Positions 1 through 64,000 of a stretch of 64,000 bases of DNA are shown piece after piece. Under the pieces are notes generated by a model that searched no databases, was not told where the DNA came from, and saw nothing but the letters and a program-made list of their open reading frames with translations. The stretch is taken from assembly GCA_963664015.2 (NCBI GenBank), contig CAXXLF010000002.1:448001-512000 (forward strand), read 5' to 3'. The stretch is from Candidatus Binatia bacterium (GTDB taxonomy: Bacteria > Desulfobacterota > Binatia > UBA9968 > CAXXLF01). Each line of letters opens with the position of its first letter. Position 1 is the first letter of the stretch. Position numbers and translations under genes: made by a program.

Positions 1-371
1 TCGACCATGCCCTGGGACAAGTGGGCCTTTCATCTTGGTCCGACGCCTACGGATCATCGTTATCCCACGGCATGAAGTGTCGGCTTGCCATAGCCAAATG
101 GAGCCTCATTGAGCCGAGCCTGCTCCTTCTGGACGAGCCCTACGGAGTTCTGGATGGTTCCGGTGTGGATCTTTTAGAGAGTTTTCTCAAGCGCCTTTGC
201 CAAAAAGGAGCTATCGTTGTGATGGCCACCCATAACGTTCAAAGGGTTCTAGCTCTCTGCACTAGGGCCCTGATCTTAAATGGCGGGAAGGTTATCTTCG
301 ATGAACCCCGGCAGGAACCGTGGAAGAGTTTTCATGCGGCCTTTGCCGACTTTCTACCCAGTGAAGAATAA
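1..371 (+). CDS. ccmA: Heme ABC exporter ATP-binding subunit, 5'-truncated by the window edge
   Basis: ABC signature-like LSHGMKCRLAIA and Walker B LLLLDEP; stop overlaps the ccmB start. Confidence 0.9.
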   Translation, partial: DHALGQVGLSSWSDAYGSSLSHGMKCRLAIAKWSLIEPSLLLLDEPYGVLDGSGVDLLESFLKRLCQKGAIVVMATHNVQRVLALCTRALILNGGKVIFDEPRQEPWKSFHAAFADFLPSEE

Positions 372-1048
372 TGAACATACTGCGACAGACCTACTGGCTA
401 CTGTGGAAAGATGTACTACTGGAAATCCGGCGCCGGGAAAGTCTGTTGTCGATGTTTTTCTTTGGCACGATTCTGCTTTTTCTCTTCCACTTTTCCTTTG
501 AGATCCCCCGCGACAAAACCGCCGCAATGGCACCGGGACTACTCTGGCTCGCCTTCATCTTTACCGGCACCCTAGCACTGACCCAGCTCTTTCAAGACGA
601 AAAGGAAAGCCAGTGTCTCGATGCACTTCTTTTATGCCCTATGGACCGAGGGGCTCTCTATCTGGCCAAGGTCCTATTCAATTTTCTCATAATGATGCTC
701 GTCGAGCTGGTGATCTTTCCCCTGTTTGGCATCCTGTTCAATCTCGATCTTTGGAACTTATTACCATCATTGTTCGGAGTCGCACTGCTTGGCACCCTTG
801 GTTTCTGCGTCCTGGGAACCCTTTTTTCGGCCCTTACCTTAAGGGCCCGAGCAAAGGAACTTTTACTGCCTCTCATTCTTTTTCCCCTTATGATCCCCTC
901 AATCTTGGGGGCCATAAGGGCCATGCAGATTATCTTCGGGGCCGGAAATTCCGAGGAGCTGTTTCAATGGATCCGCATGCTGATTGTCTTTGATGTGATA
1001 TTTATGACCGTCGGGTTTCTTATTTTCGAATGGGTAATCGAGGAGTAG
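371..1048 (+). CDS. ccmB: Heme exporter permease CcmB
   Basis: 225 aa with about 6 TM segments; N-terminal LLWKDVLLEIRRRE and ELLLPLILFPL motifs; operon position. Confidence 0.93.
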   Translation: MNILRQTYWLLWKDVLLEIRRRESLLSMFFFGTILLFLFHFSFEIPRDKTAAMAPGLLWLAFIFTGTLALTQLFQDEKESQCLDALLLCPMDRGALYLAKVLFNFLIMMLVELVIFPLFGILFNLDLWNLLPSLFGVALLGTLGFCVLGTLFSALTLRARAKELLLPLILFPLMIPSILGAIRAMQIIFGAGNSEELFQWIRMLIVFDVIFMTVGFLIFEWVIEE

Positions 1049-1050
1049 AT

Positions 1051-1767
1051 ATGCCAACGTCTGCAAAAGGGACAGGGAAAACAAGAAAAGTTCTTGGAGC
1101 ACTTGTTTTCATTTTCGTTCTCCTGGGTCTTTATTGGGGACTCCTCCATGCTCCGACTCATCCTGTCCAGTTAGACATACAGCGAATCATGTACCTCCAC
1201 ATTCCTAGCATACTGACCGCTTATCTTGCTTTTTTTATCGTCTTCGTTGGTAGTTGTCTCTATCTATGGAAAGGGGAACGACGTGATGACATATTAGCTA
1301 ATTCAGCGGCCGAGATCGGAGTTCTCCTAACTGCGGTCACAATCATCACGGGAATTTTATGGGGTAAAAAGACATGGTTCAGTCCTGGAGATTGGTGGAC
1401 CTGGGATGCCCGTCTTACCCTAACTGCGCTTTTGTTGCTCATTTTCGTAGGGTACCTCATGCTCCGGGCCCTAATAGAAGATGAACGCCGCGGGGCGGTT
1501 TGCGGGGCGGTGCTCGGCATTATCGGCTTTCTCGATATTCCACTCATTCATATGGCCGTTCATTGGTTTCAGACATTGCATCAAGCGCCATCGATTTTGC
1601 AAACTGAAAAGGCGCCATGGGAGAATATCCCCCCCGATTGGCTTGTTCCTCTATCCATTAACTTTATTGCCTTTATCCTCCTTTTCTTTTATCTTCTGTC
1701 ACTACGCCTTCACGTGGGCGAAATCGAAGAGGAAATCAAAAAACTCAAGCTTTACGGGAGGGCCTAA
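1051..1767 (+). CDS. ccmC: Heme chaperone-loading membrane protein CcmC
   Basis: RIMYLHIP, tryptophan-rich WG..TW...WWTWDARLT motif and TLHQ; ATG at 1051 follows a GAGGAG RBS. Confidence 0.93.
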   Translation: MPTSAKGTGKTRKVLGALVFIFVLLGLYWGLLHAPTHPVQLDIQRIMYLHIPSILTAYLAFFIVFVGSCLYLWKGERRDDILANSAAEIGVLLTAVTIITGILWGKKTWFSPGDWWTWDARLTLTALLLLIFVGYLMLRALIEDERRGAVCGAVLGIIGFLDIPLIHMAVHWFQTLHQAPSILQTEKAPWENIPPDWLVPLSINFIAFILLFFYLLSLRLHVGEIEEEIKKLKLYGRA

Positions 1768-1916
1768 TGGGACATTGGGGTTTTGTGTTTCTTGCCTACG
1801 GGATTGTTTGGTCCGCCATCCTCTTGTACCTGACCTTTCTCAACCGTAGACTTAATAGGGCAAACGGCGAAAGGGCTTTACTTGAAGGATTAAACCGATC
1901 TGAAGACAATGAATAG
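1767..1916 (+). CDS. ccmD: Heme exporter protein CcmD (49 aa, below the ORF-track cutoff)
   Basis: Hand translation MGHWGFVFLAYGIVWSAILLYLTFLNRRLNRANGERALLEGLNRSEDNE: F(V)xxAYG motif, one TM segment, charged tail; overlaps the ccmC stop and the ccmE start. Confidence 0.85.
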   Translation: MGHWGFVFLAYGIVWSAILLYLTFLNRRLNRANGERALLEGLNRSEDNE

Positions 1917-2352
1917 GCGTAGAAGATTCATTATTGGAGCCATCATCATCCTGGCCGCCCTGTCGTATCTTATATATGGCGGCGTGAAGGAGGCGATGGT
2001 TTATTTTATCACCCCCACCGAGTTGAAGGCGCAAGAGGCTATTCCTGGGGATAAGTTTTATCGGGTCGGAGGTATGGTCCTAGCCGGCTCGCTAAAGAAG
2101 AACCTTCAATCACGCACCTTTCAGTTTCAACTGACCGACGGTGTCCAGACCATACCCGTTTACTATCAGGGCGTTCCCCCGGACCTATTTAGAGAGGGGG
2201 CGGGAGCAGTCATAGAAGGGCGGGTAAGACAGGACGGAGTCTTTAACGCTACAACCATCATGGCCAAGCACTCTGAAGAGTACAGCCCCAAGAAAGAGGG
2301 ACATACGGAATTGCGAAGCTTCCTTCCCGGCAAGGAGCAAGGAGCACGGTGA
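1909..2352 (+). CDS. ccmE: Heme chaperone CcmE
   Basis: YFITPTE, RVGGMV, PDLFREG and canonical heme-binding AKHxxxY (KHSEEY). Confidence 0.95.
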   Translation: MNRRRRFIIGAIIILAALSYLIYGGVKEAMVYFITPTELKAQEAIPGDKFYRVGGMVLAGSLKKNLQSRTFQFQLTDGVQTIPVYYQGVPPDLFREGAGAVIEGRVRQDGVFNATTIMAKHSEEYSPKKEGHTELRSFLPGKEQGAR

Positions 2353-4310
2353 CAGCAACCCTCGGGTATACTTGTCTCATATTAGCTCTGGCGCTGGCCC
2401 TCTGGGGCATTCTGGCCCCCATCCTTTATAGCAATAGCACAACCCATCAGCAGCGCATCTTCACTGCAATCCGGCTCGGCATCGTGGGACAATTTGTCTT
2501 TGTTACCCTGGCCGCATCGACGCTTATCTACGCCCTGGTTACCACCGATTTTTCGATTCAGTATGTTGCCTTCAACACCACCCGTAACACCCCCGTCTAC
2601 TATCGCGTGACCGGACTGTGGGGCGCACTGGAGGGCTCGCTCCTTTTATGGGAGTGGATCCTCATTATATTCTCGGCCCTTGTAGCCTGGATCTATAAGG
2701 ATCAACACCGTGACCTGGTACCCTGGGTCTTGATGATCTTTTCCATCGTATCGGCGTTCTTTCTCGCAGTCATCGCCTTTGCCTCCAATCCATTTGAAAT
2801 CATGTCACCCATTCCTGCCGATGGGCGAGGGCTCAATCCGCTTCTCGAAGACGCCAATATGCTGACCCATCCACCGCTGCTCTATACTGGATTTGTCGGT
2901 CTCACCGTTCCCTTCGCCTTTGCCATGGCGGCCCTCATTACCGGCAAACTGGACGAAAGATGGATTGTGACCACACGTAAATGGACACTCATCGCGTGGT
3001 TCTTCCTGACCCTGGGTAATCTGGTCGGAGCGTGGTGGTCCTACCATGTTCTAGGTTGGGGAGGGTACTGGGCCTGGGATCCAGTGGAAAACGCAGCCTT
3101 TATGCCCTGGCTTCCCGCTACGGCCTTCCTGCATTCGATTCAGGTGCAAGAACGACGTAGCATGCTCAAGGTTTGGAACCTGTCGTTGATTTTCCTTGCC
3201 TTCAGCCTGACTATCTTCGGCACCTTCTTGACGCGCTCGGGCATCCTATCATCCATTCACGCCTTCGCCTCTGGACCGGTGGGTTCGCTCTTTCTCGCTT
3301 TTTTGGCCTTTGTGTTACTCAGCTCCTTTGGACTGCTCGCCTATCGTTCCGGCCAACTCAAGGGCCAACCCGAGTTGGATGCTGTCGTGAGCCGGGAGTC
3401 GGCTTTTCTCCTCAACAACGTTGTCCTGGTATCGGCCCTCTTTACCATATTCCTCGGGACCATTTTCCCTCTTTTATCCGAGGCCATAGTCGGTGTTCAG
3501 GTAAGTGTCGGGGCACCCTATTTCAATTCGGTGACCGCACCGCTGTTTCTCTTTTTGGTTTTTCTCATGGGAGTCGGCCCCATGATCGCATGGCGCAAGG
3601 CCTCCTGGGATAATCTGAGGCGTAACTTTCTCTGGCCGTGTATTGTCTCTCTCATCGTCGGGATGGGGCTCTTTATCTGGCAGATCCGATCTTTCATGCC
3701 GCTTTTGGGCTTTACCCTGATTGCCTTCGTGATCTTCACCATCCTGTTCGACACCTGGGCCGCCGTCCGGGCACGCCACCGCATCGCCGGCGAAGGACTC
3801 TTCCGCGCCCTGAGAACACTGGTAAGCAGGAACCAACGCCGTTACGCCGGACTGGTAGTACACCTGGGGGTGGTTCTCGTCGTCATGGGCATAGTAGGCT
3901 CCATGAGCTACAGCGTCGAACGTGAGGCGACAATGCAGCGAGGGGAGACTCTGGAGGTGGATCCTTATACGGTGCGCTTCGATGCGATCAGCGGATCTGA
4001 GCAACCAACCCATTTCCGAGTCGAGGGGAACTTCCGTGTCTTTAACAACGGCACCGACCTGGGAACCATGTCTCCCGCCCTTAAATTTTACCCGTCGCAG
4101 AAATCCCCCATCGGCAGAGCGGTTCACCACATGACCCTGGGAAGTGATCTCTACTTGATTCTCTCAGGCTTCAGCGAGTTGACGCAGAACCAGGCAACCC
4201 TGAAGGTCTTGGTGCGCCCGCTGGTTAGTTGGATTTGGGTGGGTGGGCTTGTCATGACCCTGGGAACGATAATCGCTATTTGGCCCATGCGGCGTAAATC
4301 GGAGCAGTAA
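2349..4310 (+). CDS. ccmF: Cytochrome c heme lyase CcmF
   Basis: 653 aa; WGALEGSLLLW, GLNPLL..HPP, WGGYWAWDPVEN and TRSG..SSIHAF. Confidence 0.97.
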   Translation: MTATLGYTCLILALALALWGILAPILYSNSTTHQQRIFTAIRLGIVGQFVFVTLAASTLIYALVTTDFSIQYVAFNTTRNTPVYYRVTGLWGALEGSLLLWEWILIIFSALVAWIYKDQHRDLVPWVLMIFSIVSAFFLAVIAFASNPFEIMSPIPADGRGLNPLLEDANMLTHPPLLYTGFVGLTVPFAFAMAALITGKLDERWIVTTRKWTLIAWFFLTLGNLVGAWWSYHVLGWGGYWAWDPVENAAFMPWLPATAFLHSIQVQERRSMLKVWNLSLIFLAFSLTIFGTFLTRSGILSSIHAFASGPVGSLFLAFLAFVLLSSFGLLAYRSGQLKGQPELDAVVSRESAFLLNNVVLVSALFTIFLGTIFPLLSEAIVGVQVSVGAPYFNSVTAPLFLFLVFLMGVGPMIAWRKASWDNLRRNFLWPCIVSLIVGMGLFIWQIRSFMPLLGFTLIAFVIFTILFDTWAAVRARHRIAGEGLFRALRTLVSRNQRRYAGLVVHLGVVLVVMGIVGSMSYSVEREATMQRGETLEVDPYTVRFDAISGSEQPTHFRVEGNFRVFNNGTDLGTMSPALKFYPSQKSPIGRAVHHMTLGSDLYLILSGFSELTQNQATLKVLVRPLVSWIWVGGLVMTLGTIIAIWPMRRKSEQ

Positions 4311-4311
4311 A

Positions 4312-4884
4312 ATTAGTAAACCGTGGCAACGTTTGGGCATCACGCTGTTCGTTATCCTGGCGCTCCTCGGGCTGCTGGCGTACGGATTCAGCCGCGATCC
4401 CCGTTATATTACTTCACCGCTGATCGGCCGTCCCGCCCCAACCTTTACTCTCACGCTTTTTGACGGTCAGACGCTTAGCCTTGAAGATCTACGGGGAAAG
4501 GTCGTCTTCCTCAACTTCTGGGCCTCATGGTGTCCCCCCTGTCGGGAAGAAGCCCGGGAAATGGAAAGCATTTGGAAGAATCTCAAGCAAAAGGATACGG
4601 TCTTTCTCGGGGTCAACATCCAGGATACCGAGCCCGACGCCAAAAACTTTCTCAAACAGTTTGGGATCACCTACCGAAACGGCCGGGATATGTTGGGAAA
4701 GATATCTGTCGACTACGGTGTATGGGGTATCCCCGAGACCTTTTTCATTGATCCCCAAGGACAAATCACTTACAAGCATGTAGGCACTCTGGGTTGGCCA
4801 ATCATCAGTGCCAAACTGGACGAGGCCAGACGCCGCGTCGTCAGCGCTAGCGAGGGGAAGGGCTCCTATCAACCGATCCGGTGA
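4312..4884 (+). CDS. TlpA/CcmG-like periplasmic thiol:disulfide oxidoreductase
   Basis: NFWASWCPPC and YGVWGIPETFFID; N-terminal membrane anchor; start uncertain (ATT 4312 or TTG 4333). Confidence 0.88.
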   Translation: MSKPWQRLGITLFVILALLGLLAYGFSRDPRYITSPLIGRPAPTFTLTLFDGQTLSLEDLRGKVVFLNFWASWCPPCREEAREMESIWKNLKQKDTVFLGVNIQDTEPDAKNFLKQFGITYRNGRDMLGKISVDYGVWGIPETFFIDPQGQITYKHVGTLGWPIISAKLDEARRRVVSASEGKGSYQPIR

Positions 4885-4888
4885 TCTT

Positions 4889-6562
4889 ATGGTAAAACGA
4901 GTTTTAATAACTCTGTGGCTGCTCGCTTGTGTGCCTACCCTTTCGTCGGGGGCCCAGCCGACGGAACTTGAGGAGCAGGTCCGTGTCATAGCCGCCGATC
5001 TGCGCTGTCCCGTCTGTCAAAATCTCTCCGCCGCCGATTCCCCGTCGGAGTTGGCTCAGCAGATGCGAGCGATTATTAAATCGCAACTCGAGGAAGGCAA
5101 GACCCCGGACCAAGTTAGGGCCTTCTTTGTTTCCAAGTACGGAGAGTGGGTGCTGCTGTCGCCCACTAAAAGCGGTTTCAGTCTTCTCGTCTGGGTGCTT
5201 CCCTATCTGGCGCTCGCCGGTGGTTTAATCTTTGTCGTATTTGTGATACGACGCTGGGCTCGAGCGAAGCCCAATAACCAATCAAAGGACCTGTCCCCGG
5301 ATCTGCTGCAACGGATTCAAAAGGATCTTCGGGCCGACAAGGCGTGGGACAGCAAGGCCGACATCGAAGGACCCCATGGACCGCTCTTTCGTGAACGGGC
5401 GCGGCTCTATACGGAGCTTCGTGATCTGGAATTCGATTACCAGGCGGGCAGGATTTCCAAAACAGATTATGAGGAGCTTCGCCGCGGCTACGAGGAACAA
5501 GCCTCGGTTGTGTTGAAAGAGCTGGATACAATCTCGCCGGCAACTTTAGCTGAGCCGGCTCCCGAGTCTGAGCCCATGGGTCAAACCGTCACCAACCCCA
5601 CCTCAGCCGGCTCCCGCCGGACGTGGATCTTTCCTGCTATTGCAACGTTCCTGTTGATCTTCGGCGTGACTCTGGGAGTCCTATTGAGCAACTCCCTGCG
5701 GACTAGAACCTCAACCGATGACAGCATTACCGGAGATTTCCTGACCGGAACTTCGAGCCAGGGTGACCCTTCCGGTTCCACCGTGGGGGCACAGGATCTG
5801 CCATCTCTGCTTGCCCAGGGCCGCGGCGCCTTCGAGCGCCAGGAGTGGCCCAAAGCTATCGATGCGTTCAAACGAATATTGGCTATGGATGCTAATCAAC
5901 CGGAAGCAAACTCCTATATGGGGCTGATTTTAGCGGATGCTGGGCATGCGGACTCGGCCCTCACGGCCTTTGATCGGGCTCTTTCCATCAACCCCAACTA
6001 CCCCCTCGCACTTTTGGGCAGCGGCATGGTGTTGTACCGCCAAAAGGGAGACACCGACGGCGGAAGCCAGAGGCTTAAAAAACTGCTCGGCACTCTTCCC
6101 CCTGGACCGGAGAAAGAGCAGCTCAAGAAAACGATCGCTGAAATGGGCAAAGGCGGAGACGAAGGCGAAGGGGCCGTCACCCAGGCCGGAGTACCGAAAG
6201 AATCGGTCCAAGGAGCCATAACCGGAACCATAGCGATGGACCCCAAACTCAAATCCCAGCAGAGCGGCCAGGGTGTGCTTTTTATTATCGCACGGTCAGC
6301 CGGCACTCAAGGGGGACCACCCCTGGCCGTAAGAAGATTTGAACGCCCGGCCTTTCCTTTCAAATATTCCCTCGGGCAAGACAACACGATGATTCCGGGG
6401 ACCCAATTTAAAGGAAAAATGGTAATCACAGCCCGTCTGGACAAGGACGGCAATCCCGTTACCCGGGGAGCGGGCGACCTTACGGGAGCCTATAAAAACA
6501 ATCCCGTAGACGTGGATTCGCAAAAACAAGTAGATATTGTATTAGATCAGAAAACGCCGTAG
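4889..6562 (+). CDS. ccmH: CcmH fused to CcmI/CycH-like coiled and TPR regions plus a C-terminal beta domain
   Basis: LRCPVCQN and FFVSKYGEWVLL (CcmH); LEFDYQAGRISKTDY; TPR-like helices; C-terminal PPLAV..FPFKYSL..ARLDKDG. Confidence 0.88.
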   Translation: MVKRVLITLWLLACVPTLSSGAQPTELEEQVRVIAADLRCPVCQNLSAADSPSELAQQMRAIIKSQLEEGKTPDQVRAFFVSKYGEWVLLSPTKSGFSLLVWVLPYLALAGGLIFVVFVIRRWARAKPNNQSKDLSPDLLQRIQKDLRADKAWDSKADIEGPHGPLFRERARLYTELRDLEFDYQAGRISKTDYEELRRGYEEQASVVLKELDTISPATLAEPAPESEPMGQTVTNPTSAGSRRTWIFPAIATFLLIFGVTLGVLLSNSLRTRTSTDDSITGDFLTGTSSQGDPSGSTVGAQDLPSLLAQGRGAFERQEWPKAIDAFKRILAMDANQPEANSYMGLILADAGHADSALTAFDRALSINPNYPLALLGSGMVLYRQKGDTDGGSQRLKKLLGTLPPGPEKEQLKKTIAEMGKGGDEGEGAVTQAGVPKESVQGAITGTIAMDPKLKSQQSGQGVLFIIARSAGTQGGPPLAVRRFERPAFPFKYSLGQDNTMIPGTQFKGKMVITARLDKDGNPVTRGAGDLTGAYKNNPVDVDSQKQVDIVLDQKTP

Positions 6563-6585
6563 CACCTATGGGGTCATTGATCCCA

Positions 6586-6635
6586 TTTATCCGCCTTCGC
6601 AGAAGACCACTGGCGTAAGCTCGTGGAGGCTTCAT
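6586..6635 (-). mobile_element. Short, single-hairpin copy of the ATGAAGCC...GGATAAA miniature element
   Basis: Reverse complement atgaagcctccacgagcttacgccagtggtcttctgcgaaggcggataaa matches both ends of the copies at 32673 and 63793. Confidence 0.75.
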
Positions 6636-7522
6636 CTGATCCTATTAAAGATCATCAACGCAGTTTTTTTAACTTTCATATTCGGATCGTTAACGAGTGC
6701 TTGAATTTCTTCTTTGAACGCCCCCAAAGCACTCGCCCCTCCCTCCTCACCCAACCTCTTTAATGCCAATTCCCGAATCCGTGCATCTGAATCTTTTAGG
6801 CACTTTCGGTAAGCTTCCAGGTGCTCTCGAACCTGAACGACCTGCCCGAGACAAACCAAAGCATCGAAGCGGAGGTCGGCGTTCTCGTGGTTTAAGTATT
6901 TGAGATATACCTTTGTGACTTCTTCTCTTTTGGAATAAAATCGCCATAGTTTTAACAGGATGATTCTTTTTTGCTCCAAGGAGCAATGTTCCATTCGATC
7001 CAACAGCAAGCCCAGGATTCGGTCGTCCCTGAGATTGGAAAGGGCATTGACGGCTGCTTGTTGAACTTGAGGATCTTCATCATAGAGTCGTTCGATTAAA
7101 GGAATCGCTGCAGCAGAATTGCCCTCCCATCCTATCGCGAAAGTTGCATGGAGCCTTAGTTCGGGTTCCGGGCTTTCCATCTCTTTCAACAGTCGGTCCA
7201 TCAGTGACTCAGGTTCCTTTAAGAACGGTCCGATGACACTCAGTTGGATAGCAGCATTATACCGAATCTCTTCTTCCTCGGCAGGATCCGTCATCATTTC
7301 GAATAGAGGCCACACCACATGCTCTTTTGCAAAGCTACCGAGAACCCACATAATCTCTTGTTTAAAACCTCGATCCGCATACTTCATGGCCCTCAGAAGC
7401 AGAGGGACAGCTTGATCCCATTCCTCGAAGATGAGCTCGACGGAATCAATATAACTCTTTGCCTTTTTAAGGGTTCTCTCTTTTGGCTCAAGTTTAACGA
7501 CACGGCTCTTCTGCATGGGCAC
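6632..7522 (-). CDS. HEAT repeat protein
   Basis: Repeated L..D.D..VR..A..AL helical units (LYDEDPQVQQAAVNAL, LKDSDARIRELAL). Confidence 0.85.
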   Translation of the reverse strand: MPMQKSRVVKLEPKERTLKKAKSYIDSVELIFEEWDQAVPLLLRAMKYADRGFKQEIMWVLGSFAKEHVVWPLFEMMTDPAEEEEIRYNAAIQLSVIGPFLKEPESLMDRLLKEMESPEPELRLHATFAIGWEGNSAAAIPLIERLYDEDPQVQQAAVNALSNLRDDRILGLLLDRMEHCSLEQKRIILLKLWRFYSKREEVTKVYLKYLNHENADLRFDALVCLGQVVQVREHLEAYRKCLKDSDARIRELALKRLGEEGGASALGAFKEEIQALVNDPNMKVKKTALMIFNRIR

Positions 7523-7561
7523 ATCCAGACTTTCTCACCCCTATTGGGTTGAGTTCTACTT

Positions 7562-8030
7562 CTACCTTGCCTTTGACAAGATCTCCACCACCTGTTGGGA
7601 CTCCATCACGTAGCCAATGAAGTCGTCGATATTCGCTAGACTCGCGTTTTGTACCTCGGTCGTGGCCGAGTAGGTGCAGTCTCGCAAGGCGACGGTGACG
7701 AGATCCCTCACTTTGGCGTCCCGTGCGAGCCATTCCACGCCCCAATTGGTACTCCCACCGACCACGATAAGGATCCAAACTCCTTTGCTTCTCTGCAGCT
7801 TTTCCATCTTAGTGCCGTAAAACCCGCTCGATATGACTTTCGTCACCACATAGTCTTTGGCCGTGGGCTTGAGCTCGTCGATGACCTCCGCCCCGGGCGT
7901 TCCTTTCAAACAGATGCCGGGGGTTCGGGCCTGCTTAGATATGGAGCCCGTTCAGGTAGAAACCCTATATAGGGATCGTTCTCGACTCGCGTATAGATGA
8001 CCGGGATAGGAAGCGAATGGGCCAGCCTTC
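7562..8030 (-). pseudogene. Isochorismatase/cysteine hydrolase family remnant (N-terminus missing, frameshift near 7910-7930)
   Basis: IPVIYTR in one frame, then GTPGAEVIDEL..K..SSGFYGT..G.STNWGVE..ARDA..RD in another. Confidence 0.7.
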
Positions 8031-8394
8031 CTTCGTTTTGGATGGACAAAATCCGATAACCGCCTATTATGTCAACCCGATGTCGGTTTTGAGGCAGGGC
8101 TGGACACTGGTTATTCCCAAATAGCAATAAGGCAAGAGGGACAAAACAATTTATCCTATCCATTCCAAACTTGGCGGGCTTTGCGTCTTTGCGGCGTGCC
8201 CGGTGGAATATCGTTTCGACAGGAGCGTTATCGTTTCATTCACGGCATTATTCCACGGAGCACGCGCTGTGGAATAGGGCTTCAGGCGAATAACCTGACC
8301 TTGGTCGAGCCTATATTCCACAGGGCGAGTCATCTTTTCCCCGATTCCGTAACCCAACATTAAACCGAAAGTTTCAAATTTCTCTGATTTGGGT

Positions 8395-8745
8395 TCAGTC
8401 GCAGTAAAACTCCACCGAGTACCCATTAAGATCGCGGAAGTAGATGCTGTTCTTTCCCCTTCGACCTTCAATCTTCACGCGGTGTTTTTTGAGGTTCTTT
8501 TCCACTCGATTCATGGCCGCCCGGGTAACTCTAAAACCAAAGTGCTCCAGCCCTTGGGTCGCGGTGATTCTTCCTGGGCTCTTTACGAAGTCGAGCAGGT
8601 CGTCTCCCCTGGGCCAACGCAAAAACACCCTCTTGGGAGGAGAACGGAAGGCCACTTTCAGACCGAGGACATTGGTGTAGAAGCGTTCCGTAGCCTCGAG
8701 GTCGCGGGTTTTCAAAGATATGTGTCGTAATCCGCTGCCGGGCAT
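8395..8745 (-). CDS. VOC/glyoxalase family protein
   Basis: LRHISLKTRDLEATERFYTNVLGL, HFGF and SIYFRDLNGYSVE; AGGAGG RBS before ATG 8745. Confidence 0.88.
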   Translation of the reverse strand: MPGSGLRHISLKTRDLEATERFYTNVLGLKVAFRSPPKRVFLRWPRGDDLLDFVKSPGRITATQGLEHFGFRVTRAAMNRVEKNLKKHRVKIEGRRGKNSIYFRDLNGYSVEFYCD

Positions 8746-8761
8746 ATTTTTCGTCCTCCTA

Positions 8762-10171
8762 CTATGATTTTTCCTTAGACCTTTCCATGGCGAAAAAGAT
8801 CTTCTCCGATGTGATGGGAAGTTCCTTGAGGCGAATCCCCACAGCATCGTAAAGGGCGTTTCCAATGGCGGGGGCGACCGGGATCAACGATGTTTCGCCG
8901 ATTCCTTTGGCTCCGTAGGGTCCCTCCGTGTGAGGGACCTCCACCGAGATGGTTTCGATCACCTCCGGCATGTCCCCAAGGGCAGGGATATTGTAATCAA
9001 TCAAATTGGGATTGAGCAATTGCCCGTTGTCGAACACAACCTGTTCGTAAAGGGCTTGCCCCATGCCCGTAATCGCCGCACCGGCCAGTTGTTGTCGGCA
9101 GCCCTCGGGATTGATCGCTTTGCCCACATCCACTGCGGTCACGTATTTGAGGACCTTGAGCTTACCGGTTTCACGATTCACTTCCACCTCGACCGCACCG
9201 GCCCCCACAAACCAGAAAACCGAAGTCATTGTTTCACCTGGCTTAATCAGGGTCTGGCTACGGACCTCCCCTCGACCAATAAGCGTGCCACCGGGCATAC
9301 CATAACGTTTGTCGAGCACCTCCCCATACTCCAGGGTCGTTTCGACAAACTGCACCTTTCCATTGGCGAAACCTACCTGATCGAGGGGAACTCCGTATTC
9401 GGCTACGACGATGTACTTCAGCTGTTGGCATAGATCCTGAGCTGCCAATTGGACCGCTTTCCCCATGTGAAACGTGAAACGGCTCGAGGAAGTCGTCAAG
9501 TCGTACGGAACCACGTCCGAATCGACCGCCATGACACGGATCCTCTCCAACGGAATACCAAGCTCCTTGCTGGCGATGAGGGCCAGTGTGGTCTCGGAGC
9601 CCTGACCCATTTCGATGGTCCCGGCATAGAGGGTCAGGCTGCAATCCTCATTGAGCTTCAAGGCCGACGATGAGGCCGAGGGTGTAATGGTCCCCTTGAT
9701 GAGACAAGCGAGACCCTTGCCCCTTTGGAAGTGAGTTTCGGATGGATGACGGTCCTTCTCCTGCCACCGGATAGCCGTCGCCACCTTTTGCAGGCAGCTC
9801 TTGAGTCCAATGCTGGTCAAAGTCTCTCTCGTGACAAATTCGCCTCCCTCTTCGTAGGCGTTCTTGAGACGGATCTCGAGCGGATCCATCTTCAGGGCCT
9901 GGGCCATCATGTCCGTGTGGGACTCAATTGCCCAAGCCGATTGTGATACCCCGAAGCCCCGAAAGGCCCCTACCGATGGCTTATGGGTGTAAACCGCCAT
10001 TGCATCGATCTTGACATGGGGTATGTGATACGGGCCCGCTGCCGTGCTGCCCGATTTCATCGCTACCCGAGGACCAATCTCCGCATAGACGACCGCCTCT
10101 CCCTTGTATCGCTTGAGCAGCAGACAGGCATCGCCAATTGCCGTTGGTTCGTGGTATTCAAAGTTTCGCAT
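8762..10171 (-). pseudogene. Xanthine/CO dehydrogenase-family chimera: about 28 aa of the FAD subunit fused in frame to the C-terminal part of the molybdopterin subunit
   Basis: MRNFEYHEPT..DAC.LL (CoxM-type start) joined to YAEIGP...GPY.IP...GAFRGFG, EMGQG and GPYGAKGIGE (CoxL-type). Confidence 0.8.
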
Positions 10172-10450
10172 ACTAACCTGCGGATTTCTTTCAAACGCTT
10201 GTCGACCATCCGTTGCAAGGAACGGGAACCCAAGCATTATAAACAACAGTGGCGGTTACACCAATCGCATCCATTGTATTATGGGCTTTACCTATCATGG
10301 AATCTTGCGTTTGGAAAGAAAGCCCATAGGAGAAACAGGCCGGGGGAAGCGTCCCCAATTCGCGCTATTCGATTGTTGCGCGAGATGAATTCCCATAATA
10401 TGCTGCGGCAATGTGGGTCAGCAATAGGGGATGGAAAGCCGGGTGACCAT

Positions 10451-11563
10451 GTGAATTCGCCAGACAAATTGACCATAGGCGTGAGTCTTCCCAAGTCCGG
10501 GCGCTACGCCCGAACCGCGGGTATTTACTACAGCCGGGCCTATGAACTCTGGCTAAAACAGGTCAATCAGAGACAAGGGCTACTGAATAAAACCGTTGGA
10601 TTAGTGATCTACGACGACCAGAGCCAACCCGATAAGGCGGCAGAGAACTATAAACGTTTGATTCTTGAGGATCGGGTTGAGCTTTTGCTCGGCCCCTGCC
10701 ACAGTGCCCTGGTGGAAGCCGTTGCACCTATTGTGGAGAGCCACCACAGACTGTTACTCCAGGGCAGCGCGAGCTCCCACGAACTATTTCGAAAGGGCCG
10801 TCGATATCTCTTTCTCTGTTGGTCCGGTTGCGACTTCGACTTCCCGAGAAGTTTCTTTGAGTTTCACGCTCGCGGTGCGGGATCGGCCCCTACCCAAAAG
10901 GCAGCGTTAGTTTATACCGATTGGCGAATCGGCAATGCGGTCGCCCAGGGTACGAGGCACTACGCAAGATCCCACGGAGTCCAGGTGGTTTACGAAGAAG
11001 TCATTGGGGATCCTCCCGTTGACGATACGGGAATGATGGAACACGTAGCGGCCTCCCACCCGGACGTGGTGCTGGTGGGACTCGATCACGTGCGCCCAGA
11101 CCAGCCCAAGCACGAGTGTGTCCGAAAAGCGCTTGAGGCCGGAATGCGCTTCCAACAGCTTTAGCTCTCGGACAACCCGTCACCCAGGGATACGGAACTG
11201 GGGGATACTATCAACGGCACATTCATGCGCGGGAGCTGGGTCTGGGTCGCCGAAGACCCGCTTTCCAGACATTTTTTGGCCGACTTTAGATCCGCATATG
11301 GAAATTATCCCGAGTACCATTCGGCCGGCGGATACGCATGCTGTTAGGTCCTGGAGCAAGTGGTTCAGCCTACCGGGGATTGGGACAATGAGACCCTGCG
11401 AAACAATTTGCTAAGTATGGAATTCGAAACCGTTATGGGCAAGTTACGCTTTGCCAACGACGGACTGCCTATGGCCACCATGCAGCTATGCCAATGGCAG
11501 GATAGTTCGCTGGAGATCGTTTACCCTGAATCTGCAAAAACCCGGGACGCGACAATCATCTAA
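10451..11563 (+). pseudogene. Branched-chain amino acid ABC substrate-binding protein (LivK type) with two in-frame TAG codons
   Basis: IGVSLPKSGRYA, YDDQSQP, LLGP and C-terminal FETVMGKLRF..QWQ..IVYP; the frame continues through TAG 11162-11164 and TAG 11345-11347. Confidence 0.8.
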
Positions 11564-11640
11564 CCAATATATACTTAATTTTTTAAACTCGCGTTTAGAC
11601 ATTCGAATACACAACGATTCGCGCAAAGAGTTAAGAAGAA

Positions 11641-11740
11641 TTAGCCGCAGATTTACGCAGATAGACACAGACGGGGGAATCGCAACGCGCATTGCGTATG
11701 GAACAATGCGCCTTTGAGCTGAGGGACGAGTACTGAGTGG
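11641..11740. repeat. Cluster of short intergenic repeat remnants
   Basis: 9-nt periodic ccgcagatt/acgcagata/acacagac units, inverted repeat gcgcattg...caatgcgc and gctgag/actgag units. Confidence 0.45.
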
Positions 11741-12034
11741 GGAGGGATGAGAATCGCGAATAGATGATCAAAGGTCGAAAAAGGGGCGAAGTTGGCCGCA
11801 TCCTGAGTGAGTTGCCCCCGTACAAGCTTAGTACCCACCTGTTTCCTTGGGAGAATCGGATTAATATCACCCCCAACGGCGCAGTGATTAGGGGGGGCGC
11901 CGATAAACCGTGGCGACTCTTCTTGACATTTCCCGCCTATTCCAGTTTGCTTAATCGGCAAAGTCAACGAATCAGTGAATCCGAATTTTCCGTACGAGAG
12001 CTAGGTGCCATTTCTTAACTGATTTTTGAGAACC

Positions 12035-12388
12035 ATGACCATACGCATCAAGAACCTTAAATTAAGGACCATCATCGGCATAAACGATTGGGAACGGGTG
12101 GAAAAACAGGGCCTGGTCATCAATCTCAAGTTGGAACTGAATCGAATCAAGGCCACGGACACCGACCGCATCGAGGATACGGTAAATTACAAATCCTTGA
12201 CGAAACAAATTATCAGCGAAGTGGAGCAGTCCAAGTATTACCTGCTCGAGAAGCTTGCTCACCATCTTATGCAGATCGCTTTGAAAGATAAACGAGTCAA
12301 GAGCGCGACCGTAGAGATCGATAAACCCGGAGCCTTGCGTTTCGCGGATTCCGTCTCGGTGAGTTGTACGGCGGGACGGAGAAAATGA
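12035..12388 (+). CDS. folB: Dihydroneopterin aldolase/epimerase (FolB/FolX family)
   Basis: IKNLKLRTIIGINDWER..Q, TVNY, LLEKLA and KPGAL; adjacent to folK. Confidence 0.85.
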   Translation: MTIRIKNLKLRTIIGINDWERVEKQGLVINLKLELNRIKATDTDRIEDTVNYKSLTKQIISEVEQSKYYLLEKLAHHLMQIALKDKRVKSATVEIDKPGALRFADSVSVSCTAGRRK

Positions 12389-12777
12389 ATCACGCCGTGA
12401 TTGGGATTGGCTCCAACATCCAACCGGAAACCAATATCCCTAAAGCCATAAGCAAAATCGGTCAGACCCACCGGATCGTCAAGGAATCCAGTCTCGTGGA
12501 GACCGCGCCCATTGGATCCCGGGATCAATCTCCTTTTCTCAACGGTGCCCTGTTAATCGAGACCGAACTGGATCGCGATGACCTGAAAGCCTGGTTGCTG
12601 AGGGTCGAGAGTGAGCTGGGGCGTGTACGAGGGACCGACAAGAATGCACCGCGGACCATTGATCTGGACATCGTGGTCTGGAGCGGGGAGATCGTTGATC
12701 AGGACGTCTACGGCCGGGATTATCTACGGCAGGCAGTAAACGAGGTTTGCCCCACATTCAAAGTTGGGGACTCATAG
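12385..12777 (+). CDS. folK: 2-amino-4-hydroxy-6-hydroxymethyldihydropteridine pyrophosphokinase
   Basis: IGIGSN, FLNG and PRTIDLDI motifs. Confidence 0.93.
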   Translation: MNHAVIGIGSNIQPETNIPKAISKIGQTHRIVKESSLVETAPIGSRDQSPFLNGALLIETELDRDDLKAWLLRVESELGRVRGTDKNAPRTIDLDIVVWSGEIVDQDVYGRDYLRQAVNEVCPTFKVGDS

Positions 12778-12901
12778 GAAGATGGAGAAACTGTTCATTG
12801 GCGAAGATGGTGGCCCGCGAAAGAACCCTATACTGAAACGACCACTCATTCGTTCGAGGCATGCGAAAGAAGAGAAGCGGGCAGGCCTACCCCTGGCTAC
12901 C

Positions 12902-13885
12902 ATGGGCCGGTGTTTACTTTTCCTGTTACTACTTCTGGCCGGCTCGATCTCAGTCTTAATGGCCGGACCCAGAACCCAGTCCATCACGGTCACGGCCGCC
13001 ACGATGAATCTGAATCGGGATGCACCGGAGCAACAGACATTTGGGAAGCTTCAATTCCTGAACGGTTTTGAGCTTGCCTCCAAGGACTCTCGCTTTGGGG
13101 GTCTATCCGGGCTGACCTTGAGCCAGGACGGCCAAATGCTCTACGCCATTTCCGATCGCGGCTATTGGTTTTCCGCCGGTCTGAAACACGATGCCGAGGG
13201 ACGCCTCACTGATATGGGAAAGTGGACCGTTGGACCGTTACTCGCTATTAATGGAAAGGTTCTCAACTCACGGGAACGGGACGCAGAAGCTTTAACTCAG
13301 GACCAAGATGGCTCCTTTATTGTTGCCTTCGAGCGGCTGCCCCGTCTCTGGCGTTATCCTGCATCTTCTTCCCCTTTTTCCCAGCCTCCCGTGTCCTTAC
13401 CCCTCCCGCCGGAAATTCACCAGGCTCCCGCCAACGGAGGCTTGGAAGGGGCGACCATACTCAACGACCGGCGCCTCCTCCTCATTACCGAGCGTTTCAA
13501 AAACAAGGATGGGAGCGTCAAAAGCTGGCTCGTTGACAAGTCCCTCTTTACCTCCCTTTCTTATCCGATAACCGAGGACTTTTTACCGACGGACTTGGCC
13601 ACGCTCCCAAACGGAGATATTCTTCTTCTCGAACGGCAATACAAAATACTCCGGGGGGCCATCGTGCGGATTCGGCGGATCCCACGGGAAAGCATACGGG
13701 CAAAAGCTCAACTTACAGGTAAGGAGATCATAAGGCTCGCCCCACCGTTGGAAGTGGACAACTTTGAGGGAATGGCACTGCATCAAGACGCTCAGGGTAG
13801 AGTCTTGCTTTACCTGGTTTCAGATGACAACTACAGTCCGCTGCAGCGTACACTTTTATTCCAATTTCGCTTGATCGATAACTAA
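12902..13885 (+). CDS. Esterase-like activity of phytase family secreted protein
   Basis: FGGLSG, AISDRG, DAEAL, NGGLEG, DNFEG and LVSDDN..QRTL; N-terminal signal; start may lie upstream. Confidence 0.85.
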   Translation: MGRCLLFLLLLLAGSISVLMAGPRTQSITVTAATMNLNRDAPEQQTFGKLQFLNGFELASKDSRFGGLSGLTLSQDGQMLYAISDRGYWFSAGLKHDAEGRLTDMGKWTVGPLLAINGKVLNSRERDAEALTQDQDGSFIVAFERLPRLWRYPASSSPFSQPPVSLPLPPEIHQAPANGGLEGATILNDRRLLLITERFKNKDGSVKSWLVDKSLFTSLSYPITEDFLPTDLATLPNGDILLLERQYKILRGAIVRIRRIPRESIRAKAQLTGKEIIRLAPPLEVDNFEGMALHQDAQGRVLLYLVSDDNYSPLQRTLLFQFRLIDN

Positions 13886-13926
13886 CCGTAACCAGACTCA
13901 GAGGTGCCCACCTTGGTGAGGAGTCA

Positions 13927-14961
13927 ATGATGACTGATCGTGACGATAAAACGGACGCACTCGGAACGTTGGGCCTACGCGAGATTCGTCAACTGGCGCG
14001 TAAAAACACTCCCTCGGAGGCTTGGGAACATGTCATGGGAGCCGCAGGAAGCCGATCGACACTACGCCGGAACCAAGCGGCCATGCGGAGAATCCTGTTT
14101 CGTCAAAGAATCTTTCACGATATCACCAATCCGGATACCACCGTTACCCTGTTCGGCCGCCCCCTCCCCCTCCCCATCGCCATCGCCCCCGTCGGAAGTT
14201 TTGCCAAGGTTCACCCCCACGGCGAACGCTGGGTGGTTGAAGGTGCGGGCCGTGCCGGAATCATGGTCTTCGTGAGCCACGCCGCACGGTCTACGGCCAA
14301 GGAATGGGCCGAGGGTGCCTCCAGTCCCCTGGTTTTCATGGGTTATCTGAGCCGAGGGCGGGAGCGGGTATTGGAATACGCACGGTGTGCAGAGGAGTTG
14401 GGATATGCAGCCGTAGGGTTGACCATGGATACGGTCCAGCCGGTCAAGATCGGTGATCATGTCCCCCTTCAAGCCGACGGCCGGCCCAGGGAAGGTCATT
14501 CGGCTTCACCGCGGGATATCGAGTGGCTCAAGCACGAGGTCTCCGTGCCCGTCGTGGTCAAGGGAATCATGGGCGCCGAAGATGCTCGAATCGCCGCAGA
14601 TGCGGGCGCTGATTGTATCGTGGTCTCGAATCACGGCGGGAGGGTGCTCGATTATAATCGAGCGACGATCGAGACCTTACCCGAGGTGGTTCACGCTATC
14701 GGGAATCGCGTCCCGGTCCTCCTTGACAGCGGCATCCGAAGTGGAGATGACGTCATTAAAGCGCTGGCTCTGGGCGCCAAGGCGGTTCTCGTCGGCCGCC
14801 CGATCTGTTGGGGGCTTGGGGCCGGCGGATCACACGGAGTGGAACGGGTCATTCAGATTCTGGCCGATGAACTGAAGAGAGTTCTAATCATGACCGGTAC
14901 CGGAAGCATCACCAACATCACCGAGTCGATACTGATCATGGATTCGGCACGACGAACCTGA
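13927..14961 (+). CDS. FMN-dependent alpha-hydroxy acid oxidase/dehydrogenase
   Basis: VVKGI, VSNHGGR, DSGIRSG.DVIKALALGA and GRP. Confidence 0.93.
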   Translation: MMTDRDDKTDALGTLGLREIRQLARKNTPSEAWEHVMGAAGSRSTLRRNQAAMRRILFRQRIFHDITNPDTTVTLFGRPLPLPIAIAPVGSFAKVHPHGERWVVEGAGRAGIMVFVSHAARSTAKEWAEGASSPLVFMGYLSRGRERVLEYARCAEELGYAAVGLTMDTVQPVKIGDHVPLQADGRPREGHSASPRDIEWLKHEVSVPVVVKGIMGAEDARIAADAGADCIVVSNHGGRVLDYNRATIETLPEVVHAIGNRVPVLLDSGIRSGDDVIKALALGAKAVLVGRPICWGLGAGGSHGVERVIQILADELKRVLIMTGTGSITNITESILIMDSARRT

Positions 14962-15014
14962 CCCCAATACCTCGGTTGTTTCCGTACCCGAGTCGGGCCC
15001 TTTACCCCGCAAGG

Positions 15015-15623
15015 CTACCTTAACTTTTTCAGATCCACGTCTACGGTCCGAGCCTCTCCCAAGCGCCCAATCCTAAAGGACTCCACTTTGGTCCCCAGTT
15101 CAAGATACCAGACCTCGAGGTGGTATTCCCCAGGAGGCAGTCCCGGGATTCGATATCGGCCCCTGTCATTGGCTACCGCGAAGTAGGCGTGCTTTTTCAC
15201 AACGATAAATGCTTCCATATTGGGGTGGACATTACATAGCACCTTCACCCCCCGGCTCTCCCCGGTTGGATAAAGGCCGAGATCAAAGGTCGTTGTCTCG
15301 GAAGCGGAGTACACGTTGTGCCATGACTTGTCGTTGTTTGGAAAATTGACCAGCGTCCCGACCATAACCGCCGAAACGTGAGGAATGAACTTTTTTCCCC
15401 GCTGATCTACAGTCACCAGCTTGGGTTTGCCCTGGCCAGGCTGCCCCCCCAGGGTTTCTCCTCCGGGCCCGCTCACCGCAACCACGACATCAGAAGTCAC
15501 CCGGCCATTGAGAGTAACGATTCCCGTGACAGTGGCACCCCCCGACCCTCCTTCTGCGGCGACTGCGCGAATCGGGAGTAGGAGCGTCCAAAAGGCAAGA
15601 ACCCCAAACAAAAAGTGATTCAT
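15015..15623 (-). CDS. Exported cupredoxin-like/carboxypeptidase-regulatory-like protein, possibly with a small internal deletion
   Basis: Signal peptide; DQ..K.F.PHV, FPN.D...HNVYS, LCNVHPNM and GLPPGEY; the FDLGLY-to-CNVH segment looks shorter than usual. Confidence 0.7.
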   Translation of the reverse strand: MNHFLFGVLAFWTLLLPIRAVAAEGGSGGATVTGIVTLNGRVTSDVVVAVSGPGGETLGGQPGQGKPKLVTVDQRGKKFIPHVSAVMVGTLVNFPNNDKSWHNVYSASETTTFDLGLYPTGESRGVKVLCNVHPNMEAFIVVKKHAYFAVANDRGRYRIPGLPPGEYHLEVWYLELGTKVESFRIGRLGEARTVDVDLKKLR

Positions 15624-16061
15624 TCTCTACCCCCTTTGACCGGTCGATAGAGGAATTGGACTTCGGAAACGGCCTTGCCTTTAACGACAACCCTCTTGAC
15701 CTGGCTTCCCAAGCGTTCATACCACACTTACAAATGGTAGGCTCCAGGAGGTACGTTACGAATCTCTAATTCACCGAAAAGATCCGAAACCACATGGTTA
15801 AGGATGGTCAGGCACAGCGGGAACCCGGTACTGATCATTCGCGCCGTCTGTTAGTCGCCCCCCAGGCAGGCGTCATGGCCCTGCAACACCGTCTAACATT
15901 GTACCCCAATTTGAGCCATGGTAACCTCAATGAATTAGCGTAAGTGGGTACTCGGCGTGGGCCGAACCAGCCGGGTGCCGTCTTGAGTGCAAGTACGCAC
16001 TTACAGGTAAATTCCGCTAAACGTAGATTTTAAACTTACACCGCCCTGGAGGTCCCTTCTA

Positions 16062-17621
16062 TTGGCTGTGCATCAATTCGACGCCATTCTTTTCGATTTG
16101 GATGGAGTCGTCACCAATACGGCGAAGGTCCACGCCGCCGCTTGGAAAGCGCTGTTTGATACTTACCTCAAGCTGAGAGGAGGTCGGGACAAGCCGCCCT
16201 CTTCTCCTTTTGATAGTGTCAATGACTATCTCGCTTACGTGGACGGCAAACCTCGGTATGAAGGAGTCCGCAGTTTTCTTGAATCCAGAGAAATTCGAAT
16301 TCCCATGGGAGACCCGACCGACGGCCCCGACCGAGAAACCATCTGCGGGCTGGGGAACAGTAAAAACGAGCTATTCACAGAGATTATGGAGCGGGACGGC
16401 GTTGAGGTATTTCCTGCCACCGTGAAACTGATCCAGGAGTTGAAAGAAGAACAGATCAAGACCGCTATCGTTTCATCCAGTAAGAACTGCCTAGCGATAC
16501 TTCAAAAGGCCGGCATGGGAAACGCCTTCGACGCGAGGGTAGATGGAGTACTATCCCAGACCCTGGGTCTCAAGGGGAACCCCAATCCGGACATATTCAT
16601 CAAAGGCGCCGAACTGCTCGACGTCGATGTGAGAAGGACCGTGGTCATTGAAGACTCCATAGTCGGCGTCGAAGCGGCAAGGGCCGGAAACTTTGGTATG
16701 GTCATTGGCATCGATCGGACCCAGCAGTCACGAGGTCTCAAGGAAAAGGGAGCCCATTGGGTGCTCCAGGACTTGAGCGAGATCAGTCTCACCGATCTGG
16801 ATTCATGGTTTAGCCAGCACAGATCCGAACTCCCATTGGCCCTTGAGCGGATGGACGAGATTGCAGCACGTTTATCCAAGAAACAGGCCGCCGTATTTCT
16901 CGACTACGATGGTACGTTGACACCGATTGTGGAGCATCCCGATAACGCCTTCATGTCAGATGAAATGCGCGAGGTCGTCCGTCAATTGGCCACTGTGACA
17001 CCGGTCGCCGTCGTTAGCGGTCGAGATCGAAACAAGGTCCGTGACTTCGTGAAACTGGACCACCTGGTCTACGCCGGTAGCCATGGCTTCGACATCGCAG
17101 GACCGAACCAAGCGCAAATTCAATTTCAGGAGGGCAATCGTTTCCTACCGGCCCTGGACAAGGCCCAAGAAGAGATTTCTGAATCCGTCAAGGGCATCAA
17201 GGGTTCCCTGATAGAACGCACCGCCTTTTCCATATCCGTACATTATCGGATGGTAGCGGAAAATCAGATTTCCCGGGTTGAACAGATGGTCGACGAGATA
17301 TTACGAAAACACACCGAACTACGAATGACCCATGGCAAAAAGGTCTTCGAAGTCCGCCCTAATATCGACTGGGACAAGGGCAAAGCCGTGTTGTGGATCT
17401 TAAAGGCCCTCAACTTGAACGGGCCCGATGTGGTGTCCCTTTATTTAGGGGATGACACGACCGATGAGGACGCCTTCCGTGCCCTGGCCGGACGGGGCAT
17501 TGGCATCCTGGTTGCCGACGGGGCCAGGCCAAGCCGTGCATCCTACAGACTCAAGAACACCGATCAGGTCGAAGAGTTTTTGTTGGGGTTCGCCTCCCTA
17601 TTAAAAGAAAAACATCAATGA
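16062..17621 (+). CDS. otsB: Beta-phosphoglucomutase-like HAD domain fused to trehalose-6-phosphate phosphatase
   Basis: FDLDGVVT and DGKPRYEGVRSFL (beta-PGM-like); FLDYDGTLTPI, SGR, WDKGKA and GDDTTDEDAF (OtsB). Confidence 0.88.
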   Translation: MAVHQFDAILFDLDGVVTNTAKVHAAAWKALFDTYLKLRGGRDKPPSSPFDSVNDYLAYVDGKPRYEGVRSFLESREIRIPMGDPTDGPDRETICGLGNSKNELFTEIMERDGVEVFPATVKLIQELKEEQIKTAIVSSSKNCLAILQKAGMGNAFDARVDGVLSQTLGLKGNPNPDIFIKGAELLDVDVRRTVVIEDSIVGVEAARAGNFGMVIGIDRTQQSRGLKEKGAHWVLQDLSEISLTDLDSWFSQHRSELPLALERMDEIAARLSKKQAAVFLDYDGTLTPIVEHPDNAFMSDEMREVVRQLATVTPVAVVSGRDRNKVRDFVKLDHLVYAGSHGFDIAGPNQAQIQFQEGNRFLPALDKAQEEISESVKGIKGSLIERTAFSISVHYRMVAENQISRVEQMVDEILRKHTELRMTHGKKVFEVRPNIDWDKGKAVLWILKALNLNGPDVVSLYLGDDTTDEDAFRALAGRGIGILVADGARPSRASYRLKNTDQVEEFLLGFASLLKEKHQ

Positions 17622-20015
17622 GCAATTGGATTCTCCAGTACAACGGATTTGAACCGGAAAAGGAGCGGCTCCGTGAGGTCTTGTGCACCTTGGGTAACGG
17701 ATATTTTGCCACGCGGGGTGCCGCAGAGGAGGTGTTGGCGGACCCATACCACTACCCGGGAACCTACTTTGCCGGCGGGTATAACCATCTCGATACGGAA
17801 GTTGGAGGACGCACAATAACCAACGAGGACCTGGTCAACTCTCCCAACTGGCTTCGCCTGACTTTCCACCCGGATGACGGCGGTTGGTTGAACCTCATGG
17901 CCGTCGAAATCCTCTCCTCCGACAACAGTTACATCTGAAAAACGGCATCCTGTTTAGAAAGGTTAGCATCCGTGACAAACAAGGACGCGAAAGGACGATT
18001 CTATCCAAACGGTTGGTTCCCATGGGCAATCGCCACCTAGCGGCCATAGAAACCAGCATTACCGCAGAGAATTGGGAGGGCGGCATAAGAATCAAATCCG
18101 AGCTAGACGGATCCGTTATTAACGGAGGTGTGGAACGGTACAAGCAGTTCAATTCGAAACACCTGCAAACCCTATCCATGGGACCTGTGAATAAGGACAG
18201 TGTCTATCTTCTGGTTCATACCAGCCAGTGAAGAATGGAGGTTGCGGAAGCGGCCAGGACTCAAATCTTGGGCAAGGGCCATCGGGTAGCCGTCGACGGG
18301 GAGACCTATGAGGGACAGGAGGTTGTCGGCCAGGAGTTTCACCTGAACCTGGAAAAGAAGAAGACCATCAGCGTCGAGAAGATCGTCTCTCTTTACACTT
18401 CGAAAGATTATACCATATCCGAGTGCTCTCTAGCCGCTCGCACCGCTCATTCCCAATACGGCCGCTTTCAAGACTTGCTCGAAACCCACACTCAAGCGTG
18501 GAAGTTTCTCTGGCACCGGTGCGATGTTGAAATCCGGGCAGGGAACCACGCGCAGCTCGCACTGCGGGTGCACATCTTCCACCTTCTGCAAACGATTTGC
18601 ACACACACACGGTACGTCTCGATGTCGGCGTCCCCGCAAGAGGCCTCCACGGAGAGGCCTACCGGGGACATATCTTCTGGGACGTGCTGTTCATGCTCTT
18701 TTTCTACACCTTGCGCATTCCGGAGGTTACCCGATCGCTACTTTTGTACCGCTACCGCAGGCTTGACAAGGCACGGCAAGCAGCGAAAGAAGCCTCCTAT
18801 GAAGGTGCCATGTATCCCTGGCAGAGCGGCAGCGACGGGGGGGGGGGGAGGAGACCCAGATCGTCCACCTGAATCCGGACTCCGGCCGCTGGATCGATGA
18901 CCACAGCCATCTGCAGCGTCATGTGAATGTAGCCATCGTCTACAATATTTGGCAGTACTTTAAAGCTTCCGGCGATTTGGAATTTTTAGACTACTACGGA
19001 CCCGAAATGGTCCTGGAGATCGCCCGTTCCTGGTCCAGTATCTCCATCTACAATGAGGAGACCCGGCGCTATGAGATCTCGGGGTTCATGGGTCCCGACG
19101 AATACCACGAAAAATACCCCGATGCCCAAGTGGGCGGACTCAAAAACAACGCCTACACTAAGGTCATGGCGGTCTGGGTGTTGGAGCGGGCCATCGAATT
19201 CCTGACACTACTCAATGAAAAACGACGCATCGAATTATCGGAGAAACTAGCCCTTCGGAACGATGATATTCGACGCTGGAAAGACATCATATACAAAATG
19301 ACCGTCCCCTTCCACGGCGATGGGATCATCAGCCAGTTTAAAGGGTACGACCAATTGAAAGAATTCGACTGGGAGGACTATCGGAAAAAATTCAGCAATA
19401 TGGGTCGTCTGGAACGCATCCTGGAGGCCGAGGGGGGATTCGCCCCATCACTACAAATTATCCAAGCAGGCCGACGTCCTGATGCTCTTTTATCTGCTTC
19501 CTATACGCGAAGTACGACGCCTTTTCAAACAGTTGGGTTATCATTCCGACGATGATACTTTCCGTAAAAACATCGACTACTACATGGAGCAAACCTCCCA
19601 TGGGTCAACCCTCAGCAGGGTCGTTCATGCTTTCGTAGTCGCCCGTATTCACCCCAAAAGGTTTTGGGGATTTTTTAATGAAGCGCTGCAATCGGATATC
19701 GCCGACATCCAGGGCGGGACCACATAGGAAGGTATTCACCTTGGCGCCATGGCAGGTATCGACGACCTGCTACTTGGCTGCTATGCGGGAATTGATACGT
19801 GGGGTGAAACTGTCTCCTTCGATCCGGTGCTCCCGGAAGGGATACAAAAGCTCCATCTTCGAATCCAATACCACGACCGTTGGTTTGAACTCGACCTAAC
19901 CAAAGACCGGCTTCACCTTTCAGTGGATAAGAACGGGACACAACCGGTGCAGATTCTGATCGAAGGGAATTCCTACAGCACTCGGCCCGGTGTTGGGCGT
20001 ACCTTCAAACTGTGA
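17618..20015 (+). pseudogene. Glycoside hydrolase family 65 (trehalose/maltose phosphorylase-like) broken by four frameshifts and two nonsense codons
   Basis: TLGNGYFATRG, ARGLHGEAYRGHIFWD, GPDEYH, KQAD and EGIHLGAMAG lie in successive frames; TGA at 18229 and TAG at 19725. Confidence 0.9.
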
Positions 20016-20078
20016 CGGTCGTCCCTTTGGGGCTGGCCCGGGTCCCAAGGGCTCCGACCGTTCCTCCGCGGCGCCGAG

Positions 20079-22697
20079 CTAAGCGGCTTCAGCCAGGGTA
20101 GATAAGTCAAAGGTAAGCTTGTCTTTCTTGTAATCGACGACCATCTTGGAACGCTCACGAACCTCGCCTGCCAGGATTTTCCGTCCCAAGACCGTCTCGA
20201 TTTCCCGCTGAATGAGTCGTTTGAGCGGCCGCGCACCATAGGTAGGATCGTACCCGGTCTCGGCAAGGTAATCCTTAGCCCGATCGCTCAACTGGAGCGT
20301 GATGCTACGTTCTGACAAACGGGCGCGTAGTCGTTCGAGCTGGATATCCACGATTTTTTTCAATTCTTCACGAGTCAGGCTATGGAAGACGACGATTTCG
20401 TCGACCCGATTGAGAAATTCCGGCGGGAACTGCTGCCGGAGGACCCCTAAGACCTCCCCTTTCATTTTCTCATAGCTTTCCGAATCATTTGTACCCTGAT
20501 ATCCTAGGATATGATGGCTCCCCACATTGGAGGTCATAATCACGACCGTATTCTTGAAATCCACCGTTCGTCCATGACCGTCGGTCAACTGCCCATCGTC
20601 CAGTATCTGCAACAGGACATTGAAAACGTCCGCATGGGCCTTTTCTACCTCGTCAAATAAAATGACGGAGTACGGATGCCTACGCACGGCCTCGGTAAGC
20701 TGACCTCCTTCGTCATAGCCCACGTACCCCGGAGGAGCACCAAGGAGCCGGGCTACCGTATGTTTCTCCATATACTCGGACATGTCCAGACGGATCATTT
20801 TCTTTTCATCATCAAACAGAGAAGCGGCCAGGGCCCGTCCCAATTCGGTCTTCCCAACCCCAGTAGGTCCCAAGAAGATGAAAGAACCAATGGGTCGATT
20901 GGGGTCTTTCAAACCCGAGCGGGCACGAATCACCGAGTCGGCCACCGCTTGTACGGCTTCGTCCTGCCCAACAACACGCCTATGCAGATGATCGCCCATG
21001 TGCAGGAGTTTTTCTTTCTCCCCCTCCATCAGTTTCACCACCGGGATACCCGTCCAGCGGAAAACCACATCCGCGATGTCCTCCTCGTCCACCTCTTCCT
21101 TTAACAGGCGCGCCCTTCCACCTTCCTGGAGACGAAGCTCCTCGTCCGCCAGCTCCTTTTCCAATTGCCCGAGTTTTCCATACTTGAGCTCGGCGAGTCG
21201 GTTGAGATCGTACTCCCTCTCAGCATGTTCCATGGCCCGGTGTGTTTCTTCGATGTTCCCCTTTAACTCCCGCAGATGGGAGATGGCGTTCTTCTCCACT
21301 TCCCACTGGCTTCTGAGTGTATTGGCCTTCTCCTTAAGGTCGGCGAGTTCCTTTTCCAGCTTGTCTAGCCGATCCCTGGACGCCTGGTCCTTTTCCTTCC
21401 GCAACGCCTCTCGCTCGATCTCCAGTTGCATCACCTGACGGGATACTTGATCCAACTCCACCGGCATGGAGTCGATTTCCGTCCGCAATTTGGCCCCTGC
21501 CTCGTCGACCAGATCAATAGCCTTGTCGGGTAAGAACCGGTCGCTGATATAGCGGTGGGAAAGGACTGCCGCGCTTACCAGGGCCGCATCCTTGATACGA
21601 ACGCCGTGGTGGATCTCGTATCGTTCTTTCAGACCGCGCAGGATGGAGATGGTTTCCTCCACGTTGGGTTGATCGACAACGACAGTCTGGAAGCGCCGCT
21701 CCAAAGCCCGGTCTTTTTCCACGTATTTCCGATACTCATCCAACGTGGTAGCACCGATACAATGGAGCTCGCCCCGTGCAAGCATCGGTTTCAAAAGATT
21801 ACTCGCATCCATGGCCCCCTCGGCAGCACCGGCCCCAACGACCGTATGGAGCTCGTCGATAAAGAGAATGACTTCCCCGGAAGATTCTTGTACCTCTTTC
21901 AGAACCGCCTTGAGCCTTTCCTCGAACTCTCCGCGAAACTTGGCCCCTGCAATAAGCGCCCCCATATCCAAGACGATGATGCGCTTGTTTTTGAGGCCAT
22001 CGGGAACGTCTCCTGCGACCATGCGTTGGGCCAACCCCTCGACGATGGCCGTCTTCCCAACACCTGGATCCCCGATCAGCACTGGATTGTTCTTGGTTCG
22101 TCGAGAGAGGACCTGAACTACCCGACGAATCTCCTCATCCCGGCCTATAACGGGATCGAGCTTGCCCTGGGAAGCCAGTTCGGTGAGATTACGACCGTAC
22201 CGCTCCAACACCTGATAGGTAGCCTCGGGATTTGGGCTTGTCACCCGCTGGTGCCCTCGCACCTTCTTCAGGGCCTCTAACACTCGATCACGGTTCAGGC
22301 CGGCGTCACGCAGCACACGCCCCGCCGTATCTCCCTCATCTACTATAGCTAGAAGCAGATGCTCCACACTGACGTAGTCATCCTTAAGATCCTTCGCCTC
22401 ATCCTCTGCCCGGGTCATTAACTTTACCAACCTCTGCGTAATGTAGTTCTGCTGCTGGGTTGATCCGGACCCCGATATCTGTGCGATACGGGTGAGGGCA
22501 TTTTCCAATTCCTCTTTGACCTTTGTCGGAGACACTCCCGCTTGAGTGAGGATGGAAGGAACCAAGCCCTCGGGCGAATCCACAAGGGCTGAAAGGAGAT
22601 GCTCGACGTCCACCCCTTGATGGTTTCGCTTTACAGCCAGTGTCTGCGCCTGGCCCAGCGCCGTTTGAGACTTTTCAGTAAACCGATTCAGGTCCAT
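20079..22697 (-). CDS. clpB: ATP-dependent disaggregase ClpB
   Basis: Two AAA modules ([16 protein letters not shown]), middle coiled-coil domain and GARPLKR. Confidence 0.97.
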
Positions 22698-23010
22698 AGC
22701 ACACTCCATTCTAACTTTTTAATAATGCCTCCACGAGTTAATCCAGCCTTCGCACCCCAGGCCCCGACGGCGAAGCCCCCCGTGGCATCCTTCCCATTTT
22801 CTACCAGGTTAAATACATCAGACTCAGCACTCTGATTTCATTGAGCTCCCATATTTCCCCTACAGAATTTAACCACGAATCCTTTATTGGCAACCCCCTC
22901 GATTAATTGCTTCTTACTATTCAAAAGCAAACAGGTTAATGGTCACGACAAATATATTTTACATTTTATTAAAATGGCATTCCCATACATCCAATCGTTT
23001 CATATCCCCC

Positions 23011-23039
23011 TTGACAGCTTATGGGACGATGCTTAACTT
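23011..23039 (+). promoter_or_regulatory. Candidate sigma70-type promoter of hsp20
   Basis: TTGACA-17 nt-TAACTT about 70 nt upstream of the start codon. Confidence 0.45.
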
Positions 23040-23111
23040 TTTGACAGGTCAAACCTGACCAGGTCGAAGAAGAACAATGAGAAGAGGAACAATCAAAGGA
23101 GGAAGAGTACA

Positions 23112-23588
23112 ATGAGAAACCTAATAAGATGGAATCCTGTTTCAGAGTTAACAAGTGGGCTCGGGGAATTTGACGATCTATACGATCGCTTTCGCGGCCG
23201 TCCATTTCGCGTAAGCCAAGAGGGTAATCAGTGGTGGCCGACCCTGGAATCCTATACTAAGGACGGCAAGGCTTTCGTGCGACTGGACTTGCCTGGTGTC
23301 GATCCGAAAGATGTGGAAGTCGTCGCGGAAGACGGCTCCCTGATCATCAGGGGGGAGCGCAAAGGGGCAAAGGAGGTGGAAGAGAAATACTACCACTATC
23401 GTGAGACCTACTTTGGAAAGTTTGAGCGGCGTCTGACCCTACCTAAAGGTACACACACCAGTAAGATTGCGGCACGCTACGACGACGGCGTCCTGGAAGT
23501 CTCCATGCCGCTCCCAACCCATCTTGCGGCCAAGAAGGTAGCGATCCAGATCGAAGGCGGCAAGAGCGAATCGAGCCAGACGGCCTGA
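23112..23588 (+). CDS. Hsp20/alpha-crystallin small heat-shock protein
   Basis: DLPGVDPKDVEV, L.IRGER, FGKFERRLTLP and A.YDDGVLEV. Confidence 0.95.
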   Translation: MRNLIRWNPVSELTSGLGEFDDLYDRFRGRPFRVSQEGNQWWPTLESYTKDGKAFVRLDLPGVDPKDVEVVAEDGSLIIRGERKGAKEVEEKYYHYRETYFGKFERRLTLPKGTHTSKIAARYDDGVLEVSMPLPTHLAAKKVAIQIEGGKSESSQTA

Positions 23589-23614
23589 GCCTAGCGCCAA
23601 AGGCGCAGTAATTA

Positions 23615-23648
23615 GGGGAACCCTTTGATCGAGGGTTCCCCTTTTTTT
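23615..23648 (+). terminator. Rho-independent terminator after hsp20
   Basis: ggggaaccct...agggttcccc stem followed by a T tract. Confidence 0.85.
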
Positions 23649-23744
23649 ATCAAATTGTTTATTCCCCCTCGAAAAATACCATGCGCCTAACTCTATGGTG
23701 GCGTCATCGACGATCACCCATTCCTCTTAAAACCGAAAATGCGT

Positions 23745-23782
23745 TCGACCATTTGGTCGAGTTTTTCGACCATAACGGCGAA
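23745..23782. promoter_or_regulatory. Candidate enhancer (two dyad sites) for the sigma54 activator
   Basis: tcgacca-tt-tggtcga palindrome followed by a degenerate copy ttcgacca-taa-cggcgaa, about 75-110 nt upstream of the -24/-12 box. Confidence 0.5.
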
Positions 23783-23854
23783 TTACATAAACCTTTTGCT
23801 TCCCGTCACCGACACAAACACTGAAATTTCAGGTTCTTGAATGGCCCGAACATG

Positions 23855-23872
23855 TTGGCACACCTGATGCAA
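23855..23872 (+). promoter_or_regulatory. Sigma54 -24/-12 promoter
   Basis: TTGGCACACCTGATGCAA has exact GG-N10-GC spacing; the operon downstream encodes a sigma54 activator. Confidence 0.75.
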
Positions 23873-23915
23873 TAGGGAATAGCATTCGAATGCAAATGAA
23901 GAGGAGGACACGGTC

Positions 23916-24347
23916 ATGAAAAGAATCATAGGTATAATCGTAGCTGGAGGAGCTCTGATCCTGTTGATCGGTGCGGCTACGGCCCACTGGGAAGGCGGGG
24001 ACGGCGGCCCAGGGAGAGGACGAGGCATAGGATACGGGATGGGATATGGAATTGGACACGGTCACGGAATGGGATGGGGTGCAGGACCCGACGATTTCCA
24101 GGGTCGGAGCGGTCCCGCCACAGAGACCGCACCCTTGACTGAGGAAAAGGCCAAGGAGCTGGCCGAGAAATACGCGGAGCAGTTTCTGGCTGGCTTCAAA
24201 GTGGAGAAGGTTCTCCCCTTCACCGGAATGCATCACACGGCTTACGCGATAGAGCTCAAGAATTCGGAGGGAGAGCTGCGGACATTCCACGTCAACCCGT
24301 TTGGTAACGTGGTGCCGTTTGGAGGCCCCTATAGGCACGGTTCGTAG
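23916..24347 (+). CDS. Exported Gly/His/Met-rich small protein (ZraP/Spy-like accessory with a PepSY-like C-terminus)
   Basis: Signal peptide; GYGMGYGIGHGHGMGWG; C-terminal LTEEKAKELA...YAIEL...FHVNPFG; GAGGAGG RBS. Confidence 0.7.
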   Translation: MKRIIGIIVAGGALILLIGAATAHWEGGDGGPGRGRGIGYGMGYGIGHGHGMGWGAGPDDFQGRSGPATETAPLTEEKAKELAEKYAEQFLAGFKVEKVLPFTGMHHTAYAIELKNSEGELRTFHVNPFGNVVPFGGPYRHGS

Positions 24348-24475
24348 AACCGAAACGAAAGGGGCTCCAAGCCCCCCGGGTCCAAATAGACCCGGAAGGC
24401 TTTTTAAGATCCGGTCCAAACCAATCAAAAGTCGATCAAAACACAGAATCAAAATATGAGGAGGAAACAGAGATT

Positions 24476-25945
24476 ATGTTTAAATCCATCAAATTAAAAA
24501 CCTTAGTGATCGCAACCTCGGCTGCATGCGTGATCGGCCTGGTGCTGAGCAGTCAGCTTGATCTTACTCGACCTATCTCCGCCGCGCCGTCACCGGCGCA
24601 GGATAACAATACTGTATCGGCGCAAACAGCCCAAACCTTACCCGACTTCGTCAGCCTGGCAAAACGCTTGAGTCCCACGGTAGTCAATATCTCCACAGTG
24701 CAGGTCAGAGAGGCGGCTCAAAGCGGGCCCAATCCCTTCGGAGAAGAGCACCCATTCAATGAATTCTGGAGAAGGTTTGGCAATCCATTGCCCAGAGGTC
24801 CTTCCCGTGAGAGGAGTTTGGGGTCCGGCTTTATCATCAGCCCCGACGGCTATATCTTGACCAATAACCATGTAGTGGAAAAGTCCGAAAGGATTGTGGT
24901 CAAGCTTTCCAACGAGCGTGAGTTCGACGCGGAAGTGGTCGGCAAGGATCCGAAGACCGACGTTGCGCTCCTGAAAATCGAATCTAAAGAGCCTCTCCCT
25001 TCGGTACCTCTCGGTGATTCGCTGGGACTTCAGGTAGGGGAATGGGTCCTGGCAATCGGTAATCCATTTGGCCTGGAACACACAGTCACGTCCGGGATTG
25101 TCAGCGCCAAGGGTAGACAGATCGGCGCCGGCCCCTACGACAACTTCATCCAGACCGACGCTTCCATCAATCCGGGAAACTCGGGCGGTCCACTGATCAA
25201 CAGGAACGGAGAAATCGTCGGGATCAACACGGCGATCTTCAGCCGGAGCGGGGGCAACATTGGAATCGGGTTCGCCATCCCGATCAATCTGGTCAAAGAG
25301 CTCTTGCCCCAACTCAAGGACAACGGAAAAGTCACCCGAGGCTGGTTAGGTGTCACGATCCAAAAAGTCACACCGGAGGTTGCGGAGGCCCTTGGGATGG
25401 CTGAGCCAAGAGGGGCACTCGTCGCTGGCCTCTCCCCCAATGGTCCGGCGAAGCGATCTGGGGTGGAGATCGGCGATGTAATCATCGAATTCGACGAAAC
25501 ACAGGTCAAAAGCTACAACGAGCTCCCCATGCTAGTTGCCCGGATAGCCGTAAATCGGAAGGTTAACCTAAAGGCCGTCAGGGACGCCAAGGAAATCAAC
25601 CTCACGGTTACCGTTGGAAAATTGAAGGAGAAACCTACCCTCGCCTCCATCGATGAGAAAGACACCCTGGGTCTCACGGTTCAAGAGGTAACCGCCGAAC
25701 TGGCGGAGCGCCTGGGACTCGACTCCCCAAAAGGAGTCGTCATTACCGCCGTTGAGTCCGGTAGCGTTGCCGAAGATTCGGGGCTTCGCCGCGGCGACGT
25801 GATCCTGAAAATTAACCGCAAGCCGATTAGAAGTCTCAAGGAATTCCTGAATGCAGCCGAGACGATAGACAACGGGAAAAGCACTCTTTTCCTCGTCTCC
25901 CGCGAGGGAACAACATTGTTTTTCGCCCTCAAGAACTTCGGCTAG
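24476..25945 (+). CDS. DegP/DegQ (HtrA) serine endoprotease with two PDZ domains
   Basis: SLGSGFII, TNNHVV, TDVAL, QTDASINPGNSGGPL and RGWLGV. Confidence 0.96.
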   Translation: MFKSIKLKTLVIATSAACVIGLVLSSQLDLTRPISAAPSPAQDNNTVSAQTAQTLPDFVSLAKRLSPTVVNISTVQVREAAQSGPNPFGEEHPFNEFWRRFGNPLPRGPSRERSLGSGFIISPDGYILTNNHVVEKSERIVVKLSNEREFDAEVVGKDPKTDVALLKIESKEPLPSVPLGDSLGLQVGEWVLAIGNPFGLEHTVTSGIVSAKGRQIGAGPYDNFIQTDASINPGNSGGPLINRNGEIVGINTAIFSRSGGNIGIGFAIPINLVKELLPQLKDNGKVTRGWLGVTIQKVTPEVAEALGMAEPRGALVAGLSPNGPAKRSGVEIGDVIIEFDETQVKSYNELPMLVARIAVNRKVNLKAVRDAKEINLTVTVGKLKEKPTLASIDEKDTLGLTVQEVTAELAERLGLDSPKGVVITAVESGSVAEDSGLRRGDVILKINRKPIRSLKEFLNAAETIDNGKSTLFLVSREGTTLFFALKNFG

Positions 25946-25988
25946 TGGCCCTGTTTCTATAGAAGGATAAAAGGTCTATATTTTGATT

Positions 25989-27752
25989 ATGAAGAAGCCG
26001 TTTTTACCACGCTACTTCATTGCGTCCGTCATTCTCCTGCTCGTTCTGGTTTCTCTCTACGTGCTTTCGGAAAGCCGGAGGCTGCAGCAGGAACTTTTAC
26101 GACAGACCTCGGCCAAGGGGATGGCCCTGGCCGAGGCCATGGAGTCGAGTGCCAAAAATGCCATCCTCGGAAATTCACTTCTGGAAAAGCTGGTCAGCGA
26201 GCGGCTTTTGGACAACGCCCGGTTAATCGATCAGCTTCTTCTCTCCGGTCCCGTAAGCAGTGACTTTCTACAAGAACTCAGTACAATGAATCGTCTTCAC
26301 AAGATCGAACTCCTCGATCAGCGTGGGCATCCCTGGGAGATCCCAGAACCACCACCCATGCCCCGGCAGATGAGAGAGATGATGGCAGAGATGGGACAGC
26401 AGATGCACAGAGGAGCCAGGCCAGAACGTCAAAGAATGATGACTTTCATGTGGGGAAGACGGTGGGTCTTACCCGGAGACCGGGACGATTCCAGAACAGA
26501 CACTCCTCCTCCGGTCACGGAACAGAAATTTTGGGAAGGAAGCGTCTTCGGCGTAGCCATCGGGGCCCGTAGCATACCGGGAATTATCGCCGTCCATGCC
26601 AATGCAGACTACATCTTAAATTTCAAAAAAGAGATCGGCGTACAGCGCCAGATCGAGGATCTGGGCCGGCAGCCGGATATCCACCACGTGGCACTGCTCG
26701 ACAACCAATACAACTACGTGGCTCATACGGACCGCAGCCTGATCGGCAAGAAGGCACCGGAGGGACCTTTCTTGAAGACCCAGGCCGGCGGTAAAACCCA
26801 CGCGGAAATCATTCAACTGGACCAGGGACGACTCTATCAGCTGGTCAAACCCATCAGTCTCAACAGCTCTCCCATGGGCTTTCTGCAGATCGGGCTTTCT
26901 CTCGAACCCATGGAGGTCGCCTGGCGAAGCAGTTTGTGGTCCATTCTGATCCTTGGAGTGGCTATCCTCGCCGTCGGGATCCTCGGTATGGCCGCCATCT
27001 TTTACAACCAGGACTCGCACCTGCGGGAGGTCAAGGCCCTGGAAGCCGAGGTCGCACGCCGCGAGAACCTGTCAGCTCTGGGAAACCTGGCGGCCACCGT
27101 CGCCCATGAGGTCCGAAACCCTCTCAATTCCATCTCCATGGGCCTGCAACGCCTGAGAGCGGAGTTTCATCCCACCGAGGACGAGGATCAATATAACCGC
27201 TTCATCGAGTTGATGCGCGGTGAGGTTCAACGTCTGAACTCCATCGTCGAGCAGTTTCTTTCTCTGGCTCGTCCCCTCGATCTAAAGTTCGAATCCATTC
27301 GGATCGGTGAATTCCTTCAGGAGTTGATGCTCCTGACCGGGGCCGACGGCGAGTCCTCCAAGGTCCAGATTCAGGTCGATGCCCGATCAAATCTCCCCGC
27401 ACTCCGGGCCGATCGAAACTACTTAAAACAGCTCCTGCTGAATTTGATCCTGAATGGGATCCAAGCCATGCCAGAGGGAGGTCCGTTGAAAATTGAGGCG
27501 GGCACGTCCCATGGGGATCTCTCCCTCACCATTTCGGATAGAGGTGTCGGGATTCCTGAAGACAAACTCTCCCGAATCTTTGAGCCCTACTACACTACCA
27601 AAACAAACGGGTCCGGACTCGGCCTCTCTATCGCGCGCAGAATTGTAGAAGCCCATAGTGGAACCATCACGGTAGAGAGCGGTGCCGAGGGAGGCAGTCG
27701 TTTTAGAATTAACCTCCCCATAGATGGACCGCCGGAAAGTAAGGAAACTTAA
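25989..27752 (+). CDS. Membrane sensor histidine kinase (ZraS/AtoS-like) with a Met-rich periplasmic segment
   Basis: Two TM segments; H-box AHEVRNPL, N-box LNLILNG, G-boxes DRGVGI and GSGLGL. Confidence 0.92.
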   Translation: MKKPFLPRYFIASVILLLVLVSLYVLSESRRLQQELLRQTSAKGMALAEAMESSAKNAILGNSLLEKLVSERLLDNARLIDQLLLSGPVSSDFLQELSTMNRLHKIELLDQRGHPWEIPEPPPMPRQMREMMAEMGQQMHRGARPERQRMMTFMWGRRWVLPGDRDDSRTDTPPPVTEQKFWEGSVFGVAIGARSIPGIIAVHANADYILNFKKEIGVQRQIEDLGRQPDIHHVALLDNQYNYVAHTDRSLIGKKAPEGPFLKTQAGGKTHAEIIQLDQGRLYQLVKPISLNSSPMGFLQIGLSLEPMEVAWRSSLWSILILGVAILAVGILGMAAIFYNQDSHLREVKALEAEVARRENLSALGNLAATVAHEVRNPLNSISMGLQRLRAEFHPTEDEDQYNRFIELMRGEVQRLNSIVEQFLSLARPLDLKFESIRIGEFLQELMLLTGADGESSKVQIQVDARSNLPALRADRNYLKQLLLNLILNGIQAMPEGGPLKIEAGTSHGDLSLTISDRGVGIPEDKLSRIFEPYYTTKTNGSGLGLSIARRIVEAHSGTITVESGAEGGSRFRINLPIDGPPESKET

Positions 27753-29123
27753 ATGGCCGATGGCTTCTGCATCCTGGTTGTCGACGATGAGGCACCCCAG
27801 CTGGAACTGATCGGCGGGTTCCTTAGAAGGCACGGCTTCGAAGTTGTCCTGGCCAACGACGGGAAAAAGGCCATAGAAACGTTCCGTCAGGAATCCTTCG
27901 ACCTGGTCATTACGGATCAAAAGATGCCAGGACTATCGGGGCTGGATCTCATCAAAGAGATTCGCACCTTGAATCCGGAGACCGCAGTTATTGTGATGAC
28001 CGCCTATGGAAGCATCGAGACCGCAGTCTCCGCCATAAAGGAAGGGGCGGCAGACTACCTGACAAAGCCTCTTAACCTTGACGAACTGCTTCACCGCATC
28101 GAAAAGGTGCGAGAACGCAATAGCCTGCTGGCAGAAAACCGCGACTTGAAAGAAGCCCTCCAGGAACGTCATCGGGTAGAGGGTATCATCGGAGAGAGCG
28201 GTCACATGCAGGAAGTCCTTTCCCTAGTGCGGCGCGTCGCTCCGAGCGAGGCAACCGTACTGATCCGTGGTGAGAGCGGAACCGGAAAAGAACTCATCGC
28301 CAAAGCCATCCACTTTGCCAGCCCTCGGGCCTCCCACCCCCTTGTCAAAGTCAATTGCGCCGCCCTACCGGAAAATCTGTTGGAATCGGAGTTGTTCGGC
28401 CACGAGAGAGGATCCTTTACGGGCGCGGTGGCCACTCGGAAGGGACGCTTCGAGGTAGCCAACGGCGGGACGCTTTTTCTCGACGAGATCGGCGACCTGC
28501 CGCTCCACCTTCAGGCCAAGCTCCTCAGGGTCCTCCAGGAAAAGGAATTTGAAAGGGTCGGCTCAAGCAGTCCCATAACGGCAGACGTCCGAATCCTTAC
28601 CGCCACTCATCGAGATCTGGAAGGCCTAATGAAAACAGGAAGATTTCGCGAAGATCTCTACTATAGGCTTAATGTTGTCACGATCATCCTCCCACCCTTA
28701 CGAGAGCGACGTCCAGACATCCCTTTTTTACTGGATTACATGCTCAAGGTCTTCCCTGAAAAGAACGGGAAGAGTATTCGTGGTTTTAGCCGGGATGCAC
28801 GAGATGTCCTACTTCGCTACGATTACCCGGGCAACGTGCGGGAACTGGAAAACATCGTCGAGCGGGCTACCGTGCTCACACGTGACGATGTCATTGGAAG
28901 AGCCGACTTGCCCCTGAGTGTCCAGACACCCGATGCGCAGGAAGAAACGGGAACCAACCTGACAGCCGTCGTCGAGGGTTTAGAGAGAAGAATGATCAAA
29001 GAGGCTCTAGCCCAATCCGACGGGGTCCAGACCCGCGCCGCCGAAAAGCTCGGCCTCACCGAACGGGCGCTTCGCTACAAGCTCAAGAAATATGGCTTCC
29101 AGGGCGAAGACCCCGAATCCTGA
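27753..29123 (+). CDS. Sigma54-dependent response regulator (NtrC/ZraR family)
   Basis: Receiver domain, GESGTGKE, ESELFGHERGSFTGA, REDLYYRLNV and Fis-type HTH. Confidence 0.96.
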   Translation: MADGFCILVVDDEAPQLELIGGFLRRHGFEVVLANDGKKAIETFRQESFDLVITDQKMPGLSGLDLIKEIRTLNPETAVIVMTAYGSIETAVSAIKEGAADYLTKPLNLDELLHRIEKVRERNSLLAENRDLKEALQERHRVEGIIGESGHMQEVLSLVRRVAPSEATVLIRGESGTGKELIAKAIHFASPRASHPLVKVNCAALPENLLESELFGHERGSFTGAVATRKGRFEVANGGTLFLDEIGDLPLHLQAKLLRVLQEKEFERVGSSSPITADVRILTATHRDLEGLMKTGRFREDLYYRLNVVTIILPPLRERRPDIPFLLDYMLKVFPEKNGKSIRGFSRDARDVLLRYDYPGNVRELENIVERATVLTRDDVIGRADLPLSVQTPDAQEETGTNLTAVVEGLERRMIKEALAQSDGVQTRAAEKLGLTERALRYKLKKYGFQGEDPES

Positions 29124-29211
29124 TCTCCCATCCAATATCCACCATTTTTCCGATTCGCTAACCGTACTATACCAACCGGTATACTCAATAGTTAGGCCTC
29201 CTTATCGACTC

Positions 29212-29469
29212 ATGAAGCTCACAATTCTGTTGATACTCACAGTTGGGTGCTGGCTGTGGCTGTGGTTCATGGTCAAGAGACCCGACAAATAGGCAACATT
29301 GGTACATACAGAAAACGCCTTCTGGGTGAGCAGAGGCATGGCGCCTGCGTCGTTGATGGAGCAGATTAAGCGCTTCGAGAAGGGACGAGGCCTGAAAGTG
29401 CTGGTTGTCACTGCGGTGGTCCTTTGCACAGTGGCGGTTGTACTGCAAATCGTCATTGAGATTTTGTAA
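29212..29469 (+). pseudogene. Small two-TM membrane protein with an in-frame TAG
   Basis: MKLTILLILTVGCWLWLWFMVKRPDK*ATLVHTENAFW...GLKVLVVTAVVLCTVAVVLQIVIEIL; the frame stays open past TAG 29290-29292. Confidence 0.5.
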
Positions 29470-29903
29470 AAATGACTGGATGTCCTAATCAAAGGCTTGA
29501 GACAGACCTTCGTCCCGCCGCTTTGTGGACGGGACTTGGCTGCTCAGCCTGAACGTCAGGTGCAAACCCATGAGGCATATGTACTCGGATAATGAGATAA
29601 GCGGGTTCTCTCTGGTGGATACTCTGTTTAGCTTGCTGCCGATCATTCTTATCGCCACCGGGATCTTGATCTTTCGCGAATATTTCGGTTGGAGACTATG
29701 GTTAGCCGTTCCAGGGGGTTTATTACTAGGTCTCATTATCATATAGGGAGATTATTTCCTTCTACCAATGATTGCCGGAAGCAAAGGCAGCACAAAGGAT
29801 AACGATTAAGTTCCATGTTACTATTGAAATACGAAGTGTCAGGGTACTGCATTCCGAGAGTTGGTCGCCGAACAATCACTCCAGCCGCAGACACATCTTT
29901 TTT

Positions 29904-30998
29904 TTAAACTCCATAGAACCGTCTGGCGTTGTCTTCTAGGATCTTCTTTTTCGCCGAGGCCGAGAGGTCGCTTCTCTGCATTAGAAATCGAGCTGTTCCT
30001 TCGCTCCTATCCGCGTGGGGATAATCGGAGGAATACATAAGTTGGTCTTCGCCGATTTCACTGGCCACACGACCAAGGAACGCTTCATTCCCTTCACAAC
30101 CAAAAACGATCCTCCCCGAACGCAGATACTCGGACGGCGGGCGGGAGATCAACTGACGGGCGTTGTAGCGGGGGTTTTCAAAATGATCATCCATGCGTTC
30201 CATATAGGAGGCCACCCAGTTGCACCCAGCTTCTAGAAATGCGAAGCGGAGTTTGGGATACCGGTCCATAAGTCCGCTACAAAGGATGCTGGTTAGTCCC
30301 GCCATAACAGGGAAAAGGCCGGCCAGGACTCGAGTCGGGAAATAATGGGGGAAGAGATCGGTTACACCGGGAAATTCCAAGCTAAAATGAACGGCGATAG
30401 GAAGTTCCAGTTGATTCGCCTCGCCAAAGAATGGATCGTGGTCCGGATGGTCCAGGCGTTTTCCTCCCACGGTGCCGTTAACCATGACGGCCGTTAGTCC
30501 TGCCTCTTTAATATATGACACCTCCCGTGCAGCTCCCGCCGGATCCTGCAGGCAAACCAATCCCACACCTTTCAATCGATCATGTGTGGCTCCGCAGATT
30601 TCACCCAACCACGTGTTGTAAGCGTGGCAAACTCCGTTTCCCAGCACTCCATCGTCTCAGGAGTTGATCTGCAAAAGAAAGCTGGGGTAGAGAAACTGTA
30701 CGTCAATGCCATCCTTGTCCATATCATCAAGTCGCTCTTTGATATTAGAAAGGGTTTGACTCCCCAGGGATGCCCGTCGGAAGTTCACCAGTTCACCGCC
30801 TGGGGGTGCAGCCGTCCCCGGATTGAAGGCTCCTGGAATTCGGGGACGGCGGTAACGGGTTCGACCGTCCATAACCCAAAATTTGTGTCCTTCGTCGTCG
30901 GATATCAGGCGGGGACGGTAGCTCCGCAAAGGAGGCTCCATGTATTTTTCAAAGACTTCCTCCGTCTCAAAGAGATGTCCATCAGCATCGATGATCAT
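29904..30998 (-). pseudogene. Amidohydrolase_2 family metal-dependent hydrolase/decarboxylase with one in-frame TGA
   Basis: IIDADGH, DMD..GID...LYPS, LEAG..W and SSDYPH; the two ORF halves are in frame across TGA 30657-30659. Confidence 0.85.
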
Positions 30999-31184
30999 GT
31001 GCTTGTTCTCCAATGGGAAGGTTGGAATCGTTTTGGAGATCGTATTCCTTACTAGGTAAAAGTCATTTGGCACGCGCTATTAATCCGTTGGCCATTAGAT
31101 CCATGCCATCACCCCGGATTCTTTAACGCCTTACGCATTCCACTCAATACAGTAGACGAGCAGTCGTTAACGATCGCAAACGGT

Positions 31185-32660
31185 CTAGCTCTGAAAGACC
31201 AGGGACTTGATCACTACGGGAACAGCGCCGGAGGATTCGATAAAGGCGCCAATGTCAATGTAGTCGAACTCGCGGAGGTCGATACCGTCGATGGACAGTA
31301 CTGGGTTTTCAAGCGCCATCTCTTCCTTGAGATGGATACCCAGGACTCCTCCGATATCACCGTCGCTCACCAGTACGAGAGGGTGGCCATTGGCCAGGAT
31401 CTTCTGCAAGGCCCCCTGCAAGCCGGAGCAGAAGGCCTGCAATCGGGTAAAGGTCGCCGAGCCCCCCCAGTGAAAGGCCACCGCAACCGGTTGGCGGGCG
31501 TCGAGAAGGTCCATGCGGATCAACGCAGCTTCGGTGGCCCGCGTGACCTCGGCCTCGACGATCTCTTCTCCTTCAAGGGCGAACTCAGGCGTCACAACCG
31601 GAAGGCTCCGGATCGGCAAGATGTCCTGAGGGTCGATAAAGATTGTACTACCGCTCACCTGAACCGTGTACTGGGACGCCCCAATGGCTGTAGCACGGAT
31701 TCGGGCCTCCGGTTTGATGAGTGGAATACCCAACCGTTTAACACGCTTCCGCACTTCCACTGCCAGTAAGGAACCCATATCGCCGTAACTCACCTGGTCC
31801 TGACCGTAGATAAATTCGGAAACGCCCCCCGAAAAGCTCACCGATTTCACTCGGCCCTGCAAGGATAAAGGAGGAAGGCGCAGGAGCGATTGTGTCTCAG
31901 GCGACAGATCACCCGGAGCAATGACCTCGAATAACCGGTCAGCCATAGTGGTGCCCATTCTTTTAAGGTCGTTCTCTCCGACCTTCTGGCCCAGTTTCAG
32001 CTCAAGCCCCACCGCCGCCCCATGCTTCCTCCCCGCCTCCTCGATGCGGGTCAACGTCCCGTCTTTGTCAAATGCCACAAGGCGCGCCCCCACATCGATG
32101 GCCGTAACCTCGGCCACCCGCCCCTCGGTGCATACAGCCAGCTTGCTCGTCCCACCGCCGATATCGATGTTTAAGGTCATTTCGGTGGAATCCGTCGACC
32201 GACCTACGGCACCGGATCCATGGGCGGCCATGGTCGCCTCCAATCCGTCACCGGCGCTCACCGAGACGAAGCGTCCCGCCTCTTTCGCAAAAAGCTCGGC
32301 GATGGCGCGGGCGTTGCGCCGCCGCAACGCAACGCCAGTTAAAATTAATGCGCCGGTGTCTACCTCTTCCCGTTTTATACCCGCCCGCTGGTACTGCCGG
32401 TTGATGAAGTCTCCCAAAACCTCCACATCAATCCGGGTCTCATCCACATAGGGGGTAAGTAGGATCTCGGATTCATTCAGTACGGTGCGCCGAACGACAA
32501 CGTACCGGGTGTTCTGTTGCTCCAGTTCGAGGCGGGAAAAAATGAGATGGGTGGTTGATGAGCCAATGTCGACTCCGACGCTGGTAAGCTGGATCTCCTC
32601 CTCGTCGACGATATGCCGTGAGGCACCAGTGAAATCCAGCTGCTGCTTCTTCGCTTCCAT
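31185..32660 (-). CDS. EutA-like (ethanolamine ammonia-lyase reactivase family) actin/ASKHA-fold ATPase
   Basis: SVGVDIGSSTT, TGALILTG, FVSVSAG..LE...A..GSGA, NIDIGGGTS, FSGGV, IRAT.IGA and VPVVIKSL. Confidence 0.88.
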   Translation of the reverse strand: MEAKKQQLDFTGASRHIVDEEEIQLTSVGVDIGSSTTHLIFSRLELEQQNTRYVVVRRTVLNESEILLTPYVDETRIDVEVLGDFINRQYQRAGIKREEVDTGALILTGVALRRRNARAIAELFAKEAGRFVSVSAGDGLEATMAAHGSGAVGRSTDSTEMTLNIDIGGGTSKLAVCTEGRVAEVTAIDVGARLVAFDKDGTLTRIEEAGRKHGAAVGLELKLGQKVGENDLKRMGTTMADRLFEVIAPGDLSPETQSLLRLPPLSLQGRVKSVSFSGGVSEFIYGQDQVSYGDMGSLLAVEVRKRVKRLGIPLIKPEARIRATAIGASQYTVQVSGSTIFIDPQDILPIRSLPVVTPEFALEGEEIVEAEVTRATEAALIRMDLLDARQPVAVAFHWGGSATFTRLQAFCSGLQGALQKILANGHPLVLVSDGDIGGVLGIHLKEEMALENPVLSIDGIDLREFDYIDIGAFIESSGAVPVVIKSLVFQS

Positions 32661-32672
32661 GTTCTACTTAAT

Positions 32673-32866
32673 ATGAAGCCACCACGGGCTTACGCCCTTA
32701 GTGCGCTTCCTCTCTTCGGCGGAATCCGCCGAAGCACCATCCTTGCCTACTCCGCCGAATCCGCCGTCTCGGCTGCGAAAACCGGGTGTTCTTCGAGCTT
32801 CGGCGGGTCCGTCCACCGCATTCACCCATGGGCTAACGCCCATGGTCTTCCGCGAAGGCGGATAAA
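32673..32866 (+). mobile_element. Long copy of a hairpin-ended miniature element (IS200/IS605-like MITE or REP-like)
   Basis: Starts ATGAAGCC and ends GAAGGCGGATAAA; terminal hairpins ccacgggcttacgccc and ccatgggctaacgcccatgg; alignable by eye to 63793-63944. Confidence 0.75.
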
Positions 32867-32887
32867 GAGAAGTTGGTGCCGGGGCTG

Positions 32888-34075
32888 CTACTTATAGATA
32901 GAATCAACCATCCTGGAAGGGACGCCTTCTCGTTTCAGGGTCTCCTCAAATTCCTTACGCAGATAAGGATCTTCGTCCCTGTAGGGAATGGCGGTGCCTC
33001 CCTCTTTGATCTCGATGGCACCGTAGTCGATGGCTTCTTCGCCCGGGCGGCCGGCCTCGCGCCCCGGGGCGTTGGGACCGAACCATGCCATCAAACGGAA
33101 GGGCTCACGACTGATGCCGAAGTGCTGATGGTACCAATGCCCGCCCATGGGCGCTGCGCTCACCATGCCCACAGGTTCGTAGTCCTGCCGCCTAACTTGA
33201 TCGGCCTTACCATCCTTCCACGGCGTTGTCCCCAGGGGGCTGGGCCAGGTGTAGGTGTAGCCCTTCCCTTTAATACAGATTAGCACGGCCGCGGATCCAT
33301 GGGCGTGGGCCTTTGAATAGCGGCCGATTTCATGCTGCCCGATCCACATGTAGAACTTGTTCCCCGTCATGTGCGGCTCGATGCGCCGGTAGCCAGGTGA
33401 GCGGCGGTTGTCCAGAGGTAGTTCACAATCGACCACATCGGGCATGATGTTGGTCTGCCGCATGGCCAGACCGCGCACTGGATCGGGCTCGATCTCTTCC
33501 TGAGGCTTGTAGTAATCCTCGCGCCCGTCATAGCGGTCCGTGAAATCATAAGGACAGTTGAAGATAAAGTTCGTATTCATGAACAGGTTCATGGCGTTGG
33601 GGGCTGTCGTTCCCGCCAGCAGCAGTGCCGGGCTGGAAGCCGCATTGATCAACCGATGGGAGGCGTTCATTGGGATGGAGAAGAGCGAACCGACCTGCCA
33701 CTCGAAGGTGTGCTTTTTGCCATTGCCCTCCTTCCAAACTTCGGTTGTTCCGCGACCCTCAACGACAAAGTACTGTTCTTCGTAAAGATGGCGCTCTACG
33801 TTCAGGGCGCCGGCGCCAGGCACCTCGACCACATAGCAGCCCCACAGCCCTTCGGTTCCAAAGAGTTGGATGAAGGTCCCCTTTCCACCCATCCGCTTCC
33901 AGGGCTTCAACGGCAAATCCTGAACCTTGCTCACCCCAATGTCCCGATAGATGGGGATGCCCTGTTCTTCCATATAGGTGTCATAGGGGGAGTTCGGCCG
34001 GCCCCATTTTCCGTAGCCCGCCTTTTCCACTTCACCGCTGGGTTCGTGCCAATCCTTTATCGGCTCAGTCGCCAT
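32888..34075 (-). CDS. Bicupin protein (two cupin domains)
   Basis: ERHLYEE.YFVVEGRG...W..GSLFSIP.N..H and KAHAH..AAV...KGKGY...W.HQHF; GGAGG RBS. Confidence 0.85.
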   Translation of the reverse strand: MATEPIKDWHEPSGEVEKAGYGKWGRPNSPYDTYMEEQGIPIYRDIGVSKVQDLPLKPWKRMGGKGTFIQLFGTEGLWGCYVVEVPGAGALNVERHLYEEQYFVVEGRGTTEVWKEGNGKKHTFEWQVGSLFSIPMNASHRLINAASSPALLLAGTTAPNAMNLFMNTNFIFNCPYDFTDRYDGREDYYKPQEEIEPDPVRGLAMRQTNIMPDVVDCELPLDNRRSPGYRRIEPHMTGNKFYMWIGQHEIGRYSKAHAHGSAAVLICIKGKGYTYTWPSPLGTTPWKDGKADQVRRQDYEPVGMVSAAPMGGHWYHQHFGISREPFRLMAWFGPNAPGREAGRPGEEAIDYGAIEIKEGGTAIPYRDEDPYLRKEFEETLKREGVPSRMVDSIYK

Positions 34076-34108
34076 AACGCCTCCGTAAATTAATGAAGCC
34101 TTTTTCCA

Positions 34109-34651
34109 CTATTGTATTTCCTCGTCGTTCTCTTCTTTTCGCCCCTCCTCCATCACCTCTTCCATAATCGACTGGTGTTTCTTTTGCGTTTCTTCCACCA
34201 TGGCCTGGCGCTGGCGGGCGAACTCTTCGCTCTCAAAAGTCGTCTTGACTTCGTGCTGCAGGCTTTGAACGAAGCCCTCCATGTCATTTTTGAGGATTTT
34301 GCCCCACCCTCCCCGAATGTTTAACGCCTGGGGCCTATCTGGATCGGTAAAATTGTAGACATAGCACCAGTCCTCAGGTACGACCGAGTTCTCTTCCGGG
34401 TGAGTCATTTCAGCAGTCACCTTTTTCAGAAAGGACTTGATAATGGTCGTCTTACCGGTCCCCGTTAGCCCGGTCACAAGGATATTGAATCCCAATTTAT
34501 TGACTCCAAGACCGAATTCTATGGCACGGATAGCCCTCTCCTGGCCGATGAAATCGGCCAGCGGCGTCATTTCCGAGGTACACCCATACGGCAGCACCGA
34601 AGGGTCACAGCGCCACCGAAGTTTTTCCGGTGGGACAGCAAAGGACGCCAT
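34109..34651 (-). pseudogene. N-terminal fragment of a Lon-like AAA ATP-dependent protease
   Basis: LRWRCDP, FIGQERAIRAIEFGL, GLTGTGKT and DWCYVYNF..P..P; ends abruptly at 180 aa. Confidence 0.8.
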
Positions 34652-34929
34652 TAATAAGCCTCCTGAAGATGAAGATAAGTAATTTGATTCATCTTAAAAA
34701 TACACTTAGAGATGGTACTGAGGTGCGAATCCACGACTCTCTAACCAACCGAATGTGCACTAGGGCCAAGCTCAACTAAATACTCCCGCTTCATAGAGAT
34801 TACAAGGAGATGCAAAGGTATTTCAGCTTCTTCAACAGGGTCCGAGCCTACCTGGAGCGCGTAAAGTGAACCCGATAAACAAGTAATTTGCATAGCCTTT
34901 GGAAGCGACCAGAAACAGATACCCCTCAC

Positions 34930-35944
34930 TTAGAAGAACTTCTCGTGAGGGATATGGTTCGCACTCATCCCTTTGCTCAACAAGAGCGCCTGGACATCAT
35001 CGACCATAGGGCGCCCACCACACAGATACGCCTCGGTGCGACTCGCCTCTTTGTCAGTTACCCGCTCTCGAATCAAGTCCGTCACCCGGCCGCGAGCCCC
35101 GTCCCAACCCTTGAGATCGGGCTGAGAGAGTATAATCGGAGGCTCAAACAAGGGATGGGCAGCTGCCAACCTGCGCAGCAAGTCCTGATAAAACAGGTCT
35201 AAAACGTTACGTAATCCGAAGAATAACCGTATGCAGCGGGAGTTCCTTGGTTGCAGCAAATGAAGCAACATGGATTTGATCGGGGACCTGCCTGTGCCGG
35301 TGGCCAATAAGGATCTCCCTGTCGGATTTCTCTTCCAAGCAGATCTCGCCATAGGGACCCTCTACCTGGATCGATTCTCCCGGACGCAGCCGGTGTATAT
35401 AGTTGGAACAAAAGCCGCCGGATACGGCACGCACGCAGATCTCGAAGTGATCCTTATCAGAAGGCGAGGATGAGATGGAATAGGAACGGCGCACGACCTG
35501 GTCGATACCGGGGACCCGGAAGATCATGTACTGCCCCGGGTGAAACTTCAGGCCACCACCTTCCAGGGCGAATCGTTGCTCGCATACCGTCAGCGTAAGC
35601 TGCCGGTACACCTCGATCCTGGCATTGACGACCTCAAGCTCGGCGCGATCCTCAGACCTATGAGCGGACCCGCCAAAGGTAAGGTCTCCATGGGCGTCAG
35701 CAAGACAGATGAGACGATAGCACCCGGGGTCGAAAATATTTTATTCCAGGGTACGGGTCTCGCGAGCCCTAGGATCGCCCATAGACTCCCGACCTTCAAG
35801 AACTTCCGTTGCACAGGTTCCGCAAGCACCCGCCTTGCAGGTAAAGGGGATTGATGCCCTAGCGTCCTGGCATACACCGTAAAGCCAATCCCCTTCTTCA
35901 ACCTCGAACGTGATCCGGTCTTTTTTAAAAGTTATCCGAGGCAC
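34930..35944 (-). pseudogene. 2Fe-2S ferredoxin fused to an FAD/NAD-binding reductase; in-frame TAA and one frameshift
   Basis: CKAGACGTC and RL.C; F.PGQY, RSYSISS and GPYG; ATGTG.SP, YLCG and EKF; TAA at 35741-35743, frameshift near 35310. Confidence 0.85.
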
Positions 35945-36067
35945 GGTCCATCCCTCCCTAGAATCACTGTGTATACCAGTTGACCTTTGAAGAAAAGAAC
36001 CCAATTTTCAGGTATGGACTAAAGTGTGCGGGTTGACACCAGGTGTCTGAAGAACAGAGGTGTATAA

Positions 36068-36544
36068 CTAATCTGTTCCGTTCTTTAGAACATTCGGCAC
36101 GGTTTTCAGAGGCTTTGATTCCGTCGGGGCGTCTTTCTTGTTTCTCTGATTGGGATCCAGATGGTAGACCTTGGCTTTTGGGCGCTCCTGATCCCGTTTC
36201 CATTTCAGCAATCCCTTGCGAAAATATTCCGGATGGATCCCCAAATACTCGCAGATGCTCTCAAAGGAGAAACACCCCTGGCCGTCCTTACCGAAGATCC
36301 ACTCCTCGGTTTCATCGAACAAAGTCTTTTCTCTGGGCCACCTGGATTCTAAGTACTTTTGATAGCAGTTTACCCCGTCCTCCAAAACCGCGAACATAAG
36401 CATCTTCTCCGGCTCCAGGTGCAGTTTTATGCGTTGGGCTTCCTGATATTCTTCCGGAAGCAGGACATCCGGTTGAATTAGGGAAGCCGCTCCTTGATCG
36501 TCGTAACCGACGCGTTTTTTGTTCCCGGGATTTGGAACCGCCAT
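36068..36544 (-). CDS. Conserved hypothetical protein
   Basis: QPDVLLPEEY, PEKMLMFAVLEDG..CYQKY and EEWIF...FSFESICEYLG..P.Y.RKGL pattern; AGGAGG RBS. Confidence 0.7.
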   Translation of the reverse strand: MAVPNPGNKKRVGYDDQGAASLIQPDVLLPEEYQEAQRIKLHLEPEKMLMFAVLEDGVNCYQKYLESRWPREKTLFDETEEWIFGKDGQGCFSFESICEYLGIHPEYFRKGLLKWKRDQERPKAKVYHLDPNQRNKKDAPTESKPLKTVPNVLKNGTD

Positions 36545-36713
36545 TGCAATCCCCTCCTGGGGTTTTAATATGTAAGGGGTATGCCAGGGATTTATCCCCC
36601 TTTCTAATAAGATATATATGAGTTTTTGCCAAGATTGAGAAAACGGGGTGACATCAATTCTCACACCCGGTAACCCGTCACCCCCAATGTGTCGAGAAGT
36701 GGAATCCGTAAAC

Positions 36714-37115
36714 CTATAGTCTGGCGATCAACCCTAGGATCTTTTCTTCGATCTGCCGGCGCACGGCTCGGAACTCCTCCGGACCCAATGTCTTGGGATC
36801 CGGTATCTCCCAATCCTCTCTATGGTCGCTATCGAGCCATGGACAGGCATCGCCACAGCCCATGGAAAGCAGGTAATCGTAGTAGGTTTGTGGAACTTCA
36901 TGGATTGCCTTGGAACGATGAGCCGTTAAATCGTATCCCAATTCACGCATCGACTTGATTGCCTTGGGATTGACGCTCCCGGACGGCCGAGACCCCGCGC
37001 TGTAGGCATCGATCAGGCCCTTGCCATGGATTCGCGCAAAGGCCTCGGCCATCTGACTACGGCAAGAGTTCTCCACACAGACAAACAAAACTCGCCTGGC
37101 TGAACGGTCCATCAA
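36714..37115 (-). CDS. arsC: Arsenate reductase, LMW-PTP type
   Basis: VLFVCVENSCRSQMAE, SAG, GCGDACP and W.IPDP. Confidence 0.92.
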   Translation of the reverse strand: MMDRSARRVLFVCVENSCRSQMAEAFARIHGKGLIDAYSAGSRPSGSVNPKAIKSMRELGYDLTAHRSKAIHEVPQTYYDYLLSMGCGDACPWLDSDHREDWEIPDPKTLGPEEFRAVRRQIEEKILGLIARL

Positions 37116-37814
37116 TCAAGCTCTTCCTGCAAGCTCCTCCTGTGACGGGCGGGCCGCACCACAACATCCGGATTCATGGACACATCGGCATGCCAACACG
37201 GCTAGCCAAGCACCTATCACGGGGGCAAGAAAATAGATCCACAGACTATTCAGATACCCAGCCACAAGGGCGGGGCCCAAGGAACGGGCGGGGTTCATGG
37301 AGGCACCGGAAATCGGACCAGCAAAGAGGGCCTCAAGCGCGACTACGCCACCTACCGCAGCCCCGGTCATGAGCCCTTTTTCTCTCGCGCCGGAAGAGAC
37401 ACATAGGATTACAAACATCAGCAAAAATGTCAGTACGACTTCCAGCACCAATGATTGGAGGAACGAACCCGAGGGCAACGTGGCACCGAGGGTAGGATGC
37501 CCCACAAACAGTACGCGGAGGGTCAAGCTGGCTGCTAAAGCACCCAGGCATTGGCTCAGAATGTACGGAAGAACCTGCCGGCCGGGCAGGCGATGGGCGG
37601 CCCAAAACCCCACCGTGACCGCAGGGTTAATATGCGCACCGGATATATCACCGACCGCGTAGATCATAACCGTCACGATCAGACCGAAAGTGAGGGCAAT
37701 CCCTAGATGGGATACGGCCCCCCCAGTCACGTCGTTGATAACGATCGCTCCGGTGCCGACAAAGACAAGGGCATAAGTTCCAAAAAACTCGGCAGCATAC
37801 TCTTTCAAATTCAA
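37116..37814 (-). CDS. MIP-family aquaporin/aquaglyceroporin, probably an arsenite channel
   Basis: AEFFGT, SGAHINPA and SGASMNPARS; directly upstream of arsC. Confidence 0.92.
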   Translation of the reverse strand: MNLKEYAAEFFGTYALVFVGTGAIVINDVTGGAVSHLGIALTFGLIVTVMIYAVGDISGAHINPAVTVGFWAAHRLPGRQVLPYILSQCLGALAASLTLRVLFVGHPTLGATLPSGSFLQSLVLEVVLTFLLMFVILCVSSGAREKGLMTGAAVGGVVALEALFAGPISGASMNPARSLGPALVAGYLNSLWIYFLAPVIGAWLAVLACRCVHESGCCGAARPSQEELAGRA

Positions 37815-37899
37815 GCCCCCGGATTATTTTCCACAGTTAAAACAATCAAGATGGGTACAAGCTACGATTCGCTTCGGGAAATATTTTACGATACGGAAT

Positions 37900-38080
37900 T
37901 GGGTTCTAACCTGATCGCAACGAATTGGCCGGGGAAGCTTAACCCCGTCTTTTCTTTTGGAAGTATCCCCCGTGGGCAGCTCTAATCCACCAATAAAAGC
38001 CATCTGTTTGCTCCCTAACAGGGCATCTTCACGGTGAAAGCGATATTTGCCGACCACGCTGATATCTCCCACCCCCCGTG
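37900..38080 (-). pseudogene. Internal fragment of an outer-membrane transporter (MetA-pathway/phenol-degradation-like)
   Basis: GDISVVGKYRF...GGLELPTGD motif, with no plausible start or end. Confidence 0.45.
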
Positions 38081-38094
38081 CATCCAGGTGACTC

Positions 38095-38307
38095 TTATTC
38101 GCGAGCCTTCATTCTTTGATCAGATAGGGAACCACCAGTGTAGCTACGGCGTCGGTTGCGAAAAAGAAATAAAATATAATCCAGATAGGGCGTAAGTGCC
38201 ACCAGTCCGATCAAACCAAGGCTCACAACAAGCACCGGAGTAAAACAACAAATGGCAACAACGATGGATCCCCATAGGCTCGTTTTAATGCATTGGTTTT
38301 CGTTCAT
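38095..38307 (-). pseudogene. merF: MerF-like mercury transporter, C-terminally truncated
   Basis: GSIVVAICCFTPVLVV.LG.IGL.AL..YLDYIL; the second TM segment is cut short. Confidence 0.7.
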
Positions 38308-38451
38308 GGCATAGGGCCTTAGCGCGTGTCCGTGTACTAGCATGGAACGGCATTGGGTTATCAGCAATGATTTCTCTTGCCAGGACCATGATCTCACTAT
38401 TCTAATAGTTAGCACTCACTAAGTCATAATTTCATTAGATATGAGTGTAAT

Positions 38452-39456
38452 TTATTTCCAATCTTTGCCTTCACCGCCCGGGCCCCGGATATTTTTACTC
38501 CGACAACCGACAATCCGGCTCTTAACCCCTGCTTGGGAGTTTTTGGGAGAATGGGCCTTTAATTCTTCTTCTTCGCGCATGAAGAGCCGTGCGACCAGGA
38601 AAAGGATCGGAATCAGATACATGTGGCCGCTCACCCACATGATCCCCCCTCCCAATGCCTGGTCATTGATGGGACTCAGGGCCGTCAGCCTGGGCATCGC
38701 TTCGTAGAAAGGATAGAGCACCTTGTTAGGCAAGGAAATAGCCACCCCCAGCAGTGTATTCTGAAGAGTAGCGGCGATGAGATATATGATACGAAAACCA
38801 TAGGAAATTTCCCCGTGAAGTCTTGGTGCCGGGTTCACCACCGGCCACCAGAAAAGAAGGGCCGCGAAGAAATACATAAGGTGCTCGACATCATGGGCCC
38901 ACTCGCTGCGCAAGGCCAATTGGTAAAGCGATGGATGGTGCCATGCCCACAGGTTGACAACATAAACAATCCAGGCCACGGGCAAGAGAGTCAGGGCCCA
39001 AAGCAGGCGGCGAAAGAGAGATAAGGGGCTCAACAATCGGCAAAATGGTTTTCGCCACTTAACTGGAAGCCCCCACAAAAATCCTGCCAATGGGTTAGCC
39101 AAAAGGAAAACCAAAGGCGCAATCATCAGCAAAAGCAGATGTTGAACCATATGCATGCTGAGATTCGTCGCCGCCAGCGCGTCGATGGGAGAGATTACGG
39201 CAGCAATAATCACCCCTAAGGCAACCCAATAAAGAGCGATCTGCCAATGAGATACGGCGCGGGTTGAACGCCGCCGGAGCCTTAGCCACCCCCGGGTATA
39301 GACGGTGCCAAAAAGAGCCAGGACAAAAAGAACATCCGGACGCCAATGCCAGTCTGCAGAAGGGTTGCTCTCTGTTGGAACATGGCCGTAACTATACCCT
39401 GCAAAGGTCAACGCCACGAATACAGAGAAAACAATTGGGGTTAACTTAGTGCCCAT
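38452..39456 (-). CDS. ctaG: Cytochrome c oxidase assembly factor CtaG (caa3 type)
   Basis: SPID, SMHMVQHLLL..IAP, WAWHHP.LY, H..EH, FWWP and DQ.LGG.IMW. Confidence 0.85.
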   Translation of the reverse strand: MGTKLTPIVFSVFVALTFAGYSYGHVPTESNPSADWHWRPDVLFVLALFGTVYTRGWLRLRRRSTRAVSHWQIALYWVALGVIIAAVISPIDALAATNLSMHMVQHLLLLMIAPLVFLLANPLAGFLWGLPVKWRKPFCRLLSPLSLFRRLLWALTLLPVAWIVYVVNLWAWHHPSLYQLALRSEWAHDVEHLMYFFAALLFWWPVVNPAPRLHGEISYGFRIIYLIAATLQNTLLGVAISLPNKVLYPFYEAMPRLTALSPINDQALGGGIMWVSGHMYLIPILFLVARLFMREEEELKAHSPKNSQAGVKSRIVGCRSKNIRGPGGEGKDWK

Positions 39457-39815
39457 AATGCAATGATCCATGGGGGGATGAAGGCAGCGACCCCCAGAAG
39501 CCAGAGGGTCATCCAACGGGGAGCGATATCCCTGGCCTGAAGACGCCGGTGAAAAAAGTCTGTAAAGATCACCCCCAAAAGAGCAGTGGCTGATGAAAAA
39601 AGGACTGAGCGAGGTAAAGGCGTATCGATGACCTCAAGTGGCAATTGGCCTAGTATTGCCAGAATACCCACAAGCCAGGCGGGAGCCAGGGCAGCTAGCC
39701 CCAGAAGCCAGGAATACGCTACCACCAGGCGATCTTCTCTTCTCTTCAAATAAGCCAGGGCACCCACTGTGCCAAAGACCCCAAGGACCCCGATCAACAC
39801 GGACCAATAAATCAC
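39441..39815 (-). CDS. Hypothetical four-TM membrane protein
   Basis: Hydrophobic 124-aa ORF with a GGAGG RBS, overlapping the ctaG start. Confidence 0.6.
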   Translation of the reverse strand: MIYWSVLIGVLGVFGTVGALAYLKRREDRLVVAYSWLLGLAALAPAWLVGILAILGQLPLEVIDTPLPRSVLFSSATALLGVIFTDFFHRRLQARDIAPRWMTLWLLGVAAFIPPWIIALWALS

Positions 39816-40009
39816 GTTCCCTCCGAGCTATTTATCTGACCCTATCAAAACCGATTCACAAAATCAGGCCAGTACACGGAACAAGAACAGGCCAGATAAA
39901 TGGCAGTTCATAATAGGCAATTAAAATCGTTGAATTTCGAGTCATACTTAAAAAGTTAGACTAAAGACAAGGGGAACCGAACAAGAGGTATTCCTCAGCG
40001 GTATGCCTT

Positions 40010-42475
40010 CTATAATGTGAGCCTTCGGATCCGAAGTGCATTGGTGATGACCGAAACAGAACTTAAGGTCATCGCCGCGCTGGCAATCATCGGACTCAAC
40101 AGGACACCGAAAAAAGGATATAAAATACCGGCTGCCACCGGCACACCGAGCGAATTATAAATAAATGCAAAAAATAGATTTTGACGGATGTTTCGCATAA
40201 CACCCTGACTAAGTCTGCGTGCCTTGGCAATCCCCCTTAGATCCCCCTTGACCAGGGTTATACCGGCGCTCTCCATGGCCACATCAGTACCCGTACCCAT
40301 GGCGATACCGACCTCAGCCTGAGCCAACGCCGGGGCATCGTTGATGCCGTCCCCGGCCATGGCTACGACACTTCCCTTGGCCTGCAACCGTTTTACCACC
40401 TCGGCCTTTTGATCGGGGAGTACCTCCGCTTCCACTTCATCGATGCCAAGTGTACGTCCCACCGCCTCAGCCGTTGTCCGGCTGTCTCCAGTCAGCATAA
40501 CGATGCGGATCCCACCTTGATGGATCAATCGAACCGCCTCCATGGTTGACCCTTTGATCGGATCGGCCACCCCAAGAAGCCCTGCTACCGACCTATCGAT
40601 GAGGACGAACATAACGGTCTGTCCTTCCTGCCTCAACGGCTCCCCCTGATCGACGAATGCACCGGCCTCCACACCCAGTTCGTCGAGCAACCTCCGATTT
40701 CCCAAAGCCACGCGCCGACCTTCGACGGTACCCATCACACCCTTTCCAGTGACCGAACGAAAGTCCTGGACCTCCGAAAGGTCGATGGCTTTTTCCCGAC
40801 TCCCTTCTACGATGGCACCGGCCAACGGGTGTTCACTGCCTCGCTCGAGGCTTGCCGCCAAACGAAGTATCTCCGCCTCGGTCTTCCCCTCAACAGGTAA
40901 AACCGTGACGAGTCGCGGCTTGCCTTCCGTAAGCGTCCCGGTCTTATCCACAACCAGGGTATCGACTCTCTCCAAAACCTCCAGGGCCTCAGCGTTCTTG
41001 ATCAATACCCCGGAATAGGCGCCGCGTCCGGTTCCGACCATGATGGACATGGGAGTAGCCAAACCCAAGGCGCAGGGACAGGCGATGATGAGTACGGCAA
41101 TAGCGTTCAGCAGGGCATAGGCCATGCGCGGTTCCGGGCCGACTATCGCCCAAATCAAAAAGGTAACGACGGCCGCGATCACGACGGCCGGGACAAAATA
41201 AGATGCAACGACATCGGCGAGGCGTTGGATCGGTGCCCGGCTGCGTTGGGCCTCGCTGACCATCCGTACAATCTGAGCGAGCAACGTGTCGCTTCCGACC
41301 AGTTCGACACGCATGACAAATCCCCCGGTACCGTTGACCGTACCCCCTGTCACCGGGCTGTCTGCGACCTTCTCCACAGGAATCGGCTCACCGGTGACCA
41401 TGGACTCGTCCACGGAGCTTGTCCCTTCCAGGACGACGCCGTCCACGGGGACCTTTTCTCCGGGACGGACCCGAAGGCGGTCGCCGGGCTTGACCAGGTC
41501 CAGTGAAATGTCTTCCTCCGTTCCATTGTCACCCAATCGCCGCGCGGTCTTGGGAGCCAAGCCGAGCAGGGCACGAATCGCGCTACTGGTCTGGCTGCGA
41601 GCGCGAAGCTCCAGGATCTGACCCATAAGCACCAAGGTTGTGATCACGGCGGCGGCCTCGAAATAGACGGCAATCCCCCCTCCCTCACCACGAAACGAGG
41701 CCGGGAACAGCCCCGGATACAGCGTGGCCACCACGCTATAGAGGTAGGCGGTTCCAATACCAATGGCGACCAAAGTAAACATGTTCAGGCTGCGGTATAC
41801 GATCGAGTTCCAACCGCGTTGGAAGAAAGGCCAACCACCCCAAAGCACTACAGGCGTGGCAAGTGCAAACTGGATCCAGGAGAGATAACGGGGCGCGAAG
41901 GCTCGTTGTAACGGCTGGCCCGGGATCATCTCCGACATTGCAAGAAAAAGCACAGGCACGGAAAGTACGAGGCTGACCCAGAAACGTCGGGTCATGTCTA
42001 CAAGTTCGGGGTTGCCCTCTTCCTCTAACGAAACCGTGCGCGGCTCCAGGGACATGCCGCATATCGGGCAGGACCCCGGCTCCGACTGAACAACCTCGGG
42101 GTGCGGGGGGCAGATGAATTCTGTCTTGGTGGGCAGTGCGGTGATGAGTTCCGGCTCCAAAGCCATTCCGCATTTGGGACAGGCTCCGGGGTGAGATTGA
42201 CGCACTTCAGGATCCATCGGGCAGGTATAGGCGCCTCCCCCTTCCAATGGGGTCGTTTTCAAGCCAGGGGTTGGTTCGTCAGCGGGAGTATTGCCGGAAG
42301 ATTGAGCAAGGTAGTGGTCGGGATCGAACTGGAACTTGGCCAAACAGTGGACGCAGCAAAAAAAATAGTCTTGGCCATTATGTTCCAAACGGTGTGAAGT
42401 CTTACCGGGATCGACTTCCATCCCGCATACAGGATCCGTCACTTGGTTACTCCTTTGACAGTCTTTTACAGTCAA
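40010..42475 (-). CDS. copA: Cu(I)/Ag(I)-translocating P1B-type ATPase with YHS and heavy-metal-binding domains
   Basis: DPVCGM, CPM.P...[34 protein letters not shown] and MxxSS. Confidence 0.95.
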
Positions 42476-42600
42476 TGACGCTCGGGACTCTTGCCTACCT
42501 CGTTACTACCTCAGGGCCGAGACGATGTCCACGAACAGGAAGACTCAAATTTTTCCTTGCCAATTCCTGAGCGGTCGTATAATAACTGACCTTGCCGACC

Positions 42601-43382
42601 ATGTTAAAAGCGATTTTCAGTTATATAAGCGTTTCTTTTGTGCTCGTCAGCTTGCTCGTTCCGGGTGATATCTTGGCCGAAGAAAAAGAACGGATCCAGA
42701 TTATCACTGGTTTTTCCTACGAAGAAGGCGACTTCGGCACCGGTGTGAATTCCAAAACCGTCATCGCCCCTTTCACCCTGCGATATCTGGGAGACCGTTT
42801 CGACCTGGGTCTCACGGTTCCTTTTGTCTATCAGGACTCCGCCGATGCAGTTACCATCGTGGGCGGATGACCGGAACAAATCCGGAATGACCATGTTTCT
42901 TTGGCACTCGATAATCTGACTCCCGGAATCGGCGACCCGGGGCTTGACTCGTTCTTGCCAGGTATAGCACCGTTTGCCAAGGTCAAGTTTCCCACAGCAG
43001 GTGAGAGTTCCGGCCTCGGAACCGGGAAGTCCGACTACGGTTTCGGTATGGAATTCGACAAGCAGATCGATGATTTTTCCCAATTTTCTGATGTCGGCTA
43101 CACTTTCATTGGAGAACCGTCGAATACCAACATACGGGATAAGATCTCGGCGGGAGGGGGGCCGGGTACCGAAATTTTAACAACCTTTTGGCAAGCGTGG
43201 CGCTGGCATGGAGTCGCGCGCTGATTAGGGATAGGGACGACCCCTTGGACATCACCCCCGCCCTTACCTGGAGAATTACCAGGCAGACGAGCTTCAGCCC
43301 CTTTGCCTCCATCGGCCTCTCCGAGGGGAGCCCCGATTTTGGCGTTGGTTTTGCCATTTCCTATCGCTTTTTGCGCTTTTAA
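42601..43382 (+). pseudogene. Outer-membrane beta-barrel transporter-family gene, fragmented
   Basis: Signal plus YEEGDFGT; GIGD; KFPTA..S.GLGTG..DY; C-terminal GLSEGSPDFGVGFAISYRF, spread over different frames. Confidence 0.65.
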
Positions 43383-43593
43383 GATTCCCCGGCGTTATCC
43401 CCTTACAACTTGATAGGCTCGTCTAATCTTTTGCCATTCACTCGTCTTCTGAGACAATTCTTTGAAGATCTCTATCCCTTCATCCACTTTCATGACCGGC
43501 TCAAGTCCTTATAATTACAGTAATATTCCTATCTAGTCCGATCTGCCTCTTTCTTGCGTTCAATCGGGAAAGCTTTACGAAGGAGGATTTGCA

Positions 43594-44484
43594 ATGAAAG
43601 GCCTCAGTGGAAAGGTAGCCGTGATGTTGATGGTCATATCCCTTGTTATAGGCTTGGGATTCGGCTCGGCACACGCTCAGCAGGAAGTAACCCTAAACGG
43701 AAATGATCTCCCACCAGGTCTCCTGGAGGTCATAAACCGAGAATTTAACAACTCCCAAAATCCTGAACTCAGACAGCTTCAATTCCGCGACCTCAATCTC
43801 ACCAGTAATGAGGCCCTGAAATTATTCCTGGCCAGCGATCCTGATAAACGTATCCTACGTTCGGTTGGTGACGCCCTGAAAAATGAACAGCAAGTCAGAT
43901 TCCAGGGGACCGTGGGGGGCAATCCCTTTGCGACCCGGGTGGAACGGGAAGACGATGGTACGCTCCGACTACGCATGGAGGGGATATATATCAGCGGCAT
44001 GTCCCCGGAACAGCTTGGGAGCTACCTTAACAACGGTTTCGACCGGGTTCGCATACAGGGATTAGGTGACCAGCGGTTTGAGATCAGGAGGCGAGATGAC
44101 GGGACGGTCCGAGCCGAATACAGAGGAATGGACGTTAGCGGGATGACCCCGGGGGAGCTTACGCTTTTAGCCAAAGATAAGGGGCTCGACCGCGTGCGCA
44201 TCCGGGGAGTGGACAAAGACGGGAACCGAGTCCGTATCGAATACCGTCAAGATAAGGGCATCGTGAAGTGGGAAGGTGTCGAACGCGGAGCGACCGAGTT
44301 GAGCCGTGAACTAAACAATGACCATGGCCGGGACCGGGGACCAGACCAGGAGAATAAATTTCGAGATCGTGTTGAGCGCAGCGGCCGGAGCGGCCGTGAC
44401 CGGATTGAGCGGTCGGTACGCGAGCGCGTCGAAAGGCCTGTGCGCGACAGGCGGGAACGCCATGGAGGAAGCGGCAGACACTAG
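43594..44484 (+). CDS. Secreted hypothetical protein with an internal repeat of about 50 aa and an Arg/Glu-rich tail
   Basis: Signal ending AHA; DDGT...G...SGM.P..L....G.DRVRI.G occurs twice; AGGAGG RBS. Confidence 0.75.
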   Translation: MKGLSGKVAVMLMVISLVIGLGFGSAHAQQEVTLNGNDLPPGLLEVINREFNNSQNPELRQLQFRDLNLTSNEALKLFLASDPDKRILRSVGDALKNEQQVRFQGTVGGNPFATRVEREDDGTLRLRMEGIYISGMSPEQLGSYLNNGFDRVRIQGLGDQRFEIRRRDDGTVRAEYRGMDVSGMTPGELTLLAKDKGLDRVRIRGVDKDGNRVRIEYRQDKGIVKWEGVERGATELSRELNNDHGRDRGPDQENKFRDRVERSGRSGRDRIERSVRERVERPVRDRRERHGGSGRH

Positions 44485-44533
44485 TCAATAATTAGATTCT
44501 AGGATAAGAGGGCGGCGCGTGGTAACCGAGATG

Positions 44534-45304
44534 TTACGAGTCGATCTTCACCGACACTCGCGCTTTTCGAATCCAGATAAAGAACACGGCAAGAGCCAGA
44601 ACCAGCACGCCTAACCCCGAATACAGCCAGCGCTTTTCCATATCCCCCTTGTTAGTAGCGACCGTGGGGTTGGCTTGAAGGGGTTCGTCGATCGCCTTGG
44701 CTTGAATTGGCTCGTTGGCCATGCCCTCATCCTTGAGCAGAGCACCAATGAAGTTTTTTGTCTTTTCCGTGTACCAATCCTTGTACCCCATACTCTTTGC
44801 GATCACATTGCCTTTCCGGCCGATCAAAAAGGTTATGGGAAGGGCATGGACTCCGTAGCGCTGGGCGATTTCACCGTTTTTATCCAAAAGGACCGGGAAG
44901 GTAAACCCGCTCTCTTTCAAATAGGATTGAATGGATTTCTCCTGCTCCATGAAATTTACGGCAACGATCTCCAGTCCGTTCCTTTTAAATTCCTGGTACA
45001 ATTTTTCCATGGAGGGCATCTCGAGGCGGCAGGGAGGACACCAGGTCGCCCAAAAGTTCAACAGAACTAGCTTACCGCTGAGATCATCGGATCCGAGGGA
45101 AACACCCGTCATAGTGGTGGAGCCATAACTGGGAGCCGGATTCGGGTCGGATACCGGCGCGAAGCCCAACTTCTGCATTGCGTCGGGGCCCTGCGCAAAT
45201 AAGGAGACTGGGAACAAGAGCGTGATGATCCATACAATGAATCGGAGCCTAAAAGGACCTTGTAATTGCTGCACACGCATACACTTTGAGGTTAGCATAG
45301 TCAC
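44534..45304 (-). CDS. TlpA-family thiol:disulfide oxidoreductase with a C-terminal membrane anchor
   Basis: LLNFWATWCPPC..EMP and YGV.ALP.TFLI; C-terminal TM segment. Confidence 0.9.
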   Translation of the reverse strand: MTMLTSKCMRVQQLQGPFRLRFIVWIITLLFPVSLFAQGPDAMQKLGFAPVSDPNPAPSYGSTTMTGVSLGSDDLSGKLVLLNFWATWCPPCRLEMPSMEKLYQEFKRNGLEIVAVNFMEQEKSIQSYLKESGFTFPVLLDKNGEIAQRYGVHALPITFLIGRKGNVIAKSMGYKDWYTEKTKNFIGALLKDEGMANEPIQAKAIDEPLQANPTVATNKGDMEKRWLYSGLGVLVLALAVFFIWIRKARVSVKIDS

Positions 45305-45617
45305 CTTGAAAAATCTCCGGATCTCACAGGCAGCCGGCTTAAAACGCTATTGGAATTATCCTCTAGGGGCCTTTACCCATTAACTTATTTCAGGACGTCC
45401 TTGTTCCCCGAATTCAAAACGGTCCTGAAAGTACCAGCTGCCCCACGAAACACACTCGTCCCCACCGGCTCCAAAAGGGTCAAGGTTGATCGGCCCCCCA
45501 GGCTTCCTGAGGTTCACCGAGGCGTCCTCAAGACCTCACAGTGTACAATTTTCGGTAAATGAACACCGTATGCATTGAAAATTCAGCCAATTTGGGGGCC
45601 TTATTGAGCCCACCGCC

Positions 45618-45634
45618 TGGGCATGAATCTTGCT
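45618..45634 (+). promoter_or_regulatory. Candidate sigma54 promoter
   Basis: TGGGCATGAATCTTGCT with GG-N10-GC spacing, 60 nt upstream of two small lipoprotein genes. Confidence 0.55.
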
Positions 45635-45693
45635 AAACAATCAATAGGTTAAAAATGAGATTCTCGACCAATTGGGGTGAAGGAGCGATACCC

Positions 45694-45822
45694 ATGAACG
45701 CGATCCGCATGACTATAATGGCAGTTATCTTGTGTACCATGTTTGTATTCACATCCGGGTGCGCGGCGCTGCTGTTATTGGGTATCGGCGGGGCGGGCGG
45801 CTATCTGATCCAGCCAAGGTGA
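45694..45822 (+). CDS. Small glycine-rich lipoprotein (42 aa, possibly truncated)
   Basis: MNAIRMTIMAVILCTMFVFTSGCAALLLLGIGGAGGYLIQPR; lipobox TSGC; AAGGAG RBS. Confidence 0.6.
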   Translation: MNAIRMTIMAVILCTMFVFTSGCAALLLLGIGGAGGYLIQPR

Positions 45823-45937
45823 GGGGCAAGACCGTAAGAACAGCGCTCCCGTGGAGCAGGTCGACGGAAATCAGGTGACCAGCGCGCAGGATAGCAACTT
45901 ACAGGAATTGGCCCTTCAGAGCCGGGGGGGTGGAGCG

Positions 45938-46063
45938 ATGAAGATAGCCTTCATTATAATCGCCGTTTGTATCACTCTGTTAGCAGGCTGCTCTACGGCG
46001 AGACGGATTGCACAGGACGCTGAAAATCTCATGGGTGGAATCAAAAGGTCGATCTCCAACTGA
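45938..46063 (+). CDS. Entericidin EcnA/B-like small lipoprotein
   Basis: MKIAFIIIAVCITLLAGCSTARRIAQDAENLMGGIKRSISN; lipobox LAGC followed by an amphipathic helix. Confidence 0.7.
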   Translation: MKIAFIIIAVCITLLAGCSTARRIAQDAENLMGGIKRSISN

Positions 46064-46070
46064 AAAACTT

Positions 46071-47300
46071 TCAAGATCCCATTCTTTTCTTCATTAAAAA
46101 GTAAAGTTTCCCTTTACTATTCATTTGCCCTGCGAGTGCTGCCGCCTCAGGACCCGCTCCAAAATAAAGGTCGACCCGCTTGAACCCACGAATGGCACTC
46201 CCCGTGTCCTGATTGAGAACGAATCGGCTAAAAGGCTCCCACTTAACCAGATTTCCATCTTTATCGAGAACCGGCCGCTGGGTTACGATAAAGGCCAAGG
46301 CCCCTTTGGGAAATAGACGCGCGTCGGTCGCAATGGACCTCTCCGGGGTCAAAGTCACGCCCAGGCTACCAATCGGCCCATCTTCCAGAAAACGGAAAAA
46401 TACAAATCTTTCATTAGCGGAAAAAACCGTTCCCCGCTCATCCGGATTATCCTTCAAGTAGCGACGCAAGCTTTGCATGGAGACGTCTTTGTACGGAATC
46501 TTCCCCCGTTCGACAAGCAACTGCCCAATACTGGTATAGGGTCTCCCATTGGATGCCGCATAGTTGAGCTGAAGCAGCCGCCCATCCTGCAAACGCAAGA
46601 GACCCGACCCCTGGATATGGAGAAAAAACAGATCCACCGGGTCTTTGCCCCATGCAAGCTCGTACCCCTTGCCATTGAGACGTCCCAGGGTTTCGATGTC
46701 ATGGCGTGAAAAATAAGGGACAAACCGACTGGCCTCGACCCGTCCCAGAACCCGTTCTCGCGCAAGTTCCTCGGCCAGGCCCGAGGGAAGATGATCCCTG
46801 AAACTATTCAGCCTGGCTTCGATTAAGTCCGCGGGCCTTCCATAGATGGGATAGCGATATTCGGCGGTCTTTTCGAGGCTGCCTTCGACTACCGGCTGAT
46901 AGTATCCGGTAAACAGCACATCCGCTTCCGATTCATCGGGAGATTCGAACAGATCGAACTGGGAGTGAATCGCCTCGCGAAAACTCTCCGTGCCATCAGC
47001 ACGATCTAGAATATCCATAAAAGCCATCAGGGATTCCCTCACTTCCCCGGCGGTGAACTTACGTGGCCATTCGCCGACGATCCGCTGCGCAGGGAGGCTG
47101 TCGAGATACTTGAGGCTATGCCCGATGGCCTGACGGATCGATTCACGATCCAGATTGTCTTGAACAAGAAAACGGTCAAGGGATACCTTCGGACCCATAG
47201 GCGGGCACGACGAAAGCAGCATAAGGAAAAGAGGAGCCAGTAGGGTAAATTGCCGCTTACGAACAATATTCGTGATCCATTTGGATTTGGCATTATTCAT
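46071..47300 (-). CDS. mltA: Membrane-bound lytic murein transglycosylase A
   Basis: Lipobox LSSC; LFTGYYQP, FFLHIQGSG, NGRPY.SIG, QDTGSAI.G..R.DLYFG.G. Confidence 0.93.
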   Translation of the reverse strand: MNNAKSKWITNIVRKRQFTLLAPLFLMLLSSCPPMGPKVSLDRFLVQDNLDRESIRQAIGHSLKYLDSLPAQRIVGEWPRKFTAGEVRESLMAFMDILDRADGTESFREAIHSQFDLFESPDESEADVLFTGYYQPVVEGSLEKTAEYRYPIYGRPADLIEARLNSFRDHLPSGLAEELARERVLGRVEASRFVPYFSRHDIETLGRLNGKGYELAWGKDPVDLFFLHIQGSGLLRLQDGRLLQLNYAASNGRPYTSIGQLLVERGKIPYKDVSMQSLRRYLKDNPDERGTVFSANERFVFFRFLEDGPIGSLGVTLTPERSIATDARLFPKGALAFIVTQRPVLDKDGNLVKWEPFSRFVLNQDTGSAIRGFKRVDLYFGAGPEAAALAGQMNSKGKLYFLMKKRMGS

Positions 47301-47387
47301 GAGTTCTCTTACCTACAAAAGTTTGAGCCACATTGAAAGATAAAATAACTCTTTTCTGGCCGCCAGTGAAGAAGGCATACTCCAAAT

Positions 47388-48895
47388 TTGAAAGAATCGA
47401 CAGGCTGTGAAAGGCTCCAGACTCCCTTGAACGAATTGAGCTCGCTCGATTATACGATTGTTATTCTTTACCTCACGGGGATGATCGCCGTAGGGTTTTG
47501 GATTGCCCGCCGGGTCAAGGGTTTCACCTTGTTTTTCGTTGCCGGCCGTATGATGACGACGCCACTCCTCGTCTCAACATTGGTGTCGACCTACTACGGA
47601 CTGGATGTGACATTCGGGGTTTCCGAAGTGAGGTTTTCAGAAGGAGTGCTCTCCTGGTTTGTTTATACCAGGCCCTATTACATCGGCATCCTGATCGCCA
47701 GCTTTATCCTGATCCGACGTTTGAAAGCATTCCCGTTTCTTTCCTTGCCTGACGTCGCAGAGCACTTCTACGGTAGGGCGGAAAGATTGATGGTTGCTCT
47801 GGCGAGTCTCCTCTATGATCTCCCCTTCCTGGGAATTATGGGGATGGGTATCCTTTTTCGCGTTATTCTGGGGCTCCCAGAGATGCAAGGCTATCTCATC
47901 GGCGCTGCTATTGCTGCTGTTTATACCCTCCTGGGAGGATTGTGGGCCGATGCCATTACAGACACGTTCTAATTTGTCTTGATGTGTATCACATTGGCCA
48001 TCGCCCTCCCCTTCGCTCTTGAGCTAGTGGGTGGATTTCAATGGATGCTGACGCTCATGGATCCAAAATACTTTACCCCAGCCGGTGAAATCCCGTTCCC
48101 CTACCGCATGGCTTTTATCCTGACCGTGCTTAGTGTTTTTGTAGAGCCAACCTTTTACCAGCGGATTTTCCAGCCAAAGACGAGCGCTCGCTCCGAAACG
48201 CTCTCCTCATAAGCATAGTCCTTTGGGCCGCCTACGACTGGGCAGCAACGATCCTGGGAATGGCCGCCGCAGCGACCGTAAAACAAAATATTCTTCTAGC
48301 CAGTCTCGTGGGTCGCGAGGCCCTCATGCAGATGGTTCTCATATCACTACCTATCGGCCTCCAGGGATTCTTTATCGCTGGTATCCTATCGTCAGCTATG
48401 TCAACCGTTGATTCCTACCTCCTGGTGGCAGGCGGTAACCTGTCCTATGATCTGTACCGACCCTTCGTCCGTCCGAACCTGTCAGAAGCTGCACTGCTCA
48501 GATTGACCCGTATCGGTATCCTTATTGTCCTGATCCCCTCTCTCGCAGTTGCCGTCTATTTTTAGCGAATTTCCGACGCCTGGGTGTTTATGCCCACGTT
48601 GCTTACGGCAACGGCCCTAATTCCTATCATGCCTGGACTCTTCCTCCCAGGACAGAGAAAACCCATGGAGGGATTTCTCTATTCCCTATTTGCCCTGGGA
48701 ACCGTAGTCCTCTACTACATCCTTGTGACGTTTCTGGGTCACCCAGAAAACGAAAGCTTTGTGTTAAGGATCTCCCTATTTTCACAACCCTGGGATATCT
48801 GGCGAGAATACAGCTTATTTTTTGCCTTACCCGCTTCCCTATTAGGATTTCTTTTAGGCTCAACTATTAACCGGACCCGGAGAGAGGTGTCATGA
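47388..48895 (+). pseudogene. Sodium:solute symporter (SSS family) with TAA 47970, a frameshift near 48170 and TAG 48563
   Basis: LDY.IV..Y, FFVAGR, YTLLGGLWA...TD, YQR.FAAK and SAMSTVDSYL. Confidence 0.88.
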
Positions 48896-49026
48896 GCAGT
48901 TGGAGTATCTGGACCTGGATCGCCATTTTCATCCTTGGTCCGGGGGCGGTGGCGATCTTCATCTGGTTCCTACGGGATGCCAAGAGAATGCTACGGGAGA
49001 TAGACGAACAGAATCCATACGAGTGA
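48892..49026 (+). CDS. Small single-TM protein, probable symporter accessory
   Basis: MSSWSIWTWIAIFILGPGAVAIFIWFLRDAKRMLREIDEQNPYE; ATGA overlap with the SSS stop; GAGGT RBS. Confidence 0.65.
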   Translation: MSSWSIWTWIAIFILGPGAVAIFIWFLRDAKRMLREIDEQNPYE

Positions 49027-49083
49027 GAATCTCTCAGGCTACTACCAATATAATGTTCAACAGAACAATTTCAAGAACGTTCT

Positions 49084-49210
49084 TCATGCCAAGACGCCAA
49101 GGGGCAAAGAAAATTAATTTTCTATTTTCTCTGAACTTGGCGTACTTTGCGTCTTTCCCTCGACTTTGCTCGGGACCCTGAGCCTGTCGATGCGTCGAAG
49201 GGTGCGCGAG
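49084..49210. repeat. Imperfect inverted repeat with a second palindromic element nested in its right arm
   Basis: Left arm gccaagacgccaag; right arm ctttgcgtctt...tgcgcgag is interrupted by ccctcgac...gtcgaaggg (49157-49202). Confidence 0.6.
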
Positions 49211-49331
49211 TCATCTTGTCCCTAATTTGGAATCCACAATCCAACGGAAAATTTCAAACATGTTTGGTTAGTCCTTACACTCCGTCGAAGTTGTCAATTC
49301 CAATGGAATCCGATAACTTCACGGTAACGCA

Positions 49332-49748
49332 ATGAAGCTCCTCTGTTTTCAAGCAAAGCGATTTTGGTGGAAGACGTATTCCAAGAGCCTATCCGATGTC
49401 CAGGATCAGGATATCGAGAAAGAAGTAAAAGAAGGCTTGATCGTTTTTTTCCATGCCGAGCCTACGGATGAAGAAGAGTCGAGGATGGGTTCGGTCCTAC
49501 GTCACAGCTTAAAGCATATCAAGTGGTTGGCCAACAAGAGAAAGCTTAAGAACATCGTGCTCCATTCCTTTGCCCATCTTGGGGGTGAGGTTGCCTCTCC
49601 CCCCTTTGCTCAGGCCCTGATCGGAGAACTTGCTGAGCGACTGCGAGACACTGACTATCATGTTCAAATCACTCCGTTTGGATATTCCTGCGAATGGGAT
49701 CTCAGTGTGAATGGCGATAGCCTTGCCAAGGTCTGGAAGGAAATCTAA
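49332..49748 (+). CDS. Stand-alone archaeal-type threonyl-tRNA synthetase editing domain (DTD-like fold)
   Basis: MKLL start, FFHAE..D, IVLHSFAHL...A.P..A, V..TPFGY and G..LAKVWKEI parallel the archaeal YPYAHL, PFGWYK and GHPLAE motifs. Confidence 0.8.
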   Translation: MKLLCFQAKRFWWKTYSKSLSDVQDQDIEKEVKEGLIVFFHAEPTDEEESRMGSVLRHSLKHIKWLANKRKLKNIVLHSFAHLGGEVASPPFAQALIGELAERLRDTDYHVQITPFGYSCEWDLSVNGDSLAKVWKEI

Positions 49749-49803
49749 CAACGAGAGTTGAATCATAGGGTCATGGGCTCAAATTAATTTTAGGAAGACG
49801 ACA

Positions 49804-50842
49804 ATGATATTTCTCACCAATCAACATATTCAGCAGGTCCTGACCATGGATGCCTGCATCGACGTTATCGAAGAAGCCTACCATGAGTTGGCCGCAGAGC
49901 AGGCCGCCTACCGGCCCAGGATCGACTTTTACGTTCCCCAGGAACCCCACTATTACCGTTGGGGAACCATGGAGGGGGCGTCGCGCAAGCTGGGCGTCAT
50001 GGCCATACGGATGAAATCGGACAAGCTCATCTGGAACCGCGAGGGGGAATTCAAAACCGAGGACAAGTATTGCATCCGCCCAGGAACCTACTGTGGCCTG
50101 GTATTTCTCCTGAGCGTCGGCACCGGTTAACCCCTCGCCTTGATGAACGATGGAATTCTTCAGCACCTGCGTGTGGGCGCCTGCGCTGGATTAGGAGCCA
50201 AATACCTCTCGCGACAGAATTCCAAAGTTTTGGGCATGCTGGGATCCGGCGGCATGGCCCGCACTTATACAGAGGCCATTCGAGCGGTTCACCCCATCGA
50301 ACGGATGAATGTCTTCAGTCCTCCCAAAGCCAATCGAGAGCGATATCCCGAGGAAATAACGCAGCAACTGGGCATCGAGGTGCAGGCGGTCCCCACCGCA
50401 GCACAGGCCGTAAGGGGAGCCGACATTGTCGCACTGGCTACCGACTCCTTGATTCCAGTAATGAACCCCGAATGGGTAGAACCCGGTATGCACGTCACCA
50501 ACGTTCGCTCTAACGAGGTGAATCAGGAACTGCTGGCAAAGATGGATGTTATCGGACGACTGGGTACGGCAACCATGATGATCGATCACCTCCCTGAAGA
50601 CACGATTAACGGCAGTGACGGGATGTTCGCCTATTGCGCCGGAACGGCAGAGAAAAAAGGGCGGATTCCCACCGCTCCTCACCGGGGCGTCGACAACCCC
50701 AAGATCGGCACCCTGCCGGACCTGATGGCAAAGCGCTGGGCAGGGAGAACCAACGAGCAGCAGATCACCTTCCTCAACAATCAGGGAACCCAGGGGCTCC
50801 AGTTTGCTGCCGTCGGGGCCAAGGTCTACGAATTGGCCACCG
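49804..50842 (+). pseudogene. Ornithine cyclodeaminase/mu-crystallin family gene with an in-frame TAA and a truncated C-terminus
   Basis: RVGA..GLGAKYLSR, GMLGSGGMA, ADIV.LAT, PGMHV and G.QFAAV; TAA at 50128-50130. Confidence 0.82.
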
Positions 50843-51072
50843 CTCCCATCGCCATCGACAACCATTTTACCACTTGGAAACGTTACGGAACCCGCTACTG
50901 GCCAACGCTCCACATTATCGACAAGAAGGGAATCATCCGCCATACGCGCTTCGGTGAGGGCGGGTACAATGAGATCGAATCCGTTCTGGAGCGCCTGCTC
51001 GAAGAGCGTTGGAAAAATTCTGTCACACCCGCTATCCTAAAAGAATGGACGGATTGCATTGCACAATGGTAA
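50843..51072 (+). pseudogene. C-terminal remnant of a DipZ-like redoxin, fused in frame to the cyclodeaminase
   Basis: PIAIDN.F.TW..Y..RYWPTL.IIDK.G.IR....GEG.Y..IE..L..LL.E, lacking the CxxC half. Confidence 0.7.
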
Positions 51073-51116
51073 GGTTTTCCTAATCAAGACGAATAACACA
51101 GGAGGATGATCCATAA

Positions 51117-51611
51117 ATGCCGAAACTTAAGGCTATTCTCGGGCTAATTGTTGCCATCGCCCTCGTTACGGGATGGTATCTGTTTCGACCTGAGCTTATG
51201 TTCATTAATAAGACCGTGAATGAACAGCTTCAAGGGATGCCCTCGACCCAAACGACCGACCGATTGTCCATACCCAGTACCCTTGCGGCCGGGCGCTTTC
51301 ATAGCCTGGCCCATGAGACTCAGGGAGTGGCGACTCTCTACCGCCTGCCCGACGGAAAATTGATCCTTCGACTCACCGAGTTCAAGACCTCCAATGGTCC
51401 CGACGTTCGCGTTTACCTAGTCGCCGCCCCCGACTCCAATGATGACGCTACCGTTACCAAATCAGGATTTATCGATCTTGGCCGAATGAAGGGCAACATG
51501 GGCAATCAAAACTATGAACTCCCTCCCGATACCGACCTGAGTCGTTACCGCTCGGTCAGTATCTGGTGCTACCGCTTCGGCGTCAATTTCGGGGCCGCAC
51601 CGCTCGCATAA
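51117..51611 (+). CDS. DM13 domain protein
   Basis: G.F....H.T.G.A, LRL..F.TSNGPD..VYL, LG..KG..GNQNY and SV.IWC..F..NFG.A.L. Confidence 0.9.
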   Translation: MPKLKAILGLIVAIALVTGWYLFRPELMFINKTVNEQLQGMPSTQTTDRLSIPSTLAAGRFHSLAHETQGVATLYRLPDGKLILRLTEFKTSNGPDVRVYLVAAPDSNDDATVTKSGFIDLGRMKGNMGNQNYELPPDTDLSRYRSVSIWCYRFGVNFGAAPLA

Positions 51612-51822
51612 CCATCCGGGAAATCGGTTGTAATCCATGGACGATATCACCATGGACAGCTTGCAAGATACTCCGAGAAAGGGCCTGCAATATGGAGACC
51701 TGATTCTTGCGATAATCCAGTCCGCTCTGACTACTCCCGTTGAGAGGATGGTTGAGAACAATCCTAACGGGACTTGAAGTTATTTTCGGTCTTGCTTGTA
51801 ATAAACATACAGGGGAGGGAAC

Positions 51823-52299
51823 ATGATTGCTAAAGACTCCGTGTTCTATCAGTGGATCGCAGGTCTGGTGAGAGACCTGGATCAGCTGCAATGGATCCCA
51901 ATCCTGCTGGTTAGGATTTCCATTGGTTTACTCTTTTTGGAATCCGGTAGAGGCAAGCTTTTCGTCAAATTCGAGGAATTCACGGATTTTTTCGTCCAGT
52001 TGGGAGTCCCCTTCCCGCACTTCAACGCGCTCTTTGTCGCTGCTACTGAATTCGTCGGGGGGACCTGCCTGATTGTCGGAGTGGCCACTCGTCTCTTTTC
52101 CGCACCTTTGGCTTGTATCATGCTAGTTGCGATTGTAATACCAGAGATCAAGAAAGTAAGCACGTTAGGTGATTTCCTTTATCTACCTGAGGTATCTCTC
52201 CTGGCTATTTTTGTCTGGTTGGTGTTCTCGGGACCGGGCAAGATCAGCATCGACACCATGATGTCGCGCTGGTTCGGATTCGAAGATCAAAAGGTTTAA
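51823..52299 (+). CDS. DoxX family membrane protein
   Basis: LLVRI..G..F..SG..KL, LGVPFP, EF.GG..L..G..TR and GPG..SID. Confidence 0.88.
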   Translation: MIAKDSVFYQWIAGLVRDLDQLQWIPILLVRISIGLLFLESGRGKLFVKFEEFTDFFVQLGVPFPHFNALFVAATEFVGGTCLIVGVATRLFSAPLACIMLVAIVIPEIKKVSTLGDFLYLPEVSLLAIFVWLVFSGPGKISIDTMMSRWFGFEDQKV

Positions 52300-52304
52300 C
52301 GACA

Positions 52305-53165
52305 ATGAAGGCTAATAAAAACGAAAAAACACTACCTAATGTCGTCATGCCCGCGTGCGGCATCGAAAAGATACTGAAGGGTCAAAAGGCCCTCATAACC
52401 GGAGCCAACTCGGGTTTAGGTAAAGGGATCGCCCAGGCCTTGGGAGAGGCAGGAGCAGACGTGGTGGTCAACTACTTTTCTGGTGAGGGAGCCGCCGAGG
52501 AGGTGGTGACCGAAATTAAAGATCACGGCAGCAAAGCATTTGCACACAAGGCCGACGTTTCCAAGGAAGATCAGGTTCAGGCCATGTTCCAGCGCATGTT
52601 AAAGGAGTTTGGTACCGTCGACATTCTCATTAACAATGCAGGTCTCCAAATCGATGCCCCCTTCGACGAGTTGACCCTGGAACAGTGGAATGGCGTCATC
52701 AATGTCAACCTGACAGGACAATTCCTTTGTGCACGAGAAGCCGTCAGAGAGTTCAAGCGCCGGGGCATTGTCCAAACCGTCTCCTGTTCTGCGGGAAAGA
52801 TTATTTGCATCAGTTCGGTTCATGAGATCATCCCATGGGCAGGTCATGTAAACTACGCGGCTTCCAAGGGCGGCGTGATGCTCATGATGAAGAGTATTGC
52901 GCAGGAGGTAGCTCCCCACCGTATCCGAGTCAACAGCATCTCGCCGGGGGCTATTCGTACGCCGATCAATACTGCCGCCTGGAGCACCCCGGAGGCATAC
53001 AACGACCTGATGAAGCTGGTCCCCTACAAACGAATCGGTGAAGCGGTGGACATCGGACGTGCGGCCGTTTGGCTCGCTTCCGACCACGCCGATTACATAA
53101 CGGGAATTAGCCTTTTTGTCGACGGAGGAATGACGCTCTATCCAGGATTTGCGGAGGGAGGTTGA
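52305..53165 (+). CDS. Glucose 1-dehydrogenase-like short-chain dehydrogenase
   Basis: TGANSGLG, NNAG, SSVHE.IPW, YAASK, PGAI.TPIN and DGGMTLYP.F. Confidence 0.9.
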   Translation: MKANKNEKTLPNVVMPACGIEKILKGQKALITGANSGLGKGIAQALGEAGADVVVNYFSGEGAAEEVVTEIKDHGSKAFAHKADVSKEDQVQAMFQRMLKEFGTVDILINNAGLQIDAPFDELTLEQWNGVINVNLTGQFLCAREAVREFKRRGIVQTVSCSAGKIICISSVHEIIPWAGHVNYAASKGGVMLMMKSIAQEVAPHRIRVNSISPGAIRTPINTAAWSTPEAYNDLMKLVPYKRIGEAVDIGRAAVWLASDHADYITGISLFVDGGMTLYPGFAEGG

Positions 53166-53369
53166 TTTTGTAAATCAAGCGAGGACTCCGAGGAAAATAG
53201 TACTCAAAACACCTGATTCTAGGGCTACGGCTGGTCGCCATAATATCCTCTTCCCCAATCAAGAATTTAGTGGCTTGAACCCACAGAAACTTGTATACTG
53301 GACCTGTAAATCCGTGGGCATAGGAGCCTTCACGGTTGGAATCAATCTACACTGGAAAGGCAGCCGGCT

Positions 53370-55190
<1,821 letters not shown>

Positions 55191-55194
55191 TCCT

Positions 55195-56169
55195 ATGAAC
55201 GCCTCAAGGATCACCCTGAACCGGGGAGTCTTTAAGGGGTGGAAAACCTGGCATATACGTCGCGACCCACTGGAGCTTGTGTTACTACCCGAGGTTGGGG
55301 GCCGGATCATGGGAATGCTCTGGCACGGTCACGACCTCTACTTTACCAACCCCGCCCGCGAGGGACGGATAGAAAATGTTGCTGCCGTTTCCGATCTTCA
55401 CGCAAAGAAACGCGCAATGGGGTTCCCCCTCTGGGGTGGCGATAAGACATGGTTGGCACCTCAGACCCGTTGGACCGACGCGGTCCCCTTTCTCGATCTC
55501 GATAGCGGATCCTACGAGCTATCCGTCGATGACGAGACGGCCTCAAAGGTCTGTCTCAGTATGACCAGTCCCCTCTGCCGCGAGACCGGTACCCGCCTTA
55601 CTCGAACCATCACCCTATCGTCGGACCACGAAGATTGGACCGTAAAGCATCGCCTGACCAATGCCTCGGGTTCGGATATTTGCTGGGCCCTCTGGGACGT
55701 CACCATGGTACGGAAACCAGGCATTGTCTACCTACCACGGTGTAAGACCTCTCAATTTGACGGCGGGGTCAAGACATTTGTCGAGGAAGGCGAATCGAAA
55801 AGTGTCCGGGCCGCCGTGCTCAAAGAAATGGGCAACCTCGCCGCCATCCATTGCCAAGGTGGTCAGGCCTTCAAATTCGGCGTCGACTCGGAAGAAGCAT
55901 GGATACTAAGCGTTATCGACATCGCTGGCCCTGGGCTGGTGGGTTATCGTAAACAAGTCCCGGTTTTTCGGAATGAGGAGTACGGTCATGGTTGCACGTC
56001 CGAGGTGTACAACTCGGACCGCTTTCCCTATTTTGAGATGGAAATCCATGGGCCCTTGGTTCAGTTAAAACCGGGACAGAGTTTCGAACTAGAAGAACGC
56101 CAGGTGTTATTCGATATAACCCAACGGCCCGCCACCGAAGAAGAGTTGCGCCAAATGATTCCCGTATAG
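55195..56169 (+). CDS. Galactose mutarotase-like/DUF4380-type protein
   Basis: P.VGGRIM, GGDKTW.APQ..W, R.ITL, W..W.VT and Y.E.E..GP...L.PG. Confidence 0.65.
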   Translation: MNASRITLNRGVFKGWKTWHIRRDPLELVLLPEVGGRIMGMLWHGHDLYFTNPAREGRIENVAAVSDLHAKKRAMGFPLWGGDKTWLAPQTRWTDAVPFLDLDSGSYELSVDDETASKVCLSMTSPLCRETGTRLTRTITLSSDHEDWTVKHRLTNASGSDICWALWDVTMVRKPGIVYLPRCKTSQFDGGVKTFVEEGESKSVRAAVLKEMGNLAAIHCQGGQAFKFGVDSEEAWILSVIDIAGPGLVGYRKQVPVFRNEEYGHGCTSEVYNSDRFPYFEMEIHGPLVQLKPGQSFELEERQVLFDITQRPATEEELRQMIPV

Positions 56170-56405
56170 TGATCCAGGGACCAGAGGATCCATCCAATTC
56201 AATGGCGCAACACGACTCTCGAAGAGGCTGAAGACCGTGGCCACCACGAACTGCTCAACTGATTCTGTCTGGCGGGAGCTATGGCCGAGCTCAACGGAAG
56301 CCCACCGACGCCGTATTCATGGAATCGTGGATTTCAAACTCCAATAAGGCTTTTTTTATTTTTGAGCCCAAATGATAGTGCTCGGTTTGGAATAGGAGAA
56401 TAGTG

Positions 56406-57110
56406 ATGGCTAATCAGGACGTCGCACTCATTGTAGGTTCGGGACCAGGGCTAAGTGCCTCCATTGCCCGCCTGTTTGCTAAAGAAGGCATGCGGGTCGC
56501 CATGGCGGCACGCAATACGGACAAGCTGGAAGCGTTGATCGAGGAGGTCAACGGACGGGCCTATCTTTGCGACGCAATCGTCCCAAAAGATGTGGACAGC
56601 CTATTCAGCTCGGTGGCCAACGACATGGGTACTCCGAACATCGTCATTTACAATGCCAGCCGCCGCGCTCGCGGCCCCGTCACGGAGCTTGATCCTGAAG
56701 AGGTTCGGAACGCCATTCTGGTTACTTGCTACGGGGGCTTTCTCGTTGCGCGAGCAGCCGCCAAGCAGATGATTCCGGCAGGGCGAGGCACCATCCTGTT
56801 CACTGGGGCGTCGGCCGGGATCAAAGGATTTGCCAATTCTTCTTGCTATGCCATGGGAAAGTTTGGTCTGAGCGGGCTCGCCCAGAGCCTGGCCCGGGAG
56901 CTTCAACCCCAGAATATCCATGTCGCCCAGGTCGTTATCGATGGCGGAATTCTCAATGCCAAACGCGAACCAGAGCGGATCAAGACGAAAGGTCCCGATG
57001 GCATGCTACACCCCGACGCCATCGCTCAAACCTATCTCAACCTGCACCACCAACACCGTAGCGCCTGGGCCTCGTATATCGAGCTCCGGCCCTGGGTTGA
57101 GAAGTTTTAG
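56406..57110 (+). CDS. Short-chain dehydrogenase/reductase
   Basis: G.GPGL, YNA, FTGASA, KF.L.GLAQS.AREL.P..IHVA..VIDG and ELRPW.EKF. Confidence 0.92.
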   Translation: MANQDVALIVGSGPGLSASIARLFAKEGMRVAMAARNTDKLEALIEEVNGRAYLCDAIVPKDVDSLFSSVANDMGTPNIVIYNASRRARGPVTELDPEEVRNAILVTCYGGFLVARAAAKQMIPAGRGTILFTGASAGIKGFANSSCYAMGKFGLSGLAQSLARELQPQNIHVAQVVIDGGILNAKREPERIKTKGPDGMLHPDAIAQTYLNLHHQHRSAWASYIELRPWVEKF

Positions 57111-57228
57111 ACCTACAGACGCAGGGACGCTGCCCTAACCCTATTGAATTGAACTCATTGCAACGTTATACTTATTAGGCAGCGTTTTAGCCTTCATTTT
57201 CATAAAAAATCCTTGAAAGGGAAAGAGT

Positions 57229-57882
57229 ATGCCACAAGCTCAGCTCGCCTTATTTATATTCGCTTGGTTTTTAACCGTTCCGCTTCTTCATGCGGACGAA
57301 GGCAAACACGGGAACGAGACTCCGTTGTATGGGAAAGTGGTACGGGCTCAAATAACCCCACCAGGAACGCCAGGAGATAAGATCCTCAAGGAAGGCAAAT
57401 TCCCCACCTTTCATCCATTGATAACCCATTTCCCTATCGTCTTGATCATTGCCGCGATGCCCTTTTATGCCTGGGGAGCGGCCCGTAGGCGAATCGTGTT
57501 CCGACGCTCTGGCATGATTCTCGCCGCATTCGGTTTCTTGGGGGCTCTTCTGGCGGGCTACGTTTTTCATCCTCATACGGAAGGGCTGAGCCCTGCAGCC
57601 CAAGAGGCCCTGTGGAACCATAACTTCTATGCAAGCATGACCCTATACGTGACCGCGATTGCCATTGGCATAGGTGTCCTTACCTGTATGCAACGATTTC
57701 AGGGGTTGAGCTTGCAGGCTACGGCTTCGATATTCTTGCTGTTATCGGTTTTGACGGTTAGCATCACGGGACACTATGGGGCAACACTGGTTCATATATA
57801 CGGGGTAGGCCCCAAGGGAGATTTTCTCTCAAAAGAGCATATTGGAATCCATATCCCCATTTTCGACATAACTCTTCGATGA
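57229..57882 (+). CDS. DUF2231-like membrane protein, possibly heme- or metal-binding
   Basis: HPLITHFPI, H.H, and TGHYGATLV..YGVG; four TM segments. Confidence 0.75.
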   Translation: MPQAQLALFIFAWFLTVPLLHADEGKHGNETPLYGKVVRAQITPPGTPGDKILKEGKFPTFHPLITHFPIVLIIAAMPFYAWGAARRRIVFRRSGMILAAFGFLGALLAGYVFHPHTEGLSPAAQEALWNHNFYASMTLYVTAIAIGIGVLTCMQRFQGLSLQATASIFLLLSVLTVSITGHYGATLVHIYGVGPKGDFLSKEHIGIHIPIFDITLR

Positions 57883-57903
57883 AATCCTGGGAGGAGACTG
57901 GCT

Positions 57904-58380
57904 ATGAAGATTAAAGGTAAGAAGTTAAGGCTGTTATGGTTTTTTGGGGTCCCTTTAGTCGTTGCGATTACAGCCATCGTCGTATACTCCCAACCGGCCC
58001 CGGCAAACCCCACCATCACGGTCTACAAGAGCCCGACCTGAGGGTGCTGCTCCAGCTGGGTGGGTCACCTGGAAGCAAACGGTTTCAGCGTTAATAAGAA
58101 AAATGTTACGGGGGCGGCCCTCATAGCAGTCAAGCGAGAACAAGGAGTGCCCTCAACCCTCCGTTCCTGCCATACGGCAGTGGTGCAAGGCTATGTGATA
58201 GAAGGCCACGTACCAGCCGACGTTATCAAACGCCTGCTGACCGATAGGCCGCCCCATCGGGGCCTAGGCGTGCCTGGAATGCCCGTCGGTTCACCAGGGA
58301 TGGAGGGCCCCAACCCCCAGCCTTACGATATCTTCGCCTTCGACCATAAGGGAGGGATGGAAGTCTATGCCAACCGATAG
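57904..58380 (+). CDS. DUF411 (CopG-like) exported metal-binding protein with TGA at a conserved Cys; candidate selenoprotein
   Basis: Signal/anchor, then VYKSPT*GCC..W..HL, SCHTA, GYVIEGHVPA and VPGMP.GSPGME; the only lesion is TGA 58039-58041; GGAGG RBS. Confidence 0.8.
58048..58077 (+). promoter_or_regulatory. Candidate bacterial SECIS hairpin
   Basis: TGC-TCCA-(GCTG bulge)-GGTG-[GGT loop]-CACC-TGGA-A-GCA immediately 3' of the in-frame TGA; folded by eye. Confidence 0.5.
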
Positions 58381-58550
58381 GGATCGGACTATTGTTCCAA
58401 CTCGTTTTTAATCGACCGCAGGATTACCCCCAAACAAAATTCCTCAACCGCCCTGCCATGGGGCTGGTTTCAGCTATTGATCCAAAACTACAGACAGTCC
58501 GGATTGCGAAGCCACCTCCCCATAAAACACATGGGATAACAAGGGGTTAC

Positions 58551-59643
58551 TTACCGAACTTCTCTACTAAGGCTGCGTACCAATTGGGGGTGGTTCGCTT
58601 TCACTCCCGCCATATCAATGCCTCCGCGAGGTTGCGAAAATTTAAGGCCGCACTGCGGCTGAGGGTTATGGTTTGGATTCTCGCTTCATTCAAGCTCGAT
58701 GTGACCTGGCCCTTGATTCGGCGCGCATCGCTTTTGATCCTATCCTCGAATGACCGGCCAAGTTCGCTAAAAGCCCTTCGATCGCCTTGGCTCAACTTTA
58801 ACCATTCTGAGAGATTACATAGAATAAAGATGGCGCCACGAAGCACAGGCGGACCCATCCGATATCGGTAGCTAACCGTCCCCACTCGGCCGGTAGGTCC
58901 GTTCCAAGGAACAGTCTGCCATCGATACTCCCCCGTTCCACACCCGAGGGAGCGACCTGTTCCGAGATACCGACCTCGGTGGCACCAAATTGGCGAAACA
59001 AATGATCCGGTAAATTATGGCCCGAGAGATCGGGACCTTTCGTTCCCAAACGAATCTTGCGTTTGCTAAAGAGCCAGTGTCCGAAGTCGGCCATTGCCCA
59101 CGCGAGCAGATGCACTCCAGCCTTGCGATGAAGCCGTTCATTGAGAAAGTCCAATCCGCCGTTACCACGGATCTCCTGGGGAGACCGTCCGGAGACACTC
59201 AAGACCTTCAGTTCGGGTACGTATTTGGGACCCAGGAGATAACTGGGATCACTGAAAAGGATCGGAATATTCCCGTATTTCATTTTTGTAACCCCACTGG
59301 TCTTGCTTACCCTGCAATCGTATTCCTTTCGATCGTAAATGAGCCACTTGGGATATTCCATCTTTTTTCGACCCCGGGTTACATAACTTCTCTCATAGAC
59401 ATACTCCAGGCCAATGGAGCCGTTACTGACTTCCACCGCCCTTTGAACAAAACGTGTTAGAAATAGTTTCTGTATTGTCGACGTGGGAGAAAAGGTTGAG
59501 AGAACCTCGACGGTCCGTTCCGCTTGCCGTGGTGCAGCTATCTGCTGCCGACTTCCCGTTAGAACACCGAGATCGCCACTGCCGCATGATGCCACGAAAA
59601 CCACCATCGCAACAGTAACAATTGCCGTGGCAATGGAACGCAA
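58551..59643 (-). pseudogene. Degenerate TRAP-transporter DctP-like substrate-binding lipoprotein
   Basis: Lipobox VASC; F..R..E.SNG.I, DL.G, F.QFGA..V....E...G.ERG.IDG and N...W.KL...DR; frameshift near 58880 and TGA at 58601. Confidence 0.55.
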
Positions 59644-59804
59644 TTTAAAGAACTGATTTTCATCAAATCATGGTAAAGATCAAGCCAGGCGTATAATTCA
59701 CCCTTTACTTCTTTGGTAAATTTTATAGAATAGATGGGGCTAGGGGAAAAGTTATGCTTCACACCTATGGCGGCAATGTAATCAAGGTCCGGAATTCGAT
59801 ATCA

Positions 59805-60379
59805 ATGGTAGGACCATTAAGCAGTAAGGCCCGTATCACCTTTGGGATCGGGATCGCTCTGATTCTCTGCGTTTCTCTAGTCGGCATCCCGACCACGCAC
59901 AGCGCCCAAGAAATGGTGCGCGTCAAGGTCAAATCGGCCAACCTGCGTACCGGTCCGGGCAAAAACTTCAAGAAAGTTTCGGAGGTCCCGCGCAACTATC
60001 CCTACCAGGTGATTACCCGCAAGGGTCGCTGGCTAAAGGTAAAGGATTTTGAAAGCTTCGAGGACTGGATTTATGGTCCGCTTACGGACCGAGCACCAGC
60101 AGCCGTGATCAAGGTAAAAAGGGCCAACGTCCGCAGCGGCCCGGGGACCCAGAATCCAGTTTTTTTACCGCGGACAAGGGCGTTGCCTTTCAAGTCCTCG
60201 AAAAGAAGGGAGACTGGATCAAAGTACGAGCCAACGACCAAGACGAGGGTTGGATCATTAAAAATTTACTCTGGGGCTTTTTCAAAGATCCTAAGGGAAT
60301 CGTAAGGAAAAAGGAAAGAAGACCAACGGCGAAAAAAGCAGATCAACCAATTAAGAAGAGGGACAAGGCCGGCCAATAG
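59805..60379 (+). pseudogene. Tandem bacterial SH3 domain protein, frameshifted in a T7 run
   Basis: ANLRTGPG, WLKV.D...DWI, ANVRSGPG; after the run at 60160-60166 the other frame gives FTADKGV.F.V..K.GDWIKV...GWI...LLWG. Confidence 0.75.
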
Positions 60380-60444
60380 GTAATGATGAGGACAGCCACC
60401 AACAGGATAACGAAAAAGGGAAAGGTCGCTCGGTACAACAAGAT
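60343..60444 (-). pseudogene. C-terminal remnant of a TRAP large permease (DctM)
   Basis: Hand translation LYRATFPFFVILLVAVLIITYWPALSLFLIG* resembles the DctM C-terminus. Confidence 0.55.
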
Positions 60445-60746
60445 CGCGCAAACCAAATTTGCGCCATTACGCTATCACTCCGTACTGCTGCGTCTATCTA
60501 GCATTCAAGTCAAATCGATTATCTACCCATCTATCTTGCTATCTTGGACCCGTAACCCTTGGGTCCCTGCAGCCTTTCCTGCAGTCGGTGGTAACCACGT
60601 CGCCGATTGTAATAAAGCCAGTTGACAATTCGACTCCTTTTCGAATATTCTCCCCTTCCGTAGGTTTTATATTTCCCTTAATTTAAGGAGAAGGGATACT
60701 CGACGTAGCCTTGCAGGCAAACCGGTAGAGTGTCCTCACCCATATC

Positions 60747-61280
60747 ATGAGTGAAAAAACGAGTAAGGGCATCACTTTGATTCGTCATCATGCCGCCATC
60801 GTAGAGGCTGCAGCCGCTCGAATCTTCCCCACTACATCCACACCGGGAGCGACCGAGGCCGGTGTAACCAACTACGTGAGTCGCCTGCTCACCGAGGCAT
60901 ACCCGAGCCTTGCAGGTTTGTATCGGAACGGGTGCCGCGCATTCGACCGCCATGCCAAGCGCCGGTTCGGTTTAGGTTTCTTACGGATCCCCGAGTCCAA
61001 CCAGGATGCGGTTCTTACAGACTTTGAGGCCGGGCAAGTGCCGGACTTCAAGCAGGCATCCGAATTCTTTGAAACGCTGCGCAGCCATACCATGGAAGGC
61101 ATCCTGGGCGAGCCTGCCTACGGTGGCAACCGTGACATGATAGGTTGGAAGCTTGTCGGCTTTCCGGGCCATCAATTTGGCTACTCGGATTCGTACATCA
61201 ACCGGCCCGTGGACCTGGAGCCTGTCGCCGTTGACAGGCCTTACCCCAAAGAGGAGGATTGGCGTGGCAAATCCCGTTGA
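60747..61280 (+). CDS. Gluconate 2-dehydrogenase subunit 3 family protein
   Basis: RIFP...PGA.EAGV..Y, FF..L..HT.EG...P.YGGN....GWKLVGFPG. Confidence 0.9.
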   Translation: MSEKTSKGITLIRHHAAIVEAAAARIFPTTSTPGATEAGVTNYVSRLLTEAYPSLAGLYRNGCRAFDRHAKRRFGLGFLRIPESNQDAVLTDFEAGQVPDFKQASEFFETLRSHTMEGILGEPAYGGNRDMIGWKLVGFPGHQFGYSDSYINRPVDLEPVAVDRPYPKEEDWRGKSR

Positions 61281-62946
61281 CGTTTGTATCGTAGGCATGG
61301 GTGCCGTCGGTGGCATCATGGCAAAAGAGCTCGCTACCGCAGGCCTCAAAGTGGTCGGACTTGAACGGGGTCCAATGCTGGAGTTTGAAAACTATGCTTA
61401 CAAGGATTCCATCCGGGCAATTTCCAGGCGCGATCTCGAAGAACGGGTTAAGCACGAGCCCATCAGTATCCGCCCCAAGAAGGGCACCAAGACACGACTT
61501 CAATACACCACCTCACCCAGCAATAACGTCGGCGGTGGACTGATGATCTGGACCGGTAGCGCTACCCGATTTCTACCGGATGACTTCAAAGTTTATACAA
61601 ATGATGTACAAAGCGGCAATGCCAAAAGGGCTGGTGCCGACCTAAAGGGTTACAACATTGCCGACTGGCCCATCACCTATGACGACCTCGAACCCTATTA
61701 TGAACGTTTTGAATGGGAAATGGGTGTATCCGGGAAGGCCGAATCCAATCCCTTCGCAGGACCACGCAAAAAGGGCTATCCCCTACCACCGCTACGACCA
61801 AGCACTCGTACGAAACTATTTGGCGAGGCCACCTTGCGTCTCGGCTACCATGCCTACGAGACCCCCCAGGGCATTCTGTCCCAGGCTTACAAACCGCCCG
61901 AGCCGTACGACCAACGGATCCCCGAGCGCCGTGGTTGTGTTTATTGCGGTCAGTGCAACAACTACGGTTGCCATGTCCAGGCCAAGACCTCCTCACCCTT
62001 CACGGTTATCCCGGCGGCCCTCGAGACAGGGAACCTGGACTTGCGCACCCGTTGCAAGGTCTTTCGCGTTAACACGGGCCATGACGGGCGGACCAATGGG
62101 GTCTCCTATTTTGACCCAGACGGAAAAATCGTTGAGCAGTCCGCCAAAGTGGTCATTCTCGGCGGCTTTCTCTACGAAAACATTCGCCTTCTGCTGCTCT
62201 CCGGAGAGGGAAAAAAGGGTCTGGCCAACTCCAGCGGACTTGTCGGCCATGCCATTATGGCCCACGGAGACGTCCGCACCACCGGCCTATTCGACGATAC
62301 CATCATCAATGGATTCATCGGCCCCAATGGCGGAATGCGCATGGATGATTTCAACGCCAATAACTTCGATCATACAGGTCTGGGATTCATTCGAGGAGCC
62401 ACTGTCGGGACCAGCGGTGGCGGTACGCCTATCGAACGATGCGACGTTATCCCCCCCGGGTGGCCCCGTTGGGGAGAAAAGTACAAGGAAAATCTAACCC
62501 GCTACTACACCCGTTGCTTTGACATCGGGATGCACCCTGAGACCCTCCCGCACAAAGACAACGTCGTCGATTTAGATCCGCTGCGTAAAGACGAATGGGG
62601 CATTCCCCTACCCAGAGTCACCTTCAGCTTCCATCAGAACGAGCACCAAATGTGGCGTTACATCGGAGAGAAATGCGAAGGAATTATGAGGGAGACCGGG
62701 GCAAGCCATGTTTGGACCAAACCCAGCAAGCGCGGCAGCCGTTGGGCCGGCGGCGTCCGCATGGGCGACGATCCGAAAAAGTCTGTCGTCAATGGATACT
62801 GCCAAGCCCACGACGTGGAGAACCTTTTTGTGGTCGGCTCAGCGGTATTTCCGAGCATGACCGGCTATGCGGCGACTCCCACCGTCAGCGCCCTTGCATA
62901 CCGCGCAGCCGAATATATTAAGTCCAGCGACAAGTTACTCGGCTAG
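61264..62946 (+). CDS. GMC oxidoreductase (gluconate 2-dehydrogenase flavoprotein-like)
   Basis: [31 protein letters not shown], CxxCGxC...GC and SVVN.Y.Q.HDV.NLFV. Confidence 0.92.
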
Positions 62947-63091
62947 CCGATCCGATATCAAAGCCCTGGCCCATCTCCTTCATCCGGAATGGCAAGTTTG
63001 CGCGTTGAGGGCCTTTGCCGTCTTCGATCACCTTCCAAATAAACTCAAATGCCCTCCGACGAAACGGCAGGGAAAACGGCAATACAAAAAT

Positions 63092-63769
63092 CTAGTTACC
63101 GACATGCCGGGCAAGAAATTCTAACGTGCGCTCCCGGGCAAGCTGTGCCGCGTCCGCTCGATAGTTTTGCCGCTCTTGGTTATCGAAGCCGTGAGGGGCA
63201 CCGGGATAGCTAAAGATCGGCGTACCCGCCTGATCTTTTTTTATCTGATCGAGTGTTTCCCGAGGTATCACCATATCCTCTTCGCCGATATGCATGATCG
63301 CGGGATGCCGGGCGTGGTCATTGGGAAAATGGCTGGTCTCACTGGGGTAATAAGCCACCGCGCCATCAACCTGGCGTCGGCACGCAAACAACCAGGCGGC
63401 TGATCCTCCCCAACAATACCCCACGACCCCAACCTTTTTCGCCCCCGCCGAACGGAGAATATCCCTTGCCACTTCCAAGTCGTCCAGCGCGTTATCCCAA
63501 TCGACCTTACCGGCGATCTTCATACCGCGGTCCCGGCTCTCGAGAGCATAGTCCAGGTTAACGCCGCGCTCGGCACGGTCGAAGAGTGCCGGGGCAATGG
63601 CGGTATAACCGACCTTTGCATAAAAATCACAGATGCCCTCGATGTACGAATTGACCCCGAAAATCTCCTGACAGATGATCACCCCGCCCTTCGGTCTACC
63701 CTCCGGCTCCGCCCTATAGGCGTCCATCTCGAACCCGTCTTTTCCCGTGATTTTTATTCGTTTTTCCAC
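63092..63769 (-). CDS. Dienelactone hydrolase family protein
   Basis: QEIFGVN, GYCWGG and YPGA.HGF. Confidence 0.93.
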   Translation of the reverse strand: MEKRIKITGKDGFEMDAYRAEPEGRPKGGVIICQEIFGVNSYIEGICDFYAKVGYTAIAPALFDRAERGVNLDYALESRDRGMKIAGKVDWDNALDDLEVARDILRSAGAKKVGVVGYCWGGSAAWLFACRRQVDGAVAYYPSETSHFPNDHARHPAIMHIGEEDMVIPRETLDQIKKDQAGTPIFSYPGAPHGFDNQERQNYRADAAQLARERTLEFLARHVGN

Positions 63770-63792
63770 GATCCCTTACCCTCTTCGATTTG

Positions 63793-63944
63793 ATGAAGCC
63801 TCCACGGGCTTACCCCCGTGGTATCCTTACTATCTTCGGCGAAATCCGCTGAAGCACCCTCCTACGTTCTCCCAGCTTCGGAGGGTTCGTCCATCGCATT
63901 CGTCCATGGGCTTATGCCCATCATCTTCTGCAAAGGAGAATAAA
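63793..63944 (+). mobile_element. Third copy of the hairpin-ended miniature element
   Basis: atgaagcctccacgggcttacccccgtgg...ccatgggcttatgcccat..tcttctgcaaaggagaataaa. Confidence 0.75.
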
Positions 63945-64000
63945 CGACTTTGCCATAGAACACCATCGTAACCCTTGCCAGCGCCTCATCTGCCATCTAC

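Follow-up and report, generated by a model that had tools for sequence, protein, structure and literature searches.

A putative selenocysteine-containing variant of the copper protein family CopG/DUF411 in Candidatus Binatia and other bacteria

CopG of Pseudomonas aeruginosa (PDB 6WIS and 6WJE) and CutG of Rhodobacter capsulatus are, according to PMC7558416 and PMC8456105, periplasmic proteins with a thioredoxin-like fold that hold a tetranuclear copper cluster through a CxCC motif and two methionines. These sources also report that CopG aids copper resistance under anaerobic conditions, and propose oxidation of Cu(I) or transfer of copper to other proteins as its task. Mutation of the Cys or Met motifs of CutG had little phenotype in Rhodobacter (PMC8456105).

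The selenoprotein inventory of PMC13188914 (May 2026) sets out 119 prokaryotic selenoprotein families or subfamilies in its Table 1, in which DUF411, CopG or UxCC has no entry; this statement covers the table itself. The commonest selenoprotein redox motif in that table is UxxC, found in Sec oxidoreductases such as thioredoxin, DsbA-like, DsbG-like and thiol:disulfide interchange proteins, and the table also holds predicted Sec-containing proteins that handle metals, among them an SO_0444 family Cu/Zn efflux transporter (UxC), a CopZ-family protein, a cation-transporting ATPase (UxxC) and a YHS domain protein. Full-text literature searches on DUF411 with selenoprotein and on PF04214 returned nothing, and those on COG3019 and on CopG with selenocysteine and copper returned unrelated items only.

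Here, we describe a gene of a Candidatus Binatia bacterium (assembly GCA_963664015.2, contig CAXXLF010000002.1) that lies within a 64,000-nt stretch of DNA, the whole of which is referred to as the window, and that appears to encode a Sec variant of the known CopG/DUF411 family, so far uncatalogued in the inventory consulted. Like CopG and CutG, the predicted protein includes DUF411, the motifs SCHT and GMPxGSPGM and an export-type N-terminus. Unlike them, it has a UGA, predicted to be a Sec codon, for the Cys with which CxCC opens, with a SECIS-like hairpin behind it, and the gene, unlike that for CopG, is outside any cop/cus/cueO cluster and adjoins an upstream gene for a DUF2231 membrane protein. 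As U-G-C-C also reads as UxxC, the product would share with the UxxC Sec oxidoreductases listed in Table 1 of PMC13188914 the residues U46 and C49, a SECIS inside the coding sequence, the Sec/Cys pair and an abundance of Cys homologues, but it differs from them in belonging to DUF411, in its additional Cys (UxCC) and in a metal site of Met and His. It would resemble the predicted Sec metal-handling proteins of the same table in that Sec replaces a Cys of a metal-binding motif; however, their fold and family are unrelated and none of them is a CopG/DUF411 protein.

The CopG/DUF411 frame and its single TGA

The frame runs from an ATG at 57904 to a TAG at 58378-58380 and contains neither a frameshift nor any stop other than one TGA at codon 46, in the context VYKSPT-U-GCC (Table 1). 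An earlier note on this DNA, made from the letters alone, had described an otherwise intact frame of 158 codons with a TGA where the family motif has its first Cys, and this description is accurate. In the predicted read-through protein, a hydrophobic N-terminus is followed by ..ITVYKSPT-U-GCCSSWVGHLEANGF.., then SCHT and finally GMPVGSPGME, and the predicted tryptic peptide across U46 would span SPT-U-GCCSSWVGHLEANGFSVNK.

Pfam DUF411 (PF04214) matches residues 86-133 with 90 bits against a cut-off of 27 (E 7.7e-26). PDB chain 6WIS_A aligns over residues 38-155 (E 1.1e-27), its C-G-C-C falling on U-G-C-C, and the CH and MPxGSPGM motifs of CopG are kept in the window protein; this homology supports a thioredoxin-like fold for the predicted product. 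The Met pair (M-x6-M) and the Cys-His that characterize CopG are both present, M126, M133, C89 and H90 being invariant in the alignment A1, and in place of the CxCC as written there is a U-G-C-C, which is equivalent to it only if Sec is taken as the analogue of Cys. NCBIfam models, including those specific for selenoproteins, gave no match to the protein (P0001).

Table 1. Features at the locus, with positions counted from the first nucleotide of the window
Feature	Position	Strand	Remarks
Sigma-70-like promoter match, weak	57144..57172	+	Upstream of the DUF2231 gene
DUF2231 membrane-protein gene	57229..57882	+	217 aa, 11 His; Pfam PF09990, 2.4e-10; ends in TGA
Ribosome-binding site GGGAGGAG	57889..57896	+	7-nt spacer to the ATG; read from the sequence
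Putative Sec-containing CopG/DUF411 coding sequence	57904..58380	+	158 codons including U46; homologues keep the same frame across the TGA
Predicted N-terminal export signal or membrane anchor	57904..57990	+	Lys/Arg-rich start, then hydrophobic LLWFFGVPLVVAITAIVV; judged by eye
UGA, predicted to be read as selenocysteine U46	58039..58041	+	First position of U-G-C-C (family motif CxCC)
SECIS-like stem-loop	58048..58077	+	Minimum-free-energy fold; comparative support from homologues
Invariant Cys89-His90 (SCHT motif)	58168..58173	+	Alignment A1; aligns to 6WIS
M126-x6-M133 (GMPVGSPGM)	58279..58302	+	Invariant in A1; Met pair binds copper in the published CopG/CutG work, motif in PMC8456105
Terminator-like hairpin, weak	58374..58387	+	Overlaps the CopG stop codon; number of such matches not above that in shuffles

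ORF calling splits this frame into pieces of 45 aa and 106 aa. As the earlier note had predicted of gene callers, the entry for the window in the protein database (P0002, 106 aa) equals the ORF at 58060-58380, which begins at an in-frame GTG, and the same short form is found in the databases for two relatives (P0013 and P0044). CopG cut at the UGA by gene callers is a 106-aa stump that lacks both the signal peptide and the metal motif, and protein databases consequently miss the putative Sec form, although it occurs in at least six phyla and on at least 120 metagenome contigs (see below). As a rule for annotation, a DUF411 frame with a TGA before G-C-C in a selA-positive genome could be treated as containing a Sec site.

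Three DNA runs, each from a different study, have contigs over 58039-41, and no other letter is seen there. Those of one run (X4), possibly the source of the assembly, span the whole stretch, a second (X6) represents a slightly divergent strain that has the same TGA and 7 differences at other sites, and the third (X7) provides a 251-nt piece over 57881-58131. The TGA is no assembly slip. Elsewhere in the window TGA is an ordinary stop, closing 13 of the 51 long frames, including that of the DUF2231 gene.

Further in-frame TGA candidates in the window number 50 when judged by length alone, and most of these are expected by chance. Some ORFs in the window are short or fragmentary, among them a fragment of a sodium:solute symporter (47388-47972, 194 aa).

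Conservation of the TGA and distribution of selenocysteine genes

A six-frame search of 60 related genomes together with the genome itself found the CopG gene in 17 of the 61, which represent 10 of 14 genera. Each of the 18 strong matches, whose identities range from 49 to 60 %, has exactly one TGA, always in the same column and with the flanks ..VY..P[TG]-U-[GS]-C-C..W. Two of the 18 are identical copies in a single genome (G002); one weak match (E 1.2e-6), which carries both a TGA and a TAG, was left out. The earlier note had named as a refuting case that the close homologues might all have TGC or TGT, and these 18 contradict it. When the search was extended across the phylum by sampling 400 further genomes, matches were found in 3 of 401, the two outside the order both being weak, and this search recovered no Cys forms near the lineage of the window.

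Cys forms were found when each species, represented by one genome, was scanned with an alignment of homologues; the best 80 of 593 confirmed stretches were analysed. The codon in the Sec column was TGA in 17 and TGC or TGT in 63 of these best 80 (69 were sorted by a pattern script, as TGA 15, TGC 39 and TGT 15, and the other 11 by eye, as 2 TGA and 9 Cys), and 6WIS also has Cys there, giving a Sec/Cys pair at this position. The TGA forms among the best 80 of 593, together with those of the relatives, come from Candidatus Binatota, Gemmatimonadota, Chloroflexota, Acidobacteriota, Candidatus Rokuibacteriota and Pseudomonadota, thus from at least six phyla. One locus of the scan (L043) is from the same genome as one of the relatives (G043), and one of the two Rokuibacteriota rows (L093) is from an unpublished genome (G473). 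A tree of 86 rows (112 columns, quick method) requires 8 Sec/Cys changes by parsimony and well-supported branches force 1 of them, but its resolution is too weak to say how many switches took place or in which direction.

The DNA pattern P-T-TGA-G-C-C-x-x-W-V was found on at least 120 metagenome contigs, and all 80 of those examined are in-frame DUF411 genes with the TGA. A strict motif test was passed by 68 of the 80 loci, and these 68 proteins all differ from one another; six of the other 12 are cut by contig ends and six have CH[S/V/L/A] instead of CHT. The TGA is preceded by a signal-like N-terminus, in some cases with RR motifs, in the related-genome rows seen and in 12 of the 12 metagenome loci inspected. 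Independent lineages, from six phyla, have the TGA at the same codon between conserved flanks, which is the pattern that the earlier note had expected to support Sec.

Codon usage around the TGA was compared across 31 distinct genomes. The Pro at -2 is fixed as a residue and is encoded by CCC (16), CCG (9), CCT (4) or CCA (2). Likewise, Tyr at -5 is encoded by TAC (22) or TAT (8), Cys at +2 by TGC (25) or TGT (6) and Cys at +3 by TGC (24) or TGT (7). With residues fixed and codons varying on both sides of the TGA, a dead gene and a product that begins at GTG 58060 are both excluded on this evidence.

The genes needed for Sec, which the earlier note had proposed looking for as selA, selB, selC and selD, are all present over their cut-offs in the genome (3.51 Mb in 2 contigs, 97 % complete), with 606 bits for selA, 409 bits for selB, 373 bits for selD and 74 bits for tRNA-Sec. 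The three protein genes, selA, selB and selD, are clustered (C2:1306534-1312057), tRNA-Sec lies at C2:1322535, and selD itself carries an in-frame TGA, in the context KAAG-U-AAK. Among genomes with the TGA form, selA was over the cut-off in all 16 of the related ones and in 16 of the 17 others (in total 32 of 33). The exception (G473, the source of L093; completeness not given) has neither selA nor selB over the cut-off. For comparison, 35 of the 63 Cys-form genomes were entered, and selA was over the cut-off in 18 of them; Fisher's one-sided p for 16/17 versus 18/35 is 0.002, a value that overstates the case because the genomes are related.

The stem-loop downstream of the TGA

By eye, the earlier note had folded the segment directly downstream of the TGA into a hairpin with a G-led apical loop. 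This hairpin is the minimum-free-energy fold, and its apical loop begins at 58060, 21 nt past the first nucleotide of the TGA; the alternative to the consensus register has the loop GUGGG at 58060-64. On its own, however, it is no better than chance (z -0.08 against shuffles; z -0.3, p 0.36 against synonymous recodings) and support was, therefore, taken from homologues. In the consensus register, the stem is formed by 58056-58062 and 58066-58072, the loop is GGU (58063-65) and there is an outer helix of 58048-51 with 58074-77.

The constraints on bacterial SECIS elements (bSECISearch) given in the legend to Fig. 2 of PMC13188914 were applied with an implementation of our own. With a 3-nt loop GGU (G first, then G/U), 7 bp in the upper stem, a UGA-to-loop distance of 21 nt and -9.7 kcal/mol, the window element agrees with all four. 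So do 30 of 31 Sec genome rows, 75 of 76 Sec metagenome rows and 34 of 54 Cys genome rows; the pattern by which the metagenome set was chosen already fixes TGGGT, which makes up half of the 5' arm. The constraints are loose, in that 63 % of Cys forms pass. With the loop start additionally confined to nt 21-27, the numbers fall to 29 of 31 Sec genome rows, 73 of 76 Sec metagenome rows and 23 of 54 Cys rows; two loci sorted later (L058 and L107) are outside these SECIS statistics.

RNAalifold, run on a gapless alignment of 17 distinct related sequences (that of the window included), gave one consensus hairpin, pairing columns 18-23 with 29-34. At the pair 18-34, 11 rows have G-C, 3 have C-G and 3 have C-C. 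A conserved peptide, W-V-x-H-L (W-V-G-H-L in the window), determines most of the stem core through its codons. A stem made up mostly of these codons means that conservation alone says little, and controls with Cys forms and with recoded sequences were used for this reason. Over nt 13-40 after the codon, the 32 Sec rows fold with a mean of -9.6 kcal/mol and the 54 Cys rows with one of -6.1 (Mann-Whitney p 6e-7, with kin not independent). An unbroken run of 5 or more pairs in the consensus register is present in 28 of 32 Sec versus 14 of 54 Cys rows. The Leu codon that faces U19 is CTG or CTA in 29 of the 31 Sec rows with Leu versus 14 of the 30 Cys rows with Leu. Against synonymous recodings drawn from the codon usage of the family, the Sec rows have a mean z of -1.22 (negative in 30 of 32, p<0.05 in 9 of 32) and the Cys rows a mean z of -0.03 (p<0.05 in 3 of 54). 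The predicted SECIS elements of the Sec rows, nearly all of which agree with the constraints, are stronger than the corresponding segments of Cys forms, most of which lack such an element.

Strong hairpins in a shifted register were seen in five loci (L032, L033, L034, L073 and L076) despite loss of the common V-G codons. These shifted registers in some homologues, and a stem in the window made up mostly of conserved W-V-G-H-L codons, set the element apart from the bSECIS model. No Rfam family was over threshold in 57000-58900, where the sole match was a chance snoRNA (E 0.99).

Reading of the UGA, predicted function and neighbourhood

We consider it probable, at roughly 0.88, that the conserved UGA is a real Sec codon in the CopG/DUF411 frame. 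The caveat in the earlier note, that an ordinary nonsense mutation could account for the TGA, might be extended to a pseudogene or an assembly error, and the short or fragmentary ORFs in the window, such as the symporter piece at 47388-47972, and the insignificance of the hairpin in the single sequence would suit it. Nonetheless, this explanation is scarcely credible: the same TGA recurs in 33 genomes and on 80 metagenome contigs, the codons before and after it are under purifying selection, independent runs agree at the TGA and the frame is otherwise free of stops and frameshifts, so that the caveat falls away. Judged from the conserved column, the synonymous flanks, the Sec machinery, the tracking with selA and the hairpin, the TGA is not a nonsense mutation. 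If, instead, the UGA were a true stop, the product would be a cytoplasmic DUF411 core of 106 aa from GTG 58060, with neither signal peptide nor CxCC, and it is this short form that the databases hold, for the window (P0002) as for relatives (P0013 and P0044), with a start codon in frame at 58060. We regard this as very improbable, as 45 codons before the TGA and 6 between the TGA and the GTG are kept as protein across phyla with synonymous change, the position of 58060 is Val, Ile or Ala in homologues and not always a start codon, and the short product would lose the defining metal motif and the export signal.

Read-through with a standard amino acid (Cys, Trp or another), by near-cognate decoding or local recoding, leaves the frame intact and differs only in the residue inserted, to which computation is blind; a database homologue (P0005) is recorded with W at the Sec position, and the TGA-form MAG G473 has no detectable selA or selB. 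It is nevertheless very unlikely: the TGA form tracks selA (32/33 versus 18/35 Cys-form genomes), the site corresponds to a Cys in homologues, as is usual for Sec, the hairpin resembles bacterial SECIS elements in where it lies and in its G-led loop, and other frames of the window end in TGA as a normal stop.

The best reading is, then, of a periplasmic selenoprotein, Sec-CopG (UxCC), presumably made by the known bacterial decoding mechanism, and the main claim of the earlier note, a Sec codon in an exported DUF411 metal or redox protein, finds support in conservation, the sel genes and the SECIS constraints. SelB with tRNA-Sec would read the UGA at codon 46 as selenocysteine, and the stem-loop with its G-led loop, within the coding sequence directly 3' of the UGA, would be the signal for insertion. 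In the mature protein, U-G-C-C would stand where Pseudomonas CopG has the C-x-C-C that binds its tetranuclear copper cluster jointly with the Met pair. The protein would act in the periplasm as a Cu(I)/Cu(II)-thiol oxidoreductase or as a copper carrier, with the selenol as the group that reacts, ligates copper or does both. It is from sequence that we infer actual Sec insertion, export, copper binding and a chemical role of Se, and from homology that we assign Sec-CopG a putative role with copper. That Sec-CopG forms a selenoprotein family widespread in the environment, in which the selenolate replaces the first thiolate of CxCC as a direct ligand or bridge of the tetranuclear cluster, making this a natural Cu-Se protein, is a tentative proposal to which we give slightly less than an even chance. 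If true, such a Cu-Se cluster would tie bacterial copper handling to the supply of selenium in seawater and soil organisms. A selenol in the copper motif of CopG would provide a natural test of the effect of Se on affinity, redox potential and resistance to over-oxidation.

The stop codon of the DUF2231 gene is separated by 21 nt from the start of the CopG gene, and the two are probably co-transcribed. The sigma-70-like match upstream (Table 1) is a candidate only, as the number of promoter matches in the region is not above that in shuffles. One run from a metatranscriptome library (X10) has contigs on 57443-57683 and 58147-58374, which is compatible with transcription but no proof of it, and no contig over 57692-58142, leaving both the TGA and the intergenic gap unbridged, so that neither co-transcription nor read-through can be demonstrated from this run.

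The earlier note had also proposed that the DUF2231 and CopG genes make up a two-gene module. The close spacing in the window fits this, but a DUF2231 homologue occurs near the Sec gene only in G002. A clear homologue was found in only two of the 60 related genomes, G002 and G004, the latter without a CopG gene; of the 16 related genomes that carry the Sec gene, G002 alone has it. In G002, DUF2231 lies approximately 1.5 kb upstream of each of the two Sec-CopG copies, a 309-aa ORF on the opposite strand separating it from the copy. A Pfam scan of the flanks of Sec genes at 31 other genome loci and at 50 metagenome loci (for the latter, 150 of 218 ORFs) found no DUF2231, the neighbours being mostly unrelated genes. 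In tblastn searches with the DUF2231, SDR and downstream 281-aa proteins of the window, only the locus itself was found among 97 genome loci and none among 80 metagenome loci, the related-genome loci being represented by 1.5-kb flanks only, which hides the DUF2231 copy of G002. As DUF2231 is missing from the other Sec loci examined, the module is only weakly supported and would be at most a local arrangement.

No copper-resistance genes (copA, cusCBA or cueO) were found in the window. Genes for copper or efflux proteins do adjoin 5 of the 50 metagenome Sec loci scanned, namely CusF (L131 and L157), a multicopper oxidase (L143), a P-type ATPase (L141) and a CusB-like protein (L147), and three of the 31 other genome Sec loci (L070, L076 and L093) are partial cases of the same kind.

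The probable selenocysteine position and its DNA context

Within the copG gene (CopG/DUF411 family), which probably encodes selenocysteine, the part with the highest DNA conservation is window positions 58009-58070, in the region of the TGA codon and the SECIS-like hairpin. It is the sole part matched by short pieces of other marine-run contigs, which carry 3-4 differences over it and are dissimilar in the sequence beyond (alignment records 4, 6 and 11), and these pieces are probably homologues from other organisms. A database homologue from a JGI metagenome (P0005) is entered at full length with W at the selenocysteine position (..YQDPG-W-GCC..), which suggests that the TGA was taken as Trp by the gene call.

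In the weakly resolved 86-row tree, one Rokuibacteriota group (L084, L093 and L094; support 92) includes two rows with TGA and one with a Cys codon, a selenocysteine/Cys switch between close relatives; the source genome of L093 is flagged as unpublished. Some homologues of the selenocysteine form have twin-arginine-type signal peptides (RRSLL, RRRLL and RRGLL in the metagenome loci L125, L128 and L130) whereas others have Sec-type signals and, as the signal types differ, the export route seems to be variable within the family.

Selenocysteine machinery and a duplicated segment

In the genome containing the window (G000), selA, selB, selD and the tRNA-Sec gene lie outside the window. Its selD includes an in-frame TGA (context KAAG-U-AAKLGP) and is a selenoprotein in its own right. 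In G002, a genome of the same family, the segment running from the DUF2231 gene to copG is present twice (L021, L037 and L241). The copies lie approximately 1.16 Mb apart, score the same, encode CopG proteins that do not differ, and look like the product of a recent segmental duplication.

Locations of selenocysteine genes and of the duplicated segment
Feature	Location	Remark
selA, selB and selD	G000:C2:1306534-1312057	single cluster
tRNA-Sec	G000:C2:1322535-1322625	about 10 kb beyond the cluster
DUF2231 to copG, one copy	G002 C1:3295253-3297850	strand opposite to other copy
DUF2231 to copG, other copy	G002 C1:4451609-4454206	strand opposite to first copy

Other ORFs in the window

A stand-alone ORF of 138 aa (49332-49748, + strand) matches Pfam tRNA-Thr_ED (E 7.4e-35), described as an archaea-specific threonyl-tRNA synthetase editing domain; the host here is apparently a bacterial genome. 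Two further ORFs on the + strand match their Pfam families only in part, a sodium:solute symporter (47388-47972) covering 148 of 406 Pfam profile positions and an ornithine cyclodeaminase (50140-51072) whose match begins at profile position 103. They may reflect frameshifts, pseudogenes or mis-set starts, and may be what the earlier note recorded as ordinary nonsense mutations.
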